DNA of 64,000 nucleotides from Prorocentrum cordatum (Eukaryota). The position numbers were made by a program, and so were the translations under genes. The DNA lies in the NCBI GenBank assembly GCA_963575745.1, contig CAUYUJ010000001.1, positions 1,426,001 through 1,490,000 of the forward strand, in the 5' to 3' direction. This document shows positions 1 to 64,000 of this stretch, one piece after another; the first letter of the stretch is position 1, and each line of letters opens with the position of its first letter. A model generated the notes under the pieces. It saw nothing but the letters and a program-made list of their open reading frames with translations. It searched no databases and was not told the origin of the DNA.

Positions 1-1
1 C

Positions 2-1039
2 AACTCCTGCTCTCTTCTGGTCCTGTCTTACCTCGTTCAGTTCTTTCCCCTCCCCTCCTTCTTCCTCCGGAGGGATCAATGGCTGCTGCACAAGCTCCTG
101 CGGCTCCCCCCAAACACGTTTAAGCGTGATGAGATCCTAAGCCTTCATCAGTGGTTCCCTGGATCGGCGCCTGCGGCGATGGCGGTTCTTGGTCGTTCTG
201 CTGCGTGGCGGTTCGGGCTTCACACGTGGACGAAGGCCAAGGATTTCACACTTCTCTTGAGAGAATGGCATGTGTGGCATGGTGCAACTGTGCGTCATGT
301 CCGAGAGGAATGGTCTCCGCGGTGCTGGGCCCAAAGTAGGTCGATTGCCCAATTTGTTCTGTCTGTCATGGATGCCTCCCCCTCCGCCGTTTTCTCTCGG
401 ACTGCTCTCCGAGAGGCGGAGCGGAGGATGGTGGAGGAAAGGCGTGCAGCTTTGGAGAGTGGAAGGCGACCTAGGATCCAGCGTATCCTCTCCCGCTCCC
501 TTTCCTCGAGCCTCTTTCCTGACCGCCTCCACCTCCTCTTCCTCCGTCGCCTCCATGCCTGGTTCCCGTCCCTGGAGCTCCCCGCCCCCCGAGACTTGGA
601 AGCGAGGTGGGCGCTCCTGAGGACGATTCTCTCGCGCTCCCAGCCCTCGTGGGCGTGGGCTCATTTGAAGAGTCTTGCAGGTGGATGGATCACGTCAGCC
701 AGAATGCCTGTCCTCGTGCGCAGGAGCTGTCGCTTAGGGTGCGAAGGATGTGTGGACTCCCTTCCTCACTACCTCTGCTGCCCTCGTCTTCTCCACCTTC
801 TGTCTCGTCATCGCCCTCGTGCTTTTCTCCCGCCCTGCCCCATGGCGAGGATTGGGCTTGGAGACGAGGGGCAGTATGACCGTCTCTTCTCGAGGGCGGA
901 CGCTCACTGTTTGGTGGTCCTGGCCTTCCACTTTTACCATAAACTAAAAGCAGAACAGGATGCTGCGCCTGGCTCTGCTCGTGATCTCGAATATCATTTG
1001 AAGATTCTGAGAGGTGCCAGAATTGCAACGGGCGCCTGA
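2..1039 (+). mobile_element. 3' part of a non-LTR retrotransposon (LINE) ORF: post-RT region plus C-terminal Cys/His (zf-RVT-like) motif; open from the window edge
   Basis: The frame of ORF 179..1039 stays open back to base 2 (NSCSLLVLSYLVQFFPLP...LLRLPPN). It contains KSLAGGWITSARM...RSCRLGCEGCVDSLPHYLCCPRL (CxxxC...HxxxC), typical of LINE C-termini. A (CCT)n tract follows at about 1070-1119. The RT core lies outside the window. Confidence 0.8.
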
Positions 1040-1204
1040 GATGGAGGATTGCTTTCCGAGGCACGTGCGCTCCTCCTCTCCTCCTCCTCCTCTTCTCCTC
1101 CTCCTCCTCCTCCTCCTCCAGGCGGAGCAGTAGCGCGAAGAGGCGCCCGGGCGGGGGAAGGCCGCGGGCCAGTAGGTCGCCGCTCCGAGCGGCGAGAAGA
1201 AGGG

Positions 1205-1680
1205 CGCCAGGGGGCTCCACCTGATCCCCCAGAGGGGGGTTCACATGCGGTCCACCGGCCCATTTCGGCACACCCTTCACCTTCACACGCTTCGTAACCG
1301 CATATGGGGGCTACACCTGAGCCCTCAGAGGGGGGGGGTCGCATGCGGTCTCCAAGCCAATCTGGCACACCCCTCACACGCATCGTGGCCCAATGGGGAG
1401 CTCCACCGAAGACCCCAGTGGCAGCGCCCGCATGCGTCCCCGGGCTCATTTCGGCAAACCCCTCACACGCTTTGTAGTTCCATCGGGAGCTCTATCAAAG
1501 GCTCCAGTGGCAGCGCCCGCATGCATCCCTGGGCCCATTACGGCACATCCTTCAAACGTTTCATGGCCCCGCAGGGAGCTCCACCGAAGGCCCTACTGGC
1601 AGCGCCCGTGTGCGTCCCTGGGCCAATTTCGGCACACCCTTCACACGTTTAGCGGCCCATAGGGAATTCCACCGATCAGC
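1205..1680. repeat. Diverged ~89-bp tandem minisatellite (5-6 units; one more unit at about 1880-1970)
   Basis: A GGGAGCTCCACC-like core recurs near 1212, 1306, 1396, 1485, 1574 and 1662, and most units share CAGTGGCAGCGCCCGCATGCGTCC and ATTTCGGCACACCC. Confidence 0.8.
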
Positions 1681-1681
1681 T

Positions 1682-1878
1682 GCGAGCGAGGGAGGGGGGA
1701 GTGAGAAGGAGAAGGCCTCCTCAGAAGGCGGCGAAACTTCTCAGAAGGCCTCCGGCCTTCTGAGAGGTTCTGGGCGTCTTCGGGGAAGGCTTCTAGAACA
1801 TTTGTCAGAAGGCCGTGGGACATCCAAGCCTTCTGAGAAGGCCCGCCCCTTTTCACTTCCCCCACGGACTCGCCGCCG
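1682..1878. mobile_element. MITE-like element, family M1, inserted in the 89-bp satellite
   Basis: Starts GCGAGCGAGGGAGGGGGGAGTGAGAAGGAGAAGGCC and ends CCTTCTGAGAAGGCCCGCCC...TCACTTCCCC; homologous to 8151-8318. Confidence 0.65.
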
Positions 1879-4019
1879 AACCGAGGGCCCCAGTGGCAGG
1901 GCCCGCATGCGCCCCCAGTTCCATTTTGGCACAAACCTCACACGTCTTGATGCTACACAGGGGGCTCCACTGAAAACGAGATTCACAAGTGCGGTGTTCA
2001 CAATTTCATATGTCTGGGTTCTTCGCCGGGATACTTGCTCGAAGAGACAACTGTTCGAAGAGATTTTCCTCGGATCCCCCATGTGCACTGGTCTTCTTCC
2101 GTTCTTGCTTCTGAAGATGCCTTCTTCGGGTTCCCAGGGTTCCTTGGTGTTGCTTCTGCCCAGCGATGCAAGGCAATACCAAACGCCAAGCAACTCAAAG
2201 CAATGCCATGCAAAGCAATGCCAAACGCCAAGAAATGCCACCAGCAGGAAGCGTTCCCTCCGCTTGGGTCGCGCCGAGCTCATTCCCTAAGCGCCCCGTG
2301 CACACGGTGTACGGGCTCTGCATCCTTCTTGTAACGCCCAGTGGTGGACGCCAGGCCCCCGTCATCGGTGGCCCATCGTGGCCCCCGGTCGTGGCTGTGT
2401 AAACATCGAGGCAGAAGCAGGGGCACAAAGTGGCTACTCTGCGAGTCGTTGAGCGCGCCTGTCCAGCGGGGGGCGGGGAGTTCTTTGCAGGGGAGGGCCC
2501 GTCGAGGCAACGGTGCGGCCTGCGCTTAGACACAATCGGTTCAATCGATGGGGTCGCGGGCGCGCGAAAGGCCTTTCCGCGCGCACGCGACCATTGATTT
2601 CGAAGACGAAAAAACGCCACAAACATAAACAGTCGTGGATCCGCGCTGGAGCCCCCCTGGCGGCGCCCCCAGAGCCGCCCCTGGCTCGCTCCGCGCGCCA
2701 GGGAGGGGGTCCAGCCCAGATCCAAGGAATTTGCGTGGACCTCCACTAGTTTATGTGTGTATGCCGGTGTCTCTTCCTCTGTCTTCGTAGTTGAGTAAAG
2801 AGTTGCTTGGGGTCTTCTGCAGCAAGGGGGCACGGGGGTCATGGCCGTGCTTGGCCAGCGCTCTGTGCGAAGGCAGGTTCGGGCAGCAGCGAAAGGCAGG
2901 AGCAGAGGCGGCGGATTCGGCATCGCTGGTTCCTTCCTGCCTCTCCCCGCCATCATTTCGCATCAGCCTATTCATAAGGTGTTCCTCCCCCCTCTCCCTC
3001 TATATCTAACAAATATGAATTCTACTCTTCCTCCTCCCCTGAAGTAGTGCAGAAGATCTCCCCCCCTCCGCGTGTTGATTGTTTACACACAGGATTCCAA
3101 GCATTGATGTTTCTTCCTGTTTTTTTCCAATCCCATTGTTTTCGGTATTTCAACAGGGTGCTCCCGCTGAAGCGTTGGCCTCATTTTCGGATCGGCGCGT
3201 TGTTCCCGTCATTCAGAATGGCACTCTCGCCCCAGCGCGGGCCACTTTTCTGAATCCGAGTCTTGCTTCAGTGTTGTCCCTCCATCATTTCCCCTCCTCC
3301 GCCTTCCCCTGGTCCTTCTGTTCTGCCCGCTCCTTCCACTCCAATTCCTGCTGCTGCTGCTGCTGCTGTTCGTCTCATCACAACGCGGGCCACTTTTCTG
3401 AATCCGAGTCTTTCTTCATCCTTTTCCTCCCGCTCGTCCTCCTGCTCACCCGCCACCTCATCTTGTGCACGCAGCTCCACTGAAGTCCGATTGCGCAGAA
3501 CACGAAGTAGTCTTTCTGTGTAAGTCGCAGGTCGGCCATGACGCACGTCCGCGGATAGAAAAAACTCAGCGCCACGGGAAGGAATGGGAGGGAGGGATAG
3601 GATGTCAGATGGGGCGTGGACGCACCTAGCTTGCCATTCTCCCCTCTCCTCCGTCCGCCTACTTCCCATCTGTCACCGCCGTGTGGATCTTCGCCCGCTG
3701 GCCCATCCGCGCATCTTCCCATTGCTCCATGGTGACGCCAATGTCGCAGGCCGCGGTGCGCGACGGCATGCCGATATCCAGCGGCAACGAGCTGGTGCGG
3801 CTCTACAAGGAGTCAGGCCTCTGCAGTCATCTGGCCTGCCCCGCTTACCTGCCCATGAGCTGTGCAAGGCACGCGCTAATGTCGAAGACGCTTGCGGCGA
3901 ATCACCGCCGATCCCTGCTTTTTGGAACCGCCCATGGGGCCCAACGTCGGGCCGAAGTCTGGCCAAGCTATTGGACTGTGTGCTCCCCCAGCCGTTGTGG
4001 CCCCCCTTGGGGAACATGG

Positions 4020-4290
4020 GGGAGAGGAAGAGAAAATAGGAGGAGAGGGAGAAGGACGAGGAGAAGGAGGACGAGGAAGAGGAGGAGGAGGAGGACGAGG
4101 AGGAGGAGGAGAAATGAGGAGGACCAGGAGGACGAGGAGGAGGACGAGGAGGACGAGGAGGCGAAGAAGGAGGACGAGGAGGACGAGGAGGAGGACGAGG
4201 AAGACGAGGGAGGAGGAGGAGGACGAGGAGAAATGAGGAGGACGAGGAGAAGGAGGAGGAGGAGGAGGAGGAGGAGGAAGAAGAGGAGGA
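4020..4290. repeat. (GAG/GAC)n purine-rich microsatellite
   Basis: Direct reading of the sequence. Confidence 0.95.
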
Positions 4291-4661
4291 CCCTTGAGGG
4301 GCTTCCTGGGTGCTTCCTGGGGCCTCATGGGGGCCTCTGGTGGGCCTCTGAGCTGGCCTCTCTTGGCTGGGGGGCGTGTCACAAAACCAACGCCTGGGCC
4401 CTCACAACACGAACCCCCGGCGTAGCCGGTCCGAGACCGTTGCGCCGCACGGGTGCCCCACGCTCCGCGCAGGGTTCGAGGAACATGCCTGGCCCCACAG
4501 GGCCAGGACAGCGGCCGAGGGACCAGTGGCGCAAGGGCTCAACCCCTCGGCCTCTCCGTCCTTGGGGGTGAGCCTGCAACTCTCCGAGCCGAGTCCAACC
4601 GTGGCGACGCCGAAAACTACCGGCAAGTAGCAGGAAGGAGAGGAGGCGGAGACAAAGAGAC

Positions 4662-4662
<1 letters not shown>

Positions 4663-4722
<60 letters not shown>

Positions 4723-4849
4723 CATTATGATGATGATGATGATGCTGATGCTGATGCTGATGATCATGCTGATGATGATGATGAGGATGATGCTGATGCT
4801 GATGATGATGCTGATGATGATGATGATTATGATGATGTTGATAGTTACT

Positions 4850-4916
<67 letters not shown>

Positions 4917-5041
4917 CGACGACGATGATGAGGATGATGATGATGATGATGATGATAGTGATGATGCTGGTGGTGGTGATGATGCTGATGATGATGATGA
5001 TTATTATTATTATTCTTCTTCTTATTATTATTATTATTATG

Positions 5042-5096
<55 letters not shown>

Positions 5097-5420
5097 TTAT
5101 TATTATGATGCTGATGACGACGGCGACGACGATGATGATGACGACGATTATGATGATGATGCTGCTGGTGATGATGATGATGATGATGAGGAGGAGGAGG
5201 AGGAGGAGGAGGAGGAGGAGGAGGAGGAGCAGGAGGAGGAGGAGGAGGAGGAGGGAGGAGCGAGAAGAGGGAGGAGGAGTAAGGAGAGGAGGGAGGAGGA
5301 GGAAGAGGGGGAGTGAGCATGAGGAGGAGGATGAGGAGATGATGAAGAGGAAGAGGAGGATATGAAGAAGAGGAGGTGGAGGAGGAGGACGAGGAGGAGG
5401 AGGAGGAGGAGGAGCAGCAG
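4663..5420. repeat. Compound trinucleotide microsatellite (GAT)n-(TAT)n-(GAT)n-(GAG)n
   Basis: Direct reading; it produces the poly-D, poly-M and poly-H ORFs in the track. Confidence 0.97.
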
Positions 5421-7581
5421 GAGGGACAGAACACGAGGAGGAATGAGGAAGTGGGATGGAAAGGAGGGCGGGGAAGGCCAGGGCTCCTGGCGGTTGCGCG
5501 CCTGCCTGGCCTCAGTATCGTAATTGACGACGTTGCGCGCAACGCTTCTTCACGTCGGGCTACAGTCAATCCGCGTAGTAAGGATGGGCAGCCTTCCCAA
5601 GGGTACCCTTGCATCCTTGCCCTTGGGCCCATCCTTAGCGATGTTCGCTGGCCAACCTCTTTCGAAACACGTTCACATGGGCCTCCAAGGCCCATGCATC
5701 CTTACCGCGCATCCTTATGATAAGGGTTGACTGTATAGCCTGCAGCGCCATTTCAGAGTTTGCGCGCGGATCACCCTCGCGCTCCCCGTGCAGGGGGTGG
5801 GCACTCGGTCGCGAAATGGTTTCGATGAAAGGAGGAGGCTATTGAGGCGGTGCAGGAGGAGGATCGTCGCCAGTGCGCAGCACAAGTGGCAACGCTCAGC
5901 GACGCCCAACTTCGAGAGCTGGCGCCTCAGGCACGAGCCAAACTGCAGCGTGGGCGTAGCGGCAAGCGTGCCCTGTGGCGTACGTGCGAGGAGGAGGAGG
6001 AGGAGGAGGAGGAGGAGGACCAGTGTAAACCCAAGACGAATCAACGATGTTGCAACATACCTTCCCTCCAAGTTCCTTCTCAACAGGGCCCTACGAGAGT
6101 TCATACCATATTTGGGGAAAGAGCCTCATTAGAAGACAACCGTCGCAGAACCTTGACTCGTGCCAAAACACCACTCCTGGGACTTCAGCGCCGCGAATCA
6201 ACGTGACTGTTGCGTCCTGAATATTCTGAATCGTGCCAGAACGCCTTTTGTTGGACTTCGACTCCTCGAATCAACGTGACTGTTACGTCCTGGTAGTCGT
6301 AATTTTTGCCAGAGCACCGTTCCTGGGACTGAAAACCATGCGAGCCCTCGAAGCTGTTGCATACTTTTACAACGGATGTGCGAGGCCCGAAGGCGAGAGC
6401 CACATTTTGAAAAACAGCTGCCCTTCATTTTTGAAAATGCTGCAAGCTTTTCAGGCGAATGTGGGCGGCGCTACGGCGAGAGCAACATTTAGAGGACGAC
6501 CCGTCCTCCATCTTTGAAGCTGCTGTAGGTTTTCGAAGCGAATGTGCCTGCGCTAGGCCTAGAGCCGCCTTTTGAAGACGAAACGCCCTCCGACCGTCAT
6601 AATCATTTGCAAATGCCAAGCTTGAGGAAGTCTCCGGCCCAGCTCGCCCTACCCGCCACGTCTGGAGGCGCGACAGGGAGGCGATTTTTGAGGAAAAAAA
6701 GGGCGTGTAGGTTGAGGAGGAGGCAATGCCAGAGGCGAGTTCCTCCTGCTCCCGCCGCTCCCGGCCAGGCCTGGGCGGCCAGGCGTCCCTGTCCGTCAAG
6801 GCGGCGGACGCGGACGCCGTGAGGCGCCGCGTCGCCATCCCCTCGCTTGGGGCGATGGTGGGGAGCAAGGCGCGGCTGTCGAGCGGGAGGCAGGGGCGGG
6901 GAGGGCTGCTAAAATTGTCAATGCGCATGGAATCCCCGAGATGGAATCGAAAACATGAGAATAGCTGTAGAAATAACGTTTCGAACAAGCAGTGTTCAAA
7001 ACAAGCAATGTCCCAAACAAACGAGAGTAAATCGAACAAATGAGAGAGTGCCCAAAACAAATGCAGTAATAACGTTTCAAACGTGATTCAAGACGCAAGC
7101 CGATCTCAGGCCGAGGGGGAGGGGAGGGCCCCGAGGTCCGGGCGTTGTCATCCTTTCACGCCAGGAGTTGTCGCCCCGTCTCCGGCCCCGCTGGGCTATC
7201 ACGGGTCGATCCGGCTCGCGTTTAGGGCGTTGGTCGTGTTTTTTCGCGATGTTGCATGAGGGGGAGTGAGGGAGGGAGGGAGAAGGGGAGCGAGGGAGGG
7301 AGAGAGGGAGAAGGGAAGAGTGAGGGGGAAGGGAGGGATGGAGGGAGTTCTGTGTTTCTTCTCCCTCCTTCTTCACTCCCCGCCCTGCTCCTTCCCCCTC
7401 GTCGTCCCTCCTTCCTTCCCCCTCGTCGTTCTCTCTCCTCCCTCCTCTTGGTGCTCGTCGACTGCACTCATCGTCGCACCGGCCAGGAAGCCGCCCCGCG
7501 AGAGTGGCCGAAGGTCTTCGGCGGCCACGTCGTGAAACCTGCCACACAGGGGCGAGGAAGCATCCCAGGCGCGTGCACTCG

Positions 7582-7793
7582 TCTAGGCCTCACAGATGGG
7601 GTCCGAGTAGATGGGGTCGGAGAATCGCGCCGCATCGGCGATGCATCGGAGATGCGGCTCGATGTGGGGCCCGAATTTCTCCACGCCGACGTTGCCGATG
7701 CACCGCCGAAGTCGGCGATGCATCGCCGAAGCATCGCCGATGCGGCGCGGTCCTCCGACCCCATCTACCCGGACCCCATCTAGGAGGCCCTCA
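7582..7793. mobile_element. Foldback/MITE-like palindromic element, family M2 (~210 bp)
   Basis: AGATGGGGTCCGAGTAGATGGGGTCGGAGAATCGCGCCGCATCGGCGATGC from 7594 is the near-perfect reverse complement of GCATCGCCGATGCGGCGCGGTCCTCCGACCCCATCTACCCGGACCCCATCT ending at 7781. Possible 5-bp TSD ACTCG at 7577-7581 and 7794-7798. Confidence 0.75.
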
Positions 7794-7929
7794 ACTCGCC
7801 AAGTGGTCATAAGTGGTACTACCGAAGACACCTCCAGCGAATCATCGCTGGCCCCTGCCTTTGGAAGCACCCGTGTGGTGAAATGTCGAGCGATGGTGCG
7901 GCCATTCTGGTGGACTGCGTGTTCCCCCG

Positions 7930-9200
7930 GCGCTTGGGGGAACCACTGGGGGAGCACCGGGAAGGGGCCCTCTGCTGTCATCTCGGGGCTCTCTTCACAC
8001 CATTGGGGCCTTCTCGGTGGCCTCCCGGGGCTCTCTGAGGCCGCCTTTGGATGGTCTCGGGGTGCTCTCGGGCCGTCTGGCGCCTCCGGGGGCTGTCCTG
8101 GGGGGCCTACGTGGTCCACCTTAGGGACCTCTCGGGGCTCTTCTCGGCGACGAGCGAGGTGGGGAAGTGAGAAGGAGAAGGCCTTCTCAGGAGCCCTCGC
8201 GCCTTCTGAGAAGTTGTCTGTGTCTTCGGGGAAGGCTTAGAAAACTTCTCAGAGGGCCCGGGGACTTCCGAGCCTTCTGAGAAGGCCCGCCCTTTCTCTC
8301 ACTTCCCCTCCTCGCTCGCTGCGTAGTCTTGGGGCTCCCTTGGGTCATCATAGGGCCTTCTTGTGTTCTCATGGTGTCGTCTGGGTGCCGCTTTGGGGCC
8401 CTCTTGGAGGCGTGTTCTATTGCCTTGGGGCGATGTTCAGGGCCCCTTGTACTGTCGTGGGTTTTTCAGAAGCCCGAAAAGGCCAGGATTCGAGAACGGT
8501 TCAAATACACGTGAGGGAAGTCAATACTTTGGGCCTTTTTGAGGCCTCCTGCAGGTCCTCTTGGAGTTCTCTCGTGGCAGCTTGGGCCGCCTGGAGGCCA
8601 TCTCGTCAGTCTTGGCGCCAGGCCATCGTGGGCTCTCTTTGGACCATCTTGGCCGTCTTGGAGGCCGTCTTCAGCGCACACGCTATTGAGTCCCAACTTG
8701 TAATGCCGTTCCCGGATGGCCAGCGGGTTTGTCTGGAGGCCGCCAGGAATATTTTCGGCAGGAAGAGAGTGGGAGCTATGTAATCTGGCACCCCGCCGCC
8801 TCTCTGACAGGAGGCCTCTTGGAGGTCTCCTGGGTATCTCGGGGCCTCCCAGGAGGTGGTGGCCTCTCGGGGCCTCTTGGCGGCCTCATGGGATCCTGCT
8901 GGCGGTCTCAAGGGCCTCTCTGGAGCGGAGAGCTTGAAATATCAGTTCGGGTTCGTTTTCGTGGGGGCTGTCTTGGGGGCCTCTGTAGCCGTCTTGGGAG
9001 CCTGGGGGGCCGTCTTGGAGCGATCATGGGGGCCTGTTGGGCCGTCTTGGATGTTCTGCAGACCGAAGTGACGAGCATACAAAACAATTCAGGAGCGTGT
9101 GGCTTTCAATCATGTGGGCATCTTGGGCTTCCCCCCAGGGCCTCCAAGACGGCCACAACGGCCCCCTAGAGGGCCTCGTAACGGGCCCGGAGACCATCTT
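7930..9200. repeat. Dispersed GGGGCC(T/G)TCTTGG-rich repeat family
   Basis: The same degenerate GGCCTCTTGG/GGCCGTCTTGG composition recurs at about 12990-13560, 13890-14400, 25070-25780, 31150-31380 (minus), 36310-36530 and 44660-45300. Confidence 0.7.
8151..8318. mobile_element. MITE-like element, family M1, with 22-bp terminal inverted repeats
   Basis: The left end CGAGCGAGGTGGGGAAGTGAGA matches the reverse complement of the right end TCTCACTTCCCCTCCTCGCTCG at 21/22 positions. Further copies lie at 1682-1878 and about 22385-22555. Confidence 0.8.
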
Positions 9201-9533
9201 AAGCCATGTTATCAGGAGTGGGGATTCCAAACCACGCCTTCGAGTCTTCGTAAAGAAATAGCGCTGGGATTCCCAAGAGCGTCCTGAGTGCCCGGGACCT
9301 TCCGCGAGCGTGGTATAGCCAATGCAAAGAAACTCGACAGGACTTGAGGGCACTCCACTCGGCCGAGCACCGCGACTACTCGCGGGGCGCCGGACCCTCC
9401 AGCAGGCCTCCGGAGGCAAGCTGACGGAGGGCACCCGGCTCGTGCCTGCACAGCGTGCGGCTCTGAGGCTGCGCTCTTCCCATGTCTGACACCCGACGGC
9501 TTCTTCTGTTGGTCTGGCACGTCGTTTGCCCAG

Positions 9534-9626
9534 CCTGTTCTTCACGAGCAGAAGGGCCACCCGGACGCCTACCTCTGTGCATGCACGCAGCGGCACTCCA
9601 CTCAGTGCCTTGCGGCACGGTGGCGG
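9534..9626 (+). CDS. Candidate internal exon of a host gene (PVLHEQKGHPDAYLCACTQRHSTQCLAARWR)
   Basis: TTTGCCCAG acceptor, GTGAG donor at 9627, 93 nt (31 codons) without stops, non-repetitive. Confidence 0.4.
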
Positions 9627-9817
9627 GTGAGCCTCGGCCGGGGCACCCCCGGGCTGGGCCCACGGCCAGCAGGGCCCGCGGCCAGGGCACGGCGGCCACC
9701 GGGCGAGCACGGCGCTTAAGACGCTGAGGTCGGACGCCCGCCGCCGTGCGACGCCCAGTGCGTGCAGCGGCGCTGTCTGGAGCAGGCTCGGGCCGGCTAG
9801 CCATTGGGGCCGGCAGA

Positions 9818-10112
9818 GGAAGAGGAGGAGGAGGAGGAGGAGGAGGAGGAGGAGGAGGAGGAGGAGGAGGAGGAGGAGGAGGAGGAGGAGGAGGAGGGAG
9901 GAGAGGAGGAGGAGGAGGAGGAGGAGGGAGGAGGAGGAGGAGGGAGGAGGAGGAGGAGGAGGAGGGGAGGAGGGAGGGAGGAGGAGGAGGAGGGAGGAGG
10001 GAGGAGGAGGAGGAGGAGGGAGGAGGAGGAGGAGGAGGGGAGGGGGAGGGGGGAGGGGGAGGGGAGGGGGAGAGGGGAGGGGAGGGGGAGAGGAGGGGGG
10101 AGGAGGAGGAGG
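9818..10112. repeat. (GAG)n / G-rich microsatellite
   Basis: Direct reading of the sequence. Confidence 0.95.
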
Positions 10113-11089
10113 AGGTCGCAAGCAGAGAGAAGGGGGACAACGGCATCGCCGCTGGTCAGCCCTGCTGACGCTGACGAAGCTTCGGGCCGCCAGCCTGTCG
10201 TGTTCTCTCTCTCCTTGCCATGCCTTCTCCCTCCTCCCGGTGAGGCTGCCCCTGTTCGGCCGTAGTCGGGGCGGCTCCAGGGCGCAGCCTGAAACTGGAG
10301 ATACCGTGCCCTTCGGTCCGCCCGCTCATTCGACAGGTTTTCCTCTGGACGGAGTTGTGCACACGCGTTCGGCGCTGCGCAGCCGAGGTGAGTGACCAGC
10401 ATTCCCTGCGTTGTGGCAGTGGAACTCACAGACACCGCGCTCTCCGTGACAGACATCTGGCCATTCGACATGTCCGTTTCACTTGTCAACCAGCTGGTGA
10501 CTGAGCTCACCTCTGTGCGGACCGGAGCATCCGTTCTCAGGAGTTCCCTTCGGGCCGACAGGGACCTCCCCAGTAGCCCCCCCACCCAAAGAAGCATGCA
10601 CCAGTTGATGCTTCAGGCGTGCGCAGTTCTCCCCACTTAATTTAGGGATCGCCCTCAGCGTGACAAGTGGATCCCACCCGCATTGGTCTCCTCCTCCCTC
10701 TCCTTCCCGTCCTCTTCTCCTTCCACCTTCTCGGGGCAAGGGAGAAGGCGGAAAGGGGAGGTGGAGGCCGTTCTTTTTTCCGGACGGGTTTTCTCTCGTC
10801 CCTGATCTTGGCCGCCCGCGTCTCCTTCTCTTTGGGCCCCTTGTATTCCCCTTCCGCCTTCTCTATTTCCTGCTCGTCCTCCCCGTCCGCTTCAGCTCTC
10901 GCCAGGTACATCCTTGCCATCACGGGCCAGCGCCTTCGCGATCTTTTTGTGGACAAGCTGCAGAAGATCGCTATTGGCAGTGGCTGGGGGGAGGCCTTGA
11001 AAGTGGAGTGTACGCATGTGTGTTTGAGAGAGAATCGTACATAATCGTACTGCCCAGGGCTAGGGACGAATGAAGAATGTCAAGGAAGG

Positions 11090-11915
11090 GATGCGTGGGA
11101 CAAGAGGGCGTATGAGAGAAGAGGTGTAGTGGGGTATACGGTATATTCGCGCCCCTTGCAGACTACCCTTGCGTCACGCCGTTCATGCTGCTCTGTTGTT
11201 TCTAAGCTAATGTCTTGCGCCCCGTATGGACACATGTGTGCGGAGAGGGGCGATGACATACCCACTGTGGATATGTGTGACGCGGCGGTGCAAACCAGAT
11301 GGGCGAAACCCCGCCTTGGGCGCCTTGTAGGTGACTTGCCGTGATGTGCAGACGGCACACCCTGTAGTCCTGGCTGGTTCCTGCTACGATGCCCACGTCA
11401 CTGCTGCGATGCCCATCAACCGTTCGGCTTATGTAGGATAATTTGCTTGTTAGGAACTCCTCCTCGGTCGTGTCGGTGTATCCTGACTGGTCGGCTGCTG
11501 GGTCTGTCTTTGCACCGGCCTCCACCAGTCCGTCCAGAGTTTGCACCATGTCGTCGTAGAGCATTCCCCAGGTGCCAGGAAGCTCCCGACCGACTCGCCA
11601 CATCTCCGCCACTGCGTCACACAGGCTGGGCAGCTGGGGCGTCTATGTACCGAGCTCCTTGGCCGACCAAACGACGTGGTTTATACACCGAGACCCTCCC
11701 AGTACTGGTAGTCTCCCTGAGGTAGGTGGGCAGCTTGTCCACAGATCCCGCCATCGTGAATTCGTGTGGGCCGAGTTTCATGGCGAGCAGAGCTCTCTGA
11801 TTCAAGTAGTCTTCGTGCAAACGGCCGCCGTGGGTCGTTCTTATTGATGCAGGCCCAAGCAATACCGTCGCCTTGAAGCTCTCTGACCATGTGGACGCCC
11901 AGCCTGCTCACTCAA
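11090..11915 (-). pseudogene. Degenerate protein-coding remnant of unknown family (probably mobile-element derived)
   Basis: Overlapping minus-strand ORF pieces with protein-like composition in shifting frames (LHEDYLNQRALLAMKLG..., RELPGTWGMLYDDMVQTL..., GFAHLVCTAASHISTVGMSSPLSAHM...). No motif was identified with certainty. Confidence 0.3.
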
Positions 11916-12339
11916 GTAAATGACGTTTGGTAACACCATTATATTTCATCGATTTTGTCATAATAGTTAGTTTCGCTCTGCTTAGGTCCGTGGTCGTCCA
12001 GCCCCGCTGCACAATCTCAGCAGACGGTTGCCGACGATGTGCTTAGCAGCCCCGTTTTTCATCCACGCTTACTGGCTGGCCGCCAGGGCTTCCAGCCATG
12101 AAGCATGTCGGACGGAACGCGCAGACAGGATGCGCGTAGGACACGTGGGAGCCGACGAAGTGGTGTTGTCTCTGCAGGCGCGCCTCGAGCGCGCTCCGAG
12201 CCGTGCTCGAAGAGGGGCCTCACTCGTGAGCCAGCACGAGCTGCACGAGTCCGAGTTGTCATCGCTTCCAGCTGGAGAGCATGCTGCGTGCTGCAGATCG
12301 GGGAGGGCGGATGGACGAGAGGAGCGGCTGGACTTCTGC

Positions 12340-12735
12340 GCCCCCGAGGGAGCCGCGAGGTCCCAAGTGGATCCCCAAGGGCTCCCTCGAGGGCGCGAAG
12401 TTATTCGCGCTTCGCGCTTCGCGGTCCTCGTTCCTTCTCCCCCTCCTCCTCGTCCTCCTTTTCTCCCTTTGGGGGGGCGGCGCGAGAGCGCGAAGTTATT
12501 CGCGCTTCGCGCTTCGCGCAGCGCGAAGCGCGAAGTTGGGAGCCCTAGATCCCCGTGTCCCTCCATTCTGCGGGACCTCCCAGGAGCCCACGAAGGTGGC
12601 GACGGGTTGCGCACTTCGCAGCCCCCCCGAGGGGGCCGCGAGGTCCCAAGTGGATCCCCGTGTCCCCCCACTCCGCGGGACCTCCCAGGAGCCCACGAAA
12701 GTGGCGACGGGTTGCGCACTTCGCAGCCCCCCAGG
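12340..12735. repeat. Local repeats built from GCGCGAAGTTATTCGCGCTTCGCGCTTCGCG and GGGACCTCCCAGGAGCCCACGAA..TGGCGACGGGTTGCGCACTTCGCAGCCCCCC blocks
   Basis: Each block occurs twice; CGCGAGGTCCCAAGTGGATCCCC also occurs twice. Confidence 0.8.
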
Positions 12736-12989
12736 GACGCAAGCAGGACGAAGGAGAGAAGGGATGAAGAAGAGAAGGGAGATGAAACATGATGCAGGAA
12801 GCAGGAGGCAGCAAGCATGAGGGGGGGGAGGAGGAATGATACTCGAGCGCAGTGCTTTATTCGAAACGAGAACCCAACACAGGAGGGTTGTTGGGAATCA
12901 TGGTATTCACTATCCTCCCCTCATGTTTCCTCTTACTCAATATCGCCCTACCGTGCGAATTGGTCCCTCATCCTCCTTAGCTCTATGTT

Positions 12990-13575
12990 CGGAGACTCTT
13001 CCTTGGAGAGCCTCTTTGGGGCCTCACGAAGGTTTTAGGACTTCTTGCGGCCTTTAAGAAGCCTCCTGGGTTCCTTCTGGGGGCCTCTGGGGGCTTTCTT
13101 GGGCCACTGCTTCCAACCGCGGTCTCCCTGAACGACCGGGTCACGATTTACAATGTTTCGGGGGGGAGTCTTGGAGCCATCTTGGGCCGTCGTTGGGCTC
13201 TCGTTGGCCATCTTGGGGCCCTGTTCTGCCGCCTTGGGGCTCTCTAAGGCTGGCTGGAAGCCCTTCGGATTAGTTTGGGGGCGATTTTCTGGCCGCCTGG
13301 GTGGTCTCGGACGTCCGAACGAGCATTCGCCGAATCATGCGGAAACCATTGGAAGTCAATTTGTTGTTGCGTTTCGAAGGCCTCTTGGGGGTCTTCTTTG
13401 GGTCGTCTTCGGGCGTCTCGTAGATGTTTGGGACCTCTTAGGGCACTCGCGGAGCCGTTCGGCCGCCTTCCTGACCGATTTGGGCCCGCTGCATACGCGC
13501 AGCAGGGGCTTCCGGGAGTCCCAGAAAGCCCAGGGTCCAGATTTTTTGTTGGGGGGGTCCCACCCTCTTGGAATG
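12990..13575. repeat. Dispersed repeat homologous to 25075-25750
   Basis: Both copies share CCTTGGAGAGCCTCT and CCAACCGCGGTCTCCCTGAACGACCGGGTCACGATTT, and both end with AAAGCCC...GGGGG. Confidence 0.8.
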
Positions 13576-13694
13576 TAAGATATCGATAAGAGGATTTGCC
13601 CACCCACCCATAATTATCAGTTCACCTGGGCCGGCACGGAAACGGAAAGAGCGCCTCAGGAACTGGCCCGAGAGGGCTCATGGCACCCTTCGCT

Positions 13695-13890
13695 GTTGGG
13701 AGCCTTGGTGCGAAGAGCTTGTTACGTCGCCGCTCTCCGTTGGGAGCCCTGGTGTTCAGAGACTGTTACGTTGCCGCTCGCACTTGGGAGCTTTGGTGTG
13801 ACGAGCTTTGTAAGTCACCGCGCTCTGGGGAGCCTTGGTGTCAAGAGCTTGTTACGTCACCGCTCGCTGATGGGAGCCATGGTGTTCTTG
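13695..13890. repeat. ~43-44-bp tandem minisatellite (about 5 units)
   Basis: GGGAGCC(T/C/A)TGGTG-like starts near 13698, 13742, 13786, 13828 and 13872; three units carry TGTTACGT. Confidence 0.8.
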
Positions 13891-16556
13891 AGCGTCTCCT
13901 GGGCCTCGTCGGGTTCTTCTTGGGGCCCTTTTGGAGCCCTTCGGCAGCCCTTTTGGGGCAAGTTTGGGCCGTCTTGGGGCCCTTTTGGGCCGTCTTCGGG
14001 CGTCTTGGAAGCCTTTTGCCGTCTTGGGGCTCTCTTGGGGTTCTCTTGGGGCCCTCTTGGGAGCCTCTTTGGACCGTCTTGGGCTCTCTTGGGGCCGTTT
14101 TGGGACCCTCTTGGGGCAGTCTTGGGGACATCTGGGGCTGTTTTGGGGCCCTCTTGGGCCGTCTGGGTTTGCTCTTGGACTGTTTTCCGGCTCTTTGGGG
14201 GGCTTCTGGGGCCGTCTGAGGACGAGCGTTGGGACCTCATGGACCGTGTTGGGCCCGTCTGGGCCCGAACAGGCCGCTTCACTACAACAAATATGAGAAA
14301 ACGGGCCGTGGAAGGCGCCCGCGAGCCGCTTCATTCAAAAAATACAAGGGCAACGGCCCCCCCGGCGGACATGAAACGCCGGAAGGTCCGGCCCTCGCCC
14401 CTCACCTGGACCCCTCCCTAGAGGGCTTCGCCCCACCAGAACGTCATCACTCGTACCTCGCTCTTTCCGTGATCTATGTGCGACACGAAAGATTCGCGCA
14501 GAACGCAGGACACGACCAACAGCACTGGGGCGCACCACCACCACCACCATACCAACACGGGACAACCAGCCAGTAGACACTGGACAACCGCATGCGACAA
14601 TTACGAGGAACCTGCAGGACAACCACGGGACGTCAAGGGGACGACAACGGGACAATCAGGGAACAACCGCAGGAAATCGTTGGGAGTCAGCACACATATT
14701 GAGCAAGCAACGGGTCAGTCATGCAGCAGTTGGCGGCGTGGTTACTGTTGTTGTCCAAGAGGGTCGTGCGGTGAGGGCAATGCAGCTCGGTGTCATCGGA
14801 CAACGATTGCAACCAGCAAGTCGCAGTTTCGGGCACATCGATCAGCGTTCTAAGAGCACTGGCGAAACGCTCAAGCATGAAGCAGACATGCAGAACGCAC
14901 CATCAAGCAGGCGCATCTAGGCAGCAGCACGACAAGCGGAGCACTGCTCCTCAAGGCAAACCCTCAGTCAACCAAGCCATGTAAGATAAGGTAGCGTGGG
15001 ACGCACGTACGATCACATGTGTGCAAGCATGCGAGCGAGCCCAGACGCAGCCCACCGATCACGTAGGACACACATATCCCCACACAAGGACACATGCACA
15101 CACCCGACGGCGCTAATGCGCAGACGCGCGCCCAGGAGATGACCGACAACAAACATCGCCAGAAACCAAAGCAGACAACATCGCCAGAAATCACAACAGG
15201 GGCACACACGAGTAACACGCACACGCTGACGAAGTCTACTGGTAAGCGCTTCGGTATCTTGGCAAACTGTTGAATTCAGTCGCAGAAACGCCTGCGCACA
15301 GAGGTTACAGGCAAGACTTTACGAAAGCAACCAAGAACGCATACATAATTGTGTGTACATACTGAGAGGCGAATAGATATAGAGGATGCTGACGCATCTG
15401 CGTAATCTTGAGGCGTGGCAATAAGTGGCGAACATGTTTAGGTAGTGTGGGTAGGTCTGGAAAGGATCGTTCGAGGAGGGGGTCAGATCAACCATACACA
15501 CCCATGGGATGATGTGTCTGGAGGGTAACGGAGAGGGTGAGCCTCGTTGGAACGAATATGTATCCAGGAGGTGAATCAGCAGGAATACCATTAGTACCAG
15601 TAACGCATGGCCTAATAACAGTCAGGAGGGCCGGTACTCAGACGTTTGTTTGACCATCATGTTCCATATCCATTCCCCAGCAGCCTCGATCTGACAGTTT
15701 TTCTCAGGTGGTGTCCGAGTGCACTTCCCGCACTTGTACATCAATTTGCAGGCGCGGAAGGTGCACCCGATGCCCACAGACGTGCAGCTACAGGTAGCCC
15801 TGTCCCAGTGCTTGCACAATCAGTCGGTACTTATCCTTACATGCGTTGTATCCTCTATCTTAGCTCTTCGGCGTCGTCCTCATCGCGCCTGGTACTCCTT
15901 GGGTCCCAGAAGGCTCTGTGGAAGTCGTGTCAATTCAACGGGGCTAATATATTGCGCGAGGCCAAAGCCAGCGCCACTTGGCCTTCATGCTGAAGGTGTA
16001 CCGTCTCCCGGATCTCCTCCTCGTTCGTTTGACCACAGCCCTCACACAATTCTTGCCTAATCTGGGGGTGAATGCCTCGCACCTGCCTGGAACGCTCTCC
16101 GAGCCGCTCCGAGCCCTGAGTCCAGCCGATGAAGCTCATTCCGAGCTGCTGTCCCTCTTCCTTTCCCCATTCCTCTCCCCTCACTCCCAGTCTCCCCCCT
16201 CCTTAGGTCGCTCCTCGCTCCTCCCTTGTCCTCCCATCCCTCTCCCACGCCTCCGCTTGCCTCCCCTGCCCTCCCGTGCGCTCGTCTGCCCTCTTCCCGG
16301 CCGCCCATCGCATCTCCTTGCCACTCCCCTCCGCTGCCCTCCCCTTCCCTCCCCTGCCCCCATCCTGTCCCCTCCCCTCCCAGGAGGTGGAGGTCAGCCT
16401 GACCTCCACCTCAAGGGAGGGGAACTCCTGACCTCCCCTCGCTCTCGATCCCTGGCGCTCTCTGGCAGAGGGTGCCGAGGATCGAGAGCCCAGTTCTCCG
16501 GATCGCCCTCGGGCCCCCGGGGAGAGGCCTTTGGCGATCTGCCTCCTCCCCCTTGC

Positions 16557-16724
16557 CTTACGTCGGGCCTTTCCCCCTACAGGACGAATATTCAAATATA
16601 GGCAATCAATACTCTGGGGACGATTATTTTAGTTTTTTTTTGGGGGGGGGGGTATTTAGCAGGTTTTTTGTTTGTTTTATTTTTCGTCCAAACTCCCCCT
16701 GTAGGGGGACATGCCCGACCTCCC
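16557..16724. mobile_element. MITE family M3, short copy (168 bp) with 6-bp TSD CCTTGC
   Basis: The left end CTTACGTCGGGCCTTTCCCCCTACAGG and right end CCTGTAGGGGGACATGCCCGACCTCCC are inverted and match the TIRs of 32881-33734. CCTTGC lies at 16551-16556 and 16725-16730. Confidence 0.75.
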
Positions 16725-17427
16725 CCTTGCCCTGCGGCCCCCGCCCGTCAGGCCCGGGTGGACGGGTGTCCCAGACGTGGGCTCGGCGGAGGCTCGAGCC
16801 GCCCTGCTGGTACCGGGGGCGACCAGGAGGGGGGTGACGACCAGGGGGGCGTGGATATCAGGGCGGGGGCCATGATGACTCTCCCAAGATGTCATGGCGC
16901 CCCTTCTTCTCTCAATGCGTGACTGCGTCCCCGGGCCCCCCCCCCCCCTGGGCCGCGCACGTGCCGCCAGCCATGATTTGCGCCCCCCCCTCTTGGACGC
17001 CCCCCTCCTTGGCCGCCCCCGATGGTGACCCGACTGGCGTCCACTGGGTGCAGCCCAGACCCTGAAATCAGGACCACCCTGGAGTCGGAGGAAGGGCTCT
17101 GGTCGTCGAGCCGCTCCTCATATCCAGGCTCTGGGCCGAGAAGCTGTTTCGTGGCCGAGGTTCGCCGTGGCCAGACAGGCCCCCTGCATGCGCTGTTCCG
17201 CGGCGAGGGTTTATACATGGTCCAGGCTTGGCTCCCCCCCAATGCTAATGCCATCGCCCCCCCCCCCCCCCCCCCGCGCGATGCCCCCCCCTCCCCCCCA
17301 GGGCTTGGGCCCCCCCCCCCCCCAATGCTAATGCCATCGGCCCCCCCCCCCCGCGCGATGCCCCCCCCCCCCCCCTGTGGGCGTGGCGTGGTGGCCCTCC
17401 CCCTGTGGGGGTGGTGGCTTCCGTGTG

Positions 17428-17706
<279 letters not shown>

Positions 17707-18008
17707 CCCCCCCATCCCATCTGGGGGGAGGGGCCCGAGGAATCCTGGGACCATGCCATCTGGGGGGGGGTGGGCCCGTGGGTCCGGAGCCCGGGATCAT
17801 ACATAACCACCGCCTGGAGGATCAGTGTTCGGAGACCTCGACAGGCGGCGGGTATGAATATCTTCGGGTCCCCTGGGGCCGAATTGTATCCACATCCACC
17901 GCCCGCTGGGGTCCCAGGACGTCGGTTCCACAGGCGGTGGCTAAGGATAGATCCCAGCCTCGCATTTTCGCATTTGTAGCGTTCCTCCCGGCAGCGCGAC
18001 GACTGCAG

Positions 18009-18142
18009 GAGGAGGCTCGGGATGTCGCCCGCCGCCTCGACGCTGCGCCTGCCCCCCGCGCCACCCCTCTGCGGGAGGCGCCGCGTGCGGGGGGCGCCGG
18101 CGGCGGGGCCCAGGTCGAGGCCAAGATCAGGAGACTGGAGAG
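18009..18142 (+). CDS. Candidate exon (EEARDVARRLDAAPAPRATPLREAPRAGGAGGGAQVEAKIRRLE); boundaries uncertain, frame stays open to the stop at 18320
   Basis: GC3-rich codons, CTGCAG acceptor (alternative acceptor at 17994), AG|GT donor at 18142/18143. Confidence 0.4.
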
Positions 18143-19974
18143 GTGGACCTCGCTGGAGAAAGCCCACGTGCTGATGGCGCCCTGCCCGCAGGGGTTATCC
18201 CGGGGGGGAGAGCCGCGGGTGCGCCACCGGCACATGCGGTCCAGAGGTTCGCGCCTCACTCGCGCAGGCTTGGCGAGGTCGCGCTGGCTGGAGGACGAGG
18301 CAGATGAGGAGCAGGAGTAAGAGGAGAGGAGGAGTCGGAGGAGGATGAGGAGGAGAAGGGGTGAGGTATAAGCGCGGAGATGGTGGAGGAGGACAAGGGG
18401 AAGGTGGACCAACACGCGTATATGCTGAAGGGTGAGGTCGGCTACCACCGAATTGCCCAACACCCAGCGACGCCCGCTCATTGTGTGCATCTTGCGCCAG
18501 CTGTGCAATACGTGTTGTTTACACGCTCAGCGCAATCGGGCTGCTCGTGGCACTCTTGCGGTGCCTTCCCGCCCAGCGTCTCATTGTTCTGGTTCTGGAT
18601 ACGGTAGTGTAACCTCGCATTGCGATCTCTCACACACCCAGCCCTCCCTAGAGACGGCAGGGTTTTCCAGTGAACGACGTCTCGGCCGAGTTCCACAAGG
18701 GACGGCTTTGCAGTTAAACAGTCCATAGGAGCCCGCGTCGAACGTGCACTTTCTGTTTTCGATTGCCCGCGTCTTGTTCGGGCCACCCCACTACTGCCCC
18801 CATCTCGCTGTCAGCTGTTGGATTATGGCCTGGCTAGGTCGCTTAAAGCAATAAAGCAAACCATCCGCTTCCCAGTCCTCTTCCACCGTTGCCGCTGATT
18901 CACTCAATATTCCATTCTTTCTCTTCCGCCCCAGCCATGTGCACCAAGAGCCCAATGCGCTTAACGCAGGGCTCTGCACTGATGGCCCAGGATTTGAAAA
19001 TTCCTGCCGACGAAGATTATTGACGACAAGGTCAGACGTTGGGCCCGTTTGCGCTTATATGAGTGTCCGCACTCGCGATTGGGGAAGCAGTGAAGTAACG
19101 ACGCCTCCCTGCAAGGCTGCGGCGTCGGGCCTGAATCCGCAAGCCTCCTTGCATCTGGCGCTCAGTGTAGGAGGGGCTGGGTATTGTCGTGTAGGGGGCA
19201 GCATACTGCGAAAAGAAGAGTGATGACGCACCTTCCTCGCCGCAAAGCCCTCTTGTGGATTTGTACTCACCTCTCGCGGCACACGTCCGCGTTGCAGACT
19301 CTGTGCAGTACCCGAATGCGTGCTGCCAAAGCTTGCCTTCACAAGCCTTGGAAGGAATTGTGTGTCTATTGTCTGTTCGGGTTGCTACCGCCAAAATTGT
19401 TTCTTGCCTTGAACAGGATTCGCGCCGGGCACGCCCGCCACCGTTCCCAATGGTCGCGGGAAGAAGCACGACAGAAGTATTTTGGAGATTTGGTGACATG
19501 AAATCAAAAGTTTTCTCATACAGGCGATTGGCCTCCTGTCGGACTGCAAGCGAACGGTCGACGAGCAACGGGCTGCTAGCATTCCGGCGCGCATCTTCTG
19601 GAGGGGGAGGGGCGGGCGTATTCGACAGTTTTTTTTCCGCCGACGCCCGCTCGCCGATGGCAGACCCGCCGCCAATCCAGCAGACCCAGACCCCCGTGAG
19701 TCACGTGTTGTTAATGGCACTCGTGCTGTATGTTTTTGTTCGGCGATGCCTTGGTTTTTTCGCGTTCCATGGTTCATAGTTGAAAAAATGGTGCCTTGAC
19801 TTTTTCGCTTCGACGGCGCATGACAAGCTTTTGGCATGCCTTGATAGCCCGTGCCAATCCTTGATGCCCCTACCCCCTGGCAGGCCTTAAACAGTATCGG
19901 GGTTTGTCAAGGCTTAGGGCTGTTGTCAAGGTTTGAACGCTGACCGATTGGATCTCCAAGTTGACACTCGTCTG

Positions 19975-20850
19975 GGCGTTTCCTACGATGGACCATAGAG
20001 AGCTCCACGCGCGCGCGCTGAGTTTTGCATTCTGCACAAATGAATCATCGCCATGTTGGTCTGGAAATACACATGAGCCTTCAGCGGTGACCGACAGGAT
20101 TTTGGAGGACCCGCGCGGCGGGCGGGTCTCCCGCCGCGCGTGCGCGCTCGCCATGTGAGATCTGTAATGTCCACGGTAGTGGGTCTGGAAACTGAAGTAA
20201 AATTTTAACGGTGACGAATTGAATTTGGAAGTGAACGTGGGTTCTGGTGTACGATTTCAGGCATGATCCGTGCAGAAATCCCCCACGCGCGCACGTAAGG
20301 AGTTCTGTATTGTCCACAATGGGAAACCCAAGTGGCCCTTTAGGGGTGACCGACCAGGTTTCGGGTGATCCGCGCAGTGGGCGGGTCAACAGCCGCGCGT
20401 GCGCGCTCGCGTGGTGGGTTCTATATTGTCCACGATCGGAAAAAGGCGCCATGTCGTCTTGAAAACGAAAGCGAACCCTTGGCGGTGACCGGCAGGATTT
20501 CGGGTGACCCGCGTGGTGGGCGGGCCACCCGCCGCGGGTGCGCTCGCGCGTGGCGAGTTCTGTAGTGTCCATAATCGGAAAATCGCCATGTTGGGCTGGA
20601 AGCTAGAATGAGCCCTCAACGGTGACAGACGTTATGTGGAAGTTGACATGGGTTCTGGTGTCAGAACTCCCCACGCGCGCGCGTGAGGATTTCTGTCTTG
20701 TACCCAGTGGAACAGTAAGTATGCTGATTTGGGAACGCAAGTGGACTTTCAGCAGTGGTCGACAGGACGTCGGGTGACTTGCGCGGTAGGTGGGTCACCC
20801 GCTGCGCGCGCGTTACGAGTTCTGTGATGTCTACAGTAAGAAAGGTGCCG
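19975..20850. repeat. Diverged tandem repeats with a GGTGACCGACAGG...CGCGCGGTGGGCGGGTCACCCGCCGCGCGTGCGCGCTCGC-like core
   Basis: The core recurs near 20085, 20345, 20483 and 20755. Confidence 0.7.
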
Positions 20851-21479
20851 TGTTGGCCTGGAGACTAAAGTGACCGCGTAGATTTCATCACATAGTTTAC
20901 AACACAGGTTACACAACAGCTTACAACACATAGCTTATCACGCAATTTCCAGCACAGAATTTGCACAGCACAGCTCACACCACGTAATTCGCACCACAAA
21001 ACTTAAGCCGCATGTGTTGCATCACGTAGCTATCACCGCACAGCTTACACCACATAACTTGACCGCAACATTGCCGTCGCACCACGTAGCCTACGCAAAC
21101 TCATTGCCATAGCTACAATTGATTGGGTCCACGCTAGCAGACATCTTTGTACACGACTGGTTCATCGTAGTTCCGAGCAGTGTGAACCCCATACTCTGTA
21201 GGCAGTTATCCATGCGTTACTGTCTAGAATTGCATCGTTTCTTGCATTGTCTCTCGCCCCCCTCTCCGAAGTCACGCGGGCTGCCCAGGCGCCCCACAAG
21301 CAGACGTTGTGCTACATTCTTGCCTACGCCATTACGCGAGCGAAGGCCAGAAAAGGGGACCACTGTTCAAATGTGTGAACATGCCCGCGTGGTCGGGATA
21401 GGGGGGCGTGCGCGTCCCCGCGCTTGTGTCGAGATGTGGGTGCGCATGATGTGAAACTGCGGGCGCGCGCAGTGCAGGG

Positions 21480-22240
21480 CTGTGTGCGTGCGTGTTTGCC
21501 TGCGCGCGTGGCTGTGTGTGTGCGAGTGTGGTTATGTGCCCTATCATTGCGTGCAAACCGCGGCGCCACAAACAAGTGTGTGTGTGTGTGTGCGCGTGTG
21601 TGCGTGTGTGTGTGTGTGTGTGTTTGCGTGTTTGTGTTTTTGTGTTTTTTTGTGTGTTAGAATGTGTGTGTGTGTGGTGAGGATGCCGCTGTTCGTCTCC
21701 CCCCACGTGCCGAAGTCTTCAACACTGTGTAGGATGCGTCGAGATCCGGGGGGCATGATTGGTCTCCTCCCCCCTTCATGCGGTTCTCTGCAGGGGGCAT
21801 CGAGGCGCCTCTGGATTATGCCCCGTCGAGGTGTTTCTGCCGCGCTACCCTGTGTAGGCCTTCGCGCGCGCGCGGTCTCGCTCACTCTCGTCTCCCAGCT
21901 GCTGCCGTTTCCGTTTGTTCGCTTCCGGGGGCCAGACCCCGCCGAGACGCCGCGCGACCGGCCGCCGATCAAAAGTGTGTGTGTGTGTGTGTGTGTGTGT
22001 GCGCTAGTGTGTTTTCTACGCCCGGTCGCCGCGCGCGCGTGGCCGCGACGCCAGAAGTGTGCTCGTGTGTCTTCCCCCAAGTGGTTTCTGAGAGCTCGGC
22101 CGAGCGTAAACGCGCGCGCACCGCTGCTCGCACTCGAACTTCTACGTCCCGTCGCCGCGCGCGGGGCCGCGACGCCAGCAAGCTTGTGTGTGTGTGCGTG
22201 TTTCTATGTGTGGGTGACACGGCGCCATTCGGCGAGTGTG
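21480..22240. repeat. (TG)n-associated dispersed repeat with a CTACGCCCGGTCGCCGCGCGCG..GCCGCGACGCCA unit
   Basis: The unit occurs at about 22015 and 22142 and again at about 56080 and 56198. Confidence 0.75.
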
Positions 22241-22384
22241 GCGTAGATGGGCCATGCCGCTGGCGTTTCTCGCTCCCTCATCTTTTCTCCTGATCTTCCA
22301 TCTGGGCACGCTCTGATCGAATCAGCATGTTCCTTGAGCTCTGATCCTGGATGCTCGCGTTGTCTTGTCCCTCATCCTGGATAA

Positions 22385-22555
22385 CATGGTCGGCGGCGGG
22401 CCCAAGGAGGCAGGCAGAGGGTCGCGGGCCTTGGCGAAAGGCTCAGAAGGCTCCGGGCGTTCCGAGAAATCTTCCAAGCCTTCTCTGAAGCCCCACCGAT
22501 TTCCGAAAAGGCCTGCCCCCTTCTCGCTTGCCCCATCTGCGCGCCGCCGACATGT
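22385..22555 (-). mobile_element. Diverged copy of MITE family M1 in reverse orientation
   Basis: The interior aligns by eye to the reverse complement of 8151-8318; the ends ACATGGTCGGCGGCG and CGCCGCCGACATGT are inverted. Confidence 0.6.
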
Positions 22556-23805
22556 ATTGGGCGCTCGAGCTGTGTCGGCACACCTTCGACAGCCACCTCA
22601 TCGGGCGCATCCGCGTGAGCCGAAGACCGGCCGATGCCTCGCCGCCGCGAGCGGAGGGACCAGTGTTCTGCCTGTGCGTGTGCGCACACACCGCTGTCGG
22701 CCGACTCTTCGCCAGCGAGACCCGCAGCAATGCAGCTCGGAGGCTGCTTCCACCATCGCGTCGGAGGAAGAGTGCGCCATGTAATATTTGGTTGCCGATG
22801 TTATTCAGGGCCGAGACGTCGACGATGTCTCCTCACAAGAGTCATGGTACGTTGTCACATCATTGGAATGTTCTAGGCACCAGCGTGCGAGTGTGTGCTC
22901 AACGCACCTGCAGGTTCGGCATCGCTGTGACTCGGGCTCGTCGACCCGTGGACGCCCGTGAGGGCTCCTTCCCTGGCCGCGTGCGATCAAAAGACCTGTG
23001 AAACCTCTGTGTGTGCGTGTTTGTGTCGGGGCGACGCGGAGGACGCCCAGCCCGTGGTCGGGCCCCCCCCGCCCCCTCGTGTCCTTGGCGCGTCTGGGCC
23101 CCTGGGCATCTCGGGGTCGGCCTCCGCGATCAACCCGAGGGGGCTCCATTCCCAAGGGGGCGCGGTTGCTGCTGCGATGGCGGCGGCTTAGCCGGCCACG
23201 GCGCGGACGGGGTCGCCTTCTCACTCGCTCCCGTCCCCCGCGGCCCGCGTCTCGTCGTGCCAGCTGGTCCGTGGGCGCATCTGCGCCAGTGGAGGACTGG
23301 CGCTGGAGCAATGCCATGCCGAGCAAGCAGCACCAAGCGCCCGTTCGGGGGCGCGCAGCGTTCCGCAGGTTCTCTCTCTCTCTCTCTCTCTATCCCCCCT
23401 TTCTTTTTCGAGCTGATGTATTTGACCTTCCCAGATGGACTGGGTGATCCAGGTAACAGCGACGCCTACGGCGAACCACCGCCGCCCCGTGCCTGTTAAA
23501 CTCGCCTATGCGGCACCAAGCTATTGGGCTTTGTGTTCCCCCAGCCGTTGTGGAAACACTTGGAGGATGAAGAGAGAGAGAGAGAGAGATTCCCGCGTAC
23601 GGGAGAGTCGTGCAACGGACGGGAGCACGGGCCAGCATACCAGAACATTGGGAGAGGTCAGGTTTGACCCCCGTGGCAGTGGGGGGTCTCAGCTAGCTTC
23701 ACGCCCCGAGGGCCGCTTGCGCCCCTCTGAAGCGTGACACTCGGCCTCCGACTCGAGGATGCGGACGGCGACCACGCGAGAGCAGCCGCGCTCGTCGTGG
23801 TGGAT

Positions 23806-23834
23806 ATGGTGATGATGATGGTGATGATGCTGCT

Positions 23835-23877
<43 letters not shown>

Positions 23878-23988
23878 GTGATGGTGATGGTGATGGTGAT
23901 GGTGGTGATGGTGGTGGTGGTGGTGGTGAGGATGAGGATGAGGATGAGGATGAGGATGAGGATGAGGATGAGGATGAGGATGAGGATG

Positions 23989-24084
<96 letters not shown>

Positions 24085-24134
24085 TGATGAGGAGGAGGAG
24101 GAGGAGGAGGAGGAGGAGGAGGAGGAGGAGGAGG
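23806..24134. repeat. Compound microsatellite (GAT/GCT/GGTGAT/GAGGAT/GAG)n
   Basis: Direct reading of the sequence. Confidence 0.95.
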
Positions 24135-24139
24135 GGTGG

Positions 24140-24790
24140 CGGCATCCGCGCGCCAGCCTGCGCCGCACCAGCGCGTCCGCCAAGCGCTGCCGCTCCACAT
24201 CCGCCACGGCCATGGCGGACAGGGAGGGCGTCCGCCCAACAGTCGTCCACCAGTTCCTGCTGGCTTGTCATAAACGGCAGCTGGCCCACTGTCACGTGCG
24301 TGTGGTGCACCGGCAGGCGCCTGCCGCGCGCGGCGGCGCCGCCTCCGCGGCAGGTGGCCGCCGCCCGCGCCCTCGATCCCCATGCGGATCATCTTGGGCG
24401 CCCCGCCTCCGCCAGCAGGCGTCCCTCAGCCGCAGCGCCCTGCGCGCCGCAGCCCAGCCCACCAGCGCCGCCCGCCGCTCCGCCGCGCCCGCGCCGACGC
24501 CGCCGAAGGCGACCAGCGCGGAGGCCCAGGGCAGCGGCGCCTCCGCCACCATGTGCGCGGGCCGCACCGCCGCAGGGCCGGGCCGGCCGGCCACCGCAGC
24601 ACGAAGCAGGCCTTCCGCCGCCCGCAGCAGGCGCGCCCCCGACGGGGAGCGCCCTGCCGCAAGCCCAGAGGCGGCCTGGGCCGCGAGGAGGGCTCCACGG
24701 GCGGCCTCGACGGCGCCGCAGAACTCTGCACTCGACTGCGTACCTGGTGTCGGCGAAGCGGCGACGACCTGAGGGGTGACGGTGACGTGA
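24140..24790 (-). pseudogene. Retro-inserted coding-like segment downstream of relict spliced leaders (retrocopy or retroelement ORF1-like remnant)
   Basis: Very GC-rich, Ala/Arg-rich reading AVEAARGALLAAQAASGLA...ARLLRAAEGLLRAAVA directly 3' of the SL relicts. There is no ATG near the SL and the segment ends at a microsatellite. Confidence 0.4.
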
Positions 24791-24792
24791 CG

Positions 24793-24824
24793 CTTGAGCC
24801 CAAATGGCTTGAGCCAGAATGGCT
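24793..24824 (-). other. Two tandem relict dinoflagellate spliced-leader sequences
   Basis: The minus strand reads AGCCATTCTGGCTCAAG CCATTTGGGCTCAAG; each unit has one mismatch to the 3' part of CCGTAGCCATTTTGGCTCAAG. Confidence 0.85.
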
Positions 24825-25792
24825 GAATGTATTCATGTAGACATACAAGGCTGCAGTGGCGCTTCGCGCCATGCACCGTGGTCCTTGAAGTTTGGTGTGC
24901 AGGCGGAATAGCAGGAAGGTGAAGCCGACAATTTAGCGATAACTCCTTGTTGCCTTTTCCGGCATCGCCGCTATGACAATAATATTATTCGTTATCCTTC
25001 CTCCATGCTTCTTATTCTTCATTTTCGCCATACCCTGCGCATTCTCCCCATCCTCCTCAGCTCTTTTTTGCGGAGGCTCGTCCTTGGAGAGCCTCTGGGG
25101 GCCTCACAAAAGTTGTTTCAGGCTTTCTGAAGGCCTTCTGGAGGCCTCCTGGGCGTATTCTAGGGGCCTTTGGGGGCGTCCTCGGGCCACCCTGCCTCCA
25201 ACCGCGGTCTCCCTGAACGACCGGGTCACGATTTGGAATGCTTCGGAGGGTGTCTTGGGGCCATCTTGGGCCGCCATGGGGCTCTCTGAGGGCCATCTTG
25301 GACCCGTGTTGTGCCGTTTTGGGGCTCTCTTGGACTGCCTGGAAGCCTCTCGAATGGTTGTGGGGCGATTTTGGAGCCTCCAGGCGGCTGAACGCTGTTG
25401 GGGAGCGTCATGAAGCCGAAAAGAGGAGAACCCCAAAATTCACCAAAACCCGACAGAAAATCAATGATGTTTGCCTCTGGCCTTCTTGGGAGTGCTCTTG
25501 GAGGCCTCTTTGGGGCCGTCCTGGAGGCCTCTTGGGCCATCTTGAGGTCACGTCGGTCACTCTTGGAGCGCTCTTGTGCTGTCTTGGGGGTCTCTGGGAC
25601 GTCTCCGACCCCCCTGATCGCCCCAGGTGTGCTGGGAAGGCTTGGCAAAACGCCCTGCGAGGCCTGGGGGGCCGCTTCGAGGCCCGTCTGGAGGGTCCCA
25701 AAGCCCCAGATCCCGGGAGTCCGGTTTTGGGGGTGGGGGGGCGGGTGGGGGGTGTTCCCCCCGCCCGGGCTTGCAAAACTATAGGAAGAGGA

Positions 25793-25796
<4 letters not shown>

Positions 25797-25823
<27 letters not shown>

Positions 25824-26070
25824 TGTATGTATGTATGTATGTATGTATGTATGTATGTATGTATGTATGTGTGTGTGTGTATGTATGTATGTATGTATGT
25901 ATGTATGTATGTATGTATGTATGTATGTATGTATGTATGTATGTATGTATGTATGTATAAGTACATATGTGTAGACAGAAGGAGAGAGAGAGAGACAGAC
26001 AGACAGACAGAGATAGAGACAGAAAGAGCGAGATAACAAACAACGAAAGAGAGAGAGAGAGAGAGAGAGA
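25797..26070. repeat. (TATG)n tetranucleotide microsatellite followed by (GA)n/(GACA)n tracts
   Basis: Direct reading of the sequence. Confidence 0.97.
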
Positions 26071-28959
26071 AAGAACGAAAGAGCGCATTGATGAGGGCGG
26101 GCCGAAGTCCGTCCGCGGGCGAAGGTTACACGCTTCTCCTGCCCGCGCCTCTCCGGCGAGAGGAGCCGCTGGCAGGGGGACACAACCAGACCTCCCCCCT
26201 GGCGCGGTCGAGACGGGTCCCCGACTGAGGAGCAAGAGAGCGGGCTGTGACGATGAGGACGCGACTCGCCCCTGCTACACCAGCTGAAGGAGAAAGAGGC
26301 ACCGGCTTTCAGCGCGCTTGGGCTTGCGCGCGTCGGAGCCCTGAGCAAAGGAGGCGCCTCCGCGGGGAGCCCCCCGGCTGCCCAGTGCCAGGTCCACGGG
26401 ATTAGTTGCCGGGTGCTCTCCCAGAGCACGAAAGTTGGAAGGAGGAGGCTAGCACTGGTGCGCTAGCGGTGGGCAGCAAGTCGCGCATGGAGATTTTTTT
26501 GGAGAGCGGCCCCAGGGAAAGCAGGCGTGCGGAAGGGGGCTGGACCTTTCCTGGATGTTGCCCAACGTGAGAGCGAGGCAGGAGGCACGCAGTTGCAAAG
26601 CCGCAATACGTGTGGTCAGCGGTTAGCGCGGCTTCGCGATCCTGTTGAGGCTGGGGCCTGGCCGTAGTGAGGCTTTGCGTGAGGGCACGTCTCGGATCGG
26701 TCGTTGCACCGGTGCCGCTCGGGCGCCTACACCCTGTTGGGTGGTACTAGGGCCCTTGGTCCCCGTTCCTTGGTGTGGCGGGGGGCTTGCCTGGTGGCAG
26801 GAGGCAGTGCGCTGGGGGACTGGGTGTGCGGCGGCATTGGCAAGCGCAGCGGCTTGGAGTGACGGGGCTGGCCAGGGGGGCGCAGCCTGCGACCCCTCGC
26901 CTGCCATGCGCAGATTCTCCCCCGGGCGGATGGCGATGCTGGCGCGGTTGTGCCCTGGGGTGTGGTTGCCTGTGTCGTGGGAAACGGTGGGGGCTGTGCT
27001 GCCGCCCCTGTGGTCTACCCCCGTGCCGTCCTGCGTGGGTCGCAGTGGAGTGCCTGCGGTGGGGCCCCGGTGGACCTCCATCTCCCGGCTTACTGTTGTC
27101 ACGTGCTTGCTTGGACGTGGAGGTGGGCGATCGTCGTCCGCGCCGTGGCCGTCGCTGTCGTGACCATCTGGTGGGTGAGGAGTGTCGTCCTCGGCGCTGT
27201 CGAGGGCCCCCCTAGGCCGAGTGCGTCCTCTTCGTCGCCGTCGAAGTGGTCGGGGGGGATGCCAATGGACCGTCAAGCTCGTCGTCATAACCCTGGCCCT
27301 GGTGGGCCTTGCACTGGAGCGGGTCACCGGGTGGGCCCGGCAGCTGCTCCCCGACTCGCCCCCCGTCGGGAGCGGGCGGGGCTCGTCCGGGGGAGTTCGG
27401 GCCTGGAGCATCCGGCTCGTCTGTCGGGCGGCGGAAGCGCGTGGTGACGACGGCCATGGATCGTGACCGCAGCACAGTGGGGGTGCGCATCAAGAAGCCA
27501 TGTGATGTGGTTTTCGTTGGGGTATCCTGGGTTTCTTCGCTCCGCGCGCTGCGCGGTGACTTCCCGTAGCCGTGGAGGAAGCTGCTGCGCTCAGGGTGCT
27601 CCAGGTTTTCCTCCAGGTGCACCTCGCGCGCGGGTTTTCAGCGCTGGGTTTCTCGCAAGGGTTTCTTGCGGCCGCGCACAAAATGCATTGCGAATGATGG
27701 CCGCGAGTGTATGTCGCCACTTAGCCGCATCGATGACGTCCTGTGGTGTGGAGTGCATGCGGGCTCTCGCTGTTGCCAACTCGTCAGCGTGACGGTTGAA
27801 AGCCCCGGCGATTGGTGAGATACGGCTTGCGTGGCTGAGTGGTTCAGCCGCTGCTCTGGTCCATAGTGCACGCCGAACCGTGCCCTGGCGAGGAGGTGAT
27901 GGTCCTGGTGAGAGCACGCCCCGTCAGTGGCTGCGTAAGCCCGCCCAGCTCCCGCGGCGGGGTCGGTGCGTTCCTCGAAGTGGTCCTCCTCGTGACCTTC
28001 TGGCGGCGGTCTGGGGATGGGCTGTGGGGGTTCGTCTTGGGTGAGGGCGGCCTGCGGGCCGAGGAACTTAGCGTCCTCTTCCAGGGGCCCGCAGCGCCGT
28101 GCGTGTGGCGGTAGGTCTCTCCACTGGCCCTCAGAGATCATGGCAGCCAGGGCCGTTCGCTCGTCGGCCCTGCACAGACATCTCCAGACGGCGTGTTCCT
28201 GGGCATCCTCTTCTTCGTTATACCAGCGGCACAGCGGGGACGGGTCGGCCAATATTCCCGCCCGCATTTCCTTCAGCTGGGTGTGGTCATGGCCACAGAG
28301 GTAGTTGCACAGGAGTTCGAGTTGCCATGCGGTGCATGTGGCTTTGCTTGCAGTTCTCTGGAGCCAGGTGTCGGCGAAGTAGTCGAGGCCGTGTTTGACT
28401 TCCGCGACCGTTCCCAGATCGTTCTTGATGGTGGGGGATCGGAGGAAGGTCCATCCATGCGAAGCTCTGAGCGCGCGCGTTGACATGGCAATGAGTAGGC
28501 GCAGCCGCGACAGGTGCGTGCACCAGTCGTCACTCATCGTGAGAAAGTTGGCCAGCTCCATTCCAGTCGGGCGCTGGTCTACAAGGCTGTGCCCATGGGG
28601 CCGTCTCCTGGGAAGGTTTGCGCGCGGCCACGGGCCGCTTCGGCTTTGGCGTTGGGGCTGGTGTCTCGTCGCACCTGCCTGCACACTCCAAGGAGTGCCT
28701 CCCGCTGCGTGATGGCGTCGAGTTTCGGGGCATGGCCTGGGACAGCGAGCGCACGCAGAGCCCGCTGGGACATCCACGAGCGCCCTTTGAGGCGAATGGC
28801 GAAGACCAGCGCGTTGTTGTAGGCGTTGCGTGCTTTCGCGCTGGCTGTTGGGATGTCAGTGCCGGCTGCGCGCGCGCCTGCACCCGGGACCACGCGGAGC
28901 AGGCTCCTCTCGCGTAGGTGTCTTCGGTGGGCGCCCGATGCGGGGAAGTCTGGCCACAG

Positions 28960-29092
28960 TCTCCTCCTCCTCCTCCTTCTCCTCCTCGTCCTCCTCCTCC
29001 GCCTCCTCCTTCTCCTCCTCCTCCTCCTCCTCCTCCTCCCCCTTCCTCCTCCTCCTCCTTCTCCTCCTCCGCCTCTTCCTCCTCCTCCTCCT
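28960..29092. repeat. (CCT)n microsatellite
   Basis: Direct reading of the sequence. Confidence 0.95.
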
Positions 29093-29409
29093 TGCGACGA
29101 ACTCGGGCATCGGCGGTGGCAGGGAGGTCGAGGTCCGTTCCTCCCGCTGCTGGTGCAACGTTGGTGAGCTTTGAGAGGGTGGCCATTTGGGGCTTGGGGC
29201 TGCCAAATGGTGGCGAAGCTCCTTCCCGACGGCACATCCCACAGCGCTTCCTGGATGGATGTTGTGACTCGATGGGGAGGTCGGCAAGGGCAGCTTCGTC
29301 GAGCGATGGTTTCAGCTCCCTTGCCGCAGGGGAGGTGGAGTTGCTGTCGTCGACGAACGTGCTGAGTACTGATGGAGCGTGGCACGTACCTGTGCTTTCG
29401 TTTGGTCCA

Positions 29410-29802
29410 AACACACACCACACACAACACACACAACACACAACACACAACACAACGCACACAACACACAACACACCACACACATACACACGCACACGCA
29501 CACGCACACGCACACGCACACGCACACGCACACACACACACACCCACCCACCCACACACACACACACACGCACACACACACACACACACGCGCATGCACA
29601 CGAACATGCACACACGCGCACGCGCACGCGCACGCGCACGCGCACGCGGACACGCGGACACGCACACGCAAACGCACACGCACACGAACACGCACTCGCA
29701 CTCGCACACGCACACACGCGCACGCGCACGCGCACGCGCACGCGCACGCGCACGCGCACGCGCACGCGCACACGCACACGCACACGCACACGCACACACA
29801 CA
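29410..29802. repeat. (CA)n/(CACACG)n/(CACGCG)n compound microsatellite
   Basis: Direct reading of the sequence. Confidence 0.95.
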
Positions 29803-30719
29803 AGGAGTTTGTTGTCGTCGAGTGATAAGGAGTTGTCTTACAGGTGGCTGTTGGCGGGTACCAGGGGGTTCGAGTTGGCCTCCCCCAAGCGGATGCGTCG
29901 TTGGTGGTGGGCGTAGGAGGACCTTCTGGCTTGGACGACGTCAGGGGGGGGCACCAAGCTTGGGAGCGCGAGGTCGAGGCCGATGTCCGTGATAAGGTAA
30001 TCCAAAGCAGTTGCGCCTGTTCAGCGCCGTCCCCGCGAACTGCTCCTGCAGGTGTCGGGCGTGCTCATCGTGTGCGGCTAGCTTGGTGCTGACGTCACCG
30101 ATAGTGGCGTGCGAGGCCGCCCCGAAGCTGGTGGGGTGGGCCCAGCGCGCCCTCCATGTCGCAAGGCTGCGGTGCGCTGGCGCCTCCCATGCTTACTTCC
30201 AGATGGACAACGGTATGGTGGCGTTGGTCCGCCGGCAGCTCTGCTTTCCCTTTTCGGAAACACCGGCTTGGCATATCTTTGTAGGAGTGGTTCTCGTGCC
30301 TTCACAGCGCTCCGCATGCCTTTCAGCGCTCAGGCAAACTGACGTCAGACCCCGTCTGGGGGCGTCTTGGCCTCATTTGTGGCCCAGTCGCCCATGCCCC
30401 CCCCTCTGGCAGCGGGGCGCGCGCGGATGAAATGAGCGAGGGCTTCATCGGCGAGAGCGAATGGTTGAGCGGGAGCTGGGTCGAGGAGTTCCTGACGGCA
30501 CTCTTCACCAAGAGCATCCCGCGTGGGGATTGTTTCTTCGATCCTGGCCCCGTCGTTGCGACATCGCCCCAGCGTTGGTTTTTCAGGTGTCCGTCAGGAG
30601 TTTCAGCGTGGCTTCAGCGTCGGCGAGGATGGTGTTCGGCTTGCTCAGGGAGGCAGGAACCTGGCAGTCCGAGTTCCCCGTACTATCCGAGGCGGAATCG
30701 GAGCGGGCGTCAGACAGCG

Positions 30720-31017
30720 TGGCAGACGAGCAAGGCAGATCAGCAAGGGAAAGACCAGTTCGGCAGACCAGCGCGGCAGACCAGCAATGCAGAACAGCAC
30801 GATTCAGACCAGCACGGCATATTGGCGTGGACCAACACGGCAGACCAGCACGGCAGACCAGCATGGCAGGCCAGCGCGGCGGACCAGCATAGCAGACAAG
30901 CGCGGCAGACCAATTGTGCAGACCAGCGCGGCAGACCAGCACGGCACACCAGCACGGCACACGAGCACGGCACGCAGTGCGGCAGATCAGCGAGGCAGAC
31001 CAGCACATCAGACCAGC
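30720..31017. repeat. Short-period (~14 bp) degenerate tandem repeat CGGCAGACCAGCA
   Basis: GCAGACCAGC-like units recur more than ten times. Confidence 0.85.
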
Positions 31018-32880
31018 CGTTTTTTTTCAGAGTTCGCGACGAGACATTCAATCAGGCTTCGTAGACACAACGACGCTTCCCGTTCTTGTCCGGTCAGGTT
31101 CCGGAAACATGGTCTTTTCGCTCCAGACATGCTCAAAAAATTAGCCCCAGAGAGGACTCCACACCATCATTATCTTGGAATACCCCCCGGAGGGTTTCAA
31201 AACGACCCAAGAGAGCTCCCAAAGGCTACCAAGAGCGCCCGAAGAGGCCCCATGACTGTTCAAGAGGGCCCCAAGACGGCCCAAGACAGCCTCAGATGGT
31301 GCCACCCCCCAAGAGGCCCCCAGGATGCTCCAAGATAGCCCTAGACGGCCCCCAACAGCCCACAGGGTAGCCTCAAAAGATCACCAAGACACCTCTCTTC
31401 GTCAACGTCCTTTTCGTAGGGTTCCTTACCGTCCTTCTTCGTCGTCGTAGTCCTTTTTCTCCTCCTCCTCCTCATCCTCCTCCTCCTCCTCGGCGCATGC
31501 TTTTCCTTCAGTCCTCCCCCTTCCTGCTGTTTCCTGTCCTTTCTTCCTGTGCACGTTAGGTGTTTGTGTTGTTTTTTTCTGTCTGCATGGTTTATGACCT
31601 CCTCGTGGCCGCAGTTAGCCGACCCCGTTTTGGCTTCGACGCCGCGGGCTTGGTTTTTCTGCCGCCCCCAGAGTTTCCAGGCCACCCCAGTGCGCTGCTA
31701 TGCCCTGCCCGAACAATACCATAGACTTACATGAGTTTGTGACTTTGCCATACAGGGCGCTACTTCCGTAGCTGTCGTCCTGCCTGTCCCCTTCGACTGC
31801 TCACCTGCACGTGGGGCCTGGTGGCCGTGATCGTGCTCCCGTCGGCGTCTGCTCTCTCTCTGGCTCTTCCTCCTCCTGTGTCTTCGGGGGCATGGTCCCT
31901 CCTGTAGTCGTGTGTTCTTGTCTAATTCATGTTGCGTTGGTGTGCGAGGCGGTGGGATCGTCCATGGCGCTGTGCGCACGCCGCCTTAGGAACTGACTCG
32001 ACTTTTGTTTGGCCCTCTCCCTCCTCCTCCTCCTCCTTTGGCTCTTGTTTCTTTTCCGCCTTCTCTCCAGTTCCACCTGAATATTTGCCGCCACCGCAGA
32101 CGACCATCCAGCTTTCCTGACGCAGCGTCGTCATGAAACACTGTCCTTTGCTTTCTGTGGCATGCCGGACCAGTGGGCTCATTAATTGTGCTTGGTTGGG
32201 GTGCGTTGCGGTGGCAAAAAAAAAAACTCCTCCTCCTCCTCCTCCTCCTCCTCCTCCTCCTCCTCTTCCTCCTCCTCCTCCTCCTCCTCCTCCTCCTCCG
32301 CTTGATCTCTCCTCGTACTCGTCCTCCGCCATCTCTTCCTCTTCGTCCTCGTGCTTGGTCACTCGTTGTCCTTCTGCTTCCCTCGCTACCCTCCCCGTCG
32401 TCCACGCTGCCATCCTCGACATCTGCCGCCTTGTCGTCTCCATCAATCTTGTCTGATTTTTCCCCCTACGAGCCGAATTGACAAAATCGGCGCTTTCCGT
32501 TCTTGTCCGATCAGGTTCTGATCCTCCCAACAGGGATGAATGATCTAGGTATTTCATGCCATCCAACTGCAGATATGCATTCGGGACAGTGTCGGATCCC
32601 CTTCTTGGCTGGGGCTGTGCAGGGCGAACAAGTTGAGAGGCTTTTGTGGTCAGGGGGGGTACCGTTGCCATCTTCGCATCCTCACCCTCGCAGCCGCGTG
32701 GGCATGGGGAAGGGAGGGTCGGACCTATGGAGGGCGGGGTGGTGAGCCCCTCCCACCCCTCCCTCCCGCAGTGTTGGTTGAGTGTCTCCCTTCCGCGTCG
32801 GGCCCAGCGCAGACGATTCGAGGGCGGGTTGGGGCAGACAGCGCAGGTCGGGGCAGACGGTGTGCAGGCGCGGAGCTAGT

Positions 32881-33734
32881 GTTAAGTCGGGCATGTATGT
32901 CCCTCTACAGGAGGAATAGTCAAGAATAGTACAGATAGTCCTGTGACGATGTTTGATGTTTCATCGGAGGTTGGGGGGTGAGTCCGACGTGAAACGGAGA
33001 CCCCCCTACGGGGAAATCGATTTCGGTTTCGGGTTCGTGTCGTGCGTGCCGTGCGTGCCGTGCGTACGTGCGTGCGGGCGAGGCGAAGCTGCGTGGGCGG
33101 GCGAGAGGAAATCCTCCTGTGACTGGGCCGCGGCCGGACCAAATGATTCTCCTCCGGCGGCTGGTGGCCCGCGGTGTCCCGCCGGTGTCCCGCTGGTGTC
33201 CCGAAATCCTCCTGTGGCTGGGCCGCGGCCGGACCAAATGATTATCCTCCGGCGGCCGGTCGCCCGCGGTGTCCCGCTGGTGTCCCGCTGGTGTCCCGAA
33301 ATCCTCTTGTGACCGGGCCGCGGCCGGACCGAAAGTCTCTCCACCCGGCAAGCGGTGCCCTGCGGTGTCCCGCTAGTGTCCTGCTGGTGTCCCGCCGTGG
33401 CTGCGGCGAACTATCCAATGCAAGTCTACATGCAAACCGACATGCAAGCCAAAAACACATCGAAATGCAATCGACATGCACATTCGAGATGCAGATCGAA
33501 AAGCAATTCGGCATGCACATTGATATGTCGTATGCAAATCGAGATGCAGATCGAAAAGCAAATCGACATGCACATCGATATGCGCACCACAGGCATCGTC
33601 AGAACAACAGTCACCATTGTTGCCCATTGCTGCCCCCCCAAATCTCCTTATCACCCGCAGGGTGGTCGCATAGGTATTTTGATGTCTTATTTGTCTTCCA
33701 AAATCCGCCTGTAGGAGGACATGCCCGACCTAAC
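32881..33734. mobile_element. Non-autonomous TIR element, family M3 (854 bp), with perfect 6-bp TSD GCTAGT
   Basis: Left GTTAAGTCGGGCATGTATGTCCCTCTACAGGAGGA and right TCCGCCTGTAGGAGGACATGCCCGACCTAAC are inverted. GCTAGT lies at 32875-32880 and 33735-33740. The interior has ~95-bp subrepeats (33110-33390) and ATGCAGATCGAAAAGCAA repeats, with no transposase. Confidence 0.85.
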
Positions 33735-33740
33735 GCTAGT

Positions 33741-34750
33741 GGCGGCGTGAGCCTGGGACCGAAGGGCATCAACGGCCGCGCGTCTGGCCACAGACTGCTG
33801 GGGCGCGGTGCCCCGGTGCTTTCCCATGCGGCCCGGGCTTGCTTCAGCGCCCACGTGCTGCGCGAGGTGGGCCGCGCGAGCCAGGCTGGCCGATCAATTC
33901 GTCCAAGGAGATCGAGCGGGCAGGGCGGGTCGACGTGCAGCGGGCTTGGTCGTGGCCGCATCCTGGTGTGTCGCCGTTGCGCTGTCAGTCTTCGCTGGTG
34001 TTGCGTGGGCGTCAGAACTGTCACTGGCATCTGCTGCGCGAAGATGACCCGTGTCTAGCTGACGGCTCAGAAATCACAGATCACAGGTCAATCACCATAT
34101 CGCACCTTTCTGCACGGTGATACATGGAAAGTGGATCCTCTGAATATGGTACCCAGTTCTCTCAAAGCTCAGTGTTTGAGGAATTGCGCTAGTGGCGAAT
34201 GGTCGAGCGAAGCAAGAAGTGCCCTCCCCCCCAGCTTACACGATATCGATCCTAGCATTTCATACAGGGAGATTCGGTTTACCAATCTTCCCAGCAATCT
34301 CTCAAGTTCACCAATATCGACTTGCTCTTCTCTCCGCTTCCATCATGCCGCCTTTCCTTCATCGGTGGATCCTCCTTTCGCTCCCTGCCACCTCTCTTCG
34401 CGGCCCGATCCCTCAAGGAGCGCCAGCGGGCTGCCATCTGGATCCCCCTTGGCATGGACACTGGAGCACAGGCGGGGGCGGGCTCCGCAGAGGCCTAGGC
34501 AGAGCGAGGAGACCGCATTGTGAAAGATGGGGGCGCCGGAGGGTGGGGCAAGAGCATGCTGCGATGTGGAGAGCGCTTCAAGAGGTAGGATGATGATAGT
34601 GGGGAGTGAGGGCGGTTTCTGTTCAGGGGCGAGGTCGCCTGTCATTCCGCATTCTGGTCGATGAGCGCACACTTCATGAGGCGCAGTGCCACGCGTGTTG
34701 GGCAGCACGTGCCAGTGAATCATTGTTGGGGGTCTTCCTGCAAGGGCCAA
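33741..34750 (-). mobile_element. Decayed LINE reverse-transcriptase region
   Basis: Degenerate minus-strand motifs in order: VLPNTRGT (~34700), HAKGDPDGSPLA (GxPQGSPLS-like, ~34440), RELGTIF (~34155), and post-RT-like VLTPTQHQRRLTAQRRHTR...PLHV (~34000). Many stops. Confidence 0.4.
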
Positions 34751-34803
34751 TTACCCAGCCACTTGCGCACGGTGGGGATACCAGCTGCGAGCACATTCCG
34801 CAG

Positions 34804-34884
34804 GGCCACGCGAACGCGCTCTGCTTGCAGTCCGTCGACGGCAGCGGGACAATGAAGGTGCTCTGCTACGACCCGAACTACAAG
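34804..34884 (+). CDS. Candidate internal exon (GHANALCLQSVDGSGTMKVLCYDPNYK)
   Basis: TTCCGCAG|G acceptor, AAG|GC donor (GC donors are common in dinoflagellates), 81 nt = 27 codons, nearly all ending in G/C. Confidence 0.6.
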
Positions 34885-36569
34885 GCGGGGCGTAGGGGGG
34901 GTCGGTCGGGGACGCTCCCCTGGCAGCCGGCGCGGGCCCCTCCGTGCACGTGTGCCGCTCCCCGTCGCCTCACGCCTCCCGCGAGCGAGTCTCCGCCGCC
35001 TGAATGGGCGGCTTGCCCGCAGCAGTTGGCGTGATGAGGACCAAGTGGTGGCACAGATGCGGCTTTGGCCTACGCCAACCCTGAGACCCTCTTGACCGGT
35101 CTTTTTGACCACCTGCAGACGACGTTGGCGACGTTGGCTGGACATGGGGGCTGCGAGTCGCTACCTTCGCGCCCTCCGCCCTTCTCTGAACTTTCCATCC
35201 GCCCGCCGTTGCGGGCGCTCGGCTCACTAACTCAGTGACAATGCACATCGTGCGCATTGCAGTTGGAAAGGGTAGCGGCGCTCGCGTGCGCCGCCATGTC
35301 GTCCGCCAACGTTGAGGATCACACCCTCCCAACAACCTTCGTGAAAGGCTCTACTGCTAGGAGAAGAGGACGGGGAAACTACTCATATGTCAGGTTATAT
35401 ATATATATATATATATCGACCATCTGGCCAAAGGCAGGGTTATATCCACTGCGTTGAGCGAGGTGATCACTAGTACGCAGCTACACGATGAAGGCGCAAA
35501 GCAGCGAGCAGTGGAGGCGACATGCCAGATGAGATTCTGGCTGATCTTGCGAAGTCAGTACTCCAGAGAGGATACCCGAGCGTACGTCACCACAACTCCA
35601 CTCCCAGGGGGCAAACCCATGACTCAGAAAATGATTCAGAGAGCGGACGAGAGTCCTCGCGAGATCCGGATCAGGTGTCGCAGGTTTCGTCGGTTCCCCG
35701 ATCGATGCCCAGAGTGCCGAGCAAGAACCAGACCGAAGTAAGGCTGAGCCAGGACCGTGCGATTGATCTTGCCACGTCGCCGTCGAGAGACGAGTGGAAT
35801 GCTCCAGGAGCGTACGTTGCAGCATATTGGACGGACCTCTCGTTGGACGAGCGGGCCCACATGGACGATGCTAATCCTCACGTCAAGATGACATAGGAGA
35901 AGGGGAGCGTGAAGAAATCGCTTTTGGTGACGAACGCGTTTGCACGATGGACCCTGAAGAATGCGACGATGCGGGGGCAGGCCAGCAAGCCTTTGGTTAT
36001 AGCTGCGCCTATTCTCCAGCAGGCGGCGAACGCGAAATACCGTCCAGCGCGGCGGAGTCCATTGGCACCGATAAGAGACAGCACGCTTCGCGTATCCCCA
36101 CCAGTGCCCCGCGGCTGCTTGGTGAGTGGGCCGGCCGGCTAGCGGCGCGTCTTGTAGCTAATCAGCCTTGGTGGCTGCCCCGGACATTTGCTTTCGCCGC
36201 GTGTGCTCTTCGCTCGCGGCCGCGACCAAAAAAAAGCGTATCCCCACCAGTCCATCCAGAAACGATGCCCAGGCGAGTTGCCTCTCAGAGTCTCCTCAGA
36301 TGTCTTTTGAAAGGTTTTTGGAGGCCTCTTGGAGCGTCTTGGGGGCCTCTTGGCGGTCCCCGGGGCCTCTTGGAGCGTCTTGGGTGCCTCGGGGAGCCTC
36401 TTGGGGCCTCTTGGGGGTCTCTAGGGAGCCTCCTGGGGCGCCTCTTGGGGCCTCCAGGGCGCCTTTTGGGGCCCTCGTGTGGCGCTCTTGGGAGCCTTGG
36501 GAGCGCTCTTGGGGCCAGTTCGGAGGAGATCGATCAACGAACGGGAAGAACTTTCGAGGACGTCTCAAG

Positions 36570-36790
36570 CGAAGGGGGCCCGAACCAGAGCGAAGCCAGA
36601 CAAATTTTGCGGACGTCTCAGGCGAGATCAGGCCCGAGCTGGGCCCAATCAAGCCCGGCCAGGCAAATTCGAAGGACGTCTCACACGAAGCCGAGCCAAA
36701 CAAGGCCAAACCAGGGACCAAACCAGGCCAAGCCGGGCCGGACCAGGCCAAACCAGGGGCCAAACCAGGCAGATCCGCCAAAACCGGGCG
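36570..36790. repeat. Degenerate short tandem repeat CCAGGCCAAA
   Basis: Direct reading of the sequence. Confidence 0.75.
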
Positions 36791-37045
36791 CCATCCGCTC
36801 TTTTTAGTAAATCCCGAAGTGAAGGAAGAAGTAAAGGAGTGGATCACATCAGGGCCCCTCCCCCGCAGGCGGACTCCGGTGTAGAATTGTACGCGGGAGG
36901 GCGTTTGGGCCGCGCGCCCGCTGATGTGGACGGGGCGTGGGCGCAGAAGCCTTCATTTATCTTTCGGGTGTCGTTGTGGCTTTGGCGCGGCGTTCGGAAG
37001 ATATTTTCGAGCCTGTGGAGCGTGTGACCAAGAGAAGAAGATAAA

Positions 37046-38834
37046 ATGGAACGCCAGAGGCTGCGGGCTGCTACGGCTGGGTCGCGACGCTCGCGATCCT
37101 TGAGAGGCATGGGGCTCGAGGGCCCCGCTGCAGCTACGTATCTAGCGTGGGCTCCAGAATTTCAGCGGTGTGAGCCAGTGGTTGGTCCTCAGCCATTCAT
37201 GCAGAAGTCTGGTGCATCAGATGCCAGTTTCCAAGCGCGTGTGAGCAATGGTCGGTCTGATCGCGACGCTGCTGATTATATGGTATCATGGCATCCGGAA
37301 CTTTGTTCTTTCTTCGGTCCGAATCCGCATGCTCCAGACTTCGGTCCTCTGAGCGCTTTTCGACTGGGACTTTATTGAACCCGAGACGGCAGGGGAAGCC
37401 GATTTGGGCGACGGTTGGACAGAGCAGTCCAAAGATGACGGAGTCGAGTTGATCTTTGAAAGGATTTGTGACCTGGCCCAGAGCTCTAATCAAGCGAAGC
37501 GTGAAACTTTGTCGGATTTGGCGAAGGGCATGGACGCTGCCTCCAGACAACAATGCACGATCATAACATCGTTTTGGGAAGACACCAGAAGGCGCTGAGT
37601 CGAGCCAGGCTGCGATTAGTAGTGACGAGTGTGCTGCTGATTCAGAAGCGTGATGTTCACTCTCGGGCCTTGGCCGTTGGCATGTCTGGTTCCGTCCAGT
37701 TTTAGGAGCAGTAGAGATCCCCCCGCTCCGATGGAAATCATGACGGACGAGGGGGCGGCGGCTGAAACACTCGGTGGCGAAGCACAATCTGCCCGTGAGC
37801 TCTCGACTGCGGGAACGTAACCGTGGTTTCTGACGGGGGCCGCGACGGGAGTTGGATCGATGGAAAAACTATTGGAAACGCAATGGCGTTGATCGAGAAA
37901 AGAAAGGCACGTGCCCCAGCTCCCGGCTGATAAAGAGTGGAATGCGCGAGCGGTAGCTCGCGCACAGTGATCGATACATTTCGCAGTTGCTCTAACCCTG
38001 CGGGTATGTGCAACGACGGAAAGATAGAGCAAGCTTTCCTTGATTGCGTTGCCTACGGTGCGCAGGAGCGTTACAATGAGACGTGGGTGGGCATGTGTGC
38101 CATGCAGGTTGCGCCCCTCATGGGCCCGTTTGCCAGACCTTGAGTCAAGGGATTCAAATATTGTGCTATACTGCCTTCCAGGGCAGCTATGAAAGATGTC
38201 CGCGAAATCCCCAGAAATGAGTAGAATTCCCGTTATTTTCGCAAACCAAGGGATGCACGGGATAAGATTGGTAGAGCAAAAATACATGGCATGTGGTACA
38301 TACACTACGCTTGCTACCTTGATGATGAAGGGTTCTCCTGAATTTGAAACTCCATCCATGACGGGGCGAGCTGTTGTTGAATCGTCAGCTGGTAGGTCAG
38401 TCCTCCCTCCGCCGCCTCCGCGGGGGTCGGGCACGACCGAGAATGGTGGTCGGGTTCCAGGTTCGGATTTCGGGCGTGAGCGGTGGGAGGATAGGAAGGC
38501 ATCAGATGCTGCACGACCCTGTGATTCCTCCAAGGGGCGTGGAAAGAAGAGGGATCGGCAGCATGCAGACATGGAAGGAGCCTTCGCCGGAAAGTTCCAG
38601 TCAGTTGGAAAAGGGAGAGGACTTGGTGGCAGCAAGGATGGAGGCAGAGGGAGTTGGTGCGTTTCCTTCTCCAACTATCGTTGGAGTAATGATGATCATC
38701 AGAGTAGTTGGAACGATGGCGGCTCCTGGTTGAACAGGGATGCTGAAGCTGGCGGTGCCAGCGGGAACAACTGGGGCATGGGGAGCAAGAGGTGGCGAGA
38801 CAACTCTTGGAGAGACAAGTCTGGTAAATCATAG
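37046..38834 (+). pseudogene. Decayed, intronless coding-like region of unknown family
   Basis: Consecutive protein-like ORF fragments (37046, 37404, 37937, 38196) with lower GC than the flanks, ending in a W/G/S/D-rich tail (SSWNDGGSW...NNWG...W). Confidence 0.35.
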
Positions 38835-41800
38835 TGGAAGGACGAGTCCTACAAGAAATGGGACAAGAAGGACTCTTGAACGAGGTATGCGAAGTCGTAG
38901 CGACCCGCGGTGATGACGTGCCTGGGCTGAGCGATCAGCGCTGGGGCACCCCGCGGGCCTGGCGAATCAATTGGAGTTCGTCTAGCAATCGATCCGTCGC
39001 CTGGGCAGCAGGAGTAGGCACTGTGCGGATGGCGAGAGCTGTCAAATTCTGTTGGGGTTGGCGCCCCTGGGCGCGGTGTGCTGACGGCTGGCACGCGGGG
39101 TGAAGTTGCTCCGGTGCCCGCCGCGGGGGGGAGTCGTTATTTTCGTTCCCTCCGCCAGGCCTTTACCATCCGCCCGCCGTTGCGGGTTCTTGGCGCAAGA
39201 ACTCAGTGACAGCGCGCATCTTGCGCGTTGCATCTGGAATAGGGGGCGACGCGCGCGCGCCGCCTTGTCGTCTCCCAGCGTTGAGGATCACATCGTCCCA
39301 AAAACCTCCATGAAGGGGTTTATTCTGGGACACACGCATATAGATCACCACCGCGGGCTGGTTTTCTGTCGTGGGGGTTGATCGGATTATTGTTTCGGCG
39401 GTGGGCTGCAGGGTGCGTCGAATCTCGCGGTACTGACATGTCGCGTGTGCACCGTCATTTGGGCACGCGGCTGCATGCTCAAAAAACAACACGCTCACGT
39501 GGTGTATATTTCGGAGTGGTGTATCAGATGACCAGGGGGTCCACCGTTTTTATACACCACCACCGTGCTGCCATAGGGTGTTTGGGAGCAATTGTTCGCG
39601 ACTGAATGCGGCCGCCATCTGCGCGCATGACCACGTGGCAAGTACTTGCGATTGGCGGGGGCAGGCAGGGGCACTCCTGTCAGGGCGGACGCGCGCAGGA
39701 TTGTTTATTTCTCATGGCCGCCTGGTGGTAGTGTATATACCGCTCCCCCCCCCCGCATTCACTGAGCTAGGATAAGAGGATGGAAAGTCGATTCGTGTGT
39801 CAGGTCATATCGGTCATCTGGCAAAAGACACTGCGCCTCGCGCTGGCCCTCTGGTCCACGACGCAGCGCGCCCAGGATGCGAGGTATACCCTCATCCATT
39901 GCTGGCTCACGTGTTGGTCCGTGTGTGGGACATGGGCCTGTATGTCCCTCAGAGCCTTTGAGATGGGTTGTCGAACGTCGTTTTTTTTTTGGGGGGGGGA
40001 GCAATTTCTTTGCGCGGGCTCTGCGTCGCTGAGATATGTGCCAGTTACAAGGGCTGTGGTTGGGTGTCCAGGAATCTGCAGGATCCCTCTGTGCCGCGAA
40101 CCATCATGGCATACATTATCAGCGTTGCGCCGCCTAACGCGTGCGCGTTTCTCTGGAAGTGGTGGCGGGTCGACATGCGTTTCAGCATCTTGGCATAAGG
40201 GGAAAACGATTTCAAACTAGCGACATCCTCGGAGTATAACTAAACATTGAAGCAACAGAAGCCAGGCGAACCTTACACGCTAGGCCATGGGTCTGGAAGT
40301 GTGGCAGATGCGCCGAACTCATCTTTACAAGCGCTGGAGGGACTCGTTTCTCCCGTTTTCCTTTTGCTGTCCCTAGTTATACAAAGTTTGTTTACAACGG
40401 CGCCCCAGAAAGTGGTTCTCAGTCAGTCAGGCAGCATTGAGATGTCTAAAACGTACCGACAACGCGGCGACAACGGACATACAAAGGGCAGGTGGGCCTC
40501 GGGCCGATCCCGGACCCAAAATCAGAACAAACATTCAGATGCCCCCCAAAAAACGCCGCCCCCCCCCGCGAGGAAGGGCAGACGCATTTTGTGCACTCGA
40601 AGAAGGCCGTGGAGGACTTCCAGGGAGGGCGAGGTCTTGCGACGGACAGCAGACGTGAAGGAGCAAGGAAGCGGAGGAGGAGGAGGATGAGGAAGAGGAG
40701 GGAGAGGAGGAAGGGGAGGGAAAGGTGTGGGAGTGGGAGGAGGAGTACCTGTGACGCGTTCGAGAAAGGACCTCGCCCTCGGCGCATCTCGCGTTCTCGG
40801 CGGAAACTGGCGTCAGGCCGGCGGGCGCCAGCGGATGTGAAGCGGTGGCGGGCTTGCGGGCGGACGCCAGCGGCAGTTCGGTTGAAGGTGGCGAAAGTAT
40901 CAGAAAGACGTCAACATCCTTGGATTCAGGGTTTTTGCAGTCGGCCACACGGAGAGAAGGGGTTAGAGGATGAAGGAAGGGTGTGGGCTGGTGTTCCGCA
41001 GCCGGTCCACGGCGAGAGGCACGACGAGGCGTCAGCAGTGGTACCCAGTTGCGCTGTCTCACGTGCCCTGCGCCGCCGCGCTGTGGGGGAGCGAAAGCGC
41101 ACATCCACCCCCACCTGGCCCCCCTCCCTTCTCTGGGGCTGGGCAAGAGAGCTTCGGCTCCTGATCGTTTGGATGTCTTGCAACAAAGGGATGCAAGTAT
41201 ACCCGACCCTCGCCTGTTCAGTCTTATAGCCCTCTTCGGCCCTCTGGACCCCCCCCTCAGCCTTATTGGAGACATCTGGGGCCAGAAAATGCGGGGGAGT
41301 GATCCCCGTTGAAACATGACCGCCGTTTCCTACGTCTTGTGAATTGCTTGGGGCCCCGGGGCCCGGGGGACGTTCAGTCTCTTGTGGCCCCTTGGCAGCT
41401 GTTGTGCAGAGCTTGGCGCCTCTTGGATCGTTGGATCGTCTTGGCGGCCTCTTGAGCCCAGCTAGATTCCTTTTAGAGGTTACGTGGGCGGATTTTGGAT
41501 GCTCTCGCTGGTCGTTTGGTGACTTCGTCATTATTGGCGGCCTCTTATGACCGACCTGGGCCCTCGTGCATGTCTCCTTGTGCGGCCAATCGGAAGTTTA
41601 AAATGAGGTCTGACTAGATAGCTTCGAGGAAGTCTGTGACTGAACGTGTTTGGTATTTTTCGGCGTTGTGGGCTGACATTGCGCCATGGTGGCAAAGGCT
41701 GAAGAGGGCTTGTGAAGAGAGCAGTTGCGAGCAACGCCAACGCTTGAGCAAGTAAAACGAGCGGATATATGTTCTGCACCATCCAACGCGCCAGGCCACC

Positions 41801-43153
41801 CTAGGTCAAAGACGTGTCCGGTCACGTTTGGCTCACTCTCCGCCTCTTTCTTCTCTCCCGTCACTCGTTGGGCCGGGCACAAGAGAGCAGAGCTGCGCAG
41901 CCGCACGTCCCTTGTGCCTCCAAAGCTCAGGAGCACAGCGAGGCTCGGAGCGACCTCCTCCCTGCCAGTTGCTGCCCTGGTTCCCAGTCCAGGCCCCCGT
42001 GTGTCATCCTTTGGCCCCCTCTCCGAGGCATCTTCTCTTGGCGACCCCGAGCACCAGAGTCTTTCTGCTCAGCCATTCTTCCCTCCCCCTCCTTCCCCCT
42101 CCCCCTCCCTCCCCCCTCCCTCCCCCCTACCTCCCTCCTCCCCAACGCCTTCCCGCCGCCTTTATGAGCCCTCCTCCTCTCCAGGCCCTGGGGCACATTG
42201 GACAATTCCAGTTCCAGGGGGTCCGTTACAAGGCCGATGTGCCAGGTCCTACGTCTGCGAGGGTCTCAGTCCGCTTGTGCGTCGTTTTAGCCAGAGCCTC
42301 CTCCCTCTCTAACTCCCTACCCAATCCCCCCGCCCCCATCCCTGCCCTTCCCTTTCTGCTGGGATGCCTTGCTTCAGTCTCCCTTCTTGTTTGAAGCCCC
42401 TGCGACCTTGAAATTATGGTGTTCTTATCACTCCCATGAAAGCCCCTACGTCGTCTCTGAAACCATCCCGAGCTCCCTGGAACGATACCAGTTTTCCTCG
42501 ATTTCCCGGCTCCTCCCCGGCTCTTCGAACGCGCTTCTTCGGAGGAAGGCAAATCTGCCTTTCCTCTCTCTCTTATCCCTCCCGGTTCAGCTGCGTGCAC
42601 CCCTAACGCCTCCTCCCTCCTCGTTCCTGATCCCCTTCCCCCCCCTTCCTCCTCCCTCCTACTGTAAACCCAGCTGTGTGAAACGTTTTTCTTGCGAACC
42701 GTTCTCCGTCTCAATTGCTCCTGTCCGTAACCATTGTGGCTTCAGGGGTCCCTTGAGCCGCCTCTTGGGCGGTACCCTAACCATGCAAGCTCCAGAGAGC
42801 TCGCTACTGAACCAGATACACACAATTATGCCAAGGAGAGAAAAAAAACACAATTTCTTGCGAGGCTCTCTGGAGACGTGCTGTGCGCGCTGGCCCGTGG
42901 CGAGGAGAGGCTAATTCAGCCTCGCACTCGTGCAGGAAAAGCAGGACAATCGTTCCACGGACCCCCGTTTCCAGACGTTGTCGCGTCGAGACCGGTTTCG
43001 GCACGCCTGTCGGCGAACCCGCACCTGCCCCTTCCTCTCCTGCCCCTTCCCCCTCCTGGCCCTCCCTCCTCGCTCCTCCGTCGCTCCTCCCTCCTCGCTC
43101 TCCTCATCTCCTGCACCCCCCTCCCTTCCCGGTGCCTTCCCGCCACATGGCAG

Positions 43154-43226
43154 GACGCCCTGCCGGGCGTGCGCAAGCTGCTCAACGGCACCGGCCTGGG
43201 TGTGGCCAGCGGCTGCGAGCTCTTCG
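43154..43226 (+). CDS. Candidate internal exon (DALPGVRKLLNGTGLGVASGCELF plus 1 nt)
   Basis: Pyrimidine-rich tract then GGCAG|G acceptor, G|GTAAC donor; 23 of 24 codons end in G/C. Confidence 0.65.
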
Positions 43227-45345
43227 GTAACGCCATACAGACGGCCCTAGGCGGGGCCCCCATCCATCCTCCTCCCTCTCCCCTGCCCCTCCCTCCTTCT
43301 CCCGTCCTCCTTCTCTTCCCTCTCGCCCCTCCCCCTCCTCCCTCCCTCTTCCCCTTCCTCTTCGTTATCTCTCTTGCTGTGTTCCCCCCCTCCTCCCTCT
43401 TCCTACTGTTCTCCCGTTCTCCTCATGCTTTTCCTTCTGCTTTTTCTCCCGCTCCTGCTCATCCTGCCCGTTCCTCCACTTCTTCACATGAACGCCCCTG
43501 AGGGGGCAGACACCGTCGCCCCACCATGTTTGGATCCTGGAGACTCTGTGGGAGCGGCGGCCGCTCCGCGCGCGCGCGCGCGAATAGGAGAGGTTCTGGT
43601 GCTGGTGCTGGTGCTTCCGCTTGGACGCCTTGTGGGGCTCTATGGAGAGGGCATTGGGCTCCTCAGCGAGTTCTCTGTCGTATGAGCCTGAGCCCAGGAC
43701 GGCCGCAGAGAGGCTGGAGGAACTGAAAAAACCGTCGGGCTCGTCCGAGAAAGCGCGCCAAGGAATGTCTTTCACATGGCCCTGAGGCTAGGACGGCTGC
43801 AGAGAGGCTGGAGAAGCTCAACAAAAACCGTGGGGTTCGTCCCAGGGGGACCTCTGGAGGGGCCCCCAAAAGAGCTGGAATGGGTCAAGTGCGGCGACTG
43901 GGGTGAACGATGAAAACAGGAAGGGGAAAAAGGCAGTCCCGGTTTGTTTGCGGTTCCTGGGAGAGCCCCTGGAGACTCTAGGGGCGCCCCAGATGGGCGA
44001 AATACGGTGCCAAGAAGGCGGCCAGACGGCTCAAGTTGGGTCCGAGAGGCTGTCAGGACGGTCGTAGAGAGCATGCCCTGGTTCTAAGATGGCCGCAAGA
44101 CCCAGCGGAGATGCACGGGAGCTCCGAGAGAGGCGCAAGGAGAAGTGCGAGATGGCCGGAATCATCAAAACCCTATGTGTGTTTACGATGTTTTTTGCTT
44201 GTTGGGGTGTTCTGGTGTATGTGGCTCGAAAAGGGCTGGAAAGGCATCTGAAACGGCTCAAAGTGGCCTGAAGGAGGGTGAACATGAGCCCAGGAGAGCG
44301 CGCTAAAAGCCGGCCCAGTGGGCTCTGGTCTCTGAGAACGCCTGGCGGCGCCTGGAAGGCAAGCATGTGAAAGGAGGGTCGTCTTGGGACGGAAATGGCG
44401 GCCAGAAGGCGCCCCGGCTGCAGCCGGGGCCCCCGGGCCGGCGGAATGAGCGAGGCGCGGGGAGGACCCTGGGAGGGGTTGCGAGGGCTCAGAGGCAGGG
44501 GTAGGTATGAAAAGCGTGCTGGAGAGAAGACTTACACACAGCACTATTGAAGACCATGCTGCGGATCTCACACGCCGTACCCCTTCCTCCACTTGTTAAT
44601 CGCTTCGCTCATTCCACCAGCCCGTATTGTACCATCGCGGGCGTTTGCCTGCGCGTTCGTGACCTTTCCGGGCCGTTTGGGGGCCTCTTGGAGCATCTTT
44701 TTGGGCCTCTTGGGGGCCTCGTGAGGCCTTCAGAGGCCTCCTGGGCTCTCTTGGGGGCCTCTTGGGGCTTCTTGGGGCTCTTGGTGCGGAAGGCTCGAAT
44801 TGGTGGTTCGTGTTTCCCCTCTTGGGGCCGTCTTGGCGGTTTCTTGGGTGATCTTGGGCGCATCTGGGGCCGTTGGGGCCCTCTTGGGGGCCTCTGGGGC
44901 TGTCTTGGGGCGGTCTTGGGGGTCTCTTGGGCTGTCTTGGAGCGTCGGGAAGCTGAGAAGGCGAGAACGCCAATATTCATCAAACACCAATGGACAATCA
45001 ATGATTTGTGCCTCTTGGGGCTCTTGTGGGAGGCATCTTGGAGGCCTCTTGGGGCGTCTTGGAGGCCTCGTGGGCCGTCTGGAAGCCATCTTGAGTGTCT
45101 CGGACGGATCGTTCGACGATTCGGAACCCTCTTGGACCGTCTTGGGGGCGTCTCTTGGGGTCCACTTGGAGCGCTCTGGGGCGCCTGAAAACCTCGCCCA
45201 GGATGAAAACCATGTCTGATCCGCACCGCCTGGGGACCGCCCGGGGGCCTGCCGGGGTGCTTTTCGTCCGGGGATCCCAAGGGGCGGCCGCGCGCGCGCG
45301 AACTAGAAGTATTGTTAATCTGTTACCTGAGATTTTAGCACGCCT

Positions 45346-45847
45346 ATGGTGGACTGACATTAGGTGAAAGGGGTTCTGCGCCTGTCAGTATGATCTTCGC
45401 GGGGCGGGGGATATCGCAGGGATGCGGGAATCTCATCGGTCAGGGGGCGAAGCTTTGTGCCACGATAGTTTGCCTCATCAGAGCACCTTCGGTGATCATC
45501 TGTTATTTTCACCTGGCCTCAACAACTTCAGCTGACCATCGCCATCACACCATCATAGCAGCGAATTTCGTGACATTTTCGTTGCGTCTTTCATTGCGGT
45601 GCGATTAACATTCTCCGGCTGGCGTCGAGGAATTCCGTGGCAGCCAGAAGATAACGGATGGGCCAGCACGACGATTTCCGCCAGTGCTTAGGAGAACAAC
45701 CAGTCCCATCACGTAGCTACTCCTGGCGACCGTTTAGATTGCCACGGCTTGTGACGAGCGATCGTCGTCGATGCTATCGCCATCATCGCCGTCGTCACCA
45801 TCGCCGTCGCTACCCATAGCCGTGGGTTCGAGCCTTGGCGAAACTTT
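45346..45847 (+). repeat. Split direct repeat A1
   Basis: Colinear with 49114-49615; about 13 substitutions by manual count, no indels seen. Confidence 0.95.
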
Positions 45848-48843
45848 TTCTCTTGCTTTCGCTGTTGTTGTATCCTGCTGGAGGGAGTGGCATTTTGCCC
45901 CCGGCGCCGGCCTTGACAGGACCAGCGAAAGTTTGGCAGGAGGCGCACGTCCCAAACACAGTTTGGTGCTCGGATTGGCGTCCCCCTCCAGGCATGGTTC
46001 GGTCCGGGGCTGCTTTGTTCGAAGAGGCTCTCAGCTACTTTCCGGCACGATTTTTCAGTGATTGGACCGATGCTGTTGCCGACGCGCTGCGCGCACTGCA
46101 GCAGCTGGACTTCGCGCGATTTTGCGATTTTCCTGCCTACGCTTTGCAGTCTGGAGCGCCGGAGGGCGCTCTTGGGCCAGACGTGCAGGCGTTGTGGATG
46201 AAGTCGCCGATGCACGCTTCCGTGGCACATCAGCACAAGCCGTCCACCTCGGAGCTGGCGGCCCCAAATCTCGTCGATTGGGGAGTCGGGCGGCAGCGGC
46301 ACGAGGAGCTTTCGGCCCTGGTCCAGCACCCTTTTGCGCGCGACCCGCTGGTGGAGTCGGACCTCCAGTTTGTTGTCGACGCGTATGTCGCGAATGGGCC
46401 GCGTATCGAATCCCTGCGCCGTGCCCAATTGCGGCTTGTGCTGCGTGTCGCTCGGATTTTGTCGCCCCTCGACGAGCGCGTTTTGGCCCAGAGGCACGTG
46501 CGTTTGCAGGGTGCGCCTGGCGTCCGACCCGTGCACATAGCTTTTATGGTCGCTCTGATGGGTTGGCCCGACAAAGGCCTGCCGTCGCGCCTGGCACTCG
46601 GCTTCGAGCTCGCAGGCGCTATCCCCCCGTCTGGTATCTTGCGCCCTATTGCCACGAAACACATTGGCAAGGGCCCCGAACCAGAAGCTGGGGAAGAGGT
46701 TTTTGGGGGCGATGCTTGTCGGTGCGTTGCGGCAGTTGAGTCCACGCGCCATCCGTCCAAAAACGTTGGTGCCATCTGGGATCTTACGCTTGCCGAGATC
46801 TCCGAAGGCATAGCGGACCCGATGCGCACCAAGGACGAGATGGACAGCCTGCACGGGGCAGGCAGATGGCGCCCGCTGGTCCGCCATGTCATCTGGCAGG
46901 CAGACAAATGGCGGCCCATCGATGACGGAAAACGCTCCCGCACGAACGCGCTGCCCTCGACTCACGAGACGGTGGTGTGCATCCCGCCGGAGTTCGTCAT
47001 CATACTCTTGAAATGCATGGCCCTGTCTTTCATCAAGGCGTCCGGTGGCATTCCGCCCTGGTTCAAGCCTATGGTGTCGCTCGAAGATTGGTGGAAAGGC
47101 TACCGACAGCCCTTCCCGACGAGCGAACGCATGGGGTTGGCAGTAGTCGCTGTCATGTGCCCCGAGACGCGGTCGTGGCTGTACGCGCAGCTTCGCGGGC
47201 TCCCCTTCGGCTTGGGCTCCGCCGTCAATCAATTCACTCGCGCGGCCGGGTTTGTGACGGCGCTCAATCGCCGGATCTTGCTAACGCTCACAGGCCACTA
47301 CGCCGACGACAGCCCCGCCGTAGAACTCAGCTGCTTGGCGGGCCTGCGCTGGTCAGCGTCCAACATCGTGCAGGAGTCTGCAGTGTGCAGCGGAGTTAAA
47401 TATTCCGCTAGCAAGCACCGGCCGCCGTCTTTCATGTTCAATTCTTTGGGCCACCTCCATGATCTCGTGCGCACGTGTTATGCGCTGGGTGCCACGTGGG
47501 GCCCGAAATTGCACGCCCGCGAGCGCCTGGTCGAGATCAGCATGGCCGCGGTCCAGTCGGGGCGCCTCTCCTCTGGGACTGCGGCAAAAATGCGCGGCTT
47601 GGCAACGTGGATGGACGCGGCTCTCGCGGGCCGATGCCTTCGGGCGGCTGGGCATGCTCTTACTGCTCGACAGTACTGGGGCTGGAGCGAAGAGGTCACT
47701 GTTGGGTCCAATTTATGGGAATCGCTGCACTATATCGCGGCAGCGGCGCGGTGCATGCCTGATAGGTGCGTTTCCCTTATCCGCCCTACCGCCCCGCCAG
47801 TGCGCGTCTACACCGACGCAGCTGCTGACGCAGACCGCGTTCGGCTGGGCGCCAAAGTGATTATCTCCGATGGCCGCGCGTTCGTGACTGTGTTGGATGC
47901 GGACCAGTGCCTTCGCGAGACCTGGGGCCCGCAAGACACAGTCATCAATCAGGCAGAGCTCCAATGTGGCGCCCTCGTGGCGGCCACTTTTGCCAAAGAG
48001 TTGCGCGGCCAAGATGTCATTTGGTGGGTGGGCAACACTTCTGCAGCTACGTCGCTGGTCAAAGCCGGCTCTCCGACAGCCACGATGCGCCGCTTGGCGC
48101 TGCAGGCGTCGGCACTGCTGGCGGCCTTGGGTTGCAGATGCTGGTTCGAACACGTCCCCAGCGCCGACAACCCCGCGGACGTATTGTCCCGGGACGCGTT
48201 GGACGACCCCACCGTGGCCTCGATGCTGGCAGGTGGTTTTTGGATTTTCCGCCAGCCAGCGCTTCCTGCCCCGTTCTCCCACCTGACGTACCAGCAGCCG
48301 CGGTGCTGGGCGGAAAACAGCGAGACTGCATGTCCTGAGAGTTTGCTCCCAGAGAAAACTCAAGCATCCTTTCCTTTCCTCCTCCGTAGCCTCCGTAGAC
48401 CCACTACCTCCCCCGCCCCCCCAATCTCGGAGCACCTCCAGGGGCTCCCAGCCGACGGGCGCGCAGCTCCGCCCAAAGCGCAGACCCGGGCCTTACCGCC
48501 GTTTCGGCGCCGCGAGGCCGGCACCCCATCGAGGAGGCCGAGGAGAGCAGGGGGGGGGGAAAGTGGCGGGGAGAGCGGCAAAGGACCACAGGAGAGAGGT
48601 GGAGGAAAATGCGGCAAGGGGGAGCAACAAAACGCCTTCCATAAACGTAAACCTGTGTCCTGCGGACGTGGCCGAAATTCGTCCCTGAAAGGACGCGCGG
48701 GCTACCAGTCGCGTGTGCGCGCGCGTGCGCCTTGGAAGTCTGCTGCAGACCCTCGCGCCGGTCACTCTATGCACCCGTGCGTCTCCGCTGCCTCTGCGGG
48801 CGGCGTTGGGCGTGGGTCAGAGCCATGCGAAGAGGAGGGGTGA
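45835..48843 (+). CDS. DIRS-type reverse transcriptase-RNase H polyprotein (true start uncertain; first ATG at 45994)
   Basis: 1002-codon uninterrupted frame with WRPIDDGKRS, EDWWKGYRQ, LPFGLGSAV, HYADD (47296-47310), then RNase H motifs VYTDA, INQAEL, WWVGNTSA and HVPSADNPADVLSR. The last ~180 codons look like read-through. Confidence 0.9.
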   Translation: MAKLFLLLSLLLYPAGGSGILPPAPALTGPAKVWQEAHVPNTVWCSDWRPPPGMVRSGAALFEEALSYFPARFFSDWTDAVADALRALQQLDFARFCDFPAYALQSGAPEGALGPDVQALWMKSPMHASVAHQHKPSTSELAAPNLVDWGVGRQRHEELSALVQHPFARDPLVESDLQFVVDAYVANGPRIESLRRAQLRLVLRVARILSPLDERVLAQRHVRLQGAPGVRPVHIAFMVALMGWPDKGLPSRLALGFELAGAIPPSGILRPIATKHIGKGPEPEAGEEVFGGDACRCVAAVESTRHPSKNVGAIWDLTLAEISEGIADPMRTKDEMDSLHGAGRWRPLVRHVIWQADKWRPIDDGKRSRTNALPSTHETVVCIPPEFVIILLKCMALSFIKASGGIPPWFKPMVSLEDWWKGYRQPFPTSERMGLAVVAVMCPETRSWLYAQLRGLPFGLGSAVNQFTRAAGFVTALNRRILLTLTGHYADDSPAVELSCLAGLRWSASNIVQESAVCSGVKYSASKHRPPSFMFNSLGHLHDLVRTCYALGATWGPKLHARERLVEISMAAVQSGRLSSGTAAKMRGLATWMDAALAGRCLRAAGHALTARQYWGWSEEVTVGSNLWESLHYIAAAARCMPDRCVSLIRPTAPPVRVYTDAAADADRVRLGAKVIISDGRAFVTVLDADQCLRETWGPQDTVINQAELQCGALVAATFAKELRGQDVIWWVGNTSAATSLVKAGSPTATMRRLALQASALLAALGCRCWFEHVPSADNPADVLSRDALDDPTVASMLAGGFWIFRQPALPAPFSHLTYQQPRCWAENSETACPESLLPEKTQASFPFLLRSLRRPTTSPAPPISEHLQGLPADGRAAPPKAQTRALPPFRRREAGTPSRRPRRAGGGESGGESGKGPQERGGGKCGKGEQQNAFHKRKPVSCGRGRNSSLKGRAGYQSRVRARAPWKSAADPRAGHSMHPCVSAASAGGVGRGSEPCEEEG

Positions 48844-48860
48844 GAGCGGCGTTGGGGGGG

Positions 48861-49116
48861 AGCGTCCCTGCCCAGGTCCCGCGCGAGGCCTGTGCTCATC
48901 GGGGCTTGCCCTCCTCCTCGCTGCCAAAGCCCCGCATGGGGCTGGCAGTGGGTTCCAATGGTCCACCCAATATCCACATACACACTTAGTGCTCACACTC
49001 CGTCCCCCTCCATTCCTTCGCCCCCCTGTCTCTGCATCCTTCCCTGGCCATCGCATCTCTCCGCCTTGCCTCCACGTTGGCCTCGTGCGCTATCCTATCT
49101 AGCCCCTGCGAAGATG
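48861..49116 (+). repeat. Split direct repeat B1
   Basis: Colinear with 49938-50193; about 6 substitutions by manual count. Confidence 0.95.
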
Positions 49117-49615
49117 GTGGACTGACATTAGGTGAAAGGGGGGCTGCGCCTGTCAGTATGATCTTCGCGGGGCGGGGGATCTCGCAGGGATGCGGGCATC
49201 TCATCGGTCAGGGGGCGAAGCTTTGTGCCACAATAGTTTGCCTCATCAGAGCACCTTCGGTGATCATATGATATTTTCACCTGGCCTCAACAACTTCAGC
49301 TGACCATCGCCATCACACCATCATAGCAGCGAATTTCGTGACATTTTCGTTGCGTCTTGCATTTTGGTGCGATTAACATTCTCCGGCTGGCGTCGAGGAA
49401 TTCCGTGGCAGCCAGAAGATAACGGATGGGCCAGCGCGACGATTTCCGCCAGTGCTTAGGAGAACAACCAGTCCCATCACGCAGATACTCCTGGCGACCG
49501 TTTAGATTGCCACGGCTTGTGACGAGCGATCGTCGTCGATGCTATCGCCATCATCGCCGTCGTCACCATCGCCGTCGCTACCCATAGCCGTGGGTTCGAG
49601 CCTTGGCGAAACTTT
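49114..49615 (+). repeat. Split direct repeat A2 (shares the ATG with B1)
   Basis: Junction reads ...CCCCTGCGAAG ATG GTGGACTGACATTAGG... Confidence 0.95.
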
Positions 49616-49937
49616 CCCTGGGCCCACCCGCCCAGTTTCGTCATGAGATTTGCTCGTGCCTCGTGTGGGGTAGCGTGACGCGCGGGCCGGTATCCCATGG
49701 CACGTTCCGGATACTTACGGTCCTGTGGCATGTTGCCCCGTGGCACCAGAAGCTGACCACGCCGTGGCGTGGTTTGGTGCCGTGTTGGTTGCCGGCGGGG
49801 GCATTGCAGTACGCAGTGTGGCGCATCGCGCTGCGGCATCCTGTGGAACGGCAGCCTGAAGGAGGCGTCCCGCATCATAGGTAAGGTGCGGGTGTTCCCC
49901 CATAAGCGCGCGCCTCCCCAGGTGCACGCGGGCAGGA

Positions 49938-50193
49938 AGCGTCCCTGCCCATGTCCCGCGCGAGGCCTGTGCTTATCGGGACTTGCCCTCCTCCTCGCTG
50001 CCAAAGCCCCGCATGGGGCTGGCAGTGGGTTCCAATGGTCCACCCAATATCCACATACACACTTAGTGCTCACACTCCGTCCCTCTCCATTCCTTCGCCC
50101 CCCTGTCTCTGCTTCCTTCCCTGGCCATCGCATCTCTCCGCCTTGTCTCCACGTTGGCCTCGTGCGCTATCCTATCTAGCCCCTGCGAAGATG
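49938..50193 (+). repeat. Split direct repeat B2 (element 3' end)
   Basis: Ends ...CCCCTGCGAAG ATG, followed by unrelated flank ACAAGTTC. Confidence 0.95.
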
Positions 50194-51361
50194 ACAAGTT
50201 CTGCCGGCGGATTCTTCTTTATCGTCCTCTTCGCCCTTTGTCTCCCCTTATTGCTGCGGTTCCCCCTTGTCATCCTGGTCTCCCTCCTCCTCGGTTGTCG
50301 ATTTTGTCTCAAGCCTTGGTCGCCTTGCCCCTGCGCCACGACTCCTCGCAAATCTCATTCCGTTCCTCCTCTTTGCACCCAGCAGCCCCATGCCGCAGGC
50401 ACCACGGAGCGCCACAAAGGTTGGTTCTCGAGCAAGGTCACGATCACGCAGCGAGGCTACCCGATCTGTGGTTCCAGGGTCGGACCAAGCTAGCCGTGGA
50501 GAGAGAGGTAAAGGCGGAGGGGAGCTGACTGATGGACGCACGGGCCCTTTCGCTGATGCGACCTCACATCGAGTGGTGTGCTGGAGGCGGACGCTGTGCA
50601 GTTTTCTGGGACGATCACTGTTGAGCGCTGCAGCGCTGAAAGTGCCACGGAGACGGGGGCTTTGTATTATAATGCAACAAGAGGGGGGGTACTGTAGGGT
50701 CGCGGGGGGAGAACATGTCGGGGGAGGACGTGGTGTTCGGGCGGAGTGGCGGAGACGGAGCCTGTGCAGTAGAACGTGGTTGCCAAGTTACGGTTTGGGA
50801 AAGTGCTGTCGAGAGCAGCGGGTGATGTGTAGGCCACGGGTGCTGCGTAATGGAAACGGGGCATTGTAGCAGAGGGTGGTTTTCAAGTTATTTTTTTGTT
50901 GAGGGTGCCGTCGGCCAGAGCACGGTGTGTAGGAGCCAGGGGCTGCCTGGGACACGGTGATGTGACAGAGACTGAGGTTATGTAGTAGAAGGTGGCCGGG
51001 ACGATGGCATGCCATTGCGTTGCAACGGCTGTTCGGTGCGGCAATTGTCGAAACGCTCCGCTCTCGAGCGCTCTGCAACGGAAGCGCCAACCCGTGCGTC
51101 TTCTGGGCTCCAAGGCTCTCAGAGATCCCCGAGTGGCTTTTGCCCGAAACGCTCTACTGGCAAAGCGGCGGCTTGGCGCCTTCCAGACTCCCAAAGAATT
51201 TCCCGGACCCCCAACGTCCAGCCCCCCCCAATCCTACAGGACCTCCCTTCAATAACTCCAAGACCCCCTTCGAGCCACCCGCAATCTGAAGCAGGTGGGA
51301 CTGTTGTCCCACATCACGTTTAGCCCGAGGACTGTTTACATGTCACCCACCCGTGATCGAC

Positions 51362-51375
51362 GCCTTTGGCTCAAG
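51362..51375 (+). other. Partial relict spliced-leader-like sequence
   Basis: GCCTTTGGCTCAAG; the last 11 nt are identical to the 3' end of the dinoflagellate SL. Confidence 0.45.
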
Positions 51376-52119
51376 TGGACAACATAATTATGTTCAGGCT
51401 GCTGCTGCTGCTGCTACAGTTGGTAATGGAGTCGTGGCCACGCTGGGCGGCCATGGGGGGCGACGGGCAGCCGTGTGACGTCTCAGCTCGGTCGCTCCTC
51501 GCGAGCCCTAGGCCGGCGCACGGCTTGCGTCTGAGTGTGGCGCGAGCCATGGTCCGTGTGCGCGCGCGGGAAAAAACAGAAGCCGAAAAACAAAACGAAG
51601 AGGGCGGCGGACCCCAGGCCCACGAGATGACAGAGGCTTCGAGGGTGCAGTGCTCGGCGCGGGTGTTTCAGCCAGCGCCGGAGAAGTGCGATCGGGCTCA
51701 CCGCCTCCAGCAGCAACGGCCGGCCCCTCGATAATGATCACGCCCCAGCAATTGAGAGACCTCGTGGCGGGCATAGCTAAGGAGACTACGCAGGCAGCTC
51801 CCCGAGCTGTGACCACTGAGGCCAGATCAGCGACTGCTGGCAAGGATCAGGATAGCAAGATGACGACGAACGACTCCTGGCAGCAGGCACGCAATCGAGG
51901 AGCAGCAGCAGCCAAGGAGATCGCGGTCGCCAAGGATCGTAGCCTTGATAGGGATGATGCGTGGTGAAGCGGACGGGAACCGTCCTTCGACGCTTGGGAG
52001 AATTACGGCACGGAGTAGTCCACGCGGCAGAGCAGCCCGTGGCAACAGAGCTGGTGGGGGAACACCAGCCAGGGCGTCAAGGGCGACTATTCCGACCGAC
52101 CCCTCGGCGTGGCCAGGGT

Positions 52120-52830
52120 GGAGCCAGGGGCCTCATCATCTGGAACTTGCTTCCCGGCCACGTGGCTTTCGCCTCGTCTTCGGACGCTGGTGGCGTGGGG
52201 CCGTTTGACCACATGGTGGGCGACAGGGGTCTCCCAGAGGACCCAACCCAGGACGCGTGGCTTGCGTTGGCGACGGACAACGAGTCTCTCGGACAACAGA
52301 TCCGCGAAATATTTAATTCTCGGCTGGCGCATCTGCAAACTTAGGCCGAAGAATACTTCTAGGCCGAAGAATACTTCCACCCTGGCGGGAAAGACGCAGG
52401 CGCCGTCCACAGCCGCGGCCGAGGTGCAGTATTTACAGGTATTGTACCTGGGCGCTGCATTCCAGGACGTAGAGATCCAGGACCATCACAGGAACTCAGG
52501 GCAGTTTACCATTGTTCTGCGTCGAGACTACCGGTTTGGATCGAGGTAAGAGCAAGTCCACGTGGTGGACGCGAAGTCCATATACGATACCATGCTCAAG
52601 AACGGGCGAGCGAGTGCCCGAGACCGACGAATTGCCATAGATCTCGCGATCACTTGCGAGGCTCTGGAGTGTGAGAGGCGACGCGGGATGGATACCTCAT
52701 GGGTGCATGCACTTGGATTCTCTCACGAAGGACGACGTATCCAAGGGCACCGCCGCCTTATTGGATCTAGTGATAATCGGACGGTGGGTGTTGGTGGACG
52801 AGGTCGCCGAGGCTTGAACGCCCGAAGTAA
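52120..52830 (+). mobile_element. Decayed Ty1/Copia pol 3' end (RNase H domain)
   Basis: Across frameshifts: VAFASSSDAG, STLAGKTQAPSTAAAEVQYL (STLAAE-like), VVDAKSIYDTM...DRRIAIDLAI, WIPHGCMHLDSLTK (ADxLTK-like). Contains an 18-bp tandem duplication TAGGCCGAAGAATACTTC at about 52342-52377. Confidence 0.75.
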
Positions 52831-53771
52831 CAGCCCAGTTTCAAGAAGCGTTCCCAGGCCGCCTTCAGGAGGGAGCTTGACGACCAGGAATTCGCTCCGT
52901 TGCAGGAGTCCAAGGTCCAGGACCGGGGGTACCCATCAGTGGTGGTGGTGTCTCCTCTCCTCTACCTTCTCTCTCCTCTTGTTCTCCTCAGTTGTCCTAT
53001 CGATGATGTGTCATCCGTGCCGCATTTATTATCATACGTTCCGTATCCTCTCGGGGGCTCAGAACAGTCGTCATAACGACGTACTGTTTCGCACAACCGG
53101 CCCTCAGCAGGCCAGACGTTTAGATTTGCTAAACCTGGCAGTACGTTTTAATTCTGAAGCAACTGGGTTCATTTTCCCACACATCAGTTTTCGCCCGAGG
53201 ATGGCTTATATGTTACCCATCTGTGACAGTCACGTTTGCCTTGAGTGGAACACATCTGCTTAGGCTGCTGTTCCAAATCGCACGGAACTTCTAACAGCCC
53301 ACGAACATTTCCAGGAACCCCTCCAAAACACATTGCGGCGCTGGCGGTCGCTCAGCGCGGGGTGGCCTGAACGGGTTGCGCTTTGGACAACTTGTGCCAT
53401 GGAGGCTGGCACCAGGGCGGCCGCAAAGTGTGGGGGGCTGAAATTGAAGCAAGGCGAGGCGCTCAGGACGTTATGGAATTTGCGCCGGTGCCGCGGGTCA
53501 GGCTCCGGGAGGGAGTCGTGCCAAGGGGCGGCCCAGTGCACAGTGCGGACCTTTCAGGGCGTAGTGTGTGGGATCTGAGAGGTTCTCGAAGATACCGTGC
53601 GCGCTCGGTGGCGAAATCCGAACCCTACCTTCGCCGAATCAACGAGTCAGGCAACTCGATGGGCGGCGTGGGGTAGGGTTCGGAGCTCGTCGAAGAGTTG
53701 GCGAAATCCCAACCCCACCCCCACGTCTCATCGGTTAAGGGTCAGGATGTCGCCACCTACCCGCCTCCCAG

Positions 53772-53824
53772 GCTCCGTGGTGTTCCTGCTCGCCTCCGTG
53801 TGGCTGACCACGGGGACGGGGCCG
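53772..53824 (+). CDS. Candidate exon (SVVFLLASVWLTTGTGP...); 3' boundary uncertain
   Basis: CCTCCCAG|G acceptor; all codons end in G/C; the starting phase complements the exon ending at 43226 (G+GC = Gly). Confidence 0.5.
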
Positions 53825-56026
53825 GTGCTGAGCCTCAACGCCCGCGCCGACCCTCGCCCCTCGCCCGGAGTTTGTGGATGTCGGGCTGCGAAGCGGCGAC
53901 CGTTGCGCGAGGGGAAGAGGCAAGAGGGGCATGAGGAGAAGGAGCATGGAGGAAGAGGGAGGATAGGAGGAGGGAGGAGAGAGGAGAAGGAAGGGATAAT
54001 GATGGAGGAGGAGGAGAGAGGAGAAGGCGGAGGAGGCGGAGGAGCTGGAAGTACAGGGGAAGAGGCGCAGCAGTGGCAAAAAATCAGAGGATCGCCGAGG
54101 TGGGTACTGTGTGCACCTTGGGTCTCCGCGTCCCTCTTCATCTGCTCCCCCCCCTTACCCCCCCTCCCCCTGCCTTCTCCGAAACACGGGTCGTCGCATC
54201 GATCTAGGCCTTTGCGGATAGGCCTCCCGACGGTTGGACCAGGATGCGGGCACCGGTGGGATGGATCGGGAAAGAGATTGCTAGAGGGACAGAAGATTCC
54301 CATTCACGGGAACCCAAATATACCCATGCTCGTATACCCCTTCCCCCGTTTCTCCGCCCCCCCCCGAGGAGGAGGCGGGGGAGGAGGGAAAAGAGGGCGC
54401 GGATGTGGCGCAACATAGTGGCAGTGTGGATGAGGAAAGAGGTTGATGGGTAGGAGGGGGAGGGGGAGGATCGGGAGGGGGGGGAGGTGCACGAGCGCGG
54501 GCATCGATGTGTCTTCTGGGCAATTTGTGGCTTGTGGTTCTGACTTCTCAGTGTTGAACTTATACGCAGCACCCCACAGATGCGAATCAAGTGCAAAGGC
54601 TGGCGCGGGGTGGGTCGCGGAGTGAGTTGAGGAGTGGACCGCGGGTGGGTCGTGGAGTGGGTCGCGGGTGGGTCGCGGGGGAGGTCGAGGACGAGGATAA
54701 CGACAGCATAAACAAGAAACAAAACCAAACAAGGATAATCAGGGCCACAGAAGCCCACTTCATTCTCGCACCCAGGGATGGTGCAAAACCATTCGGCCCC
54801 CTCACTTTGATGTTTGACCGTTCTCTGGGGTGTTGAAACCAGCTGATTTGGAAGGCTCCTGGCGCGTGTAGTTTTATGTGGCCGTTCAAGGGGATCGCGC
54901 AAGCTGTTCCCGGGCGATTCGCGGGAAAACCAAATTGAGTGGACAGGCAGTTTCCGACTGCACCTTGTGGCCTCGTGCGACCCTCGCATTTGATGGCCAT
55001 GCGCAGTGAATCTAGCAGCGAAGTGCAATTAATTGCATCACGTTGGCAAGCCTGCAATTGTGCACAACCGCACGCACACGTGCGCGCCATGCGCTCGAAA
55101 CTTGGCGCCGTTCATTATTTCTGCCTCCCGCTTTCCCCGCCGGATGCCCGCGCCCACTTCCCTGCCTTCCTTTCCCCACTTCTCATAATTTCCGTCTCCA
55201 TTTTTCCACTCCCGTCCTTTTTCCCCAGGTGCCTGGCGACATCGTGGAAGTAGAAGCCGCGCTGGCGGCCATTGTGTCGTCGGGGGAGGAGGGCAAGGCG
55301 CTCGTGCAGAAGAGGACGACAGGGGAGGGCCATGCACGGTGTGCTGGTGCGGGGCGTGGCTGTATGTTGCGAGGTCGAGGATTTTCAGGACGTGTGTTGG
55401 CCCAGTGTTGGGGGAAGGAGAAGCGACGCCCACACCACCAGGGGACCACCTCCAGCGAGGAGGTCCACGATGCCTCCTCTCCGAGCTGGGGATGGGGGGT
55501 GTCTCCAGCGAGAGGGGGGACCACGGACCACCACCACCACCAGCGGAACCCCCTCCTGGCTCCTCCCGCTGGTGGTCCCCGGTGGTGTTGGTGTCGGCTT
55601 TTCGTGCTCCTGCAGCGTGTGTTCACCCAGTGTAGCTCCACCGATCGCGCGCGGCCTGTGTTGGCCCTCGCTACACCGGCCGCGTCGTAATGGAGGGCTT
55701 CGGCGGGCAAGCACACGTGCTGGCGCAAACACACATGAGGATCATCGACAGCGGATGGATCCCCTGAGAGGAGGGACATGGTGCAACTCTTAGGTTGCAG
55801 CCCAGGAGGTGCAATCCCTAAGGTGCACAGATGCGCGGCGAAATCGATGCGGTCCAACCCGTGGATTCAATATGTGCGGCGCAACACCCTGGATGGATTT
55901 GTGTTGTGTGCTTGAAGTGCGTAGGAATGTTCACAGCCCCACGCTGTGCGCTTGAAAGCCCAGAGCCCCAGGCGACGGCGACGGCGGGGACGTGCGACAG
56001 GCAGGGCGTGCAGGTAGCGTGAAGTA

Positions 56027-56390
56027 AGTGTGTGTGTGTGTGTGTGTGTCTGTGCGTGTGTGTGTGTGTGTGTGTATGCTACGCCCGGTCGCTGCGCGCG
56101 GGGCCGCGACGCCAAAACGTGTGTGTATATGTGTGTGTGTGTGCGCGCGCGTGTGTGTGTGTGTGTGTGTGTGTGTGCGGGTCTGTGTGTGTGTATGCTA
56201 CGCCTGGTCGCTGCGCACGGGGCCGCGACGCCAAAACGTGTGTGTGTGTGTATGCGCTATATGGCGGTAGGTGCTGCGGGATCCACAGCGATTCCTGAGG
56301 GCCCGGCCGCGACCCCACGCTACGTGCTCTTATTGACTCCGCCTTGTCGCCGCGCGCGAGGCCGCTTCCGCCAAAAAGTGTGTGTATGTC
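56027..56390. repeat. (TG)n-associated repeat, same family as 21480-22240
   Basis: Shared CTACGCC(C/T)GGTCGC...GGGGCCGCGACGCCA unit, present twice. Confidence 0.8.
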
Positions 56391-59251
56391 TATATGGACT
56401 GTTCCTTCGCCGCTGTCCACCTTTCCGCTACCACATTCACCCTTCCTTTGAAGTAGCCACGATCCGGCCATCAATCAAGCAGGCCATCAAGCTTGCAGAG
56501 GCCACGAGCAACGGATATGTCTGTGCTCTTGTGCGCCTTTCAGTCGTGCTTGCTGCCACAGCCTTAGGCAGCCCTGCTCGCATCTTGTTCAGAGTGTTTC
56601 TCTCTTGGTGCCGCAGCAGCACTTCTATTGCACGCGTTCGCCAGTCTGTGCTTGTGGCCCTGTGTCTTTGCTCTACGCCTCCGTCGCACGTCAGCGGGAT
56701 CATAGATCAGGCTCAGTTCTTGTATTACCGGCCAGGGTCAATCTCAATCCGATCGATGAGATTCGACATTGCTTTCGGCCCGCCCGATCTGGTTTGAGTT
56801 CGACATTCCGACGATCCAGTGCAGCCTGCTGATAGCATGGGGATGTTGTGCATCCTGGCGCGTCCGGTTCGGTTCGACTCCGACTCCGTGTCGATGCGGC
56901 CCGACTCGGCGCACGTTCGGACACGACCCGATTTATCGATTTGATGTTGACCGCTCCTGACCTGACCCGCGCCGACCCCGCCAGGGCCACCTCCCCGAGC
57001 TCGCGGGTTGAGACAGACCCTGGGGCGGGTGCTGCTACATAGGTCGGGAGAGCATCTTTACTGACCTTCCTCTCCTGAAGCGACTTACTGTTCCGTTTCT
57101 GGGCGAGGACACCCCTGCCTCCTCGAGAGTGTTCGCCTGTGTTCTCCCTCCCCTTAGCAGTCTTATTCCAGGGAGGCCATGTCCTCGACTTTCTTCGAGA
57201 AGCTCGCGACGCGTCGATTGCGTATACGGTTTTATGGCTGGAGCCCCCCGACTTGCGGATAGGCGTCAGGGCTTTTCTTGCTACAGGCTGGGCACTGCAG
57301 GTGCCCTCTAGTTGATAATAATTTTGACAGTCCGTTGAGGACACGTTGCCTGCTTTGGTCACCCACCGCGTTATCCACGCGTTTGCTGTTTGTCCGCAAG
57401 TAACAATGTGCGACAGGATGCCACTGGACCCGTCAGTGCCTTCACCACGAGGGCCGTTTTTCTTACATGTCCCAAGCACCTGGAGATGCGCTAGACTCCA
57501 GGGCAGGAGTGGTACACCCTCAGAATCCATGCATCATTTCTGGTAATGCTTCTCCTTCGCGTGTGCACCCGTGTCTGGTGGTCCTGGCTCTCTCACGCCG
57601 CGAGCGAGGCCCCGAGTAATCAGCCTCCCCCTCTTCGCTATCTCAAAGTAATTAGCCCCCCCTCTTCTTCCCGCTTCACCCTCTTCTCATTCTCGCAGTA
57701 ATCAGCCACCCCCGTTTTCTTCCATCCCCCCTGTCCTCAATCTAAAAGTCATCAGCCCCCCCCCCTCTTCTCCCCCCTTCACCCCCAGCCTTCCCCCTTC
57801 TCCCTCCTCCCGCTCCCTGCTCTCTTCTTTCTCCCGCTTGCCCCCCCGCCCCTCCCCATCCACATCCCCCCACCCCCGTCTCCAAGGCACTTGTCCATCT
57901 CCTTCCCTTGCCTTCCCGCTCCCCATAAATACTCCCTCTCCCTTCCCCTTGCTGACGTAGCTCTGGCCCCCCTGTCCCAGATCTTCCCTTTCCTTTCCCT
58001 CCCCTGGCAGCTGGAGACGCGGCGCCGCGAGAGGACAATCCCTCCCCCCCATATGGCCTGGTACCGCGTGCGTTCCGGGGAGGATCGCCAAAATTCTTGA
58101 CGACCTCATCCGCAACCTCGGCTGTGACGCGTCCGACTGGAATCGGCGACCCCCGCGAGTGACCGTCGCCTCGGGCGCCTATGTGCGCTTGCGCAATCGC
58201 ATTTGCAAGGAAGTCGGGTCAAAAGGCTGGACCCCGACTTTGGCGATCTAGGCTTCCTGAGCTGAGGCCTTTCGCGCCCAAGTCGACCCAATTCCCACGT
58301 TTATCGCGTTGTGGCTTTCGATTTTCTCGATTTTGGACTTTCGCTTGCCGTGCTCTCGTTGCCTGCCTCTCTCATGTCGCCTCTCCCCCTTGTGCTCTCC
58401 TGACAGTATGCATTTCGCCCGTGTCTCTATCCCTCTCTCTATCTCTCTTTCACTCTTCATGCGTTCACTGGTTCTTCTGGTGCCATAGCGTCACGTTAAT
58501 TTCAACGCTCGCCGCGCCGTGTTTTCCACGCCGAGCGCTCGCCCTCCTTCCCTGCCCACGTATTCTGCCAATCGCTGCCGCCCACCACTTCTGATATTTT
58601 CTCGCCAGGGTGTGGAAGCTCTGGGCACACAAAACCGCAGCGCGCGCCATGGGCAGATCGGGTGGAGCTGGCACGGGCGAGGAGCGCATCGCTGTCCACC
58701 TGCTTGGGCTGCTGCTGCCGCTCGGTACTGCAGCGTCTTCTGTCAGCCGGCTCTTTGCTTCGTCCTGTGACCCGTCTTTGTTTGCATGGTCGAAGCATAA
58801 CCCTGAGCATGGCAGCCTCGGGGAGTGACCGTCGCCGCCAGGGAGCAGGAGGAGGAGGAAGACGCCCCGCCCTCAAACCGAGGCGATGAGCAAGCAGTGC
58901 GCAGCAGCAGCAGCAGCAGCAGCAGCCCGAGCGAGACGTGTGTGCACAGACGCGGCCGCGCGAATGAATCCGCAGGAGATCCCCTAGTAACAGTGCTTGC
59001 AGTGAGCGTTGGTTGGTCAGTTCTGTTACCAGGTACCTGGCCTGCGCTACCCGGCTCAGGCGTCCCGTTCGCTGTGCTGTCTGGCGCTTCCGGACTTCCG
59101 GCTCGTGGGCGACCGCGGGCACCTCGGGCTTTGGTTCGAGTTCCAGCATGCACGCACAACTTACACCACATAGTTGTTTACCACGCAGTTCGAACCGAAT
59201 ATACCATGATCGTGCCAGATGACATAGCGTGCATCACATATATTGCAATCA

Positions 59252-61670
59252 GATTCTCCTTTCTAAAAACAGAATAGGATCTACCCCCCCGGCGTTATCG
59301 GTACCCCTTTCGGGTATGTAAATCATAAATGATTATGACCACATGTCCATCCTAAGTATGAACTCACAATGTCCCAGGCCGGCCGGTATCCCTCCCTGAG
59401 GTTCCTTTTGTGAAAAAACATTATGCGGTGACATTTTTTGCTCTAGCATAGGACTTTTTCGCGAATCCCTTGTCAACATGTGGCGAAGTGCACACGCGCG
59501 CGTCGTCGCGCGCGCATGCCGGAATCCTTCAAACACTTCGGTGCCGGAGGGATTTCGCAATCGAGTTTCCAGAAAACATACAAAAACACAGGGCTTCGCA
59601 ACACTGATTTGCTAAAAAAGCTTCCGCGCGAGCTCTTGCGAAGTCTTAAGAAAACCATAGGTTTTTCAAGATTTTCACAAGATGCTACCAAACGGGCTTC
59701 GCGCGCGCGCATGTTGAAATCTGTCGAACGCCCTTGCGCGTGTGCCGTCGCGAGAACCCTCTGCAAAAAATTAGAGGAAGTGCAGACGCGCGCGTCGTCG
59801 CGCGCGTATGCTGAAAACCTTCAAAAACCCATCGGTTCCGGAAGGATTTCAAACTCGTGTGTCCCAAAAACCTACAAAAACCCAAGGTTTCGCAACACGG
59901 ATTTTCAACAAAAGCGTGCGCGCGCGCTCTTGCGTCGTCGTTGTCGCCGTCGCCGTCCTCCCTCCTCCCGCGTCGTTGTTGTCGTCGTCGCCTACGTCGT
60001 CCTCGGTCTTTCCTCGTGTTCGTCGTCGTCGTCCTCTTTGGCGTCGTGGTCGTTTCCGTCGTTGTTGTCGCCGTGGTCGTCCTTCCTCCTTCTCCCTCGT
60101 CGTCGTCGTTGTCCGTCGTCGGCGTCTCGTCGTCGTCCCTCTTATTTCGTCGCCGTCGTCGTCGTCGTCATTGTCGTCGTCGTCTTCCGTCCTCCCTCGT
60201 CGTTGTCGTCGTCAGCGTCGCCGTCCGTCCTCCTTCTTCGTCGTTCGCGTCGTCGCCGTCCTCCCTCCTCCCTCGTCGTTGTCGTCGTTGTCGTCATTGT
60301 CGCCGTCGTCGTCCTTCCTCCTCCCTCGTCGTCGTCTTCGTTGGCGTCGTAGTCGTCGTCTTCGTCGTCGTCGGCGTCGCCGTCGTTGTCGTCGCCGAAG
60401 TCGTCGGAGACGTCGTCGGTGTCGTCGTCGTCGTCGTTGTCGTCGGGGTCGTCGCAGTCGGTCTTAAGAGGTTTTGCAAACCAAGTTGCGGGTGGGTGGG
60501 TGGGATGTTTGCGCGAGCAGTGGAAATGACGACTTCAAGTTCAGCAGAGTGGATTCTCCTTTCTAAAAGCAGAATAGGATCTGCCCCCCCCCCCCCCCCC
60601 GGCGTTATCGGTACCCCTCTCGGATCTGTAAATCATATATGACAAACATTATGCGGTGACATTTTTTGTTCTAACATAGCATTTTTTCGCGAATCGGTCG
60701 AAACATGTGGCGACGTGCACACGCGCGCGTCGTCGCGCGCGCATGCCAGAATCCTTCAAAAACCTCCGGTGCAGGAAGGATTTCGCAATCGAGTCTCCAA
60801 AAGACATACAAAAACACAGGGTTTCGCAACACTGATTTGCTAAAAAAGCTTCCGCGCGAGCTCTTGCGAAGTCTTAAGAAAACCATAGGTTTTTCAAGAT
60901 TTTCACAAAATGCTACCAAACGGGCTTCGCGCGCGCATGTTGAAATCTGTCGAACGCCCTTGCGCGTGTGCCGTCGCGAGAACCCTCTGCAAAACATGGG
61001 ACGAAGTGCAGACGCGCGCGTCGTCGCGCGCGTATGCCGAAATCCTTCAAAACCCATCGGTTTCGGAAGGGTTTCAAACTCGTGTGTCCCAAAAACCTAC
61101 AAAAACCAAAGGTTTCGCAACACCGATTTTCAACAAAAGCGTGCGCGCGCGCTCTTGCGTCGTCGTCGTCTTCCTTCCTCCCTCGTCGTTGTCGTCGTCG
61201 GCGTCGACGTCCTTCCTCCTTCTTCGTCGTTCGCGTCGTCGCCGTCCTCCCTCCTCCCTCGTCGTTGTCGTCGTTGTCGTCGTTGCCGCCGTCGCCGTCC
61301 TCCCTCCTTCCTCGTCGTCGTCGTCGTTGGCGACGTCGTTGTCGTCGTCGTCGTCGTCGTTGTCTTCGTCGTCGTCGTCGGCGTCGTCGTCGTCGGCGTC
61401 TTCGTCGTCGTTGTCATCGTCGTCGTCGGCGTCGTCGTCGTCGTCGGTGTCGTCGTCGTCGTGGTCGCTGTCGTCGTCGAAGTCGTTGGAGGCGTCGTCG
61501 GTGTCGTCGTCGGTGTCGGCGGCGCCGTCGTCGTCGTTGTCGCTGTCGTCGTCGGCGTCGGTGTCGTGGCCAAGTGCCATCTGGTACCTACCGTCACGGT
61601 CTTGTCTTAAGAGGTCTTGCGACCAAGCTGCGGGTGGGAGGGTGGGATGTTTGCACGAGCAGTTGAGAGG
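59252..61670. repeat. Tandem duplication with a 1300-bp period (units start at 59252 and 60552), each unit carrying a (GTC)n-rich tract; third partial copy from 62754
   Basis: Both units begin GATTCTCCTTTCTAAAA.CAGAATAGGATCT, share ~500 bp of interior, and end GGTCTT...CCAAG.TGCGGGTGGG.GG.TGGGATGTTTGC.CGAGCAG. Confidence 0.9.
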
Positions 61671-63280
61671 ACAGTTTCAAGACGGTCAGAAATTAATTGC
61701 ATTCCATAGATTTTGCCGAAGTGTCTGCGCCATAAAGATTGGGACGCGTAGTTTGCACGACGTAGGTTGCATCGCTTGTCCTGCGCCACATTATTGCATT
61801 AAAGAGACGGCGCCGCGTACAGTTCACTGCGAGAGAGCAAGGCCCCACTGCTTAGGATCCACATTTGCAAACATTCGAAGACAAGGCTTCTGGTGAGTTG
61901 GGCCAAGTCTAAATCAGTTAATTCGGGGGAACCGGAAACAGAAAGGCGGGGCTCTGGAGGCCCTTTTTGGGGAAATGCTGCAGGTTTCGATCCATATTTG
62001 TTTTGCGACGTGCTTAGGTAGAGCCATGTTCTTGCCTCGGCGTAGTGCTCATGTGTGTAGCGCCGTTGCTCGTCGCTGCTATGGCTCTGACTTGGGCCGC
62101 GGGCCGTATTGGCCGAAAGTACGTTTGAAGTAGTGTTCTCATCAAGTACATGCCAGTGATGCCACGATCGTGCTCGCTTGGCACTTTGCCGATCTCGAAG
62201 CATCATTGCGCTGCCCGTTGCGAAACCGTGGCGGCATATCTATACGCATATTTTCAATACGTATAGTCCCCGAGCAGTGCTTGCACTTCGGGGTTCTTAC
62301 TTCTGGAGGAAGAAACTGGGCTTTTGTGGCGGTCCCAGCGGCTGTGTTGCCGCCGTCGCCGCTCCGTCGCCGCCTCGTCGCCGCCCGTCGTCTGGGTCTG
62401 GGTGGCGGTTTGGCGGCTATGTCACCGTCGTCGCCGCCCCGTCGCCGCCGCGTCGCCGCCCGTCGTCTGGGCTTGTCCGCCGCTCTAGCGGCTATGTTGC
62501 CGCCATCGCCGCCCTGTTGCCGTCTCGTCGCCGCCCCTCGCCTGGGCCTGGGTAGCTGTCTGGCAGATGTTGCCGCCGTCGCCGCCTCGTCGCCGCCTCG
62601 TCGCCGTCCGTCGTCTCGGCCTGCATTGCTTCGAATTGCTTTGTAATGGTATGCCGTGCTTTGCGTTGCGTTGCCTCGCTTTGAATTGCTTTGCAACGCA
62701 ACGATTGAACCTATTCTATTGCGTCGCGTACATCGCACCATGCACCGCATAGGTTCTCCTTTCTAAAAAAGAGAATAGACCCCCTGGGATTATCATCGCC
62801 CCTTGTCATAAAGCAATTTACATACGATTCGGCCCCATCGTCCATCCGAAATAAGAATTCGCACCATCCCAGGGGAGCCGGCGTCGCCCCCCTTCCCGCC
62901 ACCCCGTGCCAAAACTATTATGCGCGCGCGCTCCTTGATCGCAAATCTTTACTCGTCAAGAGTGTCTTCGCACCAAATGAGAGGAAGTGCGCGCGCGTCG
63001 TCGCGCGCGCATGTTGAAATCCTTCAGCAACTTTTGGTTTCCTTAGGATTTCAAAGCTGGATGTCCAAAAATTACCCTGGCGACGTACCCAACCCCTGCG
63101 CAAAAGCGGGGCGCAAATAGTTTAGGATACTTTATAAGGGGGCGATGACGGAGCGAGGGTTATATATGTCTGCAGACGGAATTCGGGAGACTCGCAGGAC
63201 ACTGGCTACAGGAAAAGGGTTTGATAAAGCTGATGATTTACAATTCCTGAGCACTCCTAGCCACTTCGAAAACGGGATCA

Positions 63281-63835
63281 CAGCAGGCCTCGAAAGTGGC
63301 GACAGGTTCACAGATCGCAGCCCCGCAGGGACGGCGAGGTCTCATTTGAATCTGCCCGTGGCCCTCACTGTGCTGGGCCCCCCAGCAGGCCTCGAAAATG
63401 GCGGCAGTTTCGCAGATCGCAGCCCCCCAGGGATGGCGAGGTCTAATTTGAATCCGCGCGTGGCCCTCACTGTGCTGGGCCCCCCAGCAGGCCTCGAAAG
63501 TGGCGACAGTTTCACAGATCGCAGCCCCCCAGGGAGGGCGAGGTCTAATTTGGATCTGCCGCGATTACCCTCTATGCTGGACCCCCCAGCAGGCCTCGAA
63601 AGTGGCGACAGTTTCACAGATCGCAGCCCCCCCCCCCAGGGATGGCGAGGTCTAATTTGAATCTGCCGCGATTGCCCTCTATGCTGAGCCCCCCAGCAGG
63701 CCTCGAAAGTGGCGACAGTTTCACAGATCGCAGCCCCCCAGGAATGGCGAGGTCTAATTTGGATCTGCCGCGATTACCCTCTATGCTGGACCCCCCAGCA
63801 GGCCTCGAAACTGGCGACAGTTTCACAGCCCCCCG
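63281..63835. repeat. 102-bp tandem minisatellite, about 5.4 units
   Basis: CAGCAGGCCTCGAAA starts at 63281, 63383, 63485, 63587, 63694 and 63796 (one unit has 5 extra bases in a C-run). Confidence 0.95.
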
Positions 63836-64000
63836 CAGGCAAGACAGAAAGAGGCAGGACAGAGGCGGGAGGCGGGAGGAGGAAGGACGCGACCACACTG
63901 CTCTATTCAAAACGAATACCCAACCAAGGAGGGTTGGGAACAAATAGAACGCACAGGGTTTCCTAACGCGCATTCTCAACGCAAGCTTGCGCGCGCGCTC

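Follow-up and report, generated by a model that had tools for sequence, protein, structure and literature searches.

A hairpin spanning the B/A junction of a split-direct-repeat retroelement of Prorocentrum cordatum, a possible structure-defined recombination site

In the window, the whole stretch of 64,000 nucleotides of Prorocentrum cordatum DNA that was analyzed, self-comparison detects one copy of a split-direct-repeat retroelement, with the following features.

45334..45345, + strand: left flank, possibly a preferred target sequence
45346..50193, + strand: the element, A1-pol-B1-A2-spacer-B2, internally deleted, with ATG at both ends (self-comparison)
45346..45847, + strand: repeat A1, 502 nt, carrying a copy of the partner arm with which only the inner 7-bp stem is possible
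45820..48843, + strand: open frame for a 5'-truncated Pol with RT (YADD at 47299) and RNase H (YTDA at 47809)
48849..48856, + strand: GCGTTGGG motif directly before B1, a candidate second-strand primer site, with a second copy at 48803-48810
48858..49116, + strand: repeat B1, 259 nt, its final 15 nt being the outer left arm of the hairpin
49102..49115, + strand: left arm of the outer stem, the end of B, with 13 pairs and a bulged T49107 (folds)
49114..49116, + strand: ATG common to the end of B and the start of A, the putative crossover trinucleotide, at the edge of the outer stem (self-comparison)
49114..49615, + strand: repeat A2, 502 nt (self-comparison)
49116..49120, + strand: unpaired spacer GGTGG, opposite ATG 49158-49160 in a 5 by 3 internal loop (folds)
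49121..49157, + strand: inner stem of 7 bp with a weak 3-4 bp extension and a terminal loop, including TGACATTAGGTGAAA at 49123-49137
49151..49173, + strand: partner arm (nt 38-60 of A), which repeats the junction almost exactly in inverted orientation
49935..50193, + strand: repeat B2, 259 nt (self-comparison)

All repeats are direct, inverted terminal repeats not being found by self-comparison. A1 and A2 (97.4% identity, 13 differences, none of them in the stems) are as diverged as B1 and B2 (97.3%), and the ATG is present three times, at 45346-45348, in the B1/A2 overlap at 49114-49116 and at 50191-50193. The Pol frame matches best a protein labeled by its source as Prorocentrum cordatum (P0001, 87% identity) and shows 45-48% identity to the DNMT-bearing proteins P0003, P0005 and P0006. 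Pfam gave no meaningful match for RT and RNase H, whose assignment to the DIRS type is supported by motifs and homologues; a profile search found 7629 relatives of Pol at E 0.001 or better. The alignment to P0003 begins at residue 426 of that protein, and the frame starts just past the methyltransferase domain of the relatives, where PF00145 lies N-terminal to the Pol part kept here (P0003, P0005, P0006, P0012 and the related loci L001 and L002). The C5 methyltransferase is missing from the 45346-50193 copy, remnants of gag or of a tyrosine recombinase (YR) were not found in it, and a profile of 10 related YRs detected no YR in the window, L001 or L002 but did so in a third related locus, L003. 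Since the frame begins after the methyltransferase and gag and YR have left no remnant, the copy is an internal deletion derivative. Judged by its sequence, the element is a SymbioDIRS-like split-repeat retrotransposon that has lost its gag, methyltransferase and recombinase genes, and the copy accordingly classes as non-autonomous, a damaged member of a known element kind. Elsewhere in the window, the frame at 52550-53263 shows by eye a copia-like RNase H motif (VDAKSIYD ... DRRIAIDL) without a Pfam match.

The A1-ORFs-B1A2B2 layout is shared with Ngaro, PAT-like elements and VIPER, as described in the available parts of PMC8547959, PMC9210276 and PMC6681497. Closer still are the SymbioDIRS-Dnmt3 elements (de Mendoza et al. 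2018), for which the main text of PMC5890265, as far as available, reports A-coding-B-A-B repeats and an RT of Symbiodinium DIRS that is likewise undetected by Pfam. The window element resembles them in these repeats, in its divergent RT missed by Pfam, in its dinoflagellate host and in that its closest relatives carry a C5 methyltransferase in Pol, but differs in that the window copy is without gag, DNMT and YR. The three related loci all come from metagenome contigs, and none was present in the viral contigs and genome contigs searched. Their RT identity to the window element is 52% (L001), 45% (L002) and 29% (L003). L003 has the order A1, leader relic, YR, gag, pol. L002 (1-5361) has gag, immediately after it DNMT-RT-RNase H, and then B1; a YR is absent from the 6.2 kb available, and its gag gives a Luciferase_N match.

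At the B1/A2 junction, sequence on both sides of the join pairs with an inverted near-copy of the junction that sits 35 nt inside A. GCCCC at 49102-49106 pairs with 49169-49173, GCGAAGAT at 49108-49115 with 49161-49168 and ACTGACA at 49121-49127 with TGTCAGT at 49151-49157, T49107 being bulged, which gives a hairpin of 72 nt in total. The 20 pairs between 49102-49127 and 49151-49173, and the same arm segment in A1 at 45383-45405, are as a preliminary description of this DNA had claimed. That description took ACTGACA for the start of A, of which it forms nt 8-14, GGTGG at 49116-49120 staying unpaired, and regarded the arm as complementary to both element ends, which is correct for the sequence on either side of the B/A junction but not at the join itself. 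All 20 pairs are Watson-Crick and none is G-U, and for 18 of them the pair probability is 0.88 or higher when 380 nt of context are folded, whichever strand is taken and whether as RNA or as DNA.

The region 49095-49180 gives z -4.26 (plus strand) and -5.29 (minus strand) when folded as RNA and -5.84 and -5.55 as DNA. At the left genomic end (flank plus A1; z 0.21 as RNA, -0.56 as DNA) the full hairpin does not form, nor does the hairpin at the right genomic end (B2 plus flank; z -0.37 and -0.90), and the predicted B2|A1 circle junction folds into it again (z -4.7 and -5.2), bearing out the earlier proposal that it forms only across the junction. The hairpin is thus real, and its full form exists only where repeat B joins repeat A. 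Among random 86-nt windows, z -4 or lower was reached by 3 of 250 and z -5 by 1 of 250, and in a coarse scan of 341 windows within the element and its surroundings the junction hairpin came only 9th, so that its remarkable feature is position, not strength. At 56 of 20000 random positions, the 100 nt that follow contain an equally good complement of the 16 nt that precede; over 4747 element positions the same test picked out only three adjacent positions, all at the junction. The top window of the coarse scan holds a second strong hairpin, inside repeat B at about 48920-48960 and in its B2 copy. A 7-bp complement between B2 and the right flank (50228-50234) was set aside, since it is present in 217 of 20000 random 60-mers and its fold falls short of significance.

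Could the arm be an internal complementary region (ICR) as in DIRS1-type elements? The available text of PMC7192593 and PMC3266345 describes the DIRS-1 ICR as an exact contiguous complement of both termini around a 3-nt junction that is required after first-strand synthesis. The arm is comparable in that it lies inside the element, pairs with sequence from either end of it and might render the junction double-stranded over a short distance. In contrast to the ICR of these sources, which is about 88 nt long, exact, outside the terminal repeats and a template, the arm has 23 nt, lies inside repeat A and hence in two copies, and is mismatched at the junction. Reverse-complemented, the junction is TGTCAGT-CCACC-ATCTTCGC-A-GGGGC, as against TGTCAGT-ATG-ATCTTCGC-GGGGC in the arm; the arm thus deviates exactly at the join, with ATG for CCACC, and lacks one further base. 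Copying from it would therefore yield wrong ends, and it can neither template nor splint them, whereas the internal B1/A2 junction is an exact template for both ends and renders an ICR unnecessary. Identity with a DIRS1-type ICR was rejected, as the arm is not an exact contiguous complement of the termini and the element is without inverted terminal repeats. The miniature ICR-like splint of the preliminary description falls with it, the arm having ATG where CCACC is needed; its other suggestion, a recombinase-binding palindrome, is the reading favored in the following.

How might a fold that exists only at the B/A junction serve the element? The best explanation, to which we assign a probability of about 45%, is that the fold-back is the element's attachment site for its YR, defined by structure. 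In the sequence of events that we infer from the anatomy, RNA reaching from the end of A1 to the start of B2 would be copied and the second strand would be primed at GCGTTGGG beside B1, which would make the B1/A2 junction available as template. B-A would thereby be rebuilt at the other end, and the molecule could close through B. The rebuilt junction would then fold into duplexes of 13 bp and 7 bp with a mismatched spacer between them and the ATG at its edge, YR subunits attached to the duplexes would exchange a single strand with an ATG of the chromosome, and the host would complete the integration by replication or repair. The internal junction would be masked in double-stranded DNA, and as integration separates the arms, neither genomic end could refold. 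Since the YR is absent from the 45346-50193 copy, it would have to come from an intact relative.

Somewhat more than half of the stated probability belongs to the form in which single-stranded cDNA of split-repeat YR retrotransposons integrates via the folded junction hairpin as a eukaryotic counterpart of attC and CTX attP(+), a proposal that taken by itself is rather unlikely; the remainder belongs to the same inverted pair in double-stranded or cruciform DNA. Should the single-stranded folded-junction reading hold, the DIRS1 ICR and this arm would be two ways to a locally double-stranded recombination site. In double-stranded form no loxP-like inverted repeat flanks the ATG, symmetry around it not exceeding 5 of 13 for the 6 placements of the spacer at the junction, nor 6 of 13 over all 24 placements at four sites.

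Two bacterial systems offer a parallel. According to the available text of PMC5027507 and PMC4792948, attC consists of two boxes with an unpaired central spacer and 3-nt microhomology, and CTX attP(+) (PMC3442271, likewise available in part) contains two site pairs in inverted orientation that fold back; in both systems (PMC5027507, PMC4792948, PMC3442271) one strand is exchanged with short homology and the product is resolved by replication. In its predicted fold, the window hairpin has two duplexes, an unpaired spacer and an adjoining crossover triplet. As far as these sources go, it is like attC in being an imperfect hairpin of similar length (72 nt against 57-141 nt) in which an unpaired spacer separates two duplexes, with a bulged base and a 3-nt crossover homology. 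It is unlike attC in that the RYYYAAC box and its complement are absent by reading of the sequence, in that its spacer is 5 by 3 instead of 5-6 in each arm, and in that the bulged T lies in the outer stem and the crossover strand is the one spanning the junction. With CTX attP(+) it would share inverted site copies that fold to a stem with an unpaired overlap, and folding that would be masked after integration. CTX attP(+), however, is bacterial and uses host XerCD at dif (PMC3442271, available part), and recombination of a folded strand is proven for it but only conjectured for the window element.

Several observations favor the recombination site. The pairing lies across exactly the junction and is absent at both integrated ends, the geometry parallels attC and CTX attP(+), and the shape of the fold suggests that it suits a recombinase landing site better than a copying template. 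With Watson-Crick pairs at 20 of 20 positions and equal folding on both strands, the hairpin suits DNA. The lack of loxP-like symmetry around the ATG in the double strand also speaks for the site, as does DIRS-1 cDNA, which the available part of PMC7192593 describes as single-stranded and able to be integrated. Moreover, L001 (z -4.9/-6.0) and L002 (z -4.5/-3.5) have strong tail hairpins that contain ACATTTGATGT, which resembles the A-start motif of the window and L003, and the four variable positions of the window hairpin (49117, 49119, 49142 and 49143 in public contigs and close copies, among 40 of 128 differing places) are all unpaired. The other 88 places include the differences, 8 and 7, of two diverged contigs covering the hairpin, whose alignment is confined to the hairpin region at the start of A (49115-49177 and 49131-49174). 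Contigs from 4 runs contained no informative joints. The segment 49310-49374 inside A, which is common to other repeats, is met in many contigs with loose ends on both sides, at a summed depth of 127 in one run.

Against the site stands L003, the only relative with a known A start, in which 12 of 15 positions are identical to TGACATTAGGTGAAA of the window (35 of 20000 random pairs are as good) but the motif is without a significant fold (z -0.28 and 0.06), so that support from the relatives is mixed, two of the three having a strong tail hairpin at a similar motif and the third none. The hairpins of L001 and L002 differ in shape, and since the junctions of these loci could not be placed (the L002 contig ends 53 nt past the last B1/B2 difference), they cannot be said to span them. 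A covariance model built from the two window copies recovered those two copies and not the L001/L002 hairpins, MAFFT/RNAalifold did not put the stems of window and relatives in register, the ACATT motif was not among the top matches of an unbiased motif search, and no compensatory change was demonstrated. A hand alignment of the window and L002 stems that looks compensatory was discounted because the unbiased aligners chose another register. Conservation of the hairpin fold across relatives is thus no more than plausible. L004, the sole phage match to the 18-nt arm pattern, was dismissed as chance, without an adjoining B end. It further counts against the site that the YR is not encoded in the window copy or in the L001 or L002 sequence, and that single-stranded cDNA is reported, in the available text, for DIRS-1 and not for split-repeat elements. 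The DIRS-1 paper (PMC7192593) moreover assumes that a double-stranded circle integrates. A structure model of a related YR, P0161, is poor (pLDDT 43.5), and nothing matched it significantly, Cre (E 0.06) and integron integrase (E 0.14) coming closest.

Alternatively, the hairpin might act as RNA, as a signal at the internal B1/A2 junction for Gag packaging or dimerisation or as a pause or landing site for template switching. Because this junction is always within the transcript, an RNA stem needs no DNA folding, and the strong plus-strand RNA fold (z -4.26), the second strong hairpin in B and a shape that varies among relatives, as often for RNA signals, agree with such a role. We nevertheless consider it unlikely, as G-U pairs are missing from all 20 positions, Rfam yields no match and an RNA signal gives no reason for a crossover ATG at the border of stem and loop.

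A little less likely again is a non-adaptive inverted duplication that arose by template switching in reverse transcription and was carried along in the family. Short template switches are common at repeat boundaries, hairpins of equal strength occur in the 3 of 250 random windows mentioned, L003 has none and covariation was not shown. A copying accident, however, should reproduce the junction, whereas the arm differs from it at the crossover, ATG for CCACC, between perfect stems; the restriction of the two diverged contigs to the A-start hairpin region and the strong tail hairpins in two of three relatives likewise argue against an accident.

It could also be imagined that on linear cDNA the arm keeps the 3' end of B beside the 5' end of A for closure, since 13 of the 15 nt that end B, and nt 8-14 of A, pair with it. 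Such a tether is improbable because the bases at the join are unpaired, the arm not being their complement, and the internal B1/A2 junction already is an exact template for both ends. Least probable among these is that the hairpin serves self-priming, in which cDNA synthesis starts from the RNA 3' end at B2 once this has annealed to the arm, or self-cleavage as a ribozyme, both raised in the preliminary description: from 50185 on, the end of B2 can pair with the arm of A1 and of A2, and a 3' hairpin primer has been suggested for DIRS-1 (PMC7192593, available part), but priming on the arm would copy upstream sequence only and lose the spacer and B2, no ribozyme family of Rfam matches up to E 10 and a hammerhead core is absent from the plus strand at 48950-49350. 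A minus-strand CTGATGA near 49243-49249 was rejected as hammerhead, its stems not being correctly placed by eye.

What would a structure-defined attachment site mean? The end structure is apparently an undescribed variant within a known element kind: a junction hairpin or folded-strand integration in split-repeat elements was not found in the literature searched. In their available text PMC8547959, PMC6681497 and PMC3783388 do not mention hairpins, and the main text of PMC5890265, to the same extent, does not describe a junction hairpin, an end trinucleotide or a target motif for SymbioDIRS-Dnmt3. How YR retrotransposons recognize their ends is an open question; per the available part of PMC7192593 the specificity of the DIRS-1 YR has not been studied experimentally, and there is no explanation of how 3 nt of homology, in the absence of a visible palindrome, suffice for a recombinase to act. 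A foldable site offers an idea, and at 72 nt it makes end recognition amenable to an oligonucleotide assay, so that the junction hairpin provides a testable idea of how a poorly understood element class inserts. If this holds, a eukaryotic retroelement would join the bacterial cases of folded-single-strand recombination, and there would be one rationale for why the DIRS order has two end architectures.

The GCGTTGGG motif occurs in the tails of all four elements, in L001 at 3511 and 3558, in L002 at 5419 and in L003 at 11762, and at the left edge of B1 in both elements in which this edge is known (window and L002). It is the top shared motif and is conserved across elements with RT identities of 29-52%. 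At widths 12 and 14 it outscores every one of 60 shuffles, and at width 10 it is equalled by 8 of 60. Its position is where a second-strand primer would be expected, making it a candidate primer site.

The left flank together with ATGGT (45334-45350) matches the A1 flank of L003 (7372-7388) at 15 of 17 positions, and no other site among 195240 positions reaches 13 of 17. This recurrence, seen in two insertions only, suggests a preferred target, the likeness possibly reflecting either target preference or an unrecognised 5' extension. A second copy of either flank was not present within the window, and the putative empty site does not fold (z 0.17 to 1.72), so that the target is not another element's folded junction. 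This empty site, CGCCT-A-TGACA, consists of two pentamers that are also in the hairpin (49147-49151 and 49123-49127); from this and the recurrence of the left flank beside the distant L003 A1, the opened hairpin could be thought to help choose the target by base pairing, which is a very long shot. A box similar to the left flank lies at 5727-5737 of L002, within the tail and immediately ahead of the hairpin there.

The A1/A2 match of L003 stops at 7423-7443, where a putative spliced-leader relic begins. Weaker leader-like stretches lie in the window at 49582-49600 near the end of A (by eye only) and in the right flank at 50292-50313, with CCTTGG after both. Immediately to the left of the element, an array of 10-11 nt CTTGGGGGCC-type units (44600-45305) ends in GCGCGCGCGAACTAG and is possibly, by its resemblance, the end of a rolling-circle element. 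Two long imperfect palindromes were detected by self-comparison at 7586-7789 and 8151-8318 of the window.
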